Of a stretch of 51,115 nt of DNA, positions 1 through 51,115 are shown piece after piece (positions within the stretch are counted from its first letter, which is position 1; every line of letters starts with the position of its first letter). The position numbers were made by a program, and so were the translations under genes. This stretch comes from Candidatus Brocadiia bacterium (lineage in GTDB: Bacteria > Planctomycetota > Brocadiia > SM23-32): NCBI GenBank assembly GCA_046538485.1, contig JBKHIT010000034.1, forward strand, positions 1 through 51,115, in the 5' to 3' direction. The notes below the pieces were generated by a model, which had not been told where the DNA came from, searched no databases, and saw only the letters and a program-made list of their open reading frames with translations.

Positions 1-5
1 GCGAG

Positions 6-110
6 CGCGGCAAGCTTGCCGCGGCGAACACAGTTCGCGCGTTCCGCCGGCACGTGCCCCGCACCGCTAGCCCCGGGCTCCCCCAAACAGCCCGGGATCG
101 CCCGGGGCTA
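6..110. repeat. REP-like palindromes
   Basis: Perfect 18-bp palindrome CGCGGCAAGCTTGCCGCG (6-23) and inverted repeat TAGCCCCGGGC (68-78)/GCCCGGGGCTA (100-110). Confidence 0.6.
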
Positions 111-236
111 CGTCTGATCCGGCCCTACGGGCCTCTTTTGGAAGGGCACTCGACACGCTAAACGCGTACACCGCTTCAGCGGTCCGTTGCGTCGGAACAC
201 ACGGAAAGCCCAGGATAAAAGGCGCAGCGACACAGG

Positions 237-285
237 GGTGAGTAAAACGTCCCGTCGGTCCGTTTTAACACACCGCAATCCAGAG
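237..285 (+). repeat. REP-like hairpin, copy 1 (unoccupied IS110 target-like site)
   Basis: 41 bp (237-277) identical to 2331-2371; arms GGTG..TAAAACG / CGTTTTA..CACC; tail CCGCAATCCAGAG. Confidence 0.8.
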
Positions 286-381
286 CGCGCCGTTGGCGCG
301 CGGGACATCCCACGGGCCGGTCGCGTCGAGATTCCGGGGTTGCGGGAAGTGTCTCGTGCCGCAAGACGCAGCAGTTTTGTG

Positions 382-486
382 GTGGGCCTTCAGCCCACTT
401 TTTTCTCAACGCCCATCTGTACCCCAGGGCTCCGACGACCTTCAGGCGTCTGCACCCCGGGCTGGTATATGCAGCCCTTTCAGGGC
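382..486 (+). repeat. Composite REP-like element (GGGCCTTCAGCCC ... GCCCTTTCAGGGC family)
   Basis: Short terminal hairpins flank a CCCAGGG..CCCGGG arm; a related copy lies on the opposite strand at 37121-37237. Confidence 0.6.
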
Positions 487-588
487 AATGAACGGCAGGG
501 CGTGCTCGGCGATAACCCCCTGCATTTGCGTGGCATCGCGGATACGTGGAGGCCCGGTGGGTTCTGGGAGATCTGTGGGCTGATGAGC

Positions 589-788
589 CGCGTTCTGAAC
601 CCCAGCCCCGCACAGCGGCGCTGAAGTCCAGCCCGCTTGCGGGGAACGGAGACTCGAGTTCAGCTGAGACCGCCTCCGGCGGGCGAAACTGGACTTGAGA
701 CGGACAATTGCCGAAGAATGTAAATGCGCCAATCCCAAGGAAATCGACCGCGTTCTTAACTCCAGCCTGCGGCTGAAGTCCAGTTCGA
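589..788 (+). repeat. Bipartite palindromic repeat, modules A-B-A
   Basis: Module A CGCGTTCTGAAC.CCAG[stem]CTGAAGTCCAG at 589-650 and 749-788; module B GACTCGAGTTCAGCTGAG[stem]CGAAACTGGACTTGAG.CGGACAA at 651-707; recurs at 18038-18514 and 48565-48715. Confidence 0.75.
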
Positions 789-1065
789 TTGTCTGTCAAC
801 GGTTCAGTTGCGAGGGACTCCAGCGTTCCCAGGATAGGGAACGGGATCCGGGATGGCTGAGTCCAGCATTCTGTTCCGAAGAAAAATTAAGGAATTTGCG
901 CTCGGTCCGACGGCAAAGTCCGCCGGGATTTTCTGGAAATGTCCGGCTACCGGGCAGCGAAAAGGCCTCCAGCGCAAATTCCTCGAAAGAGGATTTTGTG
1001 GAGGGGGCTGTAATGCGGTATGCTATTCAGAGAAAGAGAAAAAGATCTGAGCCGGGAGGGAAATT

Positions 1066-1938
1066 TTGTCTGATCTTCCTCAGGACAGCGATACCCCGGC
1101 GTTGTCGCAGCTGCGGATACCGTTCGGGCTCAATGAAGAAGGGGCTTGTGTGCGTCCGGCGGACGCTGAGCGGTCAGGCTGTTATTTCTGCCCCGAATGC
1201 GGGGAAGCGCTCATTCTGCGGCGCGGTGAGATTAGAGTTTCTCATTTTGCCCATTACGGCGACCCAAATTGCCGTCTGGCAGGGGAACGCTGGATGCATG
1301 TGGCGGCGAAATATGTCCTCAAGGATGCCATTAGGCGAGCGAGCGAGGGTGCTGGCCCTCAAGTGCGGCTCCTCCGGCGGTGCCCGATCTGCAAATCTCG
1401 AAAAATGCAGAACGTGCCGGCGCGTATTTCCGAAGTGGAAATTGAATACAAACTTAAAAACGGGCGGGTGGCAGACCTGGCGCTGTTCGATTCAGAGCAA
1501 AGGTTGGCGTGCGTGGTCGAAATCCGCCGTTCCCACGAAGTCGACACGCGGAAACAGACTGATTTAGAGGGTCTTCCCTGGGTGGAACTGGCGGCGGGCG
1601 AGGTTCTGAAGAACCCCCAGCTGTGGTTTCCGTTGAAAACCAACGGGCTTCGGAAATTTCGCTGTCTCTGTGAGGGTGCCACACGTATGCGGACGGTCCG
1701 GCGGACCTTCGGGTTGCACGTCCCCCAATGTCCACTGGCGGTCGGCTTGCCCCCGGGCCAGTCGCATCGCAATACCGTCTCCGACTGTCGGTCGTGTCCG
1801 TTTATGAGAAAGATATGCGAGATCGCCGGCGAATCCGCGCGGGAAGTCATCGTCCTCTGCGAAGGGATTACCAGCCGGGGCGCCAGCCGAGCAGCAGAAA
1901 TCGGCCCCTCTGGCATGTCCTCCAGGGCGAATCGCTGA
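1066..1938 (+). CDS. Competence protein CoiA-like PD-(D/E)XK nuclease with Zn-ribbon
   Basis: YFCPECGEALILRRGEIRVSHFAH, GERWMHVAAK, EYKL..RVADLAL..VVEIRRSH; GGGAGG RBS before TTG start. Confidence 0.7.
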   Translation: MSDLPQDSDTPALSQLRIPFGLNEEGACVRPADAERSGCYFCPECGEALILRRGEIRVSHFAHYGDPNCRLAGERWMHVAAKYVLKDAIRRASEGAGPQVRLLRRCPICKSRKMQNVPARISEVEIEYKLKNGRVADLALFDSEQRLACVVEIRRSHEVDTRKQTDLEGLPWVELAAGEVLKNPQLWFPLKTNGLRKFRCLCEGATRMRTVRRTFGLHVPQCPLAVGLPPGQSHRNTVSDCRSCPFMRKICEIAGESAREVIVLCEGITSRGASRAAEIGPSGMSSRANR

Positions 1939-1978
1939 GTTGGAGTCTGCCCGTGGTGTCTACTCATGGTTGGTCGTT

Positions 1979-2006
1979 TTCTCCGCCTCAAGTCCAGTTA
2001 CGCCCG
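1979..2006 (-). repeat. Partial module B repeat
   Basis: Minus strand reads CGGGCGTAACTGGACTTGAGGCGGAGAA, matching the 3' half of module B. Confidence 0.65.
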
Positions 2007-2049
2007 ACTCGATTGAGCCGCGCCTCGACCGCAACAAAAAGAGGACACG

Positions 2050-2280
2050 TCAGAATTCCGCGAACTTCCGGGTCCAGCTTTGCATAGGTACTTCGGCTGG
2101 GTGCATCTCGCTGTTTTTGTAATGGCCTCGGTGCTCCTGTCGCGATATCCAGCGGGCCGAGCCGTCGAAGAACGCGCCATTAACTCCTTCGAGGTCATGC
2201 GACCAGCCCTGGTCATATTTGTTGGAGTAGGGTCCGTTATTGGCAAAGGGGGAATACCACGGGGGGCCATCTCGGCCCAC
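2050..2280 (-). pseudogene. C-terminal fragment of a prepilin-type / H-X9-DG (DUF1559-like) protein
   Basis: WSHDLEGVNGAFFDGSARW resembles the H...N.xF.DG motif; no prepilin N-terminus upstream. Confidence 0.55.
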
Positions 2281-2328
2281 AGAGGGTGGAGAAGTTGAGG
2301 CTAATCGTAGGCATTTCGGAACGATACA

Positions 2329-2375
2329 GCGGTGAGTAAAACGTCCCGTCGGTCCGTTTTAACACACCGCACTCC
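2329..2375 (+). repeat. REP-like hairpin, copy 2 (IS110 insertion site)
   Basis: GCGGTG-AG-TAAAACG...CGTTTTA-ACA-CACCGC then ACTCC; similarity to copy 1 stops after CC 2374-2375. Confidence 0.8.
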
Positions 2376-2387
2376 TACAGTTATGCT
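2359..2387 (+). promoter_or_regulatory. Hybrid sigma70-like promoter across the target/IS junction
   Basis: TTAACA (2359-2364, in the REP), 17 bp, TATGCT (2382-2387, in the IS left end). Confidence 0.5.
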
Positions 2388-2393
2388 GTTGTG

Positions 2394-2635
2394 TAAATGA
2401 CAAATGTACCCTATGCATTAGGGGATGCGCGGGGGGCTGCGCAGCTCCCCGCGCGCGATGGATCCGGAGCGCCGGTAGGGCCTCCGCACTCTGCTGCGGT
2501 TAAGACAGCTACTTTGGTCAGCACCCCCGGCCTCCGATCCCTCGCAGAGTGTCCTTCAGAAGAAGCCCATCCGCCTTAAAACAGCGGATAGGGCCGATGT
2601 AGGAGAACTTGCTTGCGAGGCGGTAGATCCACCGT
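2394..2635 (+). ncRNA. Putative IS110 bridge RNA (seekRNA)
   Basis: 5' hairpins (2409-2423, 2427-2454) then two arms with large internal loops (2465-2536, 2540-2620) closed by TGGATC/GATCCA. Loop segments CCGCACTC (2484-2491), CTTTGG (2512-2517) and TGTAGG (2598-2603) match the target and donor junction sequences. Ends approximate. Confidence 0.75.
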
Positions 2636-2680
2636 TTGCTCTCTGCGCCCTTTTTCCTCCTGAATACAGGAGAATGACCA

Positions 2681-2760
2681 ATGTTAGAGGTCGGTATCGA
2701 TTGGGGACAGAAAAGCCCTAATGCATTCGCGATTCTCGCCGAAAATGGGAAACCTTGTCA
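2681..2760 (+). pseudogene. IS110 recombinase (DEDD RuvC-like) N-terminal fragment
   Basis: VGIDW motif with first catalytic Asp; the ORF (to 2887) runs into unrelated sequence after about 25 aa. Confidence 0.7.
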
Positions 2761-2854
2761 AAAAGGGATCCGTGCAGCGCCCCGCAGATACAGGCGGACA
2801 AAGACAGCCGCAAATGCAGCCGCTCGAATCCAGATCCGTATTTTCAGACAGAGC

Positions 2855-4189
2855 CTAAACGCCTCCGTCCTGGAGTTGTTGAGGTAGTCGATTGGGAAGC
2901 CCGATTACGTCTTCACATATATGGCCTGCCTTTTCAAAAGTGACGGGCAGGTTGGGCGATATGAAGACGTAGAATTTCCAGAGTGCACGATGTTGGTCCT
3001 GGAGGAGTTGTATTTCTGCGCTGTTAAGGTCGGAAAAACGTTCCGTTTTCCCGGGGGCCGAAACGACAGGCACATTGGCTTCCTTTAACGCCATTTCTTG
3101 CGGTGCGCAGTAGATGCCAACCTGATATTTGGAACCTCCCAGACGCTCTGCGATCTGTTGTTCGGCCTGGCCTCGTGCGTCTGCTTCGTTCAGATGGTAC
3201 TTGGCCACAAGTTCTTTCAGCTCCTCTGCATCTATCTTATCGCTCAGCATGTAGCAGCGTTTGAAGAGATCTCGTGCCTGGAATGCTTCAAGCAAATTGC
3301 GCAAACCGGGATCGCGTCCATAACGATCGAGCAGATAAAAAATCATCCCCTCATCTGTAAGACTGTAGAGTTCTGACTCATCCATACCATTGGCAAAAGC
3401 TCGTTCAATCGCCTTGGAGATCATAACTCCGCAGGCGATTTTCGCATGATGGTAGTAAACCCGTTCGCTGAGCACGTAGCGGATCCGCAGCAGGTTGGTA
3501 ACTTCGCTGAGTGCATCGTACCGGAAAATGCCCTGATGGTGAAGCTTAAGCATTAACCGGCCGTCCTGGATGGTGAAATAGTGAAAGACGCGCTGATCAT
3601 ATTGACGCGAGAGCCCGCAGAAATAATTATCTCGTTTGAGATAATCGAGCAGATCGGCGCAGATTGTGCCGCTGACGATATCTTGAAGCCACTGCTGGTC
3701 AGGCGGCAGCTCCCCGGATGGGTCGAGGATTCTAAGGGCTCGTCGCCCGGCTTCCGTGGTAGCCAATCGATGGCCCAATTCACTTTTCAAAAGAAAGTGG
3801 TCGAAACGTTTCGCACTCTTATCGTGCCGGCTTAGAATTTTGCGCTCATCTTCAAACGTATGCCCGAAGGGAATATGGGTTACGTCGTGAACGAGTCCAG
3901 CAAGAGCCGCCGTCTTTTTGAGGGTTTGCGCGATAGGCTCTGCCAGCTGTTTTTCAATATGCCCGAGAAGTTGTTTAGCCATCCAGCAGGCGCCGATGGA
4001 ATGCTCGAAGCGGGTATGTTGTGCAGAGGGGTAGACGAGAAAAGCGGCTCCGAGCTGATGGATGCCGCGAAGCCGCTGCATGGTTGGAGTGTCGACAATC
4101 TCGATCTCCTGCGCCGTCAGGTGGATGTCTTTATGGACGGCGTCTCGGAGTTTTTTGCCTTTTTGGCTGGGTGACTCCTTTTCGGGCAT
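2855..4189 (-). CDS. HD-domain phosphohydrolase (dNTP triphosphohydrolase/YwfO/SAMHD1-like)
   Basis: RDAVH, QRLRGIHQLG, HTRFEHSIG, LVHDVTHIPFGHTFE, ADLLDYLKRD, VYYHH. Confidence 0.85.
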   Translation of the reverse strand: MPEKESPSQKGKKLRDAVHKDIHLTAQEIEIVDTPTMQRLRGIHQLGAAFLVYPSAQHTRFEHSIGACWMAKQLLGHIEKQLAEPIAQTLKKTAALAGLVHDVTHIPFGHTFEDERKILSRHDKSAKRFDHFLLKSELGHRLATTEAGRRALRILDPSGELPPDQQWLQDIVSGTICADLLDYLKRDNYFCGLSRQYDQRVFHYFTIQDGRLMLKLHHQGIFRYDALSEVTNLLRIRYVLSERVYYHHAKIACGVMISKAIERAFANGMDESELYSLTDEGMIFYLLDRYGRDPGLRNLLEAFQARDLFKRCYMLSDKIDAEELKELVAKYHLNEADARGQAEQQIAERLGGSKYQVGIYCAPQEMALKEANVPVVSAPGKTERFSDLNSAEIQLLQDQHRALWKFYVFISPNLPVTFEKAGHICEDVIGLPNRLPQQLQDGGV

Positions 4190-4250
4190 GCTGCGTGTCT
4201 CAGATGGTCAGGAACGGTGTTCAAAAGTTTGAAATGGCCACTTGCGGGTT

Positions 4251-4925
4251 TCAGCTTTCCGAGGAAGCGTCGAGTTCTTCCAAATCGGGCAGTTCTCTCA
4301 AAGAGGAGAGCCCGAAGGCTTCCAGGAAATCCGATGTGGTTCCGTAGAGCAAGGGGCGTCCGAGTTCTTCGCCACGACCGGTAACCCGCACCAATTTCTT
4401 CTCGATGAGTGATCGAAGAATATACCCGCTTTGGACCCCCCGGATGTCTTCGATATCGGCTCGAGTAATCGGTTGCCGATAAGCGACGATTGCGAGAGTC
4501 TCGAGTGCTGCCTGGCTCAGAGAACTTTGTTCTTGAGTGGTGCGCAGTTTGGAGATCCACGGATTAAATTCGGCGCGGCTCAGAAGTTGAAAACCGCCTC
4601 CAATTTCCTCGATATTAAATGCGCGAGGTACTTCCTCGTATTCGTTTTGCAATTCTTTAATCAGGGATCTGGCAGTATTCCCGCTTTCCAGTCCTACCAG
4701 GTTGGCGATCTTAGTGCTACTGAGGGGCTCGGTGGCGGCAAAGAGGATAGCTTCAACGAGAGCTTTCTGTTCCTGGTGGTTTAGCTCCCCGGGCGCAGGC
4801 TCTTGCTGCTCTTCTTCATTCTGTTGCTTTTCAACCCCGCGAGCTTTCTCAATCGGGATAATTCGCTCCGATTCCTCGTCGGATGCCTGGTTCTGTTTTG
4901 AGTCCTGATTTTCGTTTTCGGACAT
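4251..4925 (-). CDS. scpB: SMC-Scp complex subunit ScpB
   Basis: VEAILFAA, LSQAALETLAIVAYRQPITRADIEDIRGV, GRPLLYGTT..FLEAFGL. Confidence 0.95.
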   Translation of the reverse strand: MSENENQDSKQNQASDEESERIIPIEKARGVEKQQNEEEQQEPAPGELNHQEQKALVEAILFAATEPLSSTKIANLVGLESGNTARSLIKELQNEYEEVPRAFNIEEIGGGFQLLSRAEFNPWISKLRTTQEQSSLSQAALETLAIVAYRQPITRADIEDIRGVQSGYILRSLIEKKLVRVTGRGEELGRPLLYGTTSDFLEAFGLSSLRELPDLEELDASSES

Positions 4926-4955
4926 TGTAGTTTTAATGGGGAAATGTCAGCGGTA

Positions 4956-5837
4956 TCATGGATTTCGTCCCGATGCTTTTGTCCCGTAGAGTCGGTTGGT
5001 TTCGCGAACGATACGCCTGATTGCTTTTGCGGCCGCCGTGGTAGTTGCGCGGCTGGTGATGGTGGCCCCGGTCAAAGCGTCAACTGTGCCTCCATCCTGG
5101 ATCACTTCGAGATCGGAAAGCTTCTTGCCAGTAAATTGTTCTTGAAAAGCCGGGCGTTTGCCTTTGCCATTGCCACTTTTGCCAAGAATGGCTTCCCAAA
5201 GTGTTGCATCCGGTGTTTTTTCTTTGATACGTTCGCCCAGCCCGGGTGTTTCATTCGAAGTGACAACAGCCACACGGAATATTGAAGGGTTTTTACTTGC
5301 TGGGCGTTCGACAGATTTTGCATCTATGGCAGCCATGACTGTGACGCGGCTCTGATATCCCTGCTCAGATCCGGTTGCGGCGTAGCGTACACCGGTTCGG
5401 GTTTTTAGAATAAACAGGGGATCATGGGTCTGTATCAGTTTAAAATTCTGCTGGAAGGATTTCGGCACAATATACGTTTTGTTCGCAGCGGGGCTCCCAA
5501 CGGTAATTGCATCTGCTGGTGGATTTTGACCGGCTCCGAGCGGTTTTAAAACCGGAATCGCAACATATTTCTCACCAGTTTCAGTTTGCAACATGATTTT
5601 ACCATCTTCTGGGATGTCGACTTGTGATGGCCAGGAGACCACGACTTCGAGTTCTCCGATAGTAGCAAGGGCCTTTTTCATAGCATCAATAAAGGCGCGC
5701 ATGTCGTTTTTGGAGATACGGGCCTGGGTATTTTGATACAGGACAGCGAGTGAAGCGCCGCTGGCGAGGCAGACGCACATCAAAATGCTGCCATAGACCA
5801 GAATTTTCTTCAAAGTGCCGGGTTTTTTCTGATTCAT
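4956..5837 (-). CDS. rnfG: Rnf complex subunit G (FMN-binding), with insertion
   Basis: N-terminal TM helix, GYQS, ETPGLG, VDALTGATITS flavinylation motif; overlaps the rnfD stop. Confidence 0.85.
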   Translation of the reverse strand: MNQKKPGTLKKILVYGSILMCVCLASGASLAVLYQNTQARISKNDMRAFIDAMKKALATIGELEVVVSWPSQVDIPEDGKIMLQTETGEKYVAIPVLKPLGAGQNPPADAITVGSPAANKTYIVPKSFQQNFKLIQTHDPLFILKTRTGVRYAATGSEQGYQSRVTVMAAIDAKSVERPASKNPSIFRVAVVTSNETPGLGERIKEKTPDATLWEAILGKSGNGKGKRPAFQEQFTGKKLSDLEVIQDGGTVDALTGATITSRATTTAAAKAIRRIVRETNRLYGTKASGRNP

Positions 5838-6850
5838 GATTGTTTGTTTGCAGTTTCAGGACTTCGTGACCCGTAAATTCGTGGCCGAACCCATCTGTCG
5901 ATCAATGGAGTTGCCGTATTCATGATAATGATCGAATAGGCTACCCCTTCGGGATAACCTCCATACAGCCGTATGAGTGCCACAAATGTTCCACAGCCGA
6001 GGGCAAAGATGATTCTTCCGGTTGGTGTAACTGGAGTTGTAACCATATCGGTGGCCATAAAAAATGCGCCGATAAATAGACCACCGGAAAGAATGTGATA
6101 GAGAGGATCATTGATCCAGGCCGGAGCACTTTTGGAAGCCGGAAGAAAAGCGGTCAAGACGAATACAGTCCCGATGTAAAACAGAGGGACGCGCCAGTCC
6201 ACGCGGTTACGGATAATAAGGTAAATCCCGCCAATCAAGAGGGCGAGTTTGCAGGTTTCACCGAGTGAGCCAGAAATCCCGTTTCCGAAGAAAAGATCAA
6301 AATAATCGGGCGAGAATCCTCCACCTCCTTCGGCAAGAGGGCTCGCCTGCGTCATGGCGTCAATGTTGCCACCCGGGAAAAGCATCCTGGGAACAAGCCA
6401 CTCTGACTTACTGATTTCGGTCGGGTAAGCAAATTGCACGAATATACGACCGGCCAGAGCCGGATTCCAAATGTTGTGTCCCAGCCCGCCGAAACAGTGT
6501 TTGGCGATTGTGATGGCGAAGAGCGATGCGACAACAACGCAATAGAGAGGACTGCCCGGCGGGAGAATCATTGCTACCAGCAAGCCCGTTACCACGGCAC
6601 TTCCATCACTGGCATCACTGAGTGGCTTTCCGCGCATTTGAAGGCAGAGTATTTCGGCAACTACTGCTGTTGCTATACTGGCTATGTAGAGCACCAGAGC
6701 CCGAAAGCCGAAGAAATAAATGCTCATCGCGATCGCCGGTGCGAGAGCAACCACAACACTCCACATGATTTTTGATATGCTGTCCGGCTCTCGCAGGTGG
6801 GGAGAGGCCTCAATCAGCAGCCGATTTTTTGTGTCGCCGTTTTTACTCAC
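5834..6850 (-). CDS. rnfD: Rnf complex subunit D
   Basis: ASPH, DGSAVVTGLL, FGGLGHNIWNPALAGR, GSLGET, FFMATDMVTTP, GGYPEGVAYS; GTG start chosen just after rnfC. Confidence 0.93.
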   Translation of the reverse strand: MSKNGDTKNRLLIEASPHLREPDSISKIMWSVVVALAPAIAMSIYFFGFRALVLYIASIATAVVAEILCLQMRGKPLSDASDGSAVVTGLLVAMILPPGSPLYCVVVASLFAITIAKHCFGGLGHNIWNPALAGRIFVQFAYPTEISKSEWLVPRMLFPGGNIDAMTQASPLAEGGGGFSPDYFDLFFGNGISGSLGETCKLALLIGGIYLIIRNRVDWRVPLFYIGTVFVLTAFLPASKSAPAWINDPLYHILSGGLFIGAFFMATDMVTTPVTPTGRIIFALGCGTFVALIRLYGGYPEGVAYSIIIMNTATPLIDRWVRPRIYGSRSPETANKQS

Positions 6851-6854
6851 TGTT

Positions 6855-8189
6855 TCAACTTTTTTTCTTTTTCTTTGCAAGTTCCGCTTTACCCAGTTTG
6901 ACCAGGTGTACGATTTGCCTGTTTGCCGGGCATACGTACGCGCAGCATCCACACTCTTTACATTCCATCATCCCTGACCGTTTGGCGGCATCCCAGTTCA
7001 TGTTTTCGCAAAAAATGCTCAGATCGCTGGGCACGAGGCCGAGAGGGCAGTGGTCCACGCAACGTCCGCAACGGATACAGGGGCGTTGGGAGATGATTTC
7101 AGCCTCGCTCCAGAGAAGAATTCCGCTGTTGCCCTTTATCAGGGGAATGTCAAAGCGTGATTGTGCAATCCCCATCATAGGGCCTCCCATAACCAGTAGC
7201 CGGGGACTTTCGCGTATTCCCTGTCTCTGCAGTATATCTTCAACACTGGTGCCGATTCGTTCGATGAAATTTCCGGCATTTTCGATTGCGTCTCCGGTGA
7301 CTGTCAGCGGTCGTTCGATCAATGGACGTCGGAAACGAAGAGCGTCCCGAATGGCGAGGGACGTGGCCACGTTGTGCACGAGGCACCCGACATCGGCTGG
7401 AAGACCACCTCCGCTCGGGACTTCACGTCCAGTGACAGCGACGATCAATTGTTGTTCAGCGCCCTGGGGATATTTTACCTCCAGCGGACAGACCTCAATG
7501 TCGCGCTCCCCGGCAACAGCATCGTTGAAGGCTTCAATCGCGTCGGGTTTATTGGATTCGATTCCGATATGTCCTCGCGGCGCGTCGACAGTTCGCATGA
7601 TTAAGCGAACGGCGTCGAGGATTTCGCGGGTCTTTTCGAGCATAAGTCGATAGTCGCAGGTGAGCGCTGGTTCGCATTCGGCGCCGTTGAGGATTACATC
7701 TTCAATCGGTTTATCTTCCGGGGGGCTGAGCTTTACGTGAGACGGGAATGTGGCGCCTCCCATGCCCACAATCCCGGCTTGTTGGACTTGATCGACAAGT
7801 TCCTCGGGGGACATTTGTTCTGGACTTTGTTTTTCATTGCATCCGTCGGCCCATTCCTCTTCACCATCGTTTTCAATGATCACAGCCGGTACTGGTTTGC
7901 CGGTTGGGTTGTGGATGCGGTTTGCGATTTTCTTGACTTTTCCGCTCAGCGGAGCGTGCACGTTGGCGCTGATAAAACCCTGTGCCTCTCCTATGAGCTG
8001 CCCCTTTTTGACTTCATCCTTCCGATCGACAACAGGTTTGGCCGGGGCCCCGATATGTTGAACCATCGGGATTTCAACGACAGCCGGTGGTTCGGAGGCA
8101 ATCAGCTCCTTATGCTTGGTTCGATCTTTGGATCCCCCGGGGTGGATGCCACCACGAGGAAATGTCAGTTTGCTGCTACCGACAACCAT
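6855..8189 (-). CDS. rnfC: Rnf complex subunit C
   Basis: GGIHP, QHIGAP, AGIVGMGGATFP, NGAECEP, KYPQGAE, GGPMMG, two [4Fe-4S] motifs CIRCGRCVDHCP and CKECGCCAYVCP. Confidence 0.95.
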   Translation of the reverse strand: MVVGSSKLTFPRGGIHPGGSKDRTKHKELIASEPPAVVEIPMVQHIGAPAKPVVDRKDEVKKGQLIGEAQGFISANVHAPLSGKVKKIANRIHNPTGKPVPAVIIENDGEEEWADGCNEKQSPEQMSPEELVDQVQQAGIVGMGGATFPSHVKLSPPEDKPIEDVILNGAECEPALTCDYRLMLEKTREILDAVRLIMRTVDAPRGHIGIESNKPDAIEAFNDAVAGERDIEVCPLEVKYPQGAEQQLIVAVTGREVPSGGGLPADVGCLVHNVATSLAIRDALRFRRPLIERPLTVTGDAIENAGNFIERIGTSVEDILQRQGIRESPRLLVMGGPMMGIAQSRFDIPLIKGNSGILLWSEAEIISQRPCIRCGRCVDHCPLGLVPSDLSIFCENMNWDAAKRSGMMECKECGCCAYVCPANRQIVHLVKLGKAELAKKKKKS

Positions 8190-8273
8190 ATCTTTTCCTT
8201 GGTGAGGTTTTTGAAAAGAACCAAAACGAATACTGTATCGATAAGCGGCGGAAAGCGCAACCTGAGTACAGGT

Positions 8274-9470
8274 TTAATCCAGGTCCAAGACACGACCGAT
8301 CTGCCGCACAGCTTGTTTGAGACGTTGTTCATTCTCGACCAGTGCCATTCGGAGAAATTCGTTACCTCCCTGGCCGAAAGCCTCTCCCGGCGCCGCGGCG
8401 ACGTTTGCTTCTTCCAGAAGTAAAAGACTGAAATCCAGTGAACTCATATGCCGGTAATTGCGGGGTATCGGGACCCACGCAAACATGGTCCCTTTTGGTC
8501 GCGGCAGGGACCAGCCGATCCTTTCCAAACCCTCGCAGAGTACATCGCGTCGAGCCTGATACACGCGCGCTTGCTTTCGAGCTTCGTTCTTGCAATGTCT
8601 CAAAGCAATAATACTGGCAATCTGAACCGGCATAAACATTCCATAATCAAAATACCCTTTGATTTGCCCCAGCGCATCAATGGCTTGTTTATGTCCGACG
8701 CAAAACCCCATGCGCCATCCGGCCATATTGAAACTCTTTGACATGCTCGTGAACTCGACTCCGACTTCCTTGGCGCCTTCAACCTCAAGCATACTCGGTG
8801 CGCGATACCCATCGAATGTAATCTGACTGTAGGCAAAATCATGTATGAGGAAGATGCCCTGATCCCGACATATCTCCACCAGTTTTTCAAAAAAGGGTAA
8901 TTCCACCGTGATCGTGGTCGGATTATGCGGGAAATTCACGATCATTATTTTTGGTTTCGGGCGGAAGTTGTCGGCCACCTGGATGAGATTGTTAAAGAAT
9001 GCTTCATCTGTGCTGAGCGGGAAAGAAAGCACAGAACCACCGGCCAGGCGGACGCCGTGGATATGCACGGGGAAAGCGGGCGTGGGAACGATGGCGACGT
9101 CACCCGGGCTCAAAAGCGACATCAACATATGGCTGAGGCCCTCTTTGCTCCCGATCGTGCATATGACTTCTTCTTCCGAATCGATATCCACGTTATATTC
9201 ATCGTTATAAAATTTGCTGACCTCTTTTTTGAGATTTGATAACCCATCTGCCTGGACGCTGTAGCCATGCGTCCTGGGATCCTGAACGGCTTCGCACAGT
9301 TTGTCGATAATTGGTTTGGGGGTAGGATCCGATGGGTTTCCCATGCCCAGATCAATAATATCTTCGCCGGCCCGCCGGCGCGCAATTTTGATGGTGTTCA
9401 GACGCCCGAAGACATACGGCGGGAGTTCTTTGACCCTTTGAGAAACATCCAATGGCAAGAGATCCGACAT
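8274..9470 (-). CDS. PLP-dependent class I/II aminotransferase (AlaC / LL-DAP aminotransferase-like)
   Basis: LPPYVF, DLGMGNP, IGSKEG, NFPHNPT, HDFAY, SMSKSFNMAGWRMG, KGYFDYG. Confidence 0.88.
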   Translation of the reverse strand: MSDLLPLDVSQRVKELPPYVFGRLNTIKIARRRAGEDIIDLGMGNPSDPTPKPIIDKLCEAVQDPRTHGYSVQADGLSNLKKEVSKFYNDEYNVDIDSEEEVICTIGSKEGLSHMLMSLLSPGDVAIVPTPAFPVHIHGVRLAGGSVLSFPLSTDEAFFNNLIQVADNFRPKPKIMIVNFPHNPTTITVELPFFEKLVEICRDQGIFLIHDFAYSQITFDGYRAPSMLEVEGAKEVGVEFTSMSKSFNMAGWRMGFCVGHKQAIDALGQIKGYFDYGMFMPVQIASIIALRHCKNEARKQARVYQARRDVLCEGLERIGWSLPRPKGTMFAWVPIPRNYRHMSSLDFSLLLLEEANVAAAPGEAFGQGGNEFLRMALVENEQRLKQAVRQIGRVLDLD

Positions 9471-9525
9471 TTTTGCCTCGCAGTTGAGAAATCAGCGTGC
9501 CTTTCAGCCCAACTTGCCGGTTTCT

Positions 9526-11280
9526 CTAAAGTTTAACGTTGATTTCAGATTCCGCCTTAATTTTCTGTACCCAGGCTTTAATTCGTTTTCTGGTCTTCAA
9601 TTCTTCAGCTCGGGCCTTTACCTTATCTTGCACTTCTTCCATGGGCGGAGGATCCGTTGGATTGAACCGGGCGACAACTTTTGCAATATGAAAGTTGCCG
9701 TTATGGCGGAAGATGGGCGATACCCGGCCGACCTCAAGATTCTGAACGTATTTGTAGTACGGGTCGCCGGTCGTAATACCCTTAACGAGACCGCCGCGCA
9801 TCCAGGAAAGGGGTTCCAACGATTCCGCGCGAACAAGTGTTTCGAAACGAACATCACTAAAAACGCGGGAGCGGACCCATCGTGCCCTTGCAGGGTCAGC
9901 GACAACAATTCTGCGGACATCGAGATGCTCTTCATACAAAGATTTGTATGCTTTTTTAATCTCACTGTTCGTTATATCTTTTGGTTTACCAACCACTTTT
10001 TCGGCGAGCAAAACAGTTTCCACAATCTCGCGCGAAACCATTTCACGTGCAATCTTCTCTTTTAGCAATTCAGGCGGAATCCCCTGATCGCGCAATTTTG
10101 TCTCGTACCGTCGAGCTGACATACCTTCCGCAGAGGCACGCTCGGAAAAGATACTTTCAGCCATTTTAAACTGCTGATTTTTAATTTGCTCTTCAGGAAT
10201 TTTTATGCCGCGACGGCTCGCCTCCTGAAAAATCAGTTTGCGCTCGATATAGCTGTTGATCAGTTTTTCCCCAAATTGTTGGAGCAAGGCTTCGCCAAAT
10301 TCCTGAACGGAGACGCTTTGTCCGTTGACAAACGCCGCGACACGCGCTCCCAGAATACGCCGTGTGTGCGGATCAGCTGAAATATTGGTGACCACGGTAC
10401 TGGTGGCGTGAAGCTGTGCGAGCCAGATTTGAATAACGTCCTGCACCTCCCGCGCGTAAAGTTCTCGTTTAAGCTGACTCTGGCTGCTTTCAAAGTCTTT
10501 TTGAGGCTGAATTCTGCGTATAAACCGCAAAATATGCCAGAGTCGACCATCGTGATAAAGAGTGAATTCCCCGGGCCGTAATCCCTGCACAGATTGACCG
10601 ATCTTTGTAGAGGCGGGAATGGGGAGGAGCCGCCCCCGATAGGGGGCACTCTCCCTGTCCAGGCTGTAACGTTCGACCGCTGTCCCCCAACGGTTCGGAT
10701 CTTCTTTGAGCGCTGCCAGCATTTTCTCAGCAATTTCCTTGTTCGGCGCAGAAATATGGGCGAGAGAAATGCGCTCTCCATATGTCCACGCGTAATAATC
10801 GCGCAGATCTTCTTCGGTGATTTTAAGGTGCGGACGCAGAATTTTTTCTGCGAGCACCCGGATTTTAACGACCTCCGGCCGAACTGTCGAGGCTGCTTCT
10901 TCCCGTATTTGCTGGGGATCCCAACCGTATGAGGAGGCGATCTTCTCGAATTCCAGGGCGGTTGTGCGGGATTGTTCGTAGACTTTTCGGATACGCAGCT
11001 TGATTTCAAGCGCCTGCCGATCAGCCAGCTCCTTCTCCGTGATTGTTATATTCCGCCTGGCGGCAGCTTGTTCAATGAGTTTCCAATCCAAAAACTGGTT
11101 GAGTGTTGCACGCCCCAGAGACCGCACAAGAGCCCGGCGAAAATCCGTCCGACTGACCGGTTCCCCATTTATTGTGGCAATCACGGCTTCGGCCGATGCT
11201 GGTTCGGCATAACGCGGGGCGAACAGGCCGAGAAAGGCGCTAAGAGCGAAAACGACCCAAACTTTGACCTTAGACGACAT
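9526..11280 (-). CDS. Exported SurA/PrsA-like foldase with duplicated parvulin-type modules
   Basis: Signal peptide; two repeats of A(T/F)(I/V)NG..VS, LI.Q.A.RR.I.I and parvulin-like SLD..SA..GRL / SLE....GGL segments. Start could be 11331. Confidence 0.75.
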   Translation of the reverse strand: MSSKVKVWVVFALSAFLGLFAPRYAEPASAEAVIATINGEPVSRTDFRRALVRSLGRATLNQFLDWKLIEQAAARRNITITEKELADRQALEIKLRIRKVYEQSRTTALEFEKIASSYGWDPQQIREEAASTVRPEVVKIRVLAEKILRPHLKITEEDLRDYYAWTYGERISLAHISAPNKEIAEKMLAALKEDPNRWGTAVERYSLDRESAPYRGRLLPIPASTKIGQSVQGLRPGEFTLYHDGRLWHILRFIRRIQPQKDFESSQSQLKRELYAREVQDVIQIWLAQLHATSTVVTNISADPHTRRILGARVAAFVNGQSVSVQEFGEALLQQFGEKLINSYIERKLIFQEASRRGIKIPEEQIKNQQFKMAESIFSERASAEGMSARRYETKLRDQGIPPELLKEKIAREMVSREIVETVLLAEKVVGKPKDITNSEIKKAYKSLYEEHLDVRRIVVADPARARWVRSRVFSDVRFETLVRAESLEPLSWMRGGLVKGITTGDPYYKYVQNLEVGRVSPIFRHNGNFHIAKVVARFNPTDPPPMEEVQDKVKARAEELKTRKRIKAWVQKIKAESEINVKL

Positions 11281-11355
11281 AATAGATTGGCTTCCGTAGC
11301 TAAACGGGTGAACTGTTTCATCTGGACGCAACGGAGCCGGAGAAAACCGGGCTGC

Positions 11356-12006
11356 CTAACCCGATCCCAGCATACCGCTGAACCCAAGAAATGCCATGGC
11401 CATTAAACCCGTGCAGACAAAGGCGATCGGGGTGCCTCTGAGTGGCTCGGGCACGTCTGCACTATCAAGGCGTTCCCGAATACCGCTCATTAGCAGCATG
11501 GCCACCGTAAAGCCGAGGCCTGCTGCTATACCATGCCAGGACGCAGCAAGTAAACCCGGGGCAAAACCCGCGTCAACACTGGCCTGCATGTACTCAGGTG
11601 TGTCGGTGGTATTGATGAGTGCGACACCCATGATGGCACAGTTCGTTGTAATGAGTGGCAGGTAAACTCCCAAGGCTTCGTATAACGCAGGTATTCGCGA
11701 ACGCAGAAACATCTCCACAAGCTGAACAAGGGTGGCAATGACAAGTATAAACATCGGGGTTTTGAGGACAAGAACCAGGTCCTGTTCGACCCAGGCTCCG
11801 CCTTCAACCAGGATCAGACTATAGAGAGTGAATGTAACACTACTCGCCATAAACATGACGAAAGTGACCGCGGCGCCCATACCCAGCGCATTTTTCACTT
11901 TTTGCGTTACGCCTATGAACGGACACAGGCCGAGAAATCGGGCCAACACGAAATTGTTGACGAATATCGCGGAAAAACCAATGGTGAGGAACGTCGCTAA
12001 ATCCAC
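11356..12006 (-). CDS. rnfA: Rnf complex subunit A
   Basis: NNFVLARFLGLCPFIG, LVIATLVQLVEM, LPLITTNCAIMG, GIRERL. Confidence 0.95.
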   Translation of the reverse strand: MDLATFLTIGFSAIFVNNFVLARFLGLCPFIGVTQKVKNALGMGAAVTFVMFMASSVTFTLYSLILVEGGAWVEQDLVLVLKTPMFILVIATLVQLVEMFLRSRIPALYEALGVYLPLITTNCAIMGVALINTTDTPEYMQASVDAGFAPGLLAASWHGIAAGLGFTVAMLLMSGIRERLDSADVPEPLRGTPIAFVCTGLMAMAFLGFSGMLGSG

Positions 12007-12026
12007 GATCTTTCTCCCTTGACCTG

Positions 12027-12656
12027 TTAATTCACAATTCGGGTTTTGGGGCTTCGAAGCCAGTTAAAAGCTGCCAGAAGAAGGCCCAGGATCAGGAATG
12101 CTCCGGGGGCCTGGATCAATATACTTGCGGGAACGTATTCAACCGGCGAAGCGTCTGGCATCCAGGGGAACCCCCAGACCGTTCCGCTTCCGAGACCTTC
12201 TCGTACCATTGCAACCAAACAGATCGCTAATGCAAACCCCACGCCCGCGCCCATCCCGTCGAGGACAGAACGGGAAATGGAATTCTTGTACGCAAACGAT
12301 TCCGCCCGGTGTAGGATCAGACAGTTCACCACGATCAGCGGTATAAATATCCCCAGAGCCGCATTAACCTCCGGTGGCAGAAATGCTTTGAACACGATCT
12401 CAATCATCGTGACAAAAGATGCAATCACCACAATGAAACACGGGATTCTCACTTCCCGGGGAATGACTTTTCGCAACACAGAAATGATGAAGTTCGAACA
12501 GGTCAGAACCGTGATCACCGCAATGCCCATAGCAGCGGCATTTTTCAATCCCGTTGTAACCGCCAGAGTGGGGCAAAGGCCAACAGCAAGCACGAACACC
12601 CCATTCTGCTTGATAAGTCCTTTTGTGAATTCCCGAATCGCCGGTTTCTCTGGCAT
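12027..12656 (-). CDS. rnfE: Rnf complex subunit E
   Basis: GLCPTLAVT, EVRIPCFIVVIASFVT, IPLIVVNCLIL.RAE, REGLGSG, APGAF. Confidence 0.95.
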   Translation of the reverse strand: MPEKPAIREFTKGLIKQNGVFVLAVGLCPTLAVTTGLKNAAAMGIAVITVLTCSNFIISVLRKVIPREVRIPCFIVVIASFVTMIEIVFKAFLPPEVNAALGIFIPLIVVNCLILHRAESFAYKNSISRSVLDGMGAGVGFALAICLVAMVREGLGSGTVWGFPWMPDASPVEYVPASILIQAPGAFLILGLLLAAFNWLRSPKTRIVN

Positions 12657-12703
12657 CTTCTTACCGTTGCTGCTTATTTAATGGTGAAATCTAACGGGCG
12701 TAT

Positions 12704-12732
12704 AATATAGCAAATGGCGTCCTTCATCTCAA
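12704..12732 (-). promoter_or_regulatory. sigma70 promoter of the rnfE operon
   Basis: Minus strand TTGAGA-17 bp-TATATT with TGn extension. Confidence 0.6.
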
Positions 12733-12800
12733 GAAACATACTGCTTTCTTCGGCGTGCAGCCGGAGACTGTGGAGGCTAAGTCAGCCTCTTCTTTAACCT

Positions 12801-13148
12801 CTATGAGTTGCAAAGTTCCAAGAACAACCCGGCAAAGTTGAAAACAACCGGAATCGGGCAGAGAAGCCAGACCAAAAAACTCAAATAGGTTAGTTCAAGG
12901 CAAAACGGAGCCCAGATGATGTCGATTGCGAATACGATAAGGATCGACAATGATACTCCAAGAGTTGCCAGAAGCACAGCCCAAGGAATAGCCGGATGCA
13001 ATGGAGTCCAGATTTCAAGTGTGGCATAAACCGTAGCAGGGAAAAATAGCACTCCCGCAACCAGTAAGACTGCCCGTCTCTGATGTACATAAGCGACCGC
13101 AGCCAGGCTCAAAAACGAGAACGACAAAATGGCCAGTGCCAGTTCCAT
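12801..13148 (-). CDS. Hypothetical integral membrane protein (about 4 TM)
   Basis: 115-aa strongly hydrophobic ORF with GAGG upstream. Confidence 0.6.
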   Translation of the reverse strand: MELALAILSFSFLSLAAVAYVHQRRAVLLVAGVLFFPATVYATLEIWTPLHPAIPWAVLLATLGVSLSILIVFAIDIIWAPFCLELTYLSFLVWLLCPIPVVFNFAGLFLELCNS

Positions 13149-13377
13149 CGCAAACGCGCCTCAGTTCGAAAGTCAGTTCTTAATCCAATAAACCCCAGCT
13201 TGCAGGGCGCCAAACGCAGCATTACAATCAGCAACGGTCGGCTGCAATTTATTGCACAAGCATATTTCGAGCGCCTACCGGGTCGGATTGGGAGGTGAAA
13301 AAGGTTTTTCAACACCCCCACCGCTTCAGAGCCTTTTAACTACCGGCGAGTTTAACTGTCATTTTACCGGACTGCAA

Positions 13378-14211
13378 ATGCCCACAATAAGTTTCCACAA
13401 AACGCGTCCCCCCATTGCTCTGCTGACGGATTTCGGAACACGGGATAACTATGTCGGGGTTATGAAGGGCGTCATTTACCGGATTTGCCCCGAAGCGCGG
13501 ATCGTTGACCTGTCGCATTCCGTCGGACGACAGGATGTGACCGAGGCCTCGTTCTTGCTCTCATCTTCCTATGAATATTTCCCAAAGGGAACAATATTTG
13601 TCTGTGTTGTGGATCCCGGCGTGGGAACGGGGAGAGCGATTGTCTGCATGGAAGCAAATAATCAGTTCTTTCTTGCGCCGGATAACGGACTCCTGAGTGT
13701 TGTGGCCGCGGAATGTTCCTCCGAACAGCTAATGCGGGTTACCAATACCAGGTATTTTCTTGACGAAATAAGTGCGACGTTCCATGGGCGCGATATTTTT
13801 GCGCCCGTTGCAGCGCACCTATGTGAGGGGCTCGATCCCGGAAAACTGGGGCGACCTATGCAGGAAATGCGTGGCCTGGATCTGCCGAATCCTGTGCGAA
13901 CGACAGGGGGAAACTTGAAAGGCCAGTTTGTGTACGTGGATCAGTTTGGAAATCTGGTATCGAACATCAGTCTGGCAACATTGGAGAGAATCCTGCAATG
14001 GTCGGTGAGCGATCTCGAAATCAGGGCGGGGGACGAAAATATTGGCCCAATCCGGGGAAGCTACGGGGAGGTTCCGGAGGGACATCTGCTGGCTCTGATC
14101 GGGAGCAGCGGCTACCTGGAAGTAGCTATCAATAAAGGGTCCGCCGCTGAAAAAATCGGATGTAGCCGGGAAGATCAAGTGCTTGCGAAACCCCGCAAGA
14201 AAAACCGTTAA
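13378..14211 (+). CDS. SAM hydroxide adenosyltransferase (DUF62, chlorinase/fluorinase superfamily)
   Basis: LLTDFG, VVDPGVGTGR, APDNGLL, TFHGRDIFAP, VDQFGN. Confidence 0.9.
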   Translation: MPTISFHKTRPPIALLTDFGTRDNYVGVMKGVIYRICPEARIVDLSHSVGRQDVTEASFLLSSSYEYFPKGTIFVCVVDPGVGTGRAIVCMEANNQFFLAPDNGLLSVVAAECSSEQLMRVTNTRYFLDEISATFHGRDIFAPVAAHLCEGLDPGKLGRPMQEMRGLDLPNPVRTTGGNLKGQFVYVDQFGNLVSNISLATLERILQWSVSDLEIRAGDENIGPIRGSYGEVPEGHLLALIGSSGYLEVAINKGSAAEKIGCSREDQVLAKPRKKNR

Positions 14212-14296
14212 TGAGCGGTGCCTTTGAGATCTCCCCCGATTCGGCAAACATTACGTGGCGCACAAAAGTTTTTACGGGCGGATAGCTCGCGTCGGT

Positions 14297-14470
14297 GTCC
14301 TGGGCAACGTTATCGACATGCAATTCCAGCGTGACAGGAGTCATGGCCCCGTTTTCGTCGTGACCTCTATCGTATTCGCATCCCGCGAGGGCGGCCATAT
14401 CCGCATCGCCGGTGGCATCAATCACGATGTCGGCTGTCACAGCACGTAGCCCGCCCTTATTATTGCCAAA
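14297..14470 (-). pseudogene. Internal fragment of an FAD-dependent oxidoreductase
   Basis: NKGGLRAVTADIVIDATGDADMAALAGCEY..G...G..PVTL; no N-terminal GxGxxG and no C-terminus. Confidence 0.7.
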
Positions 14471-14837
14471 CTGGAGTTGCCGTTTTGCGAACGGGCATCT
14501 TGCCTGTGGATGGTTAACATTTGCATTCCCATGAGAATTTCTTTCTGGAGAAATGCAGGCTATATCACCAGGGAACGGGTTTCCAGTGGCCCCACACTTT
14601 TACCAGCTTTATCACGGCCTCTGTCGGAAGTTTTGATTTGTGTTGCTGCTGCAGCGACTTGGGCGAACAACAGTGTTGGGGAAAAGGGGCTGCCATCATT
14701 TCTCAGGTAAGGGGCGCGTGGGCAAAATCTTAGAATACCTATTGCCTTAAATTCATGGAATGTCCAGGCTGACAACTTCGCCCCCGATCTTGAGTCCCTT
14801 ATGTCCCTTCTGAGGCAAAGCTCCCGCCCTCCGCCTG

Positions 14838-15362
14838 TCATTGATATCCCATTACATTACGCCCAAGCGGCAGCAGGCCACCCACTTCGTTCCCCTGGAC
14901 CCTGATCGGGTCGAGGCTGGTTATCAGCCATTTGTCGCCGGACTTTTCGAACGTCAATTCCCATTGGCTCCGCACAAGCTGGCCGCCGAAGCTGCGTCGT
15001 TCCGAGAAGCGCGTGATGACAACGATCTTGCAATTGGCGTTTGTGGCATCAACTTCAAGGTTTTGCCATTTTGTAATTTTTATTTTTGGCGCACCGAATT
15101 TATTCAGTCCTTGCTTGACGAAATCTCGCAGTTCTTTGCGGCCCATGGTTTCCTGCTTGAAGTTTGGGGAGACGAATTCCAATGTGCCAGCGACATCTCC
15201 CTGTTCGAGTGAACGGCCGCTTTTTTTGACGGACCGCACTACCTTCTCGCGGTCAGTATCGATGAGCCAAGAGGCTACTACGGCCAGTATAATGAGTAAT
15301 GCTACCAGCAGCAGGAAAAACAGTACCGGATGGTTCTTTAGTTTCAAACTCAACAGGTGCAC
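14838..15362 (-). CDS. Membrane-anchored NTF2/SnoaL-like protein
   Basis: N-terminal TM helix; GDVAGTLEFVSPNF and WELTFEKSGDKWLITS; directly follows the E1 gene. Confidence 0.65.
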   Translation of the reverse strand: MHLLSLKLKNHPVLFFLLLVALLIILAVVASWLIDTDREKVVRSVKKSGRSLEQGDVAGTLEFVSPNFKQETMGRKELRDFVKQGLNKFGAPKIKITKWQNLEVDATNANCKIVVITRFSERRSFGGQLVRSQWELTFEKSGDKWLITSLDPIRVQGNEVGGLLPLGRNVMGYQ

Positions 15363-15377
15363 CTCGTTGGGGGTAGG

Positions 15378-17684
15378 TTAGTCGGCATAGCAGGCTCTCA
15401 GGGCCGCCTCAACTACATCGTCAGGTCCAGGCAGGAACGCATCTTCGAGCACTTTCGATTGCGGCGATATGGCGTCAGCCGAACCGATCCGTTCAATGGG
15501 GGCGTCGAGATAATCAAAGGCCTTTTCCTGAATTTGTGAAGCGATCTCGCCTGTATAGCTGCCTGTGCGGCAGGCCTGACTTGCCACGACGCAACTTCCG
15601 GTTTTTTGTATCGAAAGTATAATTCTTTCGGTATCCAGAGGGATAAGGGTCCGCGGGTCGATAATCTCCGCCTGGATTCCATATTCCTCGGCCAGAGTCT
15701 CGGCGACTTCACCCATAAAATCGGCAACAAAACCCCAGGCGACAATCGTTACGTCACTGCCTTCCCGACGCACCGCAGCTTTACCGAATGGGACAAGATG
15801 TTCGTCTTTCGGAACCTCACCCTTTTTATTGTAAAGCTGCTGGGATTCGACAAACATGACCGGATTGTCATCGCGGATAGCCGTCTTAAGAAGTCCTTTG
15901 GCATCGGACGGTGTGGATGGGTAGGCTACCAGAAGACCCGGTGTGTGGGTTGAATGGGATTCGAGAGCCTGTGAATGTTGTCCGCCGTAGCCTTTCCCGG
16001 CGCCGGTGGAGGTTCGAATGACCATCGGAACGTTATTCCGTCCGCCGCTCATGTAATGCCATTTTGCGGCTTGATTGTAGATTTGGTCGCCGGCCATGAA
16101 TTCAAAATCGCTATACATTAACTCAACAATGGGGCGCAGCCCTGTCATGGCCGCTCCTACGCCAGTGCCGATAATAGCCGCCTCGCTAATGCTGGCGTTG
16201 AATATGCGTTTGCGGCCCAGCGCCTCGACGAGACCTTTGGTGACTTTGAAGGCGCCGCCGTAATCGGCAACATCTTCCCCGTAGAGAATGACCCGTTCAT
16301 CGCGTAACATCTCTTCGATCATAGCTTCGCGGAGCGCCTCACGCATGGTCATAACGCCATCTTCGCGCTCAGGGTAGGGCGGTTCGTCCAGCGTCTCGAC
16401 TTTGCTGAATTTCTCGGGGACGTCGTCAGATCGGGTGTCGGCAAAGACGTATTTAGTGACTTCGTCAGCCGGAGGGTCTTCGGCTTTGGCCGCACGAATT
16501 GCGGATTCTTCATGGCGTTTTTGGACTTCTGCCTCGAGTTCGTCAACTTGGTCCTCGGAGGCCACGCCGGCGTCGAGTATCTGTTTTTTGAAGTTTTCAA
16601 CCGGGTCGATTTCCTTCCAGGCCTTTTCTTCTTCTTTCTGGCGATATTCGGTTCGCGGGTCACTTAGCGAATGGCCCTGGTAGCGATAGCAGATCAATTC
16701 TCGCAGAATGGGGCCTTTCCCTTCTCGTGCAAGTTCTGCGGCTTCGGTGATTGAATTGCGGACAGCAAGCACGTCCATACCGTTGACAACTTCGGCGTGC
16801 ATAACTTGCGGGTGGAAAGCGGCCGCGCGTCGGGCAAGATAATCAATACCGGAAACTTCACCACGTTGCTGCCCGGTCATGCCGTACTGATTGTTGACAA
16901 TAGCGAAGATTGTGGGAACTCCGAATGGATTCTCGGCCAGTTCGTTCGTGAACTGGGCCATACTCGCCATGTTCAGTGATTCAAGCACAACTCCATTGGC
17001 ATAGGCACCGTCTCCGGCAAAGCACAGAACGACTTTCTCGTTTTCAAGGAATCGGCAGGTGTACCCGGCACCGGTCGCAATGGGGGTGGAGCCACCAACG
17101 ATGGCATTGGCGCCGAGGTGCCCGCTCGTAAAATCGGCGATATGCATACCACCGCCACGGCCGCGGCAATATCCGTCGTCCTTACCGAAAAGTTCCGCAA
17201 TCGTGCGGTATATGTGCTCGAATTTCGCTTTATCTCGGAGTTCCTGGCCTTCCAGTGATTCGGCCTCTTCAGAGCCCAACCACTCACGAATTTCCTCATC
17301 CGAGCGAGCCGAAATAGCGGCGTAACCCTTGGCGATACCATCTCCATGGCCGCGGTGGGTGCTGGTAATGTAGTCTGCGTAGTCAATAGCCGAGCAGGAA
17401 CCGACGCTGGTAGCTTCCTGGCCAATCGAGAGGTGTGTGGGGCCACGGTACTGAAAATTCATCTTCCGCAGGGGTTCGAACGATTGCATCCGAAGGGCAA
17501 GAATCATCTGTTCGAAAGCCCGGATGCTGAACATCCATTCCAGCAACTCAAGGGCTTCTTCGCCTGTGATAGTTTCGTTTTCCAACTCATCTTCGAGGGA
17601 CTCTTGATATTGGAAGATGGGGATTTTGGGGAAATCAAGTTCATCCGGCTTAAATTCGGGGTAGACATTGATCTTGCGAACCAC
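15378..17684 (-). CDS. Fused E1 alpha/beta ThDP-dependent 2-oxoacid (pyruvate/acetoin) dehydrogenase
   Basis: HLSIGQEA, THRGHG, GRGGGMH, GDGA..NN, YRYQGHSLSD (alpha); GEDV, ISEAAIIG, QHSQ, IDPRTLIPLD, FDYLDAPIERI (beta). Confidence 0.92.
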   Translation of the reverse strand: MVRKINVYPEFKPDELDFPKIPIFQYQESLEDELENETITGEEALELLEWMFSIRAFEQMILALRMQSFEPLRKMNFQYRGPTHLSIGQEATSVGSCSAIDYADYITSTHRGHGDGIAKGYAAISARSDEEIREWLGSEEAESLEGQELRDKAKFEHIYRTIAELFGKDDGYCRGRGGGMHIADFTSGHLGANAIVGGSTPIATGAGYTCRFLENEKVVLCFAGDGAYANGVVLESLNMASMAQFTNELAENPFGVPTIFAIVNNQYGMTGQQRGEVSGIDYLARRAAAFHPQVMHAEVVNGMDVLAVRNSITEAAELAREGKGPILRELICYRYQGHSLSDPRTEYRQKEEEKAWKEIDPVENFKKQILDAGVASEDQVDELEAEVQKRHEESAIRAAKAEDPPADEVTKYVFADTRSDDVPEKFSKVETLDEPPYPEREDGVMTMREALREAMIEEMLRDERVILYGEDVADYGGAFKVTKGLVEALGRKRIFNASISEAAIIGTGVGAAMTGLRPIVELMYSDFEFMAGDQIYNQAAKWHYMSGGRNNVPMVIRTSTGAGKGYGGQHSQALESHSTHTPGLLVAYPSTPSDAKGLLKTAIRDDNPVMFVESQQLYNKKGEVPKDEHLVPFGKAAVRREGSDVTIVAWGFVADFMGEVAETLAEEYGIQAEIIDPRTLIPLDTERIILSIQKTGSCVVASQACRTGSYTGEIASQIQEKAFDYLDAPIERIGSADAISPQSKVLEDAFLPGPDDVVEAALRACYAD

Positions 17685-17791
17685 TTTTTGTCTCCTCTGA
17701 GAAACATGCAGGCTAAACGCAACAGACGGGTTTCATTTCGGGGGAAACAACCGAAGTCTGATCATTTTCTTCCCCCGAGAACAAGTGGTGA

Positions 17792-17820
17792 TTTATACAC
17801 AATGGACGTTTAAGTTGCAA
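17792..17820 (-). promoter_or_regulatory. sigma70-like promoter for the E1 gene
   Basis: Minus strand TTGCAA-17 bp-TATAAA. Confidence 0.45.
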
Positions 17821-18037
17821 CCGCGAAGCGTGGATAGCATTTTGAAGTCCGACCTGCGGCTGACAGCAGTTTTCACCCGAGATTTATACGTGGCAGATGC
17901 GCCCGTACTGCACCTGACCCGCTGAGCCGTTTGCCCTCATAAAAAACATTGGCACAGGTCTAAAGCGGTAGCCAGAAAAAGTTTTTACCCCAAAATCCGG
18001 CTTTCAGAGGCGTTCAGAAAATAATTTAGCCTCAGAA

Positions 18038-18514
18038 CCGTTCGCCCCCCGCGAGCGGACTGGACTTCAGCCGGAGGCTGGAGTTCAGAACGCGGTGCGA
18101 TTCGATACAACGACAGGGTCGCATGCAAGATGGCTACGCTACTATAACGACACACCCGCGCAGTGCCCGGCTATGAGGGGCCTGGCGTCTTCTGTATCAC
18201 AGGCATCGTGTGCCTTTAGCGTGCGTTACACTCGCTCATTCAGGTCCAAATGTCATTGCGAGGCGTGCCGCGCAGCGGGACGCCGCGGCATTCTCGCTGT
18301 TGAGCTGAAAAAACGACGAGATTGCTTCGCCCATCTTACGATGGACTCGCAATGACTCATGAAGCGGTGTTTCCGGGCTAAATACGTACATTCTGCCTGT
18401 CAGCGGCCCGACTGCGAGGAGAAAGGTTTTTTGTTCTCCCGTGCATTTCTGCAAGATTTGTCCGCCTCAAGTCCAGTTTCGCCCGCTGGTGGCGGGCTCA
18501 GCTGAACTCGAGTC
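18038..18514 (-). repeat. Bipartite repeat, modules B (18458-18514) and A (18038-18094), with nested REP
   Basis: Reverse complements of the modules at 589-788. Confidence 0.75.
18210..18390. repeat. GTCATTGCGAG...GCAATCTC family REP doublet
   Basis: TGTCATTGCGAGG..GCATTCTCGCTGTTG (18251-18302) faces GAGATTGCTTCG..CTCGCAATGAC (18318-18356); related to 36471-36568 and 46210-46290. Confidence 0.7.
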
Positions 18515-18717
18515 TGCGGGATACGCGGTCGAGAAGCGGGGTTGCAAAATTACAGAATGATTGACAGCAGACATCAGGTTTATATTCCAACAACCGTTAT
18601 CGACTTTTCCGAAGAAAACTTGTCCGTTTGCGCAGCCTTGCAAGCTGGAAACGGTACTGTATCATACTGGTTCTGTGTTCTATGAGCGAGGTTTTCTTCT
18701 TTGCGAAAGGCTGAACC

Positions 18718-19041
18718 ATGATCAGTTTCCAGGATTTCCAGGAAATGGAGCTTAAAGTCGGCAGAGTTATCAGCGTTGAGGATCATCCCGATGCCGATAA
18801 GCTTTTGATTCTGCGGGTAGATCTGGGTGAGGATGATCCACGGACACTCGTTGCAGGGCTTAAAGGGCACTACTCGGCAGAAGAACTCGAGGGGAAACTC
18901 ATCGTCGTGGTTTCGAATCTGGAACCGGCCCGATTGCGGGGAGTGGAAAGCAACGGCATGCTGCTGGCCGCGCAGGAAGATGAGAAGGTTGTTTTGCTGA
19001 CGCTTGACGAGCCGATCAAGCCAGGATCCGAGGTGCTGTGA
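18718..19041 (+). CDS. Stand-alone tRNA-binding OB-fold protein (MetG C-terminal / Trbp111 / CsaA-like)
   Basis: ISFQDF..LKVG, HPDADKLL..VDLG, RTLVAG, NLEPARLRGVESNGMLLAA. Confidence 0.9.
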   Translation: MISFQDFQEMELKVGRVISVEDHPDADKLLILRVDLGEDDPRTLVAGLKGHYSAEELEGKLIVVVSNLEPARLRGVESNGMLLAAQEDEKVVLLTLDEPIKPGSEVL

Positions 19042-19235
19042 GGGGGCATTTTCTTTTTGGCAGACAGCAAATTAATGGTTCTGCGGGAGTTGAGGCAGAT
19101 TCTGATCGGGGTTGAAATGTGCTGAGGTGGCCTCGCGTCGGTATATGGGGTTCTTTATGGCTGGAAAAGTTGCTGCCTGTTGTTAATGCGGCGAGCCTCT
19201 TTCTGGCGTTGGAATTCTTTCTAAAACAGCCGCAT

Positions 19236-21308
19236 TCATTTGAGCACAACCCCATCCGGATTCAGGCTAATGCCCCACGCCCGTCCGCTGGTCTTGAGCA
19301 CCGCGTGAATAGAATCGCCTTTTGCCTCGGGAATGCTTAGCCATCTGGATCGCTCGCTGCTGGTCGCAGGAGACAGTTCGAAAATGGTAGCGAAAATAGC
19401 CCGTCGGCCGGTGACGCGTCGGATGAGACAGGGCTCACGCTGGTTGATTCTGTAGCCGATCCCATACCCGGTGAAGAAGCGTTGCTTGCCCGTCGAACAA
19501 ACGACTAAAGGCAGTTGAAGATTCTTCTCGGCGGAAAAAATCCAGGAAGCTGAACTGAAAGCGTCAGTTTTAGGACGATGCCACCGTTTGATCTGGCTGA
19601 AATGCTGATAACCGTTTTTTGAACCGATTTGCGCCTCTTCCTTTCTCCAGTAAAATAGTCGCGGAGCAATTTTTGACGCTCTTGCGTGGGTGAACAAATC
19701 AATCTGCGTCTCCTCCGGTGTCTCAACCTGGAAAATATCAACCAGAACGGAAGGGGTGAGAAACAAGTAGCGTCGGAGCGTGCCGCCGGGGTAGGCGCCC
19801 GTCGATTCGGCAGCGCATGCCGCGTAATTTTCTTCCTTTTTCAGCCACAGGAGTCGTCCGGTCGTTGCTTTCTGTGTTTTGCCTCCGATGGTGACCGTGT
19901 TATGTGCGCAGGTGTGTTTGACCCACGTTTTGTATTCTTTGTGCCGGTAACTGAGGCGGCCGGGATCCAGCAACCACTCGCGTCCCATTGCATAAAGCGT
20001 AATGTTAAGTTTGTCGTAATGTCCATGTCCGCCGCCGTGAGGGCCGTAGTCAAAAAATATACAGTTGGCCTTTTGGCCCTGGCCGATTTCGAGTTTTACC
20101 AAGCCGGCATCCGGCAGATCCTTTGATCCTGTGGTCAGGGGCCACTGGAGTTCAGCGTCTTCTCCGAGAAGTTTGTGAACTTTTCTGGCATCGCCAGCCG
20201 CGTAGGCGCGCGCAAAAATCGGTTCCTGATAGGTTTCCCATGCCCATTTGAAATAACCATGAAATCCGCCAATGCTCATAGGATCACTGTCATTTATGGC
20301 CGGAAAACGTCCGTTAGGGTATGAAGCGACAATAGGCCCGCGGATCATGGCCTTAAATTTGGGGTGTTTGTGAAGAGGAAGGCCCATTTTCTGACCAGCT
20401 TCGACAATTTCCAGCATGGCCTGCAAGGCATAGCGGTGGTAGGCCATAGTGCCTTCAAACCACAAACCATCCTGTCCAACGCTACGATCGAGCTGATCGA
20501 AATAACCACCTTTCATTGTTAGAGTTTTGCGAACGAGCTCTTTATCTTCGAGAACGGAAGCAATGGCCATTAAACCGGCATTGTACCAGGTTTGGTGGTT
20601 GCTACGACCCTGATTGAAGACCAGAAGTGTCTCAGAGATGAGTCGAAACAAGTCTTCTTCGACGTGTTGCTTTTCCTTTTGGGACCAGACCGGGCATGTG
20701 CGGGTCAGGTCGTAGGCTTTCGCAAGTTTGATGACGCTGGTGGCTTCATCAAGGCTTTGAACGTAGCGGCGTCCCCCGAGCCGCGCCAGCATACCATGAT
20801 GTCCCCATCGGTCGATGCGTTCGGGATACGAGTCGTAACGGTCCGCCAGGCCGGTCAGAATGCGTTTAACCTCATGGGCGTACTTTTCCGTTCCCGAGTA
20901 GGCATAAGCCCACCCCAGACTCAGTGACGCTTTGTCCAACCGGGAATGCATGATTCCCCGATAGGCGGCAACGATTCTTTCGGTTGTATAAATTTTGCCA
21001 CATTTCGGGCATTTGTGTTTTTGGGGCGAAAGGGGCTTAAGGCGCGAACCATCTTCAGGACATGCGTAGTAGAAGTACCAGGAGCCGTATTTGTCAGGAA
21101 TGGAAAGGGGCGATTCAAGGTGCCTTTTGGCTTTACGGAGTGCGGCCTTTTTGATTTCTTCAAATTTGGGCGACTTTTTGGTTTGGGAGAGTTGCTCTCT
21201 TGTGGTGGCAAGTCGCGGGGGAGGAGGGAAGTCGGGCTCAATCTCCGCGTACACAGCGCCTGTCAGCAGAGAAAGCACACCGGTGATAAATAAAGCTACG
21301 CGTCTCAT
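19236..21308 (-). CDS. Secreted polysaccharide lyase (alginate lyase + heparinase II/III-like domains)
   Basis: Signal peptide; SNHQTW, DGLWFEGTMAYH.YAL, PAINDS, GGGHGHYDKL, DPG..Y, AHNTVTI. Confidence 0.85.
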   Translation of the reverse strand: MRRVALFITGVLSLLTGAVYAEIEPDFPPPPRLATTREQLSQTKKSPKFEEIKKAALRKAKRHLESPLSIPDKYGSWYFYYACPEDGSRLKPLSPQKHKCPKCGKIYTTERIVAAYRGIMHSRLDKASLSLGWAYAYSGTEKYAHEVKRILTGLADRYDSYPERIDRWGHHGMLARLGGRRYVQSLDEATSVIKLAKAYDLTRTCPVWSQKEKQHVEEDLFRLISETLLVFNQGRSNHQTWYNAGLMAIASVLEDKELVRKTLTMKGGYFDQLDRSVGQDGLWFEGTMAYHRYALQAMLEIVEAGQKMGLPLHKHPKFKAMIRGPIVASYPNGRFPAINDSDPMSIGGFHGYFKWAWETYQEPIFARAYAAGDARKVHKLLGEDAELQWPLTTGSKDLPDAGLVKLEIGQGQKANCIFFDYGPHGGGHGHYDKLNITLYAMGREWLLDPGRLSYRHKEYKTWVKHTCAHNTVTIGGKTQKATTGRLLWLKKEENYAACAAESTGAYPGGTLRRYLFLTPSVLVDIFQVETPEETQIDLFTHARASKIAPRLFYWRKEEAQIGSKNGYQHFSQIKRWHRPKTDAFSSASWIFSAEKNLQLPLVVCSTGKQRFFTGYGIGYRINQREPCLIRRVTGRRAIFATIFELSPATSSERSRWLSIPEAKGDSIHAVLKTSGRAWGISLNPDGVVLK

Positions 21309-21412
21309 CTCTCACTCAATTATAAGGAAACAATTACGTTTAAGCAGAGTTAACAGCGGCCTGATCGCAACTTGGCTACTTTGCGGCACAGGTTTTCCGT
21401 GGGGGAACACGG

Positions 21413-21733
21413 CTATTGCGCTGGGTTGCATTTGGGGCAGGGCTTGTAGCCAAGGGCTTTTACTTCGTCAAGAGGGCGCGGCACGGCGCCGAGTCCTTTG
21501 ATCATTGAGCATCCACGGCGGTGATAATATTCTCCTGTTCGGGTGACAAACACCTTTTTCGAACCGCGGATTGTATTGGTGGGTTCGGTATCAACATCCA
21601 TTTCTTCTCCGGCCTTCTGCCACAGCCCGGTGATTCTTTCTCGCACTTCGGGGACAAACACCACGGCGTATACGATGCCAGCAATCACGAGCACAACAAG
21701 AATTTTTCGAATCGGCACATAAACACGCGGCAT
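21413..21733 (-). CDS. Small membrane-anchored protein with a His/Cys metal-binding domain
   Basis: TM helix then VFVTRTGEYYH...C...GYKPCPKCNP. Confidence 0.75.
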   Translation of the reverse strand: MPRVYVPIRKILVVLVIAGIVYAVVFVPEVRERITGLWQKAGEEMDVDTEPTNTIRGSKKVFVTRTGEYYHRRGCSMIKGLGAVPRPLDEVKALGYKPCPKCNPAQ

Positions 21734-21757
21734 TTTCCGTCCCCCCTTCATTCGTTA

Positions 21758-23212
21758 TCAGGTAATTTTTTGCCTGGCTTCATCCAGGCGTTTGACGCAT
21801 TCATCTCTGCCCAGGATTTCCATGGTTTCAAAGAGAGGCGTGCTGACCCGACGGCAGGTTATCGCGACCCGCAAAGGCATGTAGAGCCATCCGCGTTTCC
21901 AGTCGTGTTCGTCACAGAGGTTCTGGAATGCCACTTCCAACGTTTCCGTATCCCAGGATCCCAGCTCCGAGAGTGTGACCGAGCAGGCCCGGAGGATTTC
22001 GGCCGCGAGACTGCCGTCTTGTTTCTTAGGAATCAAATCTTCAGAATCGTATTCTTCTGTATCGAAAAAGAATGCCGTCTTCTGGTCGAATTCGGACAGT
22101 TTTTCCATTCTCTCCTGCACAAGCGGTACGATATTCATGAGTTTGCCCACGGGTTCATCCGCGTGACACGTGTAGTCGCCCGCGAGAATCCTTTCCAATA
22201 GCTCGCGCGTTTGCAGCTCGCGAATATATTCCCCGTTGAGCCAGTCCAATTTTTCGAGATCGAAGACCGGTCCGCTTGTTTTCACCCGATCCCAGCTGAA
22301 TTTTTCGATCATTTCTTTAATCGAGAACTTTTCCCGATCTTCTTCGAGGGACCATCCCATGCGTGCGAGGAAATTCAGCAGCGCTTCGGGGAGGTAGCCT
22401 TCCTGACGATACCAGTCAAGTGATACAGGATTTTTCCGTTTGCTGATTTTTGATTTGTCTTTGTTGCGGAGAAGTGGAAGGTGGATGAAAACCGGTGGGT
22501 TCCAGGCGAAAGCTTCATAAAGAAGGATATGTTTAGGCGTGGAGCTGATCCATTCTTCGGCGCGTATGACATGTGAGATGCCCATGAGGTGGTCATCCAC
22601 GACGTTGGCAAGGTGGTAGGTGGGGAACCCGTCACTTTTAAGGAGAACCTGGTCGTCGATTTCATTGTTGGGGAAAGATATCTCTCCGCGAATGCGGTCT
22701 CCGAAAGATGTCTCGCCGTCTTCAGGGGCTTTCAGCCGGATGGTATACGGGATGTCAGCGTCGAGCTTTTGAGTGATTTCTTCTTCGCTCAGGTTTCGGC
22801 AGTGCCCATCGTAACCGAAGGATGTTTTCTCCTTTCTTTGTTGTTCGCGGAGTTCTGCGAGTCTCTCAGAAGTGCAGAAACAACGATATGCTTTGCTGTT
22901 CTCAAGGAGTTGGTGAGCGTGCTCGCGATAAAGTTCTGAGCGTTCACTCTGTCGATATGGTCCCGTGGGGCCGTCTTTATCGGGGCCTTCGTCCCATTCC
23001 AAACCGAGCCAGCGAAGGGCACGAATGATGGCCTCTTCGCTTTCTTTGGTTGAACGTTCGCGGTCGGTGTCTTCAATACGGAGCAAAAAATCACCGTTTT
23101 GCTGTCGGGCGAAAACGTAATTAAAAAGCGTTATGTACGCCGTTCCAACGTGCGGGGGGCCGGTTGGTGACGGGGCAGATCGGACGCGAACTCGGTCAGC
23201 ACTATCTGTCAT
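21758..23212 (-). CDS. gltX: Glutamate--tRNA ligase
   Basis: RSAPSPTG, HVGT (HIGH), RIEDTD, GPYRQSER, PTYHLANVVDDH, KISKR (KMSKS). Confidence 0.96.
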   Translation of the reverse strand: MTDSADRVRVRSAPSPTGPPHVGTAYITLFNYVFARQQNGDFLLRIEDTDRERSTKESEEAIIRALRWLGLEWDEGPDKDGPTGPYRQSERSELYREHAHQLLENSKAYRCFCTSERLAELREQQRKEKTSFGYDGHCRNLSEEEITQKLDADIPYTIRLKAPEDGETSFGDRIRGEISFPNNEIDDQVLLKSDGFPTYHLANVVDDHLMGISHVIRAEEWISSTPKHILLYEAFAWNPPVFIHLPLLRNKDKSKISKRKNPVSLDWYRQEGYLPEALLNFLARMGWSLEEDREKFSIKEMIEKFSWDRVKTSGPVFDLEKLDWLNGEYIRELQTRELLERILAGDYTCHADEPVGKLMNIVPLVQERMEKLSEFDQKTAFFFDTEEYDSEDLIPKKQDGSLAAEILRACSVTLSELGSWDTETLEVAFQNLCDEHDWKRGWLYMPLRVAITCRRVSTPLFETMEILGRDECVKRLDEARQKIT

Positions 23213-23263
23213 TGTAAACTCCAAAAATGGATGTTCTCTCGCTGGTCCCCTGGAATTAATGTA

Positions 23264-23292
23264 AATTTACCAGAACCACCCGCAGGCGTCAA
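23264..23292 (-). promoter_or_regulatory. sigma70 promoter for gltX
   Basis: Minus strand TTGACG-17 bp-TAAATT with TGn. Confidence 0.6.
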
Positions 23293-23382
23293 TACCGGTG
23301 GGAGCCTCATGCGGGAGGGACGCCAGAGACTTAAGGGCCATTAAAGGAACTGCGGGGGGTTTTTGAACAGAGGAGCGAACGT

Positions 23383-23411
23383 TTGACATGCGACCGAATG
23401 GCCCGTAGTAT
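23383..23411 (+). promoter_or_regulatory. sigma70 promoter for glnS
   Basis: TTGACA-17 bp-TAGTAT. Confidence 0.6.
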
Positions 23412-23489
23412 CAGGAATACTGGGGCGTATTATGTCCTCTTTTTTATCGACCTAATTCTTTGCCGATTCCCTGTTTAACCGAGCTTACC

Positions 23490-25217
23490 ATGAGCGCAAA
23501 AAATACGAATAACGACGCCGGATCTGATGAAGCACAATCGCTCGATTTCATCCGTGAGATAGTCGAAGAGGATCTGGAAAAGGGGAAATACGAGGGCCGC
23601 GTGCATACACGTTTCCCGCCCGAGCCGAACGCTTATCCCCATCTGGGACACGCCTATGCGGCATATTTCAACTACATGCTTGCACAGGATTATGATGGGC
23701 AATTTAACCTGCGTTTCGACGATACCAATCCGCTGACGGAAGAACAAAAATATGTTGAGGCGTTTATCGAGGATTTGCGCTGGCTCGGAATCGATTGGGA
23801 AGATCGCCTGTTTTTCGCCTCTGACTATTTTGGGCGGATGTACGATTGGGCCGTTCAGCTTGTCGAGCAGGGCGATGCCTATGTCGACAGTCTCAGCGCG
23901 GAAGAAATCAGCAAATATCGCGGAAGCTGGAATGAACCAGGCAAAGAAAGTCCTTACAGGGACCGATCGGTCGAGGAAAATCTGGACTTGCTGGAGTGCA
24001 TGAAAAACGGAGATTTGGAAGAAGGCGAGTGTGTTCTCCGGGCGAAGATCGATATGAGCCACGACAACCAAAATATGCGTGATCCGGTGATGTACCGGAT
24101 CATCCACGCGGAACACTATCGAACGGGGGATGAATGGTGTATCTATCCTACTTACGATTGGGCTCACGGGCTTGAAGACTCTATCGAAGGAATTACCCAC
24201 TCAATCTGCTCGATCGAGTTTGAGAATCACCGGCCTCTTTACAATTGGTTTCTTGAACATCTGGATATTTATCACCCCCAGCAGATAGAATTCGCCCGGT
24301 TCAATCTGTCCAATACCATCATGAGCAAGCGGAAGCTGCTCGAACTCGTGGATGAAGGCTATGTTGAAGGGCTGGACGATCCCCGTCTGCCGACGATAAG
24401 TGGTATGCGGCGGAGAGGTTACACTCCCGGGGCACTCCGCGAGTTCATCGGGAAAGTGGGTGTCTCGAAAACCCCCAGCACTGTCGAAATGGCCTTGCTT
24501 GAACACTGCCTGCGCCAGGATCTCAACCGCCGCTGCGAGCGGCGAATGGGGGTGCTCCGGCCCCTGAAAGTCGTGATTGAGAATTACCCCGAAAGCAAAG
24601 AGGAAGAGCTCGAGTTTATCAACAATCCCGAGGATGAAAGTGCCGGCACACGAATGGTCCCGTTTTCCCGCGAACTGTTTATCGAACGGGACGATTTCAT
24701 GGAAGAACCGGTCAAGAAGTTCTACCGGTTGGCTCCCGGACGCGAAGTGCGACTGCGCTACGCATATTTCCTGAAGTGTGAGGATGTGGTCAAAGACGAG
24801 AATGGGAACGTGATTGAACTGCGCTGCAGCTATGACCCCGAAACCCGCGGGGGGAGCGCCCCCGATGGGCGAAAGGTCAAGGCCACACTTCACTGGGTTT
24901 CGGCAAAGCACGCTTTGGATGCTACGGTTCGCGTGTACGAACGACTGTTGCTGGACGAAAATGCCGTGAGCGAAGATGCGGATTGGAAGGAACGTTTGAA
25001 TCCGAAATCACGCCACGATATGGGAAGCTGCAAAGTCGAACCAAGTCTGGCGGATGCGGAACCCGGCGCGCGTTTCCAGTTCGAACGCAAGGGTTATTAC
25101 TGTGTTGACCCGGCTAGCAGCGCTGAAGATCTGGTTTTTAATCAAACCGTTACCATGCGGGATCAGTGGCGCAAGATCCAGAAACGACGGAAACAGCAGA
25201 AAAAGCAGGGGGGATGA
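23490..25217 (+). CDS. glnS: Glutamine--tRNA ligase
   Basis: TRFPPEPN, HLGH, LRFDDTNP, YPTYDWAH, MSKRKL, DDPRLPT, HWVS, FQFERKGY. Confidence 0.96.
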   Translation: MSAKNTNNDAGSDEAQSLDFIREIVEEDLEKGKYEGRVHTRFPPEPNAYPHLGHAYAAYFNYMLAQDYDGQFNLRFDDTNPLTEEQKYVEAFIEDLRWLGIDWEDRLFFASDYFGRMYDWAVQLVEQGDAYVDSLSAEEISKYRGSWNEPGKESPYRDRSVEENLDLLECMKNGDLEEGECVLRAKIDMSHDNQNMRDPVMYRIIHAEHYRTGDEWCIYPTYDWAHGLEDSIEGITHSICSIEFENHRPLYNWFLEHLDIYHPQQIEFARFNLSNTIMSKRKLLELVDEGYVEGLDDPRLPTISGMRRRGYTPGALREFIGKVGVSKTPSTVEMALLEHCLRQDLNRRCERRMGVLRPLKVVIENYPESKEEELEFINNPEDESAGTRMVPFSRELFIERDDFMEEPVKKFYRLAPGREVRLRYAYFLKCEDVVKDENGNVIELRCSYDPETRGGSAPDGRKVKATLHWVSAKHALDATVRVYERLLLDENAVSEDADWKERLNPKSRHDMGSCKVEPSLADAEPGARFQFERKGYYCVDPASSAEDLVFNQTVTMRDQWRKIQKRRKQQKKQGG

Positions 25218-25334
25218 GGGACAAAAGGGACCCAAAGGACGTAAGAGACTTCTGGTGTGGGAATTTATGCTGGTGGTCCATTCCACTTGAAGCAAGAGAA
25301 GTATTTCATGCATTCTGGTGCAGGTTTTCTGGAT

Positions 25335-27200
25335 ATGGTTGCAAGAAGATCTTCCTGGATAGTCCGGTTGGTTCTATGCGTCACCGGGCTGTTGTTGCCC
25401 CCGGTTTTTGCCGCCAGAATACCACGCGTTTTGTCGCTTCAACACGCCGTAGAGATCGAGAGAGCGCCGAAAATCGATGGAAAACTCAACGATCAATGCT
25501 GGGGCGAGAAACCCGTTTTCACAGGATTCTATGATTTCCATGCGTCGGATCCGCGTCCGGCTCCCGTGAAAACAGATCTTCACGTTGCGTTCGATCAAGA
25601 AGGTCTGTATTTCGCCATACGTAATTACGAAGATGAACCGGGAAAAATCCGGGCGACAGCGACCAATCGGGACGATGCGAATCTGTGGCGGGATGACTCA
25701 ATAGAACTGTATTTTTCACGGGGGCCCGAAGATCCTCAAAAGTACCGCAAGTTTGCGATCAATGCCGGAGGCACTCATTGGGATCAGATCTGGAAGGGAC
25801 CGAAAGACGCTGACATAGGCTGGAACGCAAATGGGTGGCGGTCGGGCGTCTCCCAGGATGAAAAGGGGTGGATCGTGGAACTGATGATACCGTGGTCTGA
25901 CCTGGGCGGACAGGCAAAAAAGGGAGATGTGTGGCGGTTTGCCGCGATCCGGTTTTCTTATACGTCCGGCAAACGTTTTGCCTCCTCGGCGTTCCGGGCT
26001 CGGTTCGATAATCCGGATGGTTTCGGTTACCTGCATTTCGGACGGATCAAGTCAGGGGACCACCGGATTGAGAAATTGGGTCAACAGATCGGCGGAACGT
26101 GGTACCTACCATTGGAGGGTCAGACGGTTCTGAGTAAAGAAGGGAAAGTTGTGGTGCGAAATCAGGGGGAAATCCTCAAAGCACAAAAAAAGAAAGTCCG
26201 GCAAAAACTCCGGCGAAAAAAGCGAAATTTGACGTCAAAACATCCCGAACTTGAAAATGCGGCTGAAAGGTACGGCGAAGAACTTGTTGCTGTCCAGACG
26301 GCAGGTGATAGCGGCCCGGTTTTCGCCCGGCGTCTTGCAAAACTGACGGAGATCGAAAGAAACCTGAAAAAATTGCCCCCCGAAACCGATATCAGAGGAC
26401 CGGAAAAGGATACGCAAAAGGGAGTCGAGGTGTACACTGTGAAAAGTCCGTACCTGGCGGGCAAAAACAGAATCGAAGTGCTTCTGCCGGAGGCTTTCGA
26501 CCAGGGCAAGTCGTATCGGGTGCTCTACGTCCTGCCTGTCAATACGGGGATTGGCGGCCGGTGGGGCGACTGCCTGCAGGTGGTGAAGCAAACGGGGTTG
26601 CACAATAAACATGAGCTGATTTGCGTGACAATGGCCTTCGATACGACGCCCTGGTACGGGGCGCACGACAGTGACCCATCCATTCGGCACGAAAATTACA
26701 TGAAAAAACTGGTGATTCCACTTATAGAAAAGCACTATCCGGTGGTAGAGCCACCGGATGGGCGTCTTTTACTCGGATTCAGCAAATCGGGCTGGGGTAG
26801 TTTCTCGCTGATTCTCAGGAATCCGGACTTCTTTGGATACGCCTGTTCCTGGGACGCCCCATTGATCATGGATGAGAATGATTACGGGATATGGAGCACT
26901 GAAAAACATTACGGTACGAAGGAGAATTTTCTGAATTACCTTCCGAAGAAATTGGTGGTGAAGAATGCCGGGGAGTTTCGGGATAAAACACGTCTGGTGC
27001 TGCTGGGCCACCAGTTTTTCGGGAACCGCTCGGCCTGTCCGAAAGATGAACCGCACACCGCCAGCTTCCACGAGCAGCTGCAGGGGCTCAAAATCCGCCA
27101 TGCTTACGATAACACCGTCAAGGCTCCCCACAGTTGGAACCAACAGTGGTTGCGTATTGCGATTGAAAAGATTGTTACGATTGCTGAATCGGAAAAATAA
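25335..27200 (+). CDS. Secreted CBM9-like sugar-binding domain fused to an alpha/beta-hydrolase (esterase)
   Basis: Signal peptide; APKIDGKLND..W, DDSIELY, W.VELMIPW (CBM9-like); VLLP, LYVLP, GFSKSG nucleophile, HSW. Start uncertain (25257-25335). Confidence 0.75.
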   Translation: MVARRSSWIVRLVLCVTGLLLPPVFAARIPRVLSLQHAVEIERAPKIDGKLNDQCWGEKPVFTGFYDFHASDPRPAPVKTDLHVAFDQEGLYFAIRNYEDEPGKIRATATNRDDANLWRDDSIELYFSRGPEDPQKYRKFAINAGGTHWDQIWKGPKDADIGWNANGWRSGVSQDEKGWIVELMIPWSDLGGQAKKGDVWRFAAIRFSYTSGKRFASSAFRARFDNPDGFGYLHFGRIKSGDHRIEKLGQQIGGTWYLPLEGQTVLSKEGKVVVRNQGEILKAQKKKVRQKLRRKKRNLTSKHPELENAAERYGEELVAVQTAGDSGPVFARRLAKLTEIERNLKKLPPETDIRGPEKDTQKGVEVYTVKSPYLAGKNRIEVLLPEAFDQGKSYRVLYVLPVNTGIGGRWGDCLQVVKQTGLHNKHELICVTMAFDTTPWYGAHDSDPSIRHENYMKKLVIPLIEKHYPVVEPPDGRLLLGFSKSGWGSFSLILRNPDFFGYACSWDAPLIMDENDYGIWSTEKHYGTKENFLNYLPKKLVVKNAGEFRDKTRLVLLGHQFFGNRSACPKDEPHTASFHEQLQGLKIRHAYDNTVKAPHSWNQQWLRIAIEKIVTIAESEK

Positions 27201-27321
27201 AGGAACGGGAAACCTTGCTTTGCCTCTTTTCCGTCCATTAGATCGCCAAAATTCATACAACCACTGCTCAAAGGGGCGAAACTTTTACTGCAGCTCGTCC
27301 GAGCGTTACATATTTCAGGGT

Positions 27322-27581
27322 TCAGGTTTCCTTCAGTATGCTGCGAATTTCGCTATCTTCGAGTTCAGGAAAATTTTTGTAGTAGGACGCAACGGCGAAC
27401 GGGGGATACGCCTGGCAGACCAGACAGTAGCAGCAGTCAAAAAGCTCGGCTACACGGTGTAGCGAATCGGCGGGAGTGACGGGGACGCCCAAAACCAGGC
27501 GGGATGGATCTTGCCCGCGTGCTTTCTGGTCGGAAAAAGTCTCTCAGGAGAATCTGTCTGGTTCCTGATATGTATTTTCGT
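27322..27581 (-). pseudogene. Internally deleted phosphoribosyltransferase-family gene
   Basis: One frame gives N-terminal-like RLFPTRKHAGK; another gives C-terminal PSRLVLGVPVTPADSL...FAVASYYKNFPELEDSEIRSIL; the central PRPP loop is absent. Confidence 0.7.
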
Positions 27582-27786
27582 GTCGCTTCCGCTTTCCTGT
27601 TGAAACATTTCTGCCTTCCTGTGCATTATGATCTTTTTCGGGGGGGAGGTACGGTTTCCCGCACTGGCAAACGAACCCGGGCAGTGGTTTGTCTCCCGGA
27701 AACTCTTCTTTGATGCGGCGATGGCAGTCGGGGCAGATAACGGAAATTGTCACGGAGGTTGAATCTGTTTTTGTCGCCGATGTCAT
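27544..27786 (-). CDS. Small Zn-ribbon protein
   Basis: GGAG RBS; CPDC...CQCG. Confidence 0.5.
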   Translation of the reverse strand: MTSATKTDSTSVTISVICPDCHRRIKEEFPGDKPLPGFVCQCGKPYLPPEKDHNAQEGRNVSTGKRKRHENTYQEPDRFS

Positions 27787-28001
27787 AGTGTCAGTCTCCG
27801 TTTGAGGGGTTCGGGACAACTTCAAAAGTATTTTTGTCTCTGCACTGGTCGTCCCTAAAGTAGCGGTACCTTCCGCTCGAAGGTGGCCGATCGAGTTTCA
27901 GAGAGATTAGATTTAGCAATCTCATTCGCTCGATCAACCGATGGACCACGGGGGCATCCTGGATCCTGGCCGTGGCTTCTGTGGCGGGACGGCGGGAGAT
28001 A

Positions 28002-28403
28002 TTACTCTTCCACAGTCAGCGGTGAATCGCCTTCCCAGGTGCCGTGGATGTTGCACCACTCGAAAGCGCGAAGTTGTTTGTGTATATGGTCGAGCGAAAC
28101 GCAGAACGTGACGACCGGACACATCTTTCCATGCACAAAATGCGCTCGCCCAAGGTACGTGTCGTCGGCGTAGAGCTCAATGAAGTTGATGAAATGGTCG
28201 GGGTCCGAGGGGTGGTCCTTGTATTTGCCCACCTCGACGGTGACTTCGAAACATTCCCCTGTTTTGACGGTATCCGGGCCCGTGATGACCGGAACATGTT
28301 TCTTTTCCAGTGCGCTCATCTGTTCAGGATCATCGGTTTCGGCTTTGTTGACCCCACAGTGCAGATCATCTTCACAGTTGGAATATCCTTCGTTTTCAGA
28401 CAT
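28002..28403 (-). CDS. Superoxide reductase, 1Fe class (neelaredoxin)
   Basis: EKKHVP, HP....HFI.FI, WCNIHG; no desulforedoxin domain. Confidence 0.92.
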   Translation of the reverse strand: MSENEGYSNCEDDLHCGVNKAETDDPEQMSALEKKHVPVITGPDTVKTGECFEVTVEVGKYKDHPSDPDHFINFIELYADDTYLGRAHFVHGKMCPVVTFCVSLDHIHKQLRAFEWCNIHGTWEGDSPLTVEE

Positions 28404-28458
28404 TTTGTTGCGCTCCTTTCGTGCTAGTAAAATGGAACGAGGCACTTTTTCGGACAGG

Positions 28459-28785
28459 TCAAGTTTCGAATTCGTATCCTTGTTTTTTCCAGCCGGCTTT
28501 CCCGGCCTCGAAGTCGATGACATCGGTGTAACCGAGTTTTTCCATTTTCATTGCAGCTTTAGGGGAAGCAGGGCATTTGCGGTTGGCGCAATAAACAACA
28601 ACGGTCCTGTCTTTTTGGGGCACGATTGTTTGAATGTTTTCATTGAAATCGTCGTCGAGTGGTACATTGATGGCCCCGGGCAAATGGCCGGCCTCGTAAG
28701 CATCTTCGTGGAGGACATCGACGATTGCCAATGGACCATTATCGTTTATTCTCTCCCGCAGTTCCTCAGCTCCTATTTTCTCCAT
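28459..28785 (-). CDS. Rhodanese-like domain protein
   Basis: IVDV, YEAGHLPGAINVP, VVYC, GY.DV..FEAG..GW. Confidence 0.9.
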   Translation of the reverse strand: MEKIGAEELRERINDNGPLAIVDVLHEDAYEAGHLPGAINVPLDDDFNENIQTIVPQKDRTVVVYCANRKCPASPKAAMKMEKLGYTDVIDFEAGKAGWKKQGYEFET

Positions 28786-28900
28786 AAGTTGACCTCACAA
28801 AGTTAGAACTCTTTGTAGGAACCGTGATCCTTTCAAACTATTCACGAGTGTATCTCATATTCTCGGTGTAACAATAGGGTTTTCCCTCACTTTTGCCTTC

Positions 28901-29001
28901 GGAAAACCTGAGAAGATTGAAGCATACTCAGCAGGTGTTGAGCCGTACAAGCTGGATACGCGTGCTGTCAAAGTGATGAAGGAAAGCGGTGGGACATCTC
29001 C
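28901..29001 (+). pseudogene. Fragment of arsenate reductase ArsC (LMW-PTP fold)
   Basis: IEAYSAGVEPYKLDTRAVKVMKESG then frameshifted DIS; no CxxNSxRS N-terminus. Confidence 0.7.
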
Positions 29002-29243
29002 GTGTAGCGGTACCGCCGTATCCGAGGCCAAATCCGATCGTTTGTTGAGTCATTGCCTGAAGTGCTTTGATGTTCTGCGTAGGATTCTCGCGCCACTTCC
29101 GATATGGATACGCGAATGGATATGCAGGAGATAGTGACGGAGATTTTTCTGGAGAATGCGGTTAGCCTGGCCGGGGATGCCGAAGCTGATAGCCTTATGA
29201 CTTGCGAGGAGGTATTCCCGGAAGTCGACGAACTGCGAATTTT

Positions 29244-29759
29244 TCAGTCTGGCATCGGGAGATTGCAGAATTTTTCCAGAGCGCTGCAGATGGCATCGAT
29301 ATTTTCGAGTGGGACATCAGGTTCACATTCTGCATAGAACATGAGGCCGCCTTCCGGCAAGTGGAGTTCCGCGAATGCTTCTCCGATGTGATCTTCAATT
29401 TGGGATGGGCTGGCAAAAGGGAACAGCTGGCGATCGAGGTCCTGATGCAGAGCAATCTTGCCTCTGGCAACTTCCTTCAGACCTTCCAAACCATTGGACC
29501 GGAATTGTGGGTTCAATAGAGTCACTCCAACTTCTTGGAGATCGGGAATGATCTCCAGAATGTGACCGTCGGTATGGAGACGGATCGGGATGTTACGTTC
29601 CCGACACGGCCTGAACATTTTAGCGTATGACGGTTTGATGACCTTGCGCCACCGTGCGGGACTCATGGGAAGCGAATCCTGCAGCCCCAGATCTTCGCCG
29701 AACCCCATCATCTCAGCCCCGAGTTCAAGATATTTCTCCACGACCGTGCAGTTGTAGTT
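29244..29759 (-). pseudogene. C-terminal half of a UroD/MtaA-CmuA family protein
   Basis: GEDLG.Q, HTDGH, LNPQ, PDVPLENI; the sequence upstream of 29759 is unrelated. Confidence 0.75.
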
Positions 29760-29924
29760 TTGGGGTCTTTGTTTTTGTACAGTATTGCCATACTTTTCCC
29801 AGTCGGTCTTGAAAGTTAAAAAAGGATGGGACACTTGAGTTTTCGGCTCAGGATATCCCCCGCCCGAAGTGGTAACAATATTAGCGGGTGAAAGTGTCAG
29901 AATCAAGGTGGTCGCGTGCCCGAA

Positions 29925-30983
29925 TCAGGACATTTTACCGTAGCTGAGAGCTTCGTCGTACATGGCCAGTATGTTCTCGATCGGAGTGTTCGGCTGGAGG
30001 TTGTGGCATGGCGCAAGAATGTAACCGGTTCCATCGCTCGCGAGACTGTCAATACAATGACGCACTTCCTTGCGCACGTCTGTTGGGCTTCCAAAAGGGA
30101 GAATGTTCTGGTTTTCGACAGCCCCATGGAAACAAATCTTATTGCCGAATTCTTCTTTGAGTTTTTTCATATCCATATCGGCGCAGGTCCACTGAACGGG
30201 ATTTAAAACATCAATACCCATCTCGATGAGCAGCGGGAGGAACGCCCGGCAACTTCCGTCATCGTGATGGAAGACCTTGATGTCGAATTCGTGACATAGA
30301 TCGATAAAACGTTTGTGGTGTGGCGCGTAAAACTCTTCATACAATTCCATGCTGATGAGCGGTCCCGTCTGACTTCCGAGATCGTCAGTGACCTGGGCAA
30401 CGTCGATCAACTCGCCGGCTTCTTCGAACATTCGGCGATGGTGATCGTAGAAGAAATCGGAGATTCGCTGCACCACCTCATGTGTTAAATCTGGGTCGAG
30501 TACCGGATCCATCAGCGATTGTTCGAGACCACGCAGCAGGTTGTGATAGTAAAAGGGGGCCATGTAGCCGCACTGTACGACTTTCTTGTCGTGGACTTCT
30601 TCCGCAGCTGCCGGCATACCGGAATAATCGAACCAGTCTGTTGTGGGCCATCGGTAATCGTTCAGATCAGCGATCGTTTCGGCGTCGGCCAGAGGATTCA
30701 AGGACTGTTCGTTATAGATCCCATCATAATACTCGACCTGTTTTCGACGTATGCCCCAGAAGTCAACACTTTCCCCTTCGGGCATTTCGGGGAGCGGGGG
30801 CCCGACGTATTCCGGGCCGATCCCGGTCATTCCATCGATGTAAAGTTCCGCCCGGATGTCGGTATCTTCCCCGAAATGATCGCGTAATTTCGCCCAGACT
30901 TCACCGGTTGCCCAGATATCAGTCGGCACACGGTCGACGGGGCGGAGGTCCATCGCGGCCAGCATCCGTTCTCTTGAATTCAT
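29925..30983 (-). CDS. Uroporphyrinogen decarboxylase (UroD/MtaA-CmuA) family protein
   Basis: MNSRERM...DRVP, D.WG, LRGLE, TDDLGSQ, HHDDG, LNPVQ, GYILAPCHN.QPNTP.ENI. Confidence 0.88.
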   Translation of the reverse strand: MNSRERMLAAMDLRPVDRVPTDIWATGEVWAKLRDHFGEDTDIRAELYIDGMTGIGPEYVGPPLPEMPEGESVDFWGIRRKQVEYYDGIYNEQSLNPLADAETIADLNDYRWPTTDWFDYSGMPAAAEEVHDKKVVQCGYMAPFYYHNLLRGLEQSLMDPVLDPDLTHEVVQRISDFFYDHHRRMFEEAGELIDVAQVTDDLGSQTGPLISMELYEEFYAPHHKRFIDLCHEFDIKVFHHDDGSCRAFLPLLIEMGIDVLNPVQWTCADMDMKKLKEEFGNKICFHGAVENQNILPFGSPTDVRKEVRHCIDSLASDGTGYILAPCHNLQPNTPIENILAMYDEALSYGKMS

Positions 30984-31027
30984 TTGTTGTCCCGGGCTTG
31001 ATTGAGAAAAGGAATGAGTTGGGAATT

Positions 31028-32515
31028 CTAATAACACGTTCCCTGCTTGTCTGTGTGGGATCGACCGTGACCGAGCGGTTTACTGAAAGCCATTCTTCGA
31101 GGTAACAGAATTTGACCTTCGGTAGTCTCACAGCAAAATGCAAATGTCCATCCACCATGATTTGAGGCGCTTTCATTCGAAAGCGTCACGGTGAGATTGT
31201 TACTGCCTTTGGCGAGTTCCACGTCGAGAGTTTCCGCTCGAAAAGCGTCATGTTGTCCCAGCGATTTGGGCGCCTGGTCATTGAGCCGGAACGTCAGTTC
31301 GTCGTCCCAGGCCAGTTGAATGGAGGCCACGGTGGTATTGGGTGAGTGAATCTGGCATTGTGCGAATGCTGCGACCCCCGTATGGTGCGTTCCGACACCG
31401 CGGGTGGTCGGGCGGAAATAGTGGTTGAAATCGATGAAGCCATGGTGAGATCGGGCGGGCAGCCAATCCAATGATGCGAGATCGGTTTCCGTGATGGCTT
31501 CCTGGTCGACGGGGCCCGCAATCCCCCATTCCCCGCAATCCGGCAATGTTAGATCGCAGGAACCCGCAGGAAGTTCTGTTGGCGAAAGCAGTTTTTCAAA
31601 GTCGGGCATTTCAAAAAATGGCCGGACAGAGCCTTTCTGATACCAGTAGACCGTCGAACATATATCGTTGGCCATCGATCCAAAACGGAACTGAATAGAA
31701 TCATCGTAGGTAATGGAATCGTATTCGTAAAAACGATAACCAACGATGCGTGGGGCCGGGCGCGCCAGACCCTGGTCGTCGTGTGTATAGAAAGGCAGAC
31801 CTTCGTAAAGGTGGGAATCGGCGGGATGGAGGTTGCCGCCATAACCGGCACCAAAACAGTCTTCTCCGCCGATACCGCGGATGTAGGCCGGGTGTTGCCC
31901 TTCGCCATCAATATAGATGTTATCTCCGCCGCCGTGACTCCAGCGGTCGGTATCGTCGAGCAACCGAACCCCATAGACAAATCCCAGGAGTCGGCCCGGT
32001 CCGTCAGCGTCGAGAATCAGAAAATCTCGCCCATGGGACTCTGCGGGCATTTCGCGCCGCCACCGCGCACAAAACCGGCGTTCTTCTGGCAAGGTCTGGT
32101 CGGGAAATCGGTGCCAGTTTACCTGGAGGTAGGCCGCGGTCCCGCCGGGACCCGCTTCGATCTCGACCTTCGCTGAGCGCGCGAATGGCATGGGGAAATA
32201 ACAGTTATAGCCGTTCCACGCTTTGACAGATAGGTATTTGCTATCGATATCGTAATAACCCTCCCCATGCATGACGCCAAAAAAATCTCCCGCCGGGGCC
32301 TCGACATACGGCGTTTCATGACCATCGAAATAAACCCGCAGGATGGCTTTCCGCCCCGGGGCCTCCGTGTGATGAGGGTGGTTAAGGACAAGAAATATAT
32401 GCCGGATACAACCTGGACCTTCAAGTTGAGCCAATGTCTCTGATGCGCCACCTTCAATGTGGGTCACTTTGCTCACGCGATCCGGCACATGATTTCTCGG
32501 CAAATTGAGATCCAT
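31028..32515 (-). CDS. DUF2961 / glycoside hydrolase family 172-like protein with C-terminal extra domain
   Basis: GPGCIRHI, LRVYFDG..P.VEAP.GDFF, NCYFPMPF, G.GGED.FG, YRF, STVYWYQ. Confidence 0.8.
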   Translation of the reverse strand: MDLNLPRNHVPDRVSKVTHIEGGASETLAQLEGPGCIRHIFLVLNHPHHTEAPGRKAILRVYFDGHETPYVEAPAGDFFGVMHGEGYYDIDSKYLSVKAWNGYNCYFPMPFARSAKVEIEAGPGGTAAYLQVNWHRFPDQTLPEERRFCARWRREMPAESHGRDFLILDADGPGRLLGFVYGVRLLDDTDRWSHGGGDNIYIDGEGQHPAYIRGIGGEDCFGAGYGGNLHPADSHLYEGLPFYTHDDQGLARPAPRIVGYRFYEYDSITYDDSIQFRFGSMANDICSTVYWYQKGSVRPFFEMPDFEKLLSPTELPAGSCDLTLPDCGEWGIAGPVDQEAITETDLASLDWLPARSHHGFIDFNHYFRPTTRGVGTHHTGVAAFAQCQIHSPNTTVASIQLAWDDELTFRLNDQAPKSLGQHDAFRAETLDVELAKGSNNLTVTLSNESASNHGGWTFAFCCETTEGQILLPRRMAFSKPLGHGRSHTDKQGTCY

Positions 32516-32901
32516 AATTCCCCTTCAGGAAGATACCGGAGATAGCATTCTCTGGTAGGAAAGAAGATAATAATGGAGGTCTGCTCATCAGTTTGCAGAT
32601 ATTAGTTCTATTGAAGGCAAGAATCAAGTTTTCTGTTTCGTTTTACACGGTAGAATTTTCAGCTTTGCGGCCAAAACGACGAGGTGGCTCGGTCACTGCG
32701 TTCCCTCCGAGGATCTGAAAACCGGCTAACCTATCATTGACAGGGTTCTGCCAATGATAAACGACCGAGCGATCTCGTCGTTTTGGCCGCTGGACGGGAA
32801 ATTCTTTGTTGTGCCCTGTCGGCTTGCAGAAACGACCGCGTGGCGGCAATTTGGGCTGGCGTGAACGAAATTAGAAATGTCTATTGTGAAGGAGACCTGC
32901 C

Positions 32902-33834
32902 ATGTCCGACGAGGAACGCACGCGATGGTTTGAGGACGCCCGGTTCGGGATGTTTATGCACTGGGGATTGTACACGCTGCTGGGGCGTAACGAGTGGGCA
33001 TTCAATATGGAATGGTATACCGTTGATGAATATGCTGAGCTTCTCGATGATTTTAATCCGACAGAATACGATCCCCGCCGCTGGGCCGAAGTGGCAAGGC
33101 TCGGGGGAATGAAATACATGGTGCTGACCTCGCGGCATCACGATGGGTTCTGCCTGTTCGACAGCGACGTGAGCGATTTCACAGCCGCGGAGGCTGCGAT
33201 CGGACGCGATCTGTTCGCGGAATACGCCGAAGCGTGCCGGGAAGCGGGCCTGAAGGTCGGTGTCTATTACTCGCTGGTCGATTGGCGTTTCAAAGGCGCA
33301 TGGGATGCCGAGAAGTATCCTGAGTCGGCAAAAGTAATGGTCCAACAGGCACACGATCAGGTCAGAGAAATCCTGTCGAATTACGGCAAGATCGATTTGC
33401 TCTGGTACGACGGAGGCAGATCGCCGGAGGGTATGTCGACAGCGGAATTCTGGCGGTCGGAAGAATTAAACGCGATGGCCAGGGACCTGCAGCCTCACCT
33501 GGTGATCAATGACCGGGCCGGTCTGCCCGAGGATTTCGGCACGCCCGAAAGGAAAATCGAACCGGTAAAAGACCGAATGTGGGAAAGTTGCATGACCATC
33601 GATCCTTTGAGCTGGAGCCACGTGCCGTTCAGCCCGGCCCGACAGACCAGCGCACAAATCGTGCACGATCTCGTCAGTTGCGCGGCCGGCGGGGGGAACT
33701 TGCTTCTGAATACAGGTCCGCGGCCGGATGGAACTCTCCACCCGCCCGAAGCCGAGAAAATTCTTGCTGCCGGCCGATGGTTGAAACGCCATTCCGAAGC
33801 AATCTGCGGCTCACGACCGAGCAACCTGATGTGA
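32902..33834 (+). CDS. Alpha-L-fucosidase (GH29), catalytic domain only
   Basis: WFEDARFGMFMHWG, TSRHHDGF, YYS..DW, LWYDG, INDR, WESCMT, NLLLN.GP; may be C-terminally truncated. Confidence 0.88.
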   Translation: MSDEERTRWFEDARFGMFMHWGLYTLLGRNEWAFNMEWYTVDEYAELLDDFNPTEYDPRRWAEVARLGGMKYMVLTSRHHDGFCLFDSDVSDFTAAEAAIGRDLFAEYAEACREAGLKVGVYYSLVDWRFKGAWDAEKYPESAKVMVQQAHDQVREILSNYGKIDLLWYDGGRSPEGMSTAEFWRSEELNAMARDLQPHLVINDRAGLPEDFGTPERKIEPVKDRMWESCMTIDPLSWSHVPFSPARQTSAQIVHDLVSCAAGGGNLLLNTGPRPDGTLHPPEAEKILAAGRWLKRHSEAICGSRPSNLM

Positions 33835-33892
33835 TGGATATGCCCCCGAAAGCGCAGTTCATTGAGAGCAAAATGTAGACTATGCGCACCCT

Positions 33893-34117
33893 GTGAGGCT
33901 GATCCGTGCCCGGCGGTCCTACGATTGTGGTCTGCTGTACCAGTGCCGCGCGATCGATTTGAACGGGAACGGTCTGGACGAAGTGGTCGTTATGACGCGC
34001 GACGATCTTTGGGTTTTTGGGAGCCCGGAGGCAGAAGGACTGTGCCGAGAGATTAAACGGCCTGTAGGTCTTATAAGTCGTATGAATCCTATGGGATTGT
34101 CTCCGTTGCCCCATTGA
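33893..34117 (+). pseudogene. FG-GAP-like repeat protein remnant
   Basis: IDLNGNGLDEVVV Ca-binding-like motif in a short orphan ORF. Confidence 0.4.
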
Positions 34118-34175
34118 AACGGACCACATGGACAGAGAAATCAAAGGACCCAGAAGCAATAATTCGATTCTCCAC

Positions 34176-34237
34176 TTGCTATTCTGCGGGAGGAATGTAC
34201 ACTACAAACACGATCGAACACAATCGAACATTATCAC
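34176..34237 (+). promoter_or_regulatory. Promoter and tandem operator upstream of the DeoR regulator
   Basis: TTGCTA-16 bp-TACACT followed by 10-bp-period repeats ACTACAAACA/CGATCGAACA/CAATCGAACA/TTATCAC. Confidence 0.6.
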
Positions 34238-34259
34238 GGCGTAAACTGGAGTCAGGTCT

Positions 34260-35027
34260 GTGGCGATGACGGCGGCCAGGCGGAAACAAAAAATACTCGA
34301 AATGACCGGACGCGGACGCGAATGCAGCGTCCACGAACTGGCCGATGAGTTCGACGTCAGCGAGATGACAGTCCGGCGAGATCTGGCGGATCTGGCCGAT
34401 CAAGGACGGATCGTCCGCACGCACGGAGGGGCGGCTCCGGCGAGCGGTGTCATGTTCGAATTTCGGTTTCTGAACCGGGGGCATGAAAACCGATCCCAAA
34501 AAGAAGCAATAGCCCGCGTCGCCGCCAAAAAGGTCAATGATGGGAATACGGTCATCCTTGATTCCGGCACGACAACTCTGATCCTGTCGGAAGCCTTGAG
34601 GGCGAACAAAGACCTGACCATCGTCACCACTTCGCTCCCTGTTGCTTCAAAACTTCAATACTGCGACGGTATCGACATCGTGTTGCTCGGCGGCCGGCTG
34701 CGCCACGATACACCGGACCTGATGGGGGCGCTGACGTTGCGCAATCTGGAGGAGGTCCGGGCCGATTGTGCATTCATCGGCGCGGATGCCATCGATGAGG
34801 AGGGCGTGGTGTACAACGAATCGATTGAAGTCGCGCACCTCTTACGGACGATGTCCAAAGCCGCGGATCAGGTGTATATCGTCGCCGATAGCTCAAAACT
34901 GGGGAAGGCCGCGCTTGCCAGAATTGGAAGTTTAACGGAATGGAACGGACTGATCACCGACGAGTCTGCAAACGATGCAACGGTTGAGAAACTGCGTGAA
35001 AATGGTGTGGAAGTTTTTCTGCCATAA
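34260..35027 (+). CDS. DeoR/GlpR family transcriptional regulator
   Basis: VSEMTVRRDL, RTHGGA, ILDSGTT, VADSSK. Confidence 0.95.
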   Translation: MAMTAARRKQKILEMTGRGRECSVHELADEFDVSEMTVRRDLADLADQGRIVRTHGGAAPASGVMFEFRFLNRGHENRSQKEAIARVAAKKVNDGNTVILDSGTTTLILSEALRANKDLTIVTTSLPVASKLQYCDGIDIVLLGGRLRHDTPDLMGALTLRNLEEVRADCAFIGADAIDEEGVVYNESIEVAHLLRTMSKAADQVYIVADSSKLGKAALARIGSLTEWNGLITDESANDATVEKLRENGVEVFLP

Positions 35028-35049
35028 CGAATCATAAGGAGACAAAAGA

Positions 35050-36411
35050 ATGTCTGATGGAGAGAACTGGGGTCATGTCGACCTGAACCATGTGCCAGAA
35101 ATTAAAGTCGAGCCCCCGGGACCAAAATCGCAGGAGTGGGGCGACCGCTGCACAAAGTACTTCAAAGGGCTGAGCAGCCAGGTGAAACTTTTCCCGGTGA
35201 CATTTGAATCGGGCAAAGGTTGTGTGCTTGAGGACGTTGACGGGAACCGGTACATCGATTTTTCTTCCGGGATTTACGTGACGACCCTCGGACACTGCCA
35301 TCCGAAGGTAACGGAAGCGTTGCAGAAAGCAGCCGGGAATCTGCAGAATTGTCACGATTTCCCCACGCGACAGAAAACGTATCTGGTGGAGAAACTGGCC
35401 GACGTCCTGCCGGGGGATCTGGCCGGGTTTCAATTCTACGACAGCGGCACCACGGCCGTTGAGGCCGGAGAACGGGTGATGCGGGCGGCCTCGGGACAAC
35501 ATGAGCTGATCTCGTGTTTCTACGACTTTCACGGAAAAACATACGGGGGAGTTTCCCTCGGGCAGATTCGTTCTTCGGTGTATGGCCCGACGCGCGCACC
35601 CGGCTTCCACATGGTACCGCGGCCGAATCCTTACCGGCCCCACTGGACAAAACTGGATGGGTCAATCGATACTGATCGCTATATTGAATTCTACGCGGAG
35701 TATCTGGATCGAGGCACGGCGCATCAGGTGGCCGGGTTTGTGCTCGAACCAATCCAGGGGTGGGGAGGGTCGGTCATGCCCCCGGATGACTTTTTCCCGA
35801 AGCTCAAAAAATTGTGCGATGATGAAGGTATACTTCTCATGACGGACGAAGTGCTGACCGGTTGGGGACGGACGGGGAAGTGGCTCTGTACCGAACACTG
35901 GGACGTCGTGCCGGATGTTGTATCGATCGGGAAAGGTTTTGGGAACGGGTTCCCCGTTACCTGCGTTGCGGTAAGGGAGAAACACAAGGAATCATTCGAA
36001 GACATATCGGCATCGAGCAGTTACGGAGGCAATCCGATGGCCTGCGCGACAGCGCTGGCCTGTATCGAAGTCATCGAAGAGGAAAATCTCCTCAAACGGT
36101 CACAGCACCTGGGCGAGCTGGCGCAGGAACGGATGGAGAAGATGAAAAAGGAACATTCAATCGTCGGCGATGTGCGCGCGAAAGGTTGCCTGATGGGCAT
36201 TGAGCTCGTCCGGGATACTGAAACCAAAGAACCTTTCGATGAAGCCGGCAAATTCGTCTATCAGACTGCGTTCCGCAAAGGACTTGCCTGGATTCCGGCC
36301 GGCCATATCCTGCGAATGAGCCCGCCGATCGTAATGAAGGATGACGCGTTGCTGCGCGGGCTGGATATCATCGACGAATCGATCGGCGAAGCGGAGAAAG
36401 AGCTGACATAA
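35050..36411 (+). CDS. Class III PLP aminotransferase
   Basis: DVDGNRYIDF, LGHCHP, FHGKT, EPIQG, DEVLTGWGRTG, SIGKG, GGNP. Confidence 0.93.
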   Translation: MSDGENWGHVDLNHVPEIKVEPPGPKSQEWGDRCTKYFKGLSSQVKLFPVTFESGKGCVLEDVDGNRYIDFSSGIYVTTLGHCHPKVTEALQKAAGNLQNCHDFPTRQKTYLVEKLADVLPGDLAGFQFYDSGTTAVEAGERVMRAASGQHELISCFYDFHGKTYGGVSLGQIRSSVYGPTRAPGFHMVPRPNPYRPHWTKLDGSIDTDRYIEFYAEYLDRGTAHQVAGFVLEPIQGWGGSVMPPDDFFPKLKKLCDDEGILLMTDEVLTGWGRTGKWLCTEHWDVVPDVVSIGKGFGNGFPVTCVAVREKHKESFEDISASSSYGGNPMACATALACIEVIEEENLLKRSQHLGELAQERMEKMKKEHSIVGDVRAKGCLMGIELVRDTETKEPFDEAGKFVYQTAFRKGLAWIPAGHILRMSPPIVMKDDALLRGLDIIDESIGEAEKELT

Positions 36412-36470
36412 AACGTTTGCGTTTCTGTCCATTGGGAATCATTGATGGAGGGTGCGCTGGCCGTTTTGTT

Positions 36471-36568
36471 GGCCCAACAGCGAGATTGCTGCGACGCTCC
36501 GCTGAGCGCAACGCTTCGCAATGACATATGAATCTGAATGGGTGAGTGTAACGCACGCTCAACGTGTA
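36471..36568 (+). repeat. GAGATTGC...CGCAATGAC family repeat
   Basis: Aligns by eye over about 90 bp with 46210-46290 and the reverse complement of 18210-18305. Confidence 0.7.
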
Positions 36569-36592
36569 TGTGAACGCAACGAACGCGGGGAA

Positions 36593-37278
36593 ACGTGACG
36601 TATCGAAGATATGGGAGTCCCGAAAGGCCGGTGTAGAGAGACAGATATTGAACGCAACACGGAAAACAAACGCGCAAATGTATTCGTTTCCGAAATTTCT
36701 GCGCCACCCCTTCGGGGTTTGGAAATTGTGTGGCGTTCCCGAGTCCTGGGGCTTGCCCGAACAACGGGCGCGCCCCAGGCTATGTCTGCGATCGACCCTT
36801 TTAAGGGGCTCAAATCAACATCAGCAAGCCCACGAAGTGCCCGATGCAAAGTTAGCCTGCTGTGTAGTGAACCGCGGGAAACGAAGCCCGCGAAGTGCGC
36901 GATGCAAGGTTAGCCCGGCGTTTGGTGGACCGTGTGGAACGCAGCCCACGAAGTGGGCGGTGCAGGGTTAGCCCGGTGCGCAGTCGCGCCGGTTTCGGCG
37001 CGCAAGCTCCGGGGAAGAAGGATGTCACAACATAAAAGCCCCCGAAGGGGGCGACGCAGAGCTAAGCGGTGTTGAATAACTAACCTGAGGATAGAGAATA
37101 GCCGTACGATGTTTTCTATTGCGGCCTGAAAGGCTAATTTATGTTAGGCTCTGTCTGGCTTGGGCTGAAGTGGTCTGAAAGACCATGGAGACCTGGGTTA
37201 CGGAGAAGCGCATCATATTGCGGGCTGAAGGCCTGCCTCGATTTGCTGTTTTTGGAAAACGGGTTTGATTATCAAACC
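36593..37278 (+). repeat. Composite REP/BIME-like element, copy 1 (internal 58-bp triplication and nested REP)
   Basis: 36647-37102 closely matches 42840-43185; arms TCTGCGCCACCCCTTCGGGGTTT and AAAGCCCCCGAAGGGGGCGACGCAGA. Confidence 0.85.
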
Positions 37279-37506
37279 TGATGAAACTCTCCGCAAATGG
37301 GCGGAGAACCGTTTGTGCTCGGGGTGGCCGATCAGGCCTCCCCGGCGGTGAGCTTGACACAGTCAGAAAAATCGGGGAACTATGTCGGTAGTTTGTCTCC
37401 AAATCGAAGGAGCTTCACCGACGCTGAAGCGAAATTTCAGTGCGTTTGTGAGGGTTGTCGCATGATCGACAAGAACGACAACTCTCTGAAACGCAGGATC
37501 CGGTGA

Positions 37507-38007
37507 ATGGAGCCGGCAATGGACGAGTTAGAAAAAGGTCTCGGGATCTCAGTGGATGGGACGCTGAAAAGGGATGCGCTACAGCGTTTCCGCGAGCAGA
37601 TCGATCGCTGGGATATTCCCATGCCACCGGTCGAACCACTGGTCCTTGATTTCGGACTCGGTGAGTTCCGGGATACTGGACTCATTGAATACTGGATCGC
37701 CAACGAGACCGAAGCCGGGTATTGCGGGAAATATCTGTTCGTCTTCGATGGCCAGACGTGCCCCATGCATCGACACAAATACAAACGCGAGACGTTTTTC
37801 GTCGTGAAAGGCCGTGTCCGTATCGACCTCGACGGAAACGAACGTGAACTGGAGGCTGGCGAAATTATGACTGTTCACGAGGCGCAGAAACACAGTTTCA
37901 CCGGAATCGGCCCGTGTCTGCTGCTTGAGCTTTCCGAACCGTGTGTGATTGACGATAATTATTTCGAGGACCAACGGATACCCATCGGAGGAGACTGGAA
38001 TGCTTAA
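37507..38007 (+). CDS. D-lyxose/D-mannose ketol-isomerase family cupin
   Basis: DFGLGEF..GL, YCGKYL, GQTCPMHRH..KRETF, HSF, ELS, DNYF.D. Confidence 0.85.
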   Translation: MEPAMDELEKGLGISVDGTLKRDALQRFREQIDRWDIPMPPVEPLVLDFGLGEFRDTGLIEYWIANETEAGYCGKYLFVFDGQTCPMHRHKYKRETFFVVKGRVRIDLDGNERELEAGEIMTVHEAQKHSFTGIGPCLLLELSEPCVIDDNYFEDQRIPIGGDWNA

Positions 38008-39325
38008 GGCAGGGACGGGAAAAGTCGATGTCTCTCCAGAAAAACCCCTTTTTCTCGTGGGTTATCCGCACGTGGAGAGAACGTCTGAAGGCATTCATGA
38101 CCCGCTTTTTGCGACGGCTATCTACTTCGGTCAGGGAGACAAAGGCATCTTATGCGTCAGTGTCGATGTCCTTTACGTTTCACATAAAATGGTGAAAAAA
38201 TGCCGGAAACGCCTCGAGGCCGAGACTGATCTTCAAGCACAAAATATAATGATCAGCGCCACCCACACGCATTCCGGGCCTGTCACTTGCGATGTGCTGG
38301 CCTGGCGGGACGACCCCGTGGTTCCCGAACCCGATCCCGAGTATCTGGAAGTTATGGCCGATGGCGTTGTGGAAGCCGGACGCCGGGCCGTTGCGGACGC
38401 AAGACCGGCGGAACTGGCAGTGACCAGCGCCGACATTGATGGCGTCGGATGCAATCGACTTGATCCGGAGGGCACACGCGATCCCGAAGCCGGGCTGATT
38501 GTTGTACGTGATACGACGCACAAATCCATTTTCGGTGTCCAGGTTTTCTACTCCATGCACCCGACGGTTCTGCATGAGGATACAAAACTCGTATCCTCCG
38601 ATTTCCCGGGATTTGCCCGTGAAACTATCGAAGCCTGGTTTCCGAAAGCAAGTGTTATCTATCACACCGGACCTTGCGGGAATCTCAGCACCCGCTACCA
38701 CGTTCGAGAACAGACGTTTGCGGAAGCTGAACGTCTGGGGACGCGCCTCGGACAGCAAATATGCTCGGCTCTTGGTTCACTGCAGGAAGGCGATTACACG
38801 GATGAATTGGCCCTGGAGAGTGCGGTCGGAGAGGCTCACCTGCCGCCCAAAAAATTTCCATCGGTAGCCGATGCGGAGAAACACCTGAAAGATGTGCGCG
38901 CAAAGTTCGAGCGACTCAAACGGGAAGACGCTGAACGTGGTAAGGTCAGGACGGCGGAGTGCGAGGTCTTCGGCGCCGAGGAACGGCTGACTATGGCCCG
39001 GGCACAGGAATCCGGAGAACTGAGAAAAATTCAGGAGGTGTATGGCCGGGCCGAAGTGCAGGTCTTTCGAATAGGAGATACAGCAGTTGTCGGGTTCCCG
39101 GGAGAATGTTTCGTTGAATACGCGCTCGAGGTGAAAAGTGAAGCTCCATGCCGCGTTTTTGTTGCCAGTCTGGCCAATGGTGAACTTCAGGGGTATATTA
39201 CGACACCCGGCGCAAGCGGATATGAGGCCGACCTGAGCCTGTTCAAGCCGAAAGCAGGAGCGAAGATGGTCGAAAAAGCACTGGATTTACTGGAAGATGC
39301 CTGTGGCGAAGGGGATACGGTGTGA
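38000..39325 (+). CDS. Neutral/alkaline ceramidase-like metallo-amidase
   Basis: HDPL, ISATHTHSGP, NR, HPT, SSDFPG, G.CGN, PGE.FVE, GY. Confidence 0.85.
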   Translation: MLKAGTGKVDVSPEKPLFLVGYPHVERTSEGIHDPLFATAIYFGQGDKGILCVSVDVLYVSHKMVKKCRKRLEAETDLQAQNIMISATHTHSGPVTCDVLAWRDDPVVPEPDPEYLEVMADGVVEAGRRAVADARPAELAVTSADIDGVGCNRLDPEGTRDPEAGLIVVRDTTHKSIFGVQVFYSMHPTVLHEDTKLVSSDFPGFARETIEAWFPKASVIYHTGPCGNLSTRYHVREQTFAEAERLGTRLGQQICSALGSLQEGDYTDELALESAVGEAHLPPKKFPSVADAEKHLKDVRAKFERLKREDAERGKVRTAECEVFGAEERLTMARAQESGELRKIQEVYGRAEVQVFRIGDTAVVGFPGECFVEYALEVKSEAPCRVFVASLANGELQGYITTPGASGYEADLSLFKPKAGAKMVEKALDLLEDACGEGDTV

Positions 39326-40332
39326 CAAAAAACGAAATTATGCAAGATGTTTGCGCTCAAGAGGGCCTGATCGACGTTCACACGCACGTGGGCATCGACC
39401 CGGTATCGTTTCTCAACGGAGATTTTCCCTATGCACTTTCGGCCGAAGATCTGGTCTTTCGGATGGATGCGCAGAACATCGATTATGCGGTTTGTTTCCC
39501 GTTTATTTACACGTCTTATTTCCAACTCCACTCATTTGCGAACGGTGAGTTCGAACACGATCCCGAAAACCCGAGTTCTTTCCCGTATGAAGTTGAAAAC
39601 CGGAGATTGTGCCGTGAGATTTATGACGCGTTCCCGCAATTTGCTGGTCGTGTTTTGCCATTTCTTTTTTTTGATCCCGGACGGCAAACCGAAGCTCAGG
39701 TCTCTTTGCTGAACGATTTGTGTCAGGAGTATCCGCTTTTTGGTCTGAAAACGGCGACGAGTTACCTGCAATCACATATCAGCGAGCTGAACAACGAAGG
39801 GAGTTGCCTGTTGGATCTGGCAGCGGAACGGAATCTGCCGATGACGATCCACAGCGCCGTTATGCCCGGAGATCCGTGGGCAAATGTGTTTGAAATTCTT
39901 GATGTGGTGAAGTCACATCCCGAAGTGCGTTTTAGTGTCGCTCATACGTGCCGGTTTGATCGAAGTGCGCTCGAAACAGCGGCGGGGCTGAGGAATTGCT
40001 ACGTAGATTTTTCGGCTTTCCACATCCATTGTAAACTGGCCGAACAGAATCATCCGGCTGTTGCCGTGGAAGAAGAACGGTTCCCGACGGATTATCGCGA
40101 GCATGCCGTTGCTATGCAGCAAATTGCAGAAGCATATCCGGATACGATGATGTGGGGTACCGATACCCCCGCCTATTATTTCATCAGCCGCTTCTTCAAC
40201 GATAAAGGCAAAGAAATCGAGATGAGTCTGCCTTGCGCCCCGTGGACCGAGATACGGGAGTTTCGCAAGCTTCCAGAGGACTTGAGACGAAAGATCGCTT
40301 ATGAAAATACGATCCGGTTTCTGTTCGGATAA
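39322..40332 (+). CDS. Amidohydrolase family protein
   Basis: IDVHTH, TIHS, VAH, WGTD, ENT.RF. Confidence 0.85.
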   Translation: MTKNEIMQDVCAQEGLIDVHTHVGIDPVSFLNGDFPYALSAEDLVFRMDAQNIDYAVCFPFIYTSYFQLHSFANGEFEHDPENPSSFPYEVENRRLCREIYDAFPQFAGRVLPFLFFDPGRQTEAQVSLLNDLCQEYPLFGLKTATSYLQSHISELNNEGSCLLDLAAERNLPMTIHSAVMPGDPWANVFEILDVVKSHPEVRFSVAHTCRFDRSALETAAGLRNCYVDFSAFHIHCKLAEQNHPAVAVEEERFPTDYREHAVAMQQIAEAYPDTMMWGTDTPAYYFISRFFNDKGKEIEMSLPCAPWTEIREFRKLPEDLRRKIAYENTIRFLFG

Positions 40333-40410
40333 ATAATTCCCGATGATATTTGATTGTCGGTTGGCGGCGGGTACGATCTTGAGAAGCGTATAAAAAGGAG
40401 AGTATTGGAA

Positions 40411-41343
40411 ATGACAGATTTCACTTTCGAGCCGGCTGAATGTGTGCCGTTCCGGGATCTCGCGGTTGTGAGGCGCGTTCGAAAAATAAAATCGTCGGAG
40501 ATTTCGGATCACCCAAATCCCGATTTCAAGATATCCGTCATGTCCGGGGCTGAAATTGAGTTCCGATGGATGATGGATATGTTCGAACGGATAAAAACCG
40601 CGTCGGAAAATGGCGAGAAGTGTGTGCTGATCACGCCTCAGCCGTGGGCAAATTACCGTCGTCTGGCCCATATGCTGAACAGGTTCAAAATCGATTGCCA
40701 CAATCTGTACACGTTCAACATGGACGAATACGCGAACCAAGACGGCGATATTGCCCCGGAAACCTGGCCCCACAGTTTCATGTACTCGATGAAAAAATAT
40801 TTCTACGCCGAACTGGATCCGGAAATACGACCTCCGGAAGACCAGATTCAGGGACCGACCAACAATAATATCGATGACTACGGTCAGATGATCTCAGATG
40901 TGGGGGGAGCCGATTGTTGTTACAGCGGGCCGGGATGGACGGGACATCTGGCATTTATTGAACCTGACGCGCCGGAGTTCGACGCCCCTCTGGAAGAGTG
41001 GAAGCAGATGGGACCACGCATCTGTACGCTCAGCCCGTTTACCATTGCTCAGAACTCACTTCACGGGAGTTTCGGAATGAGCGGCGATTTGTGCGCTGTG
41101 CCACCGAAGGCGGCTACCATCGGCCCGGCTCAGGTGATCGAAGCCAAACATCGCATTTCGCTTCATGCCATTACGGTTGACGGGTCATTCGCGTCCTGGC
41201 AGCGGATGGCTAGTCGCCTGGCTTTGCATGGGCCCGTAACCCCTAAAATACCGGAATCGATTCTCCAGACACTCAGAGCGGACGTGTGGGTGTCCGAAAA
41301 AGTTGCCGCTGACATCGAGCCTCACTGGGAAAAAGGGTACTGA
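40411..41343 (+). CDS. Glucosamine-6-phosphate deaminase/isomerase (NagB-like) family protein
   Basis: TFNMDEY, GG.D, GPGWTGHLAFIEP, VPPKAATIG, GPVT..IP.S.LQ; AAGGAG RBS. Confidence 0.8.
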   Translation: MTDFTFEPAECVPFRDLAVVRRVRKIKSSEISDHPNPDFKISVMSGAEIEFRWMMDMFERIKTASENGEKCVLITPQPWANYRRLAHMLNRFKIDCHNLYTFNMDEYANQDGDIAPETWPHSFMYSMKKYFYAELDPEIRPPEDQIQGPTNNNIDDYGQMISDVGGADCCYSGPGWTGHLAFIEPDAPEFDAPLEEWKQMGPRICTLSPFTIAQNSLHGSFGMSGDLCAVPPKAATIGPAQVIEAKHRISLHAITVDGSFASWQRMASRLALHGPVTPKIPESILQTLRADVWVSEKVAADIEPHWEKGY

Positions 41344-41353
41344 ACCGAAACAC

Positions 41354-42745
41354 ATGGCAAACACTCGAAACAGACAGGTCGATGTACCGTGTATTCTCGC
41401 CATCGATTGCGGTTCGACTTCATTCAAAGCAGCCCTCTTTTCGAGAAACCTGGATCGCATGGGCGAATATTCGCTGAAAGTCCCGTATATCCGGAACGAT
41501 GGGACATTTTGTGAGATGGATCCAATTGCTGTGCGAAAAGTAACGGAGGATTTGGTTCGCGGCATATCCGAGACGACGGGAATCCACGCAGATAAAGCCG
41601 GCAAAATCGCTATCACGAGTCAGGCGCAGACGTTTACGATTGTCGATGCTAACGGCAAAACGCCTATACCTCTGATAAGCTGGATTGATACGCGAGCGAA
41701 GGCGGAATCCGAAGAACTCGTTGAACGAATCGGACAGGATTTCCATACGCACTGCAGTTTCCCGAATCCTATTCCGCAGCTCACACTGACGAAGTTGTTG
41801 TGGTGCAAGAAACATAAACCGGACGTTCTAAATCCCGCGAACCGTATTCTCACGCTACCATCGTTTGTCGGCCGTTCGTTCGCGGAAAGCACTCACGCAA
41901 TTGACCGCAACATCGGGGCAATGGGTGGGCTGTATTCGTTGAGGGAAGGTGGGTGGCGGGGAGATGCAACAAGTATCTGTGGCGTTGAAAGAAATATGCT
42001 CGAAGAACTGGTGGATACGGGGCAAGGGCTCGCGATGCCCGACGGCCGGGAAATTGTGTTCGCCGGAAACGATCAAACGGCCGGGGCGTGGGGAAACGGA
42101 TGCACGGCCGACACGGTCGTGGTAACCCTTGGGACAGCACTTGTGGCGTACCGATATGCGGGCGAGGAACCAGGACCGTACAGCGAAGAATGTTGCTGGG
42201 GACCGTATCCGGGGGGAGGATATTATGAACTCGCGACGCGCGACGAGGGATGCCTGGCACTGGATTGGGCACGCGATGAGATCATGCCGGACCAGAATAT
42301 CAAAGACTTCGACCGCGCTGCTCGCAAAACAATTCCGCGCGTCGATGAACAATCCGGTTTCTTCTTCCCCAATCGAATGCGAACAGCCGATGCATGGAAG
42401 GGGAGGTTTGAGAAACCGGATCAAAATGCTTACGCCGTGCTGGAAGGAATCTCGTTCAGCTTGAAACAACTTCTTTTCGAAGAGATGCGCTGTGCCAGAA
42501 ACACTCGCTTCAAAGCCATCGGTGGGGGAAGCCAGAGCGACCTTTGGATGCAAATGACGGCTGACGTTCTTGGAAGTCCGGTGACAAGAGGAAACGGGGA
42601 TAGTCTCCTCGGGGCGGCAATGATGGCAATAGGCCGGAGGGTGGATCTGAGGGATGGAGGATGTTTCCAGCCGAACCAGAAACGACAAAATTTGTTTGAG
42701 AGACGATACGATCGCTGGAGAAAACTGGCGACGGAGGGTGGATAA
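41354..42745 (+). CDS. FGGY-family carbohydrate kinase
   Basis: AIDCGSTSFKA, TSQ, SWIDTRA, GNDQ, TLGT, AVLEGI, GGGSQS..W.Q..ADV, LGAA. Confidence 0.9.
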   Translation: MANTRNRQVDVPCILAIDCGSTSFKAALFSRNLDRMGEYSLKVPYIRNDGTFCEMDPIAVRKVTEDLVRGISETTGIHADKAGKIAITSQAQTFTIVDANGKTPIPLISWIDTRAKAESEELVERIGQDFHTHCSFPNPIPQLTLTKLLWCKKHKPDVLNPANRILTLPSFVGRSFAESTHAIDRNIGAMGGLYSLREGGWRGDATSICGVERNMLEELVDTGQGLAMPDGREIVFAGNDQTAGAWGNGCTADTVVVTLGTALVAYRYAGEEPGPYSEECCWGPYPGGGYYELATRDEGCLALDWARDEIMPDQNIKDFDRAARKTIPRVDEQSGFFFPNRMRTADAWKGRFEKPDQNAYAVLEGISFSLKQLLFEEMRCARNTRFKAIGGGSQSDLWMQMTADVLGSPVTRGNGDSLLGAAMMAIGRRVDLRDGGCFQPNQKRQNLFERRYDRWRKLATEGG

Positions 42746-42786
42746 AGCTTGATAATCTGGATGGCCGGACGTGCCAATCTGTCATT

Positions 42787-43217
42787 ACGTACCCATCGCA
42801 AATACGAGAATCGCAAAAGGTCGATGCTGAAAAACACACATTAAACGCGACACGGAAACAAACGCGCGAACGTATTCGTCTCCGAAACTTCTGCGCTACC
42901 CCTTCGGGGTTTGGAAATTATGTGGCGTTCCCGAGTTCTGGGGCTTGCCCGAACAACGGGCGCGCCCCAGGCTATGTCTGCGATCGTCCGTTTTTCAGGG
43001 ACTCAAATCAACATAAGCAAGCCCACGAAGTGGGCGGTGCAGAGATAGCCCGGTGCGCGTCGCGCCGTCTTCTGGCGCGCAAGCTCCGGGGCAGATCGGT
43101 GCCCACAATATAAAAGCCCCCAAAGGGGGCGACGCAGAGTTAAGCGAAGCGGTGTCGAATAAGTAACCTGAGGATTGAGAATAGCTTTTCTTGGGCAACG
43201 GGTTTGGTCATCAAACC
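42787..43217 (+). repeat. Composite REP/BIME-like element, copy 2
   Basis: Matches 36593-37278 without the triplication and the nested REP. Confidence 0.85.
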
Positions 43218-43349
43218 CCGGCATATTTATTGCAGACCGCCTGGTGAGTCGGGAGGAAGCCCAGCTGCACCAGTACCGCCGTGTCCGGCGAATGCAGGGC
43301 GGAAACTCCTGGAAATCCCATAATTCAGAGATGAGTGAGAAAGAGAAAA

Positions 43350-44324
43350 ATGACAGAAAAATGCGAACCGCTTATCGATCGCGCTGAAATCCGTCTGGCG
43401 ATGCTCGGATGCACGCCGGGCAACGGACATCCGTATTCCTGGAGCGCCATGTTCAATGGCTATGAGCGGGAATGCATGATCGAGGAATGTCCCTTTGCAA
43501 CGATCCCCGATTACCTTGAAAAAGAACCGAAAGAAACTCTGACCATTCCGAATGCGAAAGTGACTCACGTCTGTTGTACGGGCGACGGCGGATTTACGGC
43601 CGAGCACGTGGCAAAATGCTGCCGCATACCGAACGTTGTGAAAGACCCGACGGATGTCATCGGTGCTGTTGATGCTGTGATTATCGCCACCGATATTGGC
43701 TCCGAACACGTTGAGCGGGCCCGACCGTTTGTGGAAGCCGGTGTGCCTCTTTTTCTCGATAAACCCATGGTGGATAACGCGGAAGATCTCGCCGTTTTCA
43801 ATGAATGGATTCGGCAGGGATATCCCATACTGAGTTCCAGTTCAATGCGTTATGCCAAAGAATTCGCGCCATACAGGCTCAGCACGCATAATCTGGGGAA
43901 ACTCCGGTACGTTACCATCACCACCGGCAAAAAATGGTCGACGTATGGCATACACGCGCTGGAGTCGATCTTCCCGATTACCGGCCCGGGTTACCTTTCG
44001 GCGCGAAACACCGGGACCTACGAACGAAACGTGGTTCATTTCAAGCACGAGCGTGGAATCGACGCGGTGGTCGTCGCCAGCAAGGATATGCTCCGTAGTT
44101 TCGGTGTTCTCACGATCTGCGGCACGGACGGATTCGACCAGCTGGCAATCAAAGACGCGTTCTATTCGTTCAAAACACAACTCGAGACGTTCGTGACGTA
44201 TCTGAGAACGGGAAAACGACCTTTCCCATACCAGGAGACTGAAGAACTGATGCGGATGGTCATCGCCGGCATTCAGAGCCGTGAGAAGGATGGCCGGGAG
44301 ATTGAGCTCACTGATGTATTGTAG
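43350..44324 (+). CDS. Gfo/Idh/MocA family oxidoreductase
   Basis: GNGHPYSWS, VDAVII, H, FLDKPM, SSSSMRYA, YGIHALE. Confidence 0.85.
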   Translation: MTEKCEPLIDRAEIRLAMLGCTPGNGHPYSWSAMFNGYERECMIEECPFATIPDYLEKEPKETLTIPNAKVTHVCCTGDGGFTAEHVAKCCRIPNVVKDPTDVIGAVDAVIIATDIGSEHVERARPFVEAGVPLFLDKPMVDNAEDLAVFNEWIRQGYPILSSSSMRYAKEFAPYRLSTHNLGKLRYVTITTGKKWSTYGIHALESIFPITGPGYLSARNTGTYERNVVHFKHERGIDAVVVASKDMLRSFGVLTICGTDGFDQLAIKDAFYSFKTQLETFVTYLRTGKRPFPYQETEELMRMVIAGIQSREKDGREIELTDVL

Positions 44325-44392
44325 AATCCAAAAAAACTTTGGCTTGAGCCGACTGCCAAAGATTAGCTATATTTTGAAACAAGAGGAAAAGC

Positions 44393-44833
44393 GTGCGATA
44401 CCGTGACAGCGGTGAAGTTCATATGGACTTCCACCGGACATTGAATGGGACGATCAAATATCTCCGGGAGAATTATGGGATTGAGTTTCTGGACCAGACC
44501 TTCCGCCGAACGGCCCGTAGCGTCTACCGTTCGATCTGGGAAGATCTTCAACGAGGTGATCCGGAGCAACTCGTTGAGCACTGGCAGCATTATTTCGAAC
44601 GCGAGGGCGGTGAGATCGAAATCGAGCGCGCCGGAAAAGAAATCACCATGCATGTTAAAAAATGTCCGGCGATTGCGTATTTGAAAAGTTGGGGAATCAA
44701 ACCGGATCCCGCTTTCTGTCGACAGACGGCTGTTATGAATGACGCATGGTCTGAAAATACGCCGTTTGAGATTATGACTGAAGTAACAGGCGAGGGCGAA
44801 TGCACCCAGACCATCCGGAGGTGTGAAAAATGA
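44393..44833 (+). CDS. Small Cys-containing protein, V4R/ATC-hydrolase-like fold (paralog 1)
   Basis: DFH..YLRENYG..L, VKKCPA, FCRQT, GECTQ. Confidence 0.6.
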   Translation: MRYRDSGEVHMDFHRTLNGTIKYLRENYGIEFLDQTFRRTARSVYRSIWEDLQRGDPEQLVEHWQHYFEREGGEIEIERAGKEITMHVKKCPAIAYLKSWGIKPDPAFCRQTAVMNDAWSENTPFEIMTEVTGEGECTQTIRRCEK

Positions 44834-45321
44834 TACCCAGCGACCATTTCGTGCGTTATTACAATGAGGTCTTTAAAGCTCTGGATGGACTTGGTCGTTC
44901 AAATCTGGTGCAATACTGGCATGAGCTGGGAAAAATACAAATCCGCGAACTGGGTGAGCAATTTCGACAGGGCGGACTGGAAGCGGCCGACAAGTACTGG
45001 AGCCGGATCAAAGAGGAAGAAAACTGCGTGGGAGAATTGATTCTCACCGAAGATTATTTCGAATTCCGCATGGATAGATGTCCGAGTCTCTCGAAGGTTC
45101 TCGACAATGATGCGGAACCGTGCGAACTTTACTGCGACCACTGCATGGGCTGGATCAAACCTTTGATGGATGAAGCTGGCTTGTTCGCCGTCTGTGACAT
45201 GGTTTCGCGTTCCGAACCGCGTTGTGTCTTTCGGGTTTACAAAGACAGTGAAAAAGCGGACGCGTTTCTTGCGAGGGCACGTTTGCCCGGGCGCCCTTAC
45301 GCCGAACACGGAAATGAATGA
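44830..45321 (+). CDS. Small Cys-containing protein, V4R/ATC-hydrolase-like fold (paralog 2)
   Basis: YW, MDRCPSL, YCDHC.GW, PRCVF; ATGA overlap with paralog 1. Confidence 0.65.
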   Translation: MIPSDHFVRYYNEVFKALDGLGRSNLVQYWHELGKIQIRELGEQFRQGGLEAADKYWSRIKEEENCVGELILTEDYFEFRMDRCPSLSKVLDNDAEPCELYCDHCMGWIKPLMDEAGLFAVCDMVSRSEPRCVFRVYKDSEKADAFLARARLPGRPYAEHGNE

Positions 45322-45334
45322 ACGGAGAAATGCC

Positions 45335-46120
45335 ATGAGTGTGCTGGATATGTTTTCTCTTGACGGACGCGTTGCGTTGATGACCGGCGGTGCGAGTGGA
45401 TACGGCCTTCAGTGTTCAAGAGCTCTGGCGGAAAGCGGTGCCAGGACGTACATGGCCTCCCGGTATCTGGACAAACTCGAAGAAGTTGCCTCGCAACTTC
45501 GCGATGAAGGGAATGATGTGACGGCCCTCCAGTTTGACCAGGGAGATGAGTCAACGATTGTGGCACTTCGCGATGAAGTCTTGAAACGGAGCGGACGGAT
45601 CGACGTGCTGGTCAATAATGCTGTCTCCCGCCCCATGACGGGAGGGTGGGATGACAGCGTGGAACGGTTTGACGAAAGCATGCATGTGAACGCGACCGGA
45701 CTTTTCGCTGTTACCAGGGCAGTGGGAGAGGTGATGATCGAGCATGAGAGCGGGTCGATTATCAATATCGGCTCCATGATGGGAATGGTGGGCGTCGAAC
45801 ATCATAATTACGACGGAACGGATATGAGCGGCTGGTACCCCGACTATTTTTTCCACAAAGGTGGTATGATTAATTTTACGCGATTTTGCGCCAGCTACTT
45901 CGGCCGATACGGTGTGCGCGTAAACTGCGTCTCCCCGGGAGGTTTGAAAAGCTCCGATCACCCGGACGATTTTGTGGAGAATTATTCCGCGAGAACGCAA
46001 CTTGGGCGACTGGCCAATGATTCTGACCTTATGGGCGCCATTGTGTTCCTGGCCTCAGACGCATCGTCGTACATCACGGGCACGAATATACCCGTTGATG
46101 GCGGATACACGGCGAAATAG
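45335..46120 (+). CDS. SDR family oxidoreductase
   Basis: TGGASGYG, DVLVNNA, INIGS, YFFHK (YxxxK), VNCVSPGG, VDGG. Confidence 0.93.
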   Translation: MSVLDMFSLDGRVALMTGGASGYGLQCSRALAESGARTYMASRYLDKLEEVASQLRDEGNDVTALQFDQGDESTIVALRDEVLKRSGRIDVLVNNAVSRPMTGGWDDSVERFDESMHVNATGLFAVTRAVGEVMIEHESGSIINIGSMMGMVGVEHHNYDGTDMSGWYPDYFFHKGGMINFTRFCASYFGRYGVRVNCVSPGGLKSSDHPDDFVENYSARTQLGRLANDSDLMGAIVFLASDASSYITGTNIPVDGGYTAK

Positions 46121-46209
46121 TGGAGCAGAGCCCTGCCGCCTGTATGTGGCGGCCGTGTCCGCCGCATGTCATTAGCAGGGCCACCGGCCTGCGGCAATGT
46201 CGTGTTTCT

Positions 46210-46308
46210 GGCCTAACAGCGAGATTGCCGCGAAACGCCTCGCAATGACATTGTGAACCTGGACGGCTTAACGCACACTGAACGCGTACAAGCCACAGCA
46301 CTCCAAAA
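46210..46308 (+). repeat. GAGATTGC...CGCAATGAC family repeat followed by REP tail CAGCACTCCAAAA
   Basis: Related to 36471-36568; 46296-46308 matches the predicted IS110 target at 11 of 13 nt. Confidence 0.65.
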
Positions 46309-46384
46309 TGCTTCACCGAACTTACGTGCGAGAGTACTGAGGATCCCGATTCGAATACTCCATGCAGAAAAGGTTTAATCCAGG

Positions 46385-47392
46385 ATGAGTGGAAAAAAGC
46401 AGGTTTTGATCATAGGCGCTGGTGGAATTGGCAAACGACATATCCGCGGCTACCTGAAGACCGGGCGTGCGGCTCTATCGGTTGTTGAACTTCGTGCGGA
46501 GCGGCTTGAGGAGGTCATGGAGGCTTACGATATACAGGAAGGTTATGAACGGCTGGAGAACGCCAACCTGCCAACTTTTGACCTTGCTGTCATTTGCGTT
46601 CCCGCTAATCTGCACGTCCCTTTGTCGAAACGGTGCGCGGAAGCCGGCGTCTCGTTTATGGTGGAAAAACCACTGTCAGTGGACTTGGAAGGTGTGGATG
46701 ATCTTCTGACAGCTGTTGAGGAAAATGGTGTCGTTGCCCGCGTGGGATATGTGCGACGAAGCAGCAACGAACTGATGGAAATGCGAAAACAGGTCGAGAA
46801 TGGCAGGATCGGCGAGACCAGAATGTGCTACATGAACGCGTCGCAGGAGTATCCCAAATACCGTCCCGATTACCGGGACATTTATTACGCCCATGAAGAC
46901 ATGGGCGGCGGGGCAATTCTCGACTGCGCGAGCCATTTTATCGATATTTTGCTCTGGTTTTTTGGCACACCAACGGAAGTGTCCGCAATGTATGACCGCC
47001 TTGAGCTGGAAGGCGTGGAGTGTGAAGATTCATGCCTGATATCGATCAGATTCGAAAACGGCCAGATGGCTCAGATCAACATCAACCAGTTTCAGAAACC
47101 AAACGTGTCGACAATTGACATGGTCGGCACGGAGGGAAACTTGCTGCTCGATCACGCGGAATTAAAATTTGCCGATGATGATTCGGGCAACTGGGAGACG
47201 ACGGATTTTCAGGAAGGAATGACTCCGATGGAAATCCACGAAGGACGATTCCGTTTCCAGGCGAATATGATGATGGATGCCGCGGAAGGCCAACCGGATC
47301 ACCTGACAACTTTGCAGGAGGCGAAAGTCAATTTACAGGTCGCTCTGGCGGCCAAGGAATCGTATCGGACGAAACAAATCGTTGCACTCTGA
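46385..47392 (+). CDS. Gfo/Idh/MocA family oxidoreductase
   Basis: IIGAGGIG..H, P..LH, VEKP, GGGAILDCASHFID, GTEG. Confidence 0.92.
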   Translation: MSGKKQVLIIGAGGIGKRHIRGYLKTGRAALSVVELRAERLEEVMEAYDIQEGYERLENANLPTFDLAVICVPANLHVPLSKRCAEAGVSFMVEKPLSVDLEGVDDLLTAVEENGVVARVGYVRRSSNELMEMRKQVENGRIGETRMCYMNASQEYPKYRPDYRDIYYAHEDMGGGAILDCASHFIDILLWFFGTPTEVSAMYDRLELEGVECEDSCLISIRFENGQMAQININQFQKPNVSTIDMVGTEGNLLLDHAELKFADDDSGNWETTDFQEGMTPMEIHEGRFRFQANMMMDAAEGQPDHLTTLQEAKVNLQVALAAKESYRTKQIVAL

Positions 47393-47569
47393 AAATCGGT
47401 GATCGTGACGGGTTCTTAGTGGTTTGGTTCGTAAATACGGTCACGTTTGCCGGAACGGATTTTCGGCCCGTTGTGGCGAGGCATTTAGAGACCGGCAACA
47501 TGTTGATCTGAATTTAGATGATCACAATTATCCCCGTTTAAGTCGCAGAAAAGAGAGGAGATTTTCCGT

Positions 47570-48403
47570 ATGGATTTCAGGATGAGGCCGAGCCGGGTCC
47601 TTAAAAAACTCAGGAACGGTGAAGTCGTCAATAGTTTCAAATTGAACCTCGCGGACATTCGCGCGACCCAGATCGCGGCAGGCTTCGGGTTTGACTGCAT
47701 CTGGACGTGCATGGAACACGTGCCAAATGATCTCGCGACTGTCGAGGCTCAGATCGCTGCAGCGAAAGGTTACAACGTCGATGTGATGTGCAGGGTAAAA
47801 CGCGGGAGTTACAGCGACTACATTTTGCCTCTTGAACTTGACGCGGCCGGGATCATGGTTCCGCACGTGATGGGAGTCGAGGATGCCCGAGAGGTCATTC
47901 GCATGTGTCGTTTCCAGCCGATCGGGCGCCGGGCAGCCGATGGAGGGAACGCGGACGCGGCTTTCTGTAATGTCGATTTTAAGGATTACGTGAGACAGGC
48001 GAACCGGGAGCGTTTTATTATTCTTCAGATCGAAGATCCTGAAGCGCTGGACGAAATGGATGCGATCTGTGAGCTGGAGGGTTTCGATGTCCTTCTGTTC
48101 GGACCGGGCGATTTCAGCCACGCCATCGGACACCCGGGGAAGATGGATCATCCACTCGTGCAGGAGACCCGTGAACGGGTTGCGAAAATCGCGCGCAAGC
48201 ATGGTAAATTTGCGGGTGCAGTGGGCACCCCTGAAAACCGTCAGGAATTAATCGATATGGGGTATCAATTCCTCAATATGGGCGCTGACGTTGTTGGCCT
48301 GAGCAATTATTGTCGTGAAGTCGCCGCCGGATGCGGGATCCAAACTCCCAATCGGCTGGCGGGGTACTACGAAAGCGAAAAGACGTCCGGCGAAAGCGAG
48401 TAG
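47570..48403 (+). CDS. HpcH/HpaI family class II aldolase
   Basis: GFDCIW..MEH, CRV, GIMVPHV, QIE, FGPGDFS. Confidence 0.9.
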   Translation: MDFRMRPSRVLKKLRNGEVVNSFKLNLADIRATQIAAGFGFDCIWTCMEHVPNDLATVEAQIAAAKGYNVDVMCRVKRGSYSDYILPLELDAAGIMVPHVMGVEDAREVIRMCRFQPIGRRAADGGNADAAFCNVDFKDYVRQANRERFIILQIEDPEALDEMDAICELEGFDVLLFGPGDFSHAIGHPGKMDHPLVQETRERVAKIARKHGKFAGAVGTPENRQELIDMGYQFLNMGADVVGLSNYCREVAAGCGIQTPNRLAGYYESEKTSGESE

Positions 48404-48564
48404 GAAAGAGCGAGAAATCGGGCCATAATCATATCACCGTCACCGTGCTCGAAAACAGAGCATTTGGCGTCGGAGCATACCGGACAGTATGGGAGCCGCT
48501 GCATAGGTCGAAATGTAACGATCCCCATCGCAAGGATGGAATGTTTTCTCCTCGTGGCCATGGA

Positions 48565-48715
48565 GACTCGAGTTCACCTGAGCTCGCCATCGGGGGCGAG
48601 ACTGGACTTGAGGCGGACAACTCCCGGAGAATGCAAACACGAGGGACACTTCAACACACTCCTCCGCGTTCTGAACTCCAGACCCCGCAGAGTGGGACTG
48701 AAGTCCAGTCCGCTC
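48565..48715 (+). repeat. Bipartite repeat, modules B (48565-48620) and A (48665-48715)
   Basis: Same modules as 651-788; lies between convergent genes. Confidence 0.75.
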
Positions 48716-48748
48716 ATCTCATTGCCTTCGCAACCATCATGCGGCTCA

Positions 48749-50233
48749 TCAAGCATCGGGCCGGGTGGCGTTTCCTGCCCGGATTTCTTCCATCCTTTGT
48801 CCCATACGTTGAATTTCATCCGGATTCTCAAACGCGCGGTTGTAGATCTGGCTGATATCATCGGACAGGTCGTAGAGCTGAGGCCAGATGCTGTTCCCGG
48901 TTTCGTTGCCGGTGTTGCCCATATACCGGGGGCCTTCATGGGGCGGGATAAAAACGCGAGCGCCCTGACGGATGACGGTTTTCGCTCCGATTCCTTCCAC
49001 CACCAGCTCCTCGCGTCCCTGTGAGTCTTCACCCAGTAAAGCGGACAGGACATCGAAGCTGTCAGGCGCTGCTTCTGGCTGGAGAGGTTGTTCAAGCAGG
49101 CGGGCGATGGAAGCGTAAAAGTCCACGTGGCTGACGAGCGCTTGCGTTTCCCCGGCGTCGACCTTTTCCGGCCACCTGAGAATGAACGGCACCCGTGTTC
49201 CACCATCATACATGCTGTATTTGCCGCCTCGTAGAGGGCCGGCGGGACGATGGTCGTGCTTGCGGCTGAGTTCAAACGCCTGGTCGTCATAACCATCGTC
49301 CAGGACCGGCCCATTATCACTGGAGAAAATGACGATGGTATTCTCAGCCAGACCGAACTCTTCGAGCGCATCGAGTAGCTGACCGACGCACCAGTCCATC
49401 TCGACGATCACATCGCCGCGGGGCCCCAGTCCTGTCGTCCCCGCAAAACGGGGCGCCGGCAACCGCGGGACGTGGGGCTGGTGGACGGCGTAGTAGAGGA
49501 AGAACGGTTCATCCTGATGGTCTTCGAGGAAAGATACAGCTTTCCCCAGAAAACGTTCGGCCATTTCTTCGTCTTTCCATAGCGCGTTTGTGCCACCGCG
49601 CATGTAGCCGATCCGCCCCACACCGTTCACGATTGTCATATCGTGGCCGTGGGTATGCCGCATGCGTAGTTTTCCCGGATTCGCTCGGCCTGTGGGCTTG
49701 TCCGGGTACGGATTGGAGCTTCCATAGGTTACGTCGATAGGGTCCGAAGCATCGAGGTCAACCACGTCGCGCCCGTCCAGATACACGCAGGGCACGCGAT
49801 CGTTTGTAGCGGCCATGATATACGAATAATCGAATCCGACATCGAGAGGTACTCTGGGCAGAGGGTTATTCCAGTTGGGGTTCCCATCGCCAATACCAAC
49901 GTGCCATTTCCCAACCACGCCCGTCGCGTAGCCGGCATCTCGGAGCATGGACGGAATGGTTGGTTCGTCGGGACCGATGATGAGGGGCGCGTCGCCGGCC
50001 AGGACATGAGCATTTTCATTCCGCCATGGGTAAGATCCTGTGAGAAGGCTGTAGCGAGAAGGAGTGCAGGTGGCGGCAGTCGCATACCCCTGTTGAAAAC
50101 GCAGGCCATCCTCCGCAAGGCGGTCGACGTTCGGGGTAGGGATGGCGGAAGCTCCGTAACATCCGATATCACCGAACCCGAGATCATCAGCGTAAAGAAC
50201 AACAATATTTGGTCGGTCAGAAGGCTGAGGCAT
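48749..50233 (-). CDS. Cys-type formylglycine-dependent sulfatase
   Basis: PNIV..ADDLG, CTPSRYSLLTG, GKWH, PHVP, SSDNG, GGK...DGGTRVP, LYDL..D. Confidence 0.93.
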   Translation of the reverse strand: MPQPSDRPNIVVLYADDLGFGDIGCYGASAIPTPNVDRLAEDGLRFQQGYATAATCTPSRYSLLTGSYPWRNENAHVLAGDAPLIIGPDEPTIPSMLRDAGYATGVVGKWHVGIGDGNPNWNNPLPRVPLDVGFDYSYIMAATNDRVPCVYLDGRDVVDLDASDPIDVTYGSSNPYPDKPTGRANPGKLRMRHTHGHDMTIVNGVGRIGYMRGGTNALWKDEEMAERFLGKAVSFLEDHQDEPFFLYYAVHQPHVPRLPAPRFAGTTGLGPRGDVIVEMDWCVGQLLDALEEFGLAENTIVIFSSDNGPVLDDGYDDQAFELSRKHDHRPAGPLRGGKYSMYDGGTRVPFILRWPEKVDAGETQALVSHVDFYASIARLLEQPLQPEAAPDSFDVLSALLGEDSQGREELVVEGIGAKTVIRQGARVFIPPHEGPRYMGNTGNETGNSIWPQLYDLSDDISQIYNRAFENPDEIQRMGQRMEEIRAGNATRPDA

Positions 50234-50640
50234 GAGGGTACCTTTGCTGAAAAAGTTTCTGACAGATTATGGTCTAGCCTGCATCTTACGGATGCAGGCT
50301 ATATAAAACGGCGCATGCCGTTCAGGTGTAAGAACTTACAACAACAAGAAGTGTTCAAACTGTCCGGTCAGTGCTACTGTGCCGGAAGATTTCTGTATCT
50401 TACTTGTGAAAAAGCAGTTAAGGCCAACCGTTTCTCAAAGTAGCGTTTGCCTCGTTGGTGATCACTGATTTTAAGTTGTCAGATTTATACGCCGTTTTTT
50501 TAGCCCGGATTTTTGGCTGAGAAGGGTTGTGAACGGTTTTCAATAAAGATTCTACCCTGATTTGGCAAGAATGGCTTCCAATTATCCGTAAAATCCGGGC
50601 TAGGGTTGGCGCTCATAATATGACATGTGAAAGTAAAATG

Positions 50641-51036
50641 CTAAGCCATTTCCCAAACGCACTCGACGTTGAAAAAGGAAACATCCAGAGCGGGAAAGGC
50701 TTCTGAAAGGATTGTTGCAAAATGTTCCAGCCCTGGATTCTCACTGATTTCATGGCTGGTTTCGATAATCGGGATACCACATTCGGTCGCAAAACGGAGC
50801 CCAAGATTATCAGATTCCCCCGCAATAAAGGCGTCACAACCAGCCTCGATTAGCCTTTGCTGATAGCCAACATTTGTGAAAAGCCCAAGACCACCCCATG
50901 GCAGCCCAATCCTTTTGACCAATTTATTGGGGATGCCCGCATCTCCCACCCGCAGGGATGCCATGCTCGTTTTTTTCTTTACTTGTTCGATGAGCTCTGA
51001 AAAAGGAGTGGGTCTCATGATGAAGACGAAATTCAT
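50641..51036 (-). pseudogene. C-terminal part of a Nif3-like dinuclear metal protein
   Basis: VKRIG..WGG.G, CDAFIAGE, IIETSHEISENPGL; an in-frame stop upstream (near 51107) means the N-terminal half is missing in this frame. Confidence 0.6.
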
Positions 51037-51115
51037 TGTGTGTCTCCGGTAACAAATGTCACTAGTCCCAACATAAGCACATCCAAATCCGCATAAATGC
51101 CGATATTAAGTAGAA

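Follow-up and report, generated by a model that had tools for sequence, protein, structure and literature searches.

The window analysed here is a 51,115-nucleotide stretch of DNA from a Candidatus Brocadiia bacterium (contig JBKHIT010000034.1 of assembly GCA_046538485.1). Near its beginning, on the forward strand, lies the remnant of an IS110-family insertion sequence (2376-2788). The remnant sits beside a REP-type repeat, and the two together present a promoter-like pair of hexamers, TTAACA from the repeat and TATGCT from the element, separated by 17 bases. The preferred reading, with a probability of about 50%, is that the remnant is debris carrying a fortuitous promoter match that has no consequence in this genome.

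A REP-targeting element of the IS110 family would have integrated after the CC of CCGCACTCC, on the 3' side of a hairpin of the type called REP-A here. A later rearrangement at a 75-nt repeat would have removed the right end and most of the recombinase gene. In the excised circle of the intact element, the right end would contribute the -35 hexamer TTGACA and the left end the -10 hexamer. The remnant, still integrated, would carry a weakened version of this junction promoter (TTAACA-17-TATGCT), in which TTAACA stands in register by accident because its bases belong to the conserved arm and tail of the REP-A hairpin. A low level of initiation at this site would yield a structurally intact but orphan bridge RNA. 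The match would be inconsequential because no cognate recombinase is assembled, the right end is missing, and a stronger promoter-like site on the opposite strand opposes it.

The anatomy and boundaries of the remnant, the register of its hexamers, the guide matches and the promoter type of the host are established directly. Whether RNA polymerase starts near 2394-2395, at a low rate, on the promoter predicted from the sequence is an evenly balanced question.

Anatomy and Boundaries of the Remnant

The remnant consists of a left end, a predicted bridge RNA gene and the first ~36 codons of a recombinase gene. Its leader is 305 nt long and runs from 2376 to the ATG at 2681. The recombinase stub (2681-2788) begins MLEVGIDWGQKS, contains an extra base near 2750, and loses homology at 2788. 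Positions 2367-2788 are 95.5% identical over 423 nt to a copy on contig C71, where the matching stretch leads straight into an IS110 DEDD transposase domain (PF01548, E 2.3e-15). A tblastn search with the relative P0002 matches only residues 1-29 in the window. An earlier description of this copy as recombinase-less is borne out by that short match and by the end of homology at 2788.

The place of the rest of the element is taken by a high-copy repeat of 75 nt (2784-2858), which overlaps the truncated recombinase gene by only ~2-4 nt. The repeat has 19 BLAST matches including itself, and the best 15 of the 19 are spread over 13 other contigs, with identities of 74-97%. In run X1 the repeat has a depth of ~617, compared with ~25-30 for the unique flanks.

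The extra base near 2750 shifts the reading frame and is missing from every public contig that covers the position. It may be a real difference of the window copy or an assembly error. The former is possible because the covering public contigs may represent the C71 copy.

The ends of the element can be placed by comparing filled sites with empty ones. Five left junctions are known (the window, contigs C71, C26 and C20, and the metagenome contig L016). Each has CCGCACTCC directly before TACAG, and the sequence after CCGCACTCC reads TACAGTTAT at all five. In empty sites, CCGCACTCC is followed by ACAG, ATAG, AGAG or GAAA. On the other side, the right ends on C71 and C20 are identical up to ...TTGACATAAGAAGCACCGAAA and diverge beyond it, and three right-end copies terminate ...GAAGCACC. 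Together with the five left junctions at CCGCACTCC, this amounts to sequence-specific insertion without terminal inverted repeats.

Empty sites also reproduce the right flanks. An empty site on the minus strand of C71, CCGCACTCC+GAAATTGAAAACAACGACAGCC, is the exact flank of the C71 right end, and empty sites on contigs C18 and C21, CCGCACTCC+GAAAGCGCT(C/T)CGCGCAGG, are the exact flank of the C20 right end. Because filled and empty sites agree, the element is taken to extend from TACAG... to ...AAGAAGCA, to share a core with its target, and to start at 2376. The inferred core is CC.

Several other placements were considered and rejected. A CT or TC core is ruled out by the empty paralogous sites, which fix CC, and a right end at ...CACCGAAA is ruled out by the boundary that empty sites set. 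TACAGT was discarded as a -10 hexamer, given the CC core and the same boundary.

A chimeric join of repeats during assembly, either at 2375/2376 or at 2788, would produce a similar picture and is extremely unlikely. Such a join would find favourable ground here, for both joints lie between multi-copy sequences. Among the public contigs of four DNA runs listed for 1900-3400, none bridges 2355-2373 or 2788/2789, so this assembly is the sole source for both joints, and the public contigs over 2750 lack the window's extra base. Yet the sequence common to REP-A and the other left flanks is just 9-11 nt long, far under the word sizes of assemblers, and the motif at the left joint is identical to that at four other junctions. 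Run X1 moreover reproduces the unique sequence on both sides (1900-2355 and 2831-3400) without differences.

Family Membership and Other Copies

Judged by its sequence, the element adds a new, decayed member to the IS110 family of insertion sequences. The DEDD/RuvC-like N-terminal domain of the family (PF01548) is present in P0002 and in the C71 copy. P0002 (406 aa) matches PF01548 with an E-value of 4.7e-28 and 98 bits, and shares 96% identity with the C71 copy across 113 aa. Its score against PF02371 (Transposase_20) is 18.4 bits, below the cut-off of 21.3; a precomputed PF02371 match exists for 19 of the 23 listed relatives. These 23 relatives are 45-100% identical and known as proteins only. 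The long noncoding left end of 305 nt contains two guide loops in its predicted fold, and by inspection the guides match target and donor around a 2-nt core.

An intact copy of the window element was not found in the assembly by tblastn with P0002, and the sole whole relative there is a paralogue on contig C102 with 45% identity. With 143 contigs and a completeness of 88%, the assembly may have missed an intact copy. Near-identical copies, full-length or nearly so, occur in public data (P0002 and L016).

Searches for a full-length copy that includes the right end gave no confirmed case among genome contigs, where 0 of 174 candidate stretches found with P0002 were confirmed. An alignment of 22 proteins retrieved 40 loci from genome contigs; 39 are at 25-34% identity, and the other, L048, reaches 66% over only 44 residues. 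In metagenome contigs the single locus found was L016, which covers residues 1-325 only. It has the same left end and the gene to residue 325, then continues into unrelated low-GC sequence and has no right end. At the DNA level, a search of 41 genomes, including the organism's own, gave matches in its own genome and an 84-nt match in genome G011. A protein search of 132 genomes of the class gave matches in seven, and all those outside its own genome are at 25-26% identity.

In the C71 copy, residues ~118-384 are missing between two WRN motifs, and both ends are present. This derivative measures 937 bp from the start of the left end to the tip of the right end (~11916-10980 on the minus strand, locus L002/L024), has a deletion of ~267 codons, and retains both ends together with the bridge RNA gene. 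Possibly it is a non-autonomous mini-element that could be moved by recombinase supplied in trans. Fragments of the element also occur elsewhere in the assembly: C26 and C20 each carry the first ~80 nt of the left end, C13 has 122 nt from the interior, and right-end pieces are found on C20 and C54.

The C102 paralogue (40900-39160 on the minus strand) is an intact gene of 406 aa with 45% identity, accompanied by a homologous RNA scaffold. The shared motif GTTTGACATAAG lies near its right terminus, and the AGGACG in its loop matches its own right end. Its other guides remained unmatched to its flanks, and its left boundary was not placed.

An orphan piece of a related kind occurs in G011, a member of another genus of the same family (locus L009, contig C3, ~1420-1600). 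There a hairpin is followed by GCACTCC and a left-end-like start. The piece has a look-alike of the target-binding loop (CCGCACUCA ... CCUUGG) and has neither a donor loop nor a recombinase gene.

REP Repeats as Targets

The REP-A copy that was the target occupies 2317-2375. Its hairpin is formed by TAAAACG (2337-2343) and CGTTTTA (2355-2361), followed by the tail ACACA and then CCGCACTCC. The left half of the target with the core lies at 2367-2375 (CCGCACT + CC, with the core at 2374-2375). A second REP-A copy is found in the window at 223-281, and the 5.19-Mb assembly of 143 contigs has ~27 BLAST matches to REP-A.

Among the 24 REP-A copies with the hairpin tail, 22 are typical empty sites, one has an atypical right flank, and one, that of the window, is filled. 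A repeat with a different hairpin, REP-B, has 17 copies, 15 of which are empty sites. All 24 REP-A and 17 REP-B copies have the tail CCGCA(C/A)TCC in common, and as short imperfect palindromes in many copies they are REP-type repeats.

Empty REP-A sites read CCGCA(C/A)TCC and then ACAG, AGAG, ATAG or ACCG. Empty REP-B sites mostly read CCGCACTCC and then ACAG, AGAG, ATAG, GTAG or AAAG. Counted over the genome, the right-flank variants after CCGCACTCC are ACAG (19), ATAG (17), AGAG (15), GAAA (5) and AAAG (2). Every target observed here has a hairpin directly 5' of CCGCACTCC.

The repeats are modular. At least four hairpin types (REP-A, REP-B, the type on C18/C21 and the type on the minus strand of C71) share the tail CCGCACTCC, with A.AG or GAAA after it. 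Genome-wide, sites with an exact CCGCACTCC tail number more than 60, and examples in the window are found at 223-484 and 2287-2380. A longer repeat unit of ~266 nt contains REP-A. Elsewhere in the window, arrays of GC-hairpin repeats (families D1-D4, D7 and D8) lie at 36664-37102 and 42856-43185, ~6.2 kb apart.

The Predicted Bridge RNA

The leader from 2394 to 2680 has a minimum free energy of -123.5 kcal/mol, compared with -102.1 +/- 5.3 for shuffled sequences (z -4.0; 0 of 200 as stable). A consensus fold of three copies and the C102 leader consists of a long stem capped by an apical hairpin, plus one further hairpin, with 50 pairs and 3 compensatory changes; support from covariation is thin, because only four sequences from two lineages contribute to it. 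Searching the whole window against Rfam at the gathering score gave no match, and Rfam 15 may contain no bridge RNA model.

Near its 5' end, the predicted RNA has a GC-rich stem-loop (2427-2454). One contig variant in run X3 is missing 26 nt of this hairpin (2427-2452), so the stem-loop may be dispensable, or it may be a small palindromic insert. The left ends on C26 and C20 are broken exactly at the same hairpin. Rearrangements with other GC-rich palindromes seem to concentrate there.

Two internal loops follow. The predicted target-binding loop (2460-2540) has the left guide CCGCACUCU (2484-2492), an apical hairpin (2493-2509) and the right guide CUUUGG (2512-2517), and its stem is retained in the C102 paralogue. 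The predicted donor-binding loop (2541-2620) has the left guide AGAAGAAGC(CC) (2558-2568), an apical hairpin (2565-2594) and the right guide UGUAGG (2598-2603), which is followed by AG.

Guides were matched by inspection, using the rule taken from the IS621 report (PMC11208160) that 5' guides resemble the top strand and 3' guides pair, with the core included. The left target guide CCGCACUCU agrees with CCGCACTCC at 8 of 9 positions, and the last would be a U-G wobble. The right target guide CUUUGG would pair with CC+A(A/G)AG. For the donor, the left guide AAGAAGC (2560-2566, 7 nt) is the same as the right-end tip (TAAGAAGCACC), and the right guide UGUAGG (6 nt including the core) is complementary to CC+TACA of the left end. 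The AG after UGUAGG fits the target CT, as expected of a handshake guide.

No stretch varies more among the copies than the right target guide. It reads CUUUGG in the window, CUUCGG in C71, UUUUGG in L016 and CUAUGG in C13, so that all four differ, and the same positions vary in public contigs. These variants match the right-flank variants of the repeats (AGAG/AAAG, GAAA and ATAG). The C71 guide fits its own flank, CC+GAAA, at 5 of 6 positions. The guides of the window fit 15-17 genomic sites, namely CCGCACTCC+AGAG (15) and CCGCACTCC+AAAG (2). The way the guide variants track the right-flank variants is good evidence for a bridge RNA, as predicted, aimed at these REP-type repeats. The variation among copies looks like natural retargeting of a bridge RNA across repeat variants.

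A Predicted Split Promoter at the Circle Junction

In IS621, the -35 hexamer lies in the right end and the -10 hexamer in the left end, so that they meet at the circle junction (Durrant et al. 2024, PMC11208160). The element described here has the same arrangement. The C71 and C20 right ends terminate TTGACATAAGAAGCACC, and TTGACA lies 11 nt before the tip, a distance made up of 9 nt and the CC core. The left end contributes 6 nt and then TATCCT. When the two ends of the C71 copy were joined by script, the spacer between TTGACA and TATCCT was 17. The circle junction would thus read TTGACA-17-TATCCT, given the position of the right-end TTGACA 11 nt before the tip. TTGACA is kept on C20 and has become TTGACC on C54. 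Close to its right terminus the C102 paralogue has GTTTGACATAAGGACGCC, and the remainder of its right end cannot be aligned. As predicted from these ends, a split promoter of the IS621 type would be reconstituted at the circle junction.

The Promoter-Like Site in the Integrated Remnant

Direct reading of the window gives TTAACA at 2359-2364, a 17-base spacer at 2365-2381 and TATGCT at 2382-2387. TTAACA is a 5/6 match to TTGACA and consists of the last three bases of the REP-A 3' arm plus ACA. It occupies the exact register of the right-end TTGACA. TATGCT is unique to the window; the three other genomic left-end copies and the metagenome copy have TATCCT, and each form matches the -10 consensus at 4 of 6 positions.

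Much of this had been proposed in the first-pass annotation. The exact 17-bp spacing between the two hexamers was confirmed both by the sequence and by a consensus scan, and the origin of TTAACA in the host hairpin holds for the bases just described. TATGCT lies 6 nt inside the left end, as had been stated, now that comparison of filled and empty sites has set the boundary at 2376. Its role as the -10 half of the junction promoter agrees with the right-end TTGACA of other copies, which gives the same 17-nt spacer.

In the scan of 1500-3500, TTAACA-17-TATGCT is the sole promoter-like site on the plus strand. The REP-A -35 and the left-end -10 are near-consensus hexamers within the expected 16-18 nt of each other, with 9 of 12 positions matching. 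Counting both strands of these 2 kb, there are 2 promoter-like sites, compared with 1.2 +/- 1.2 in shuffled sequences, so the bare motif occurs at chance level. The consensus G of the TTG is absent from TTAACA, and the -10 has no TG extension.

The register is less common than the motif. Among 50,096 hexamers in the genome that resemble a -10, 413 (0.8%) have a match of at least 5/6 to TTGACA at exactly 17 nt, and 918 (1.8%) have one 16-18 nt away. The look-alike is present at one of the five known left junctions, or one of four flank types, which is that of the window; it is not conserved across insertions. At the same position REP-B has CGCGGT, L016 has CGCGCT and C20 has GCTTCT, which match the consensus at 0-1 of 6 positions. 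At 0.8-1.8% per site, the chance of finding such a hexamer over four or five flanks is ~3-9%, and there may be some non-random cause behind the register of TTAACA. It is nevertheless most likely that the promoter mimicry is fortuitous. TTAACA is found in 24 of 24 REP-A copies, whether filled or empty, so nothing suggests that it was selected.

A bolder idea is that the target repeat encodes a working substitute for the -35 hexamer, and that the variant of the REP repeat sets expression of the bridge RNA, and of the recombinase where one is present, with an insertion in REP-A "on" without excision and one in REP-B "off". This is decidedly unlikely. If it were true, the choice of REP variant would be a switch, and a target-encoded answer to the chicken-and-egg problem of excision. 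It would also explain why the sole surviving insertion in REP-A is one that is unable to excise, and an expressed orphan guide would be left that could direct or titrate the recombinase of other copies.

Host Promoters and the Activity of the Site

The host employs promoters of the TTGACA/TATAAT type. For 3,390 long open reading frames, the 200 nt upstream contain 127 sense motifs with both hexamers matching at 5/6 or better and 16-18 nt apart, 30 in antisense and 1 inside genes. For the class to which the site in the window belongs (at least 5/6 and at least 4/6), the counts are 263 sense, 102 antisense and 16 inside open reading frames. Thus ~60% of the window-class motifs upstream of genes exceed the antisense control (263 vs 102). 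Among 15 sequencing runs listed, no RNA run contains the locus.

The excess over the antisense control is one reason to ask whether the hybrid promoter is active enough to matter. Insertions in REP-A would then be expressed without being excised, and the orphan RNA would programme or titrate a recombinase. The register, the same as that of the element's own TTGACA, is consistent with such activity. The predicted RNA loops look intact, with guides that fit 15-17 genomic sites; bridge RNA can work in trans in IS621 (PMC11208160); and near-identical recombinase genes are present in public data. But no intact cognate recombinase is assembled, and the one whole relative is only 45% identical. The hexamer occurs at just one of five left junctions, its fixation within REP-A carries no sign of selection, and a promoter-like site with 10 of 12 matches lies downstream in antisense. 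On balance, an active and consequential hybrid promoter is improbable.

The first-pass annotation had gone further and proposed an orphan guide acting with, or titrating, the recombinase of intact copies. That proposal did not hold up, since the assembly contains no intact copy and only the 45%-identical C102 paralogue. A trans-acting or titrating orphan guide is unsupported in this assembly and very unlikely.

Antisense and Upstream Transcription

The opposing site is TTGACA-18-GAGAAT on the minus strand (2732-2761), within the first codons of the recombinase gene, and it matches the consensus at 10 of 12 positions. The site is also kept, with a 17-nt spacer, in C71 and L016, and thus in three of three copies. 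About 140 nt past it there is a terminator-like hairpin on the minus strand (2592-2566), with a T-rich tail to 2556. Together the two could produce a predicted antisense RNA of ~170 nt.

Upstream of the remnant lies a CoiA-like gene (1066-1938, plus strand). Between the gene and the remnant, a terminator-like hairpin with a T-run is found at 2201-2214, and its stem has only 5 pairs.

The hybrid site may also be silent altogether. Any RNA over 2390-2680 would then be read-through from the CoiA-like gene, or there would be none. A precedent is integrated IS621, which is transcribed weakly by read-through (PMC13626964). Silence would also agree with a -35 that has no conserved G and with a bare motif at chance level. 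On the other hand, the hairpin at 2201-2214 intervenes, though with a stem of just 5 pairs, and the -10 is a genuine half of a promoter, correctly spaced from a 5/6 hexamer, and the host uses promoters of this consensus. Complete silence is accordingly rated unlikely.

Comparison with Known Systems

The element resembles IS621 in its recombinase with an N-terminal DEDD domain, its long noncoding left end and its RNA with two guide loops (PMC11208160). Further points of likeness to IS621 are the 2-nt core, the REP-type target, and a promoter split between a right-end -35 and a left-end -10. Unlike in IS621, the core here is CC, as inferred from filled and empty sites, and the target flank adds a look-alike of the -35. 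The relationship in sequence is distant, and actinobacterial and other relatives found are at 25-30% identity. The host also differs from that of IS621, being an uncultured bacterium from mat and salt-lake metagenomes.

Hybrid promoters at insertion sequences take one hexamer from the element and the other from neighbouring DNA. In the classical case, a host gene is driven from an outward-facing -35 at the end of the element. The arrangement in the window is the reverse of this, in that the -35 would come from the host repeat and drive RNA of the element itself.

Once integrated, IS621 is without its junction promoter and depends on weak read-through, and a terminator placed upstream abolishes excision (Hiraizumi et al. 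2026, PMC13626964). The same question arises here, namely how a bridge RNA can come from an integrated copy that lacks the junction promoter. In IS621 the source is upstream genes, whereas the candidate here is a -35 borne by the target together with the element's -10.

ISPpu9 and ISPpu10 of Pseudomonas putida offer another comparison. According to PMC12288879, ISPpu9 has an internal promoter of its own and ISPpu10 a junction promoter; both have antisense sRNAs, Asr9 and Asr10, and orphan copies exist of ssr9, an associated sRNA gene. A stem-loop in the target promotes insertion of ISPpu10, as outlined in a preprint (bioRxiv 10.64898/2026.03.19.712850). Insertion of an IS110-group element beside a REP stem-loop is common to those elements and to the one described here. 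The candidate antisense RNA recalls Asr9 and Asr10 (PMC12288879). Unlike ISPpu9 and ISPpu10, the element in the window is a remnant, and a target-supplied -35 is not described for them in the excerpts of these sources. More generally, no description of a target-supplied -35 for an integrated IS110 element was found among the papers that the literature searches listed.

Biological Meaning

As it appears from the sequence, the promoter idea is at present a coincidence at one decayed copy. How an integrated copy of an IS110-family element obtains RNA and enzyme for its first excision has been addressed only recently, with read-through in IS621. Were the promoter idea true, integrated copies would have a second route, through a -35 taken from the target repeat, and the activity of the element would depend on its choice of repeat variant. 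Independent of the promoter idea, the variation of the guide loop that tracks the repeat variants is natural evidence of bridge RNA retargeting.

Follow-up and report, generated by a model that had tools for sequence, protein, structure and literature searches.

A probable IS110-group bridge RNA gene in the left end of a decayed insertion sequence within a REP-like repeat of a Candidatus Brocadiia bacterium

Introduction

A contig of an uncultured Candidatus Brocadiia bacterium (GenBank assembly GCA_046538485.1, contig JBKHIT010000034.1; the stretch of 51,115 nucleotides analysed here is called the window) carries, ahead of a short ORF with an IS110-like N-terminus, a structured non-coding region whose nature raises a question: is it the leader of a recombinase gene, or does it encode an RNA that guides the recombinase to its DNA sites? 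The original prediction, made from the sequence of the window, held it to be a bridge RNA whose guides spell out its own target and donor. Since bridge RNAs are predicted in 85.7% of IS110-group elements, as stated in excerpts of Durrant et al. (2024, PMC11208160), an element of this sort belongs to a known kind.

We describe here the anatomy of the region, the matches of its guides to DNA, the junctions of the element, copies of its site that are unoccupied, and how far the fold is conserved. Segment 2376-2787 of the window is very probably the left part of an IS110-group insertion sequence, integrated in a REP-like repeat at CCGCACT-CC, whose left end encodes a bridge RNA. As far as sequence can tell, this appears to be a genuine IS110-group bridge RNA gene, a further example of a known system with no new mechanism, for which the label of an uncharacterised member given by the original prediction is fair. 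The source communities are those of salt lakes and microbial mats.

Results

The window carries a remnant of an IS110-group element

The features of the locus are listed in Table 1. The left non-coding end is 95% identical to that of a second copy in the same genome (C71, 95% identical from 2367 onward) and near-identical to that of L029, the one locus returned by a search of metagenome contigs (three differences in 2455-2630); the homology starts at the identical base in every copy compared. The ORF at 2681 begins with MLEVGIDW and breaks down after some 36 codons, one nucleotide having been inserted near 2750; its homology to the C71 recombinase gene ends at about 2787. Because the recombinase gene is frameshifted and truncated and the right end is missing, the window copy is unable to move alone, and it is a dead remnant. 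The repeat that replaces the rest of the element belongs to a family of about 75 bp, and directly adjoins the truncated recombinase gene as well as an HD-domain gene (2855-4189), at the 3' end of the latter.

Table 1. Features of the element and its surroundings in the window (RNA letters are used for the arms and hairpins of the predicted transcript).
Feature	Position	Strand	Details and basis
Left flank, a module belonging to a family of REP-like repeats (...GTTTTAACACA)	2340-2366	+	Genome matches of 2340-2380, 85-97% identity
Promoter-like site from flank and element: TTAACA, 17 nt, TATGCT	2359-2387	+	The -10 hexamer (2382-2387) is that of the element
Left target CCGCACT (2367-2373) and core CC (2374-2375)	2367-2375	+	Identical 9-mer before TACAG at 5/5 left junctions
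Left non-coding end	2376-2680	+	305 nt; starts with TACAG, the right donor
Two 5' hairpins, ahead of the guide loops	2409-2423 and 2426-2455	+	Predicted, MFE fold
Target-binding arm	2465-2536	+	Left guide CCGCACUCU 2484-2492, right guide CUUUGG 2512-2517, handshake UC 2518-2519
Donor-binding arm	2540-2620	+	Left guide within 2558-2568, right guide UGUAGG 2598-2603, handshake AG 2604-2605
Hairpin CUCCUG/CAGGAG sequestering the RBS AGGAG, ahead of ATG 2681	2657-2672	+	Predicted, MFE fold
DEDD recombinase gene remnant	2681-2787	+	About 36 codons; pairwise alignment to C71
Unrelated repeat of about 75 bp, replacing the rest of the element	2784-2860	.	More than 12 genomic copies, 90-97% identity

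The truncated 68-aa ORF of the window gave no Pfam match. The N-terminus encoded by C71 matched PF01548 (4.9e-16); in that copy the middle of the gene is lost between two WRN motifs and both ends are kept. A full-length recombinase, P0002 (406 aa, 96% identical), occurs in this form only on metagenome contigs. Its PF01548 score is 98 bits; on PF02371 it reaches 18.4 bits, short of the 21.3-bit cut-off, and the paralogue P0013 passes PF02371. Across an alignment of 22 relatives, residues D7, D60, D100, D103 and S273 do not vary. At the level of the family, therefore, both domains required of an IS110-family recombinase are found, namely the DEDD N-terminal domain and the Tnp domain with its catalytic Ser.

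The recombinase family is small, comprising 24 proteins at E <= 1e-20 among 5.8 billion, and its members of 45-64% identity sit on short metagenome contigs. No intact copy of the element was found in this 88%-complete assembly. Searching genome contigs with the recombinase N-terminus returned no close relative with DNA, and searching them with the 22-protein alignment returned 40 loci at 25-34% identity and one 66% fragment. In a sample of 401 genomes of the phylum, 12 had matches, none of which exceeded 32% identity outside the source genome. Fragments made up of 3' recombinase sequence and right-end sequence were also found at C90:9786-9997 and C141:24805-24919 (98% and 87% identity, respectively), evidence of additional decayed copies dispersed through the genome.

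Junctions define a CC core and a CCGCACT-CC-GAAA site

The left junctions of the window, C71, C26, C20 and L029 all read CCGCACT-CC/TACAG, behind four different outer flanks. The right end, which was correctly assumed to have been lost from the window, is present elsewhere in the same genome, on C71, C20 and C54. There it ends in (T/G)AAGAAGCA-CC, the junctions reading ...TTGACATAAGAAGCA-CC-GAAATTG in C71, ...TTGACATAAGAAGCA-CC-GAAAGCG in C20 and ...TTGACCGAAGAAGCA-CC-GAAAGTT in C54. Since similarity among the three (...AAGAAGCA-CC/GAAA) stops after GAAA, the natural site is CCGCACT-CC-GAAA, and the circle junction would read ...AAGAAGCA-CC-TACAG. The core CC proposed from the window recurred at five of five left and three of three right junctions, and the nine nucleotides of the left target and the four of the right target were constant at every junction. 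The right target AAAG that had been proposed with it was not borne out, all three right flanks reading CC-GAAA in place of the expected CC-AAAG.

Occupied and unoccupied sites could also be compared. The left and right flanks of C20 jointly rebuild one REP, of a type that is unoccupied at C18, C21 and C73, and five unoccupied CCGCACTCC-GAAA sites were counted. Logan contigs from three of four runs (two of three studies) depart from the C71 sequence precisely at the core (L002 1884) and just past GAAA (L002 943), and in the contig of the fourth run (X3) a full-length gene lies behind a ...GTTTTAACACA flank resembling that of the window. One contig of run X4 joins the left and right flanks of C71 as CCGCACTCC-AAAATTG. 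As an empty site it was rejected and not used as evidence, because its shorter side is only 26 nt long and it has one extra base, so that it is probably another REP copy.

The two element fragments on C20 (about 1029-4590, minus strand), 85 bp of left end and 129 bp of right end, lie 3.4 kb apart in the same orientation, with outer flanks that rebuild a single REP. Between them are found a 381-bp repeat, of which a 98.9% copy lies just outside the right flank, a gene for an 847-aa secreted protein and further REPs. Three origins are conceivable for this arrangement: a non-autonomous derivative that carries cargo, a rearrangement, or an assembly error.

The right end measures about 219 nt and contains a strong hairpin. 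It is long for an IS110-group element, and the guide RNA could conceivably reside in it, as in the seekRNA elements of the IS1111 group, the structure in the left end being secondary. We hold this to be very improbable: the left non-coding end is the longer of the two, as is usual in the IS110 group, all four guide segments described below are found in this leader, which was the part searched for guides, and long subterminal inverted repeats were not seen at the ends of the element. The left end is thus taken as the one that holds the RNA.

The left end is predicted to fold into two conserved arms

All the stems that had been named in the original prediction, and the internal loops between them, were recovered at their proposed places. 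The target arm is closed by CGGAG 2465-2469/CTCCG 2532-2536, GCCGG 2471-2475/CCGGC 2527-2531 and GGG 2478-2480/CCC 2524-2526, and has GCTG 2493-2496/CAGC 2506-2509 as inner stem; the donor arm consists of CCTCGCA 2540-2546/TGCGAGG 2614-2620 and GCCC-ATCCGC 2565-2574/GCGGAT-A-GGGC 2584-2594. The MFE fold of 2390-2680 gives both arms at -126.3 kcal/mol, compared with -104.3 +/- 5.2 kcal/mol for shuffled sequences (z = -4.2), and none of 200 shuffles was as stable. In this fold the donor loop is partly filled by an alternative UCCU/AGGA pairing, as had been anticipated. Comparison with Rfam gave only noise, with four matches at E 0.32-7.7 that are far below the gathering scores. A 60-aa ORF at 2397-2579 was rejected as coding, because two indels within it, of 1 nt and 2 nt, separate C71 from the window.

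The MFE folds of the window, L029 and C102 have both arms, and that of the decaying C71 copy the donor arm only. Substitutions specific to C71 break three pairs, and the contigs of other runs stay paired at these places or turn to wobble, which fits the decay of a deleted copy. C102 is an intact paralogue with a 422-aa ORF 45% identical to P0002, and the only diverged relative for which DNA was available. Its leader aligns to 2455-2630 and folds unaided into the same two arms. Reading the alignment against the fold, seven pairs are changed on both sides, four in the target arm (three in its outermost stem, one in its inner stem) and three in the donor arm (one outer, two inner), the bulged A is kept, and the loop strands are strongly different except for UGUAGGA.AAC.

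Covariation was evaluated on a model-fitted alignment of six rows, four of them near-identical, in which the diverged ones are the paralogue and a weak hit (L076). In this alignment 95% of the cells pair, versus 87.6 +/- 1.3 in shuffles, and ten pairs change on both sides, versus 2.9 +/- 1.3; none of 500 shuffles reached ten, and slid controls gave 0-3. The covariance model, built from five sequences and run on 58 sources, found the five training sequences and L076 (19.5 bits, E = 0.018), which lies 74 nt upstream of the distant recombinase match of that locus. Both the folding and the covariation of these few, related rows are as expected of the proposed two-arm RNA.

Proposed guides in the two loops correspond, fully or in part, to the target and both ends of the element

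Candidates for the segments expected of a bridge RNA, left and right target guides followed by left and right donor guides, were found in two successive loops of this IS110-type leader. In the first loop, the 5' strand CCGCACTC at 2484-2491 is identical to the left flank at 2367-2374, as had been noticed. Extended by one base, up to the inner stem, the left target guide CCGCACUCU agrees with CCGCACTCC in eight of nine positions at each of the five junctions, and in the ninth it forms a U-G wobble, the last base of the guide being U (A in C102) and not C. The 3' strand of the same loop is CTTTGG, at the place indicated for it. Since the window has lost its own right flank, its right target guide CUUUGG was compared with other sites: it pairs with CC-AAAG in 6/6 positions, with CC-AGAG through one G-U pair (as given in the original prediction) and with CC-GAAA in 5/6, over the first five bases of this site and with one G-U pair. 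The corresponding guide of C71, CUUCGG, pairs with 5/6 of its own CC-GAAA, with one mismatch.

In the second loop, TGTAGG at 2598-2603 is indeed the reverse complement of CCTACA at 2374-2379, so that the right donor guide UGUAGG pairs with CC-TACA in 6/6 positions; this guide is kept in C102. The left donor guide had been sought within 2551-2566 at a time when no right end was at hand. Its location was supported by AAGAAGC at 2560-2566, a 7-nt identity with the terminus of all three right ends (C71, C20 and C54), and its register with the core was not: one DNA base before the core is unmatched, RNA AAGAAGC-CC facing DNA AAGAAGC-A-CC. The AAG repeat also admits a second register, and the register that fits best is not the same in this element as in C102.

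In IS621, each 3' guide is followed by a handshake dinucleotide, which pairs at positions 6-7 with the non-cognate DNA but not with its cognate (Hiraizumi et al., 2024, PMC11208158). Read from the sequences against this rule, the donor-loop handshake AG is complementary to target positions 6-7 (CT), and the U of the target-loop handshake UC meets the A at donor position 7 rather than the T at target position 7, position 6 being unpaired; neither dinucleotide pairs with its cognate position 7. The handshakes of C102 co-vary, with CG facing right-end positions 6-7 (CG) and AU facing AU in its own left target guide.

It could be argued that the leader is a mere structured 5' UTR controlling the expression of the recombinase, by a promoter, an RBS hairpin or an attenuator, and that its similarity to the flank and the ends is due to chance or composition. 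Such a role would agree with hairpin 2657-2672, which sequesters the RBS in the MFE fold and may do so in the transcript, and with the result that no RNA run was found to hold the sequence among the 15 runs listed. Nor are single guide matches rare: in 5000 dinucleotide-preserving shuffles of the 305-nt leader, the left-target 8-mer appeared in 58, the right-end terminus 7-mer in 363 and the 6-mer complementary to the left junction in 634. However, all three together appeared in none of the 5000, in a test that takes no account of loop strand; the actual matches, moreover, occupy the proper strands of one internal loop and then of the next, ordered as in IS621. The handshake dinucleotides fit as well and co-vary with C102, and the loops of the paralogue diverge while its stems are kept. 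Control of expression as the sole function of the leader is consequently very unlikely, and the reading as a bridge RNA is retained.

A sigma-70-like promoter may be rebuilt at the circle junction

TTAACA-17-TATGCT is the sole sigma-70-like site in 2300-2720, where 0.2 are expected in shuffles. In the window it is the REP flank that supplies TTAACA at this 17-nt spacing. At the complete ends, TTGACA ends 11 nt before the terminus of the right end, and the left end has TATCCT, or TATGCT in the window, beginning at 6 nt. Joined in a circle, the two hexamers TTGACA and TATCCT would be separated by a 17-nt spacer. A promoter reconstituted across the RE-LE circle junction is thus predicted from the separate sequences of the two ends, and the RNA would start near 2394.

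The target is the joint of a REP-like repeat family

The claim that the target is a REP-like repeat held good, segment 2340-2380 matching many places of the genome at 85-97% identity. Its left-flank module also precedes CCGCACTCC at C109 (six sites) and C13, and a variant of it with CCGCAATCC lies at 246-285 of the window. The 9-mer CCGCACTCC has 106 copies in the genome, versus about 40 expected under uniform composition, and sits mostly at a joint where one of at least five left REP-like modules meets one of at least five right ones, in several combinations. It is followed by ACAG at 19 sites, ATAG at 17, AGAG at 15, GAAA at 5, TACA at 4 (the element itself) and AAAG at 2; the other 44 sites comprise GCCA, AACC and GTAG (two each) and 38 singletons. 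The right modules begin with NNAG or GAAA, followed by a GC hairpin. There is a possibility that the 9-nt joint is kept or shuffled by this recombinase.

Positions 176-800 of the window belong to a long repeat of about 300-450 bp that recurs many times in the genome, and an unoccupied target-like site, ACACACCGCAATCC-AGAG, occurs within it at 270-289; the long ORFs listed over this region are probably spurious. Solo fragments of the leader were also found in the genome: those on C26 and C20 end, and that on C13 starts, at the GC-rich second hairpin (2426-2455). At C26:60631-60717 and C13:52045-52166 the leader is joined at this hairpin to an inverted long repeat of the 176-800 type, and the 85-bp leader piece of C20 is joined to the different 381-bp repeat. 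These break points suggest recombination between the hairpin of the element and REP hairpins.

Because the leader recombines with REP-like repeats, as in the C13 and C26 chimeras, and the 9-mer has so many genomic copies, the identities between loops and flanks might be relics at the DNA level, pieces of REP captured by recombination with an abundant repeat, and not guides of an RNA. Past the 8-9 nt of the guide, however, the leader resembles no right module of a REP. Such capture would also leave unexplained the donor-side matches to the two ends of the element itself, the antisense guides in the 3' strands and the layout of C102, which is the same with different loop letters. We consider an origin as relics highly unlikely and continue to treat the matching segments as guides.

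The paralogue C102 (L024 622-1890, minus strand) has its own two-loop leader, and at its right end, ...TTGACATAAGGACG-CC, it borders on a different REP family (TGTGAGTTGAGCGC...). A search for its left junction did not locate it, and no match of its guides to its flanks was established. A TGTGAGT repeat on both sides was rejected as junction, as it lies inside the start of the neighbouring sulfatase-like gene; a candidate site, CAGGAATCT, has a guide fit of 7/9 and gave no donor match.

Sibling leaders share the left target guide and differ in the right one, which is CUUUGG in the window, CUUCGG in C71, CUAUGG in C13 and UUUUGG in L029; of the 19 columns that vary among 176 nt, three lie within this 6-nt guide (rough binomial P = 0.026). 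CUAUGG fits CC-ATAG perfectly. The variants were assigned to CC-AAAG and CC-AGAG (CUUUGG), CC-ATAG (CUAUGG) and CC-GAAA (CUUCGG and UUUUGG), the comparison with an own flank being that of C71. Sibling bridge RNAs of a natural community might thus differ preferentially in the right target guide, each variant fitting another REP subfamily, as retargeting in progress in a clade with C at the second core position; we offer this tentatively and think it unlikely.

Discussion

By analogy with IS621, transcription of the RNA, its binding by the protein and recombination would take the following course. On excision, the right end (...TTGACATAAGAAGCA-CC) would join the left end (TACAGTTATCCT...) in a circle, creating a sigma-70 promoter that drives an RNA of about 240 nt from the left non-coding end, from near 2394 to about 2632. 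The first internal loop of this bridge RNA would bind the target and the second the circle junction, and the DEDD/Ser recombinase, in its full-length form P0002 (406 aa), would exchange strands at the CC core.

The element adds a pair of bridge RNA and recombinase for which target, donor, core and handshake positions could be inferred from natural junctions. If active, the pair could enlarge the set of sites that can be addressed and might be used as an orthogonal tool. For annotation, the 400-bp structured non-coding region of the window is explained, the local copy being a dead remnant.

With the seekRNA elements of the IS1111 group, the element has the recombinase superfamily and the two-loop logic in common. 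In that group, according to PMC11208160, it is the right end that encodes the RNA, and subterminal inverted repeats of 7-17 bp are present; in the element described here the left end holds the guides, and repeats of that kind were not seen. A likeness in target choice is offered by ISPpu9 and ISPpu10, IS110-family elements of Pseudomonas putida that, in the excerpted descriptions, insert at one conserved position of multi-copy intergenic repeats of REP type; their host lineage and target motif are different, and the likeness is one of description.

The nearest parallel is IS621. The core is CC here and CT in IS621. In published reprogramming of IS621 the second core T has been held constant. 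This T is nearly invariant in IS621 and its relatives, according to excerpts of PMC11208158. A limited literature search did not find a CC core mentioned with IS110 or bridge RNA, and such cores may have been reported. The two systems differ further, as far as the excerpted text of PMC11208160 and PMC11208158 describes IS621, in that the RNA described here would have about 240 nt and two 5' hairpins, in contrast to 177 nt; that its right target guide has 6 nt including the core, in contrast to 4 nt in wild-type IS621; that its left target guide ends in U, which can only wobble with the second core position; and that its right end is long (about 219 nt). Otherwise the element is laid out like IS621 as described in these two papers and by Hiraizumi et al. 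(2026, PMC13626964): an RNA in the left end, upstream of a DEDD/Ser recombinase gene; 5' hairpins, then a target-binding loop, then a donor-binding loop; guides in the 5' strands that equal the top strand and guides in the 3' strands that are complementary to it, each with a 2-nt core, as proposed here for the left donor and right target guides; handshake dinucleotides after the 3' guides; a promoter rebuilt across the RE-LE circle junction, here as read from sequence; and a REP-like repeat as target.
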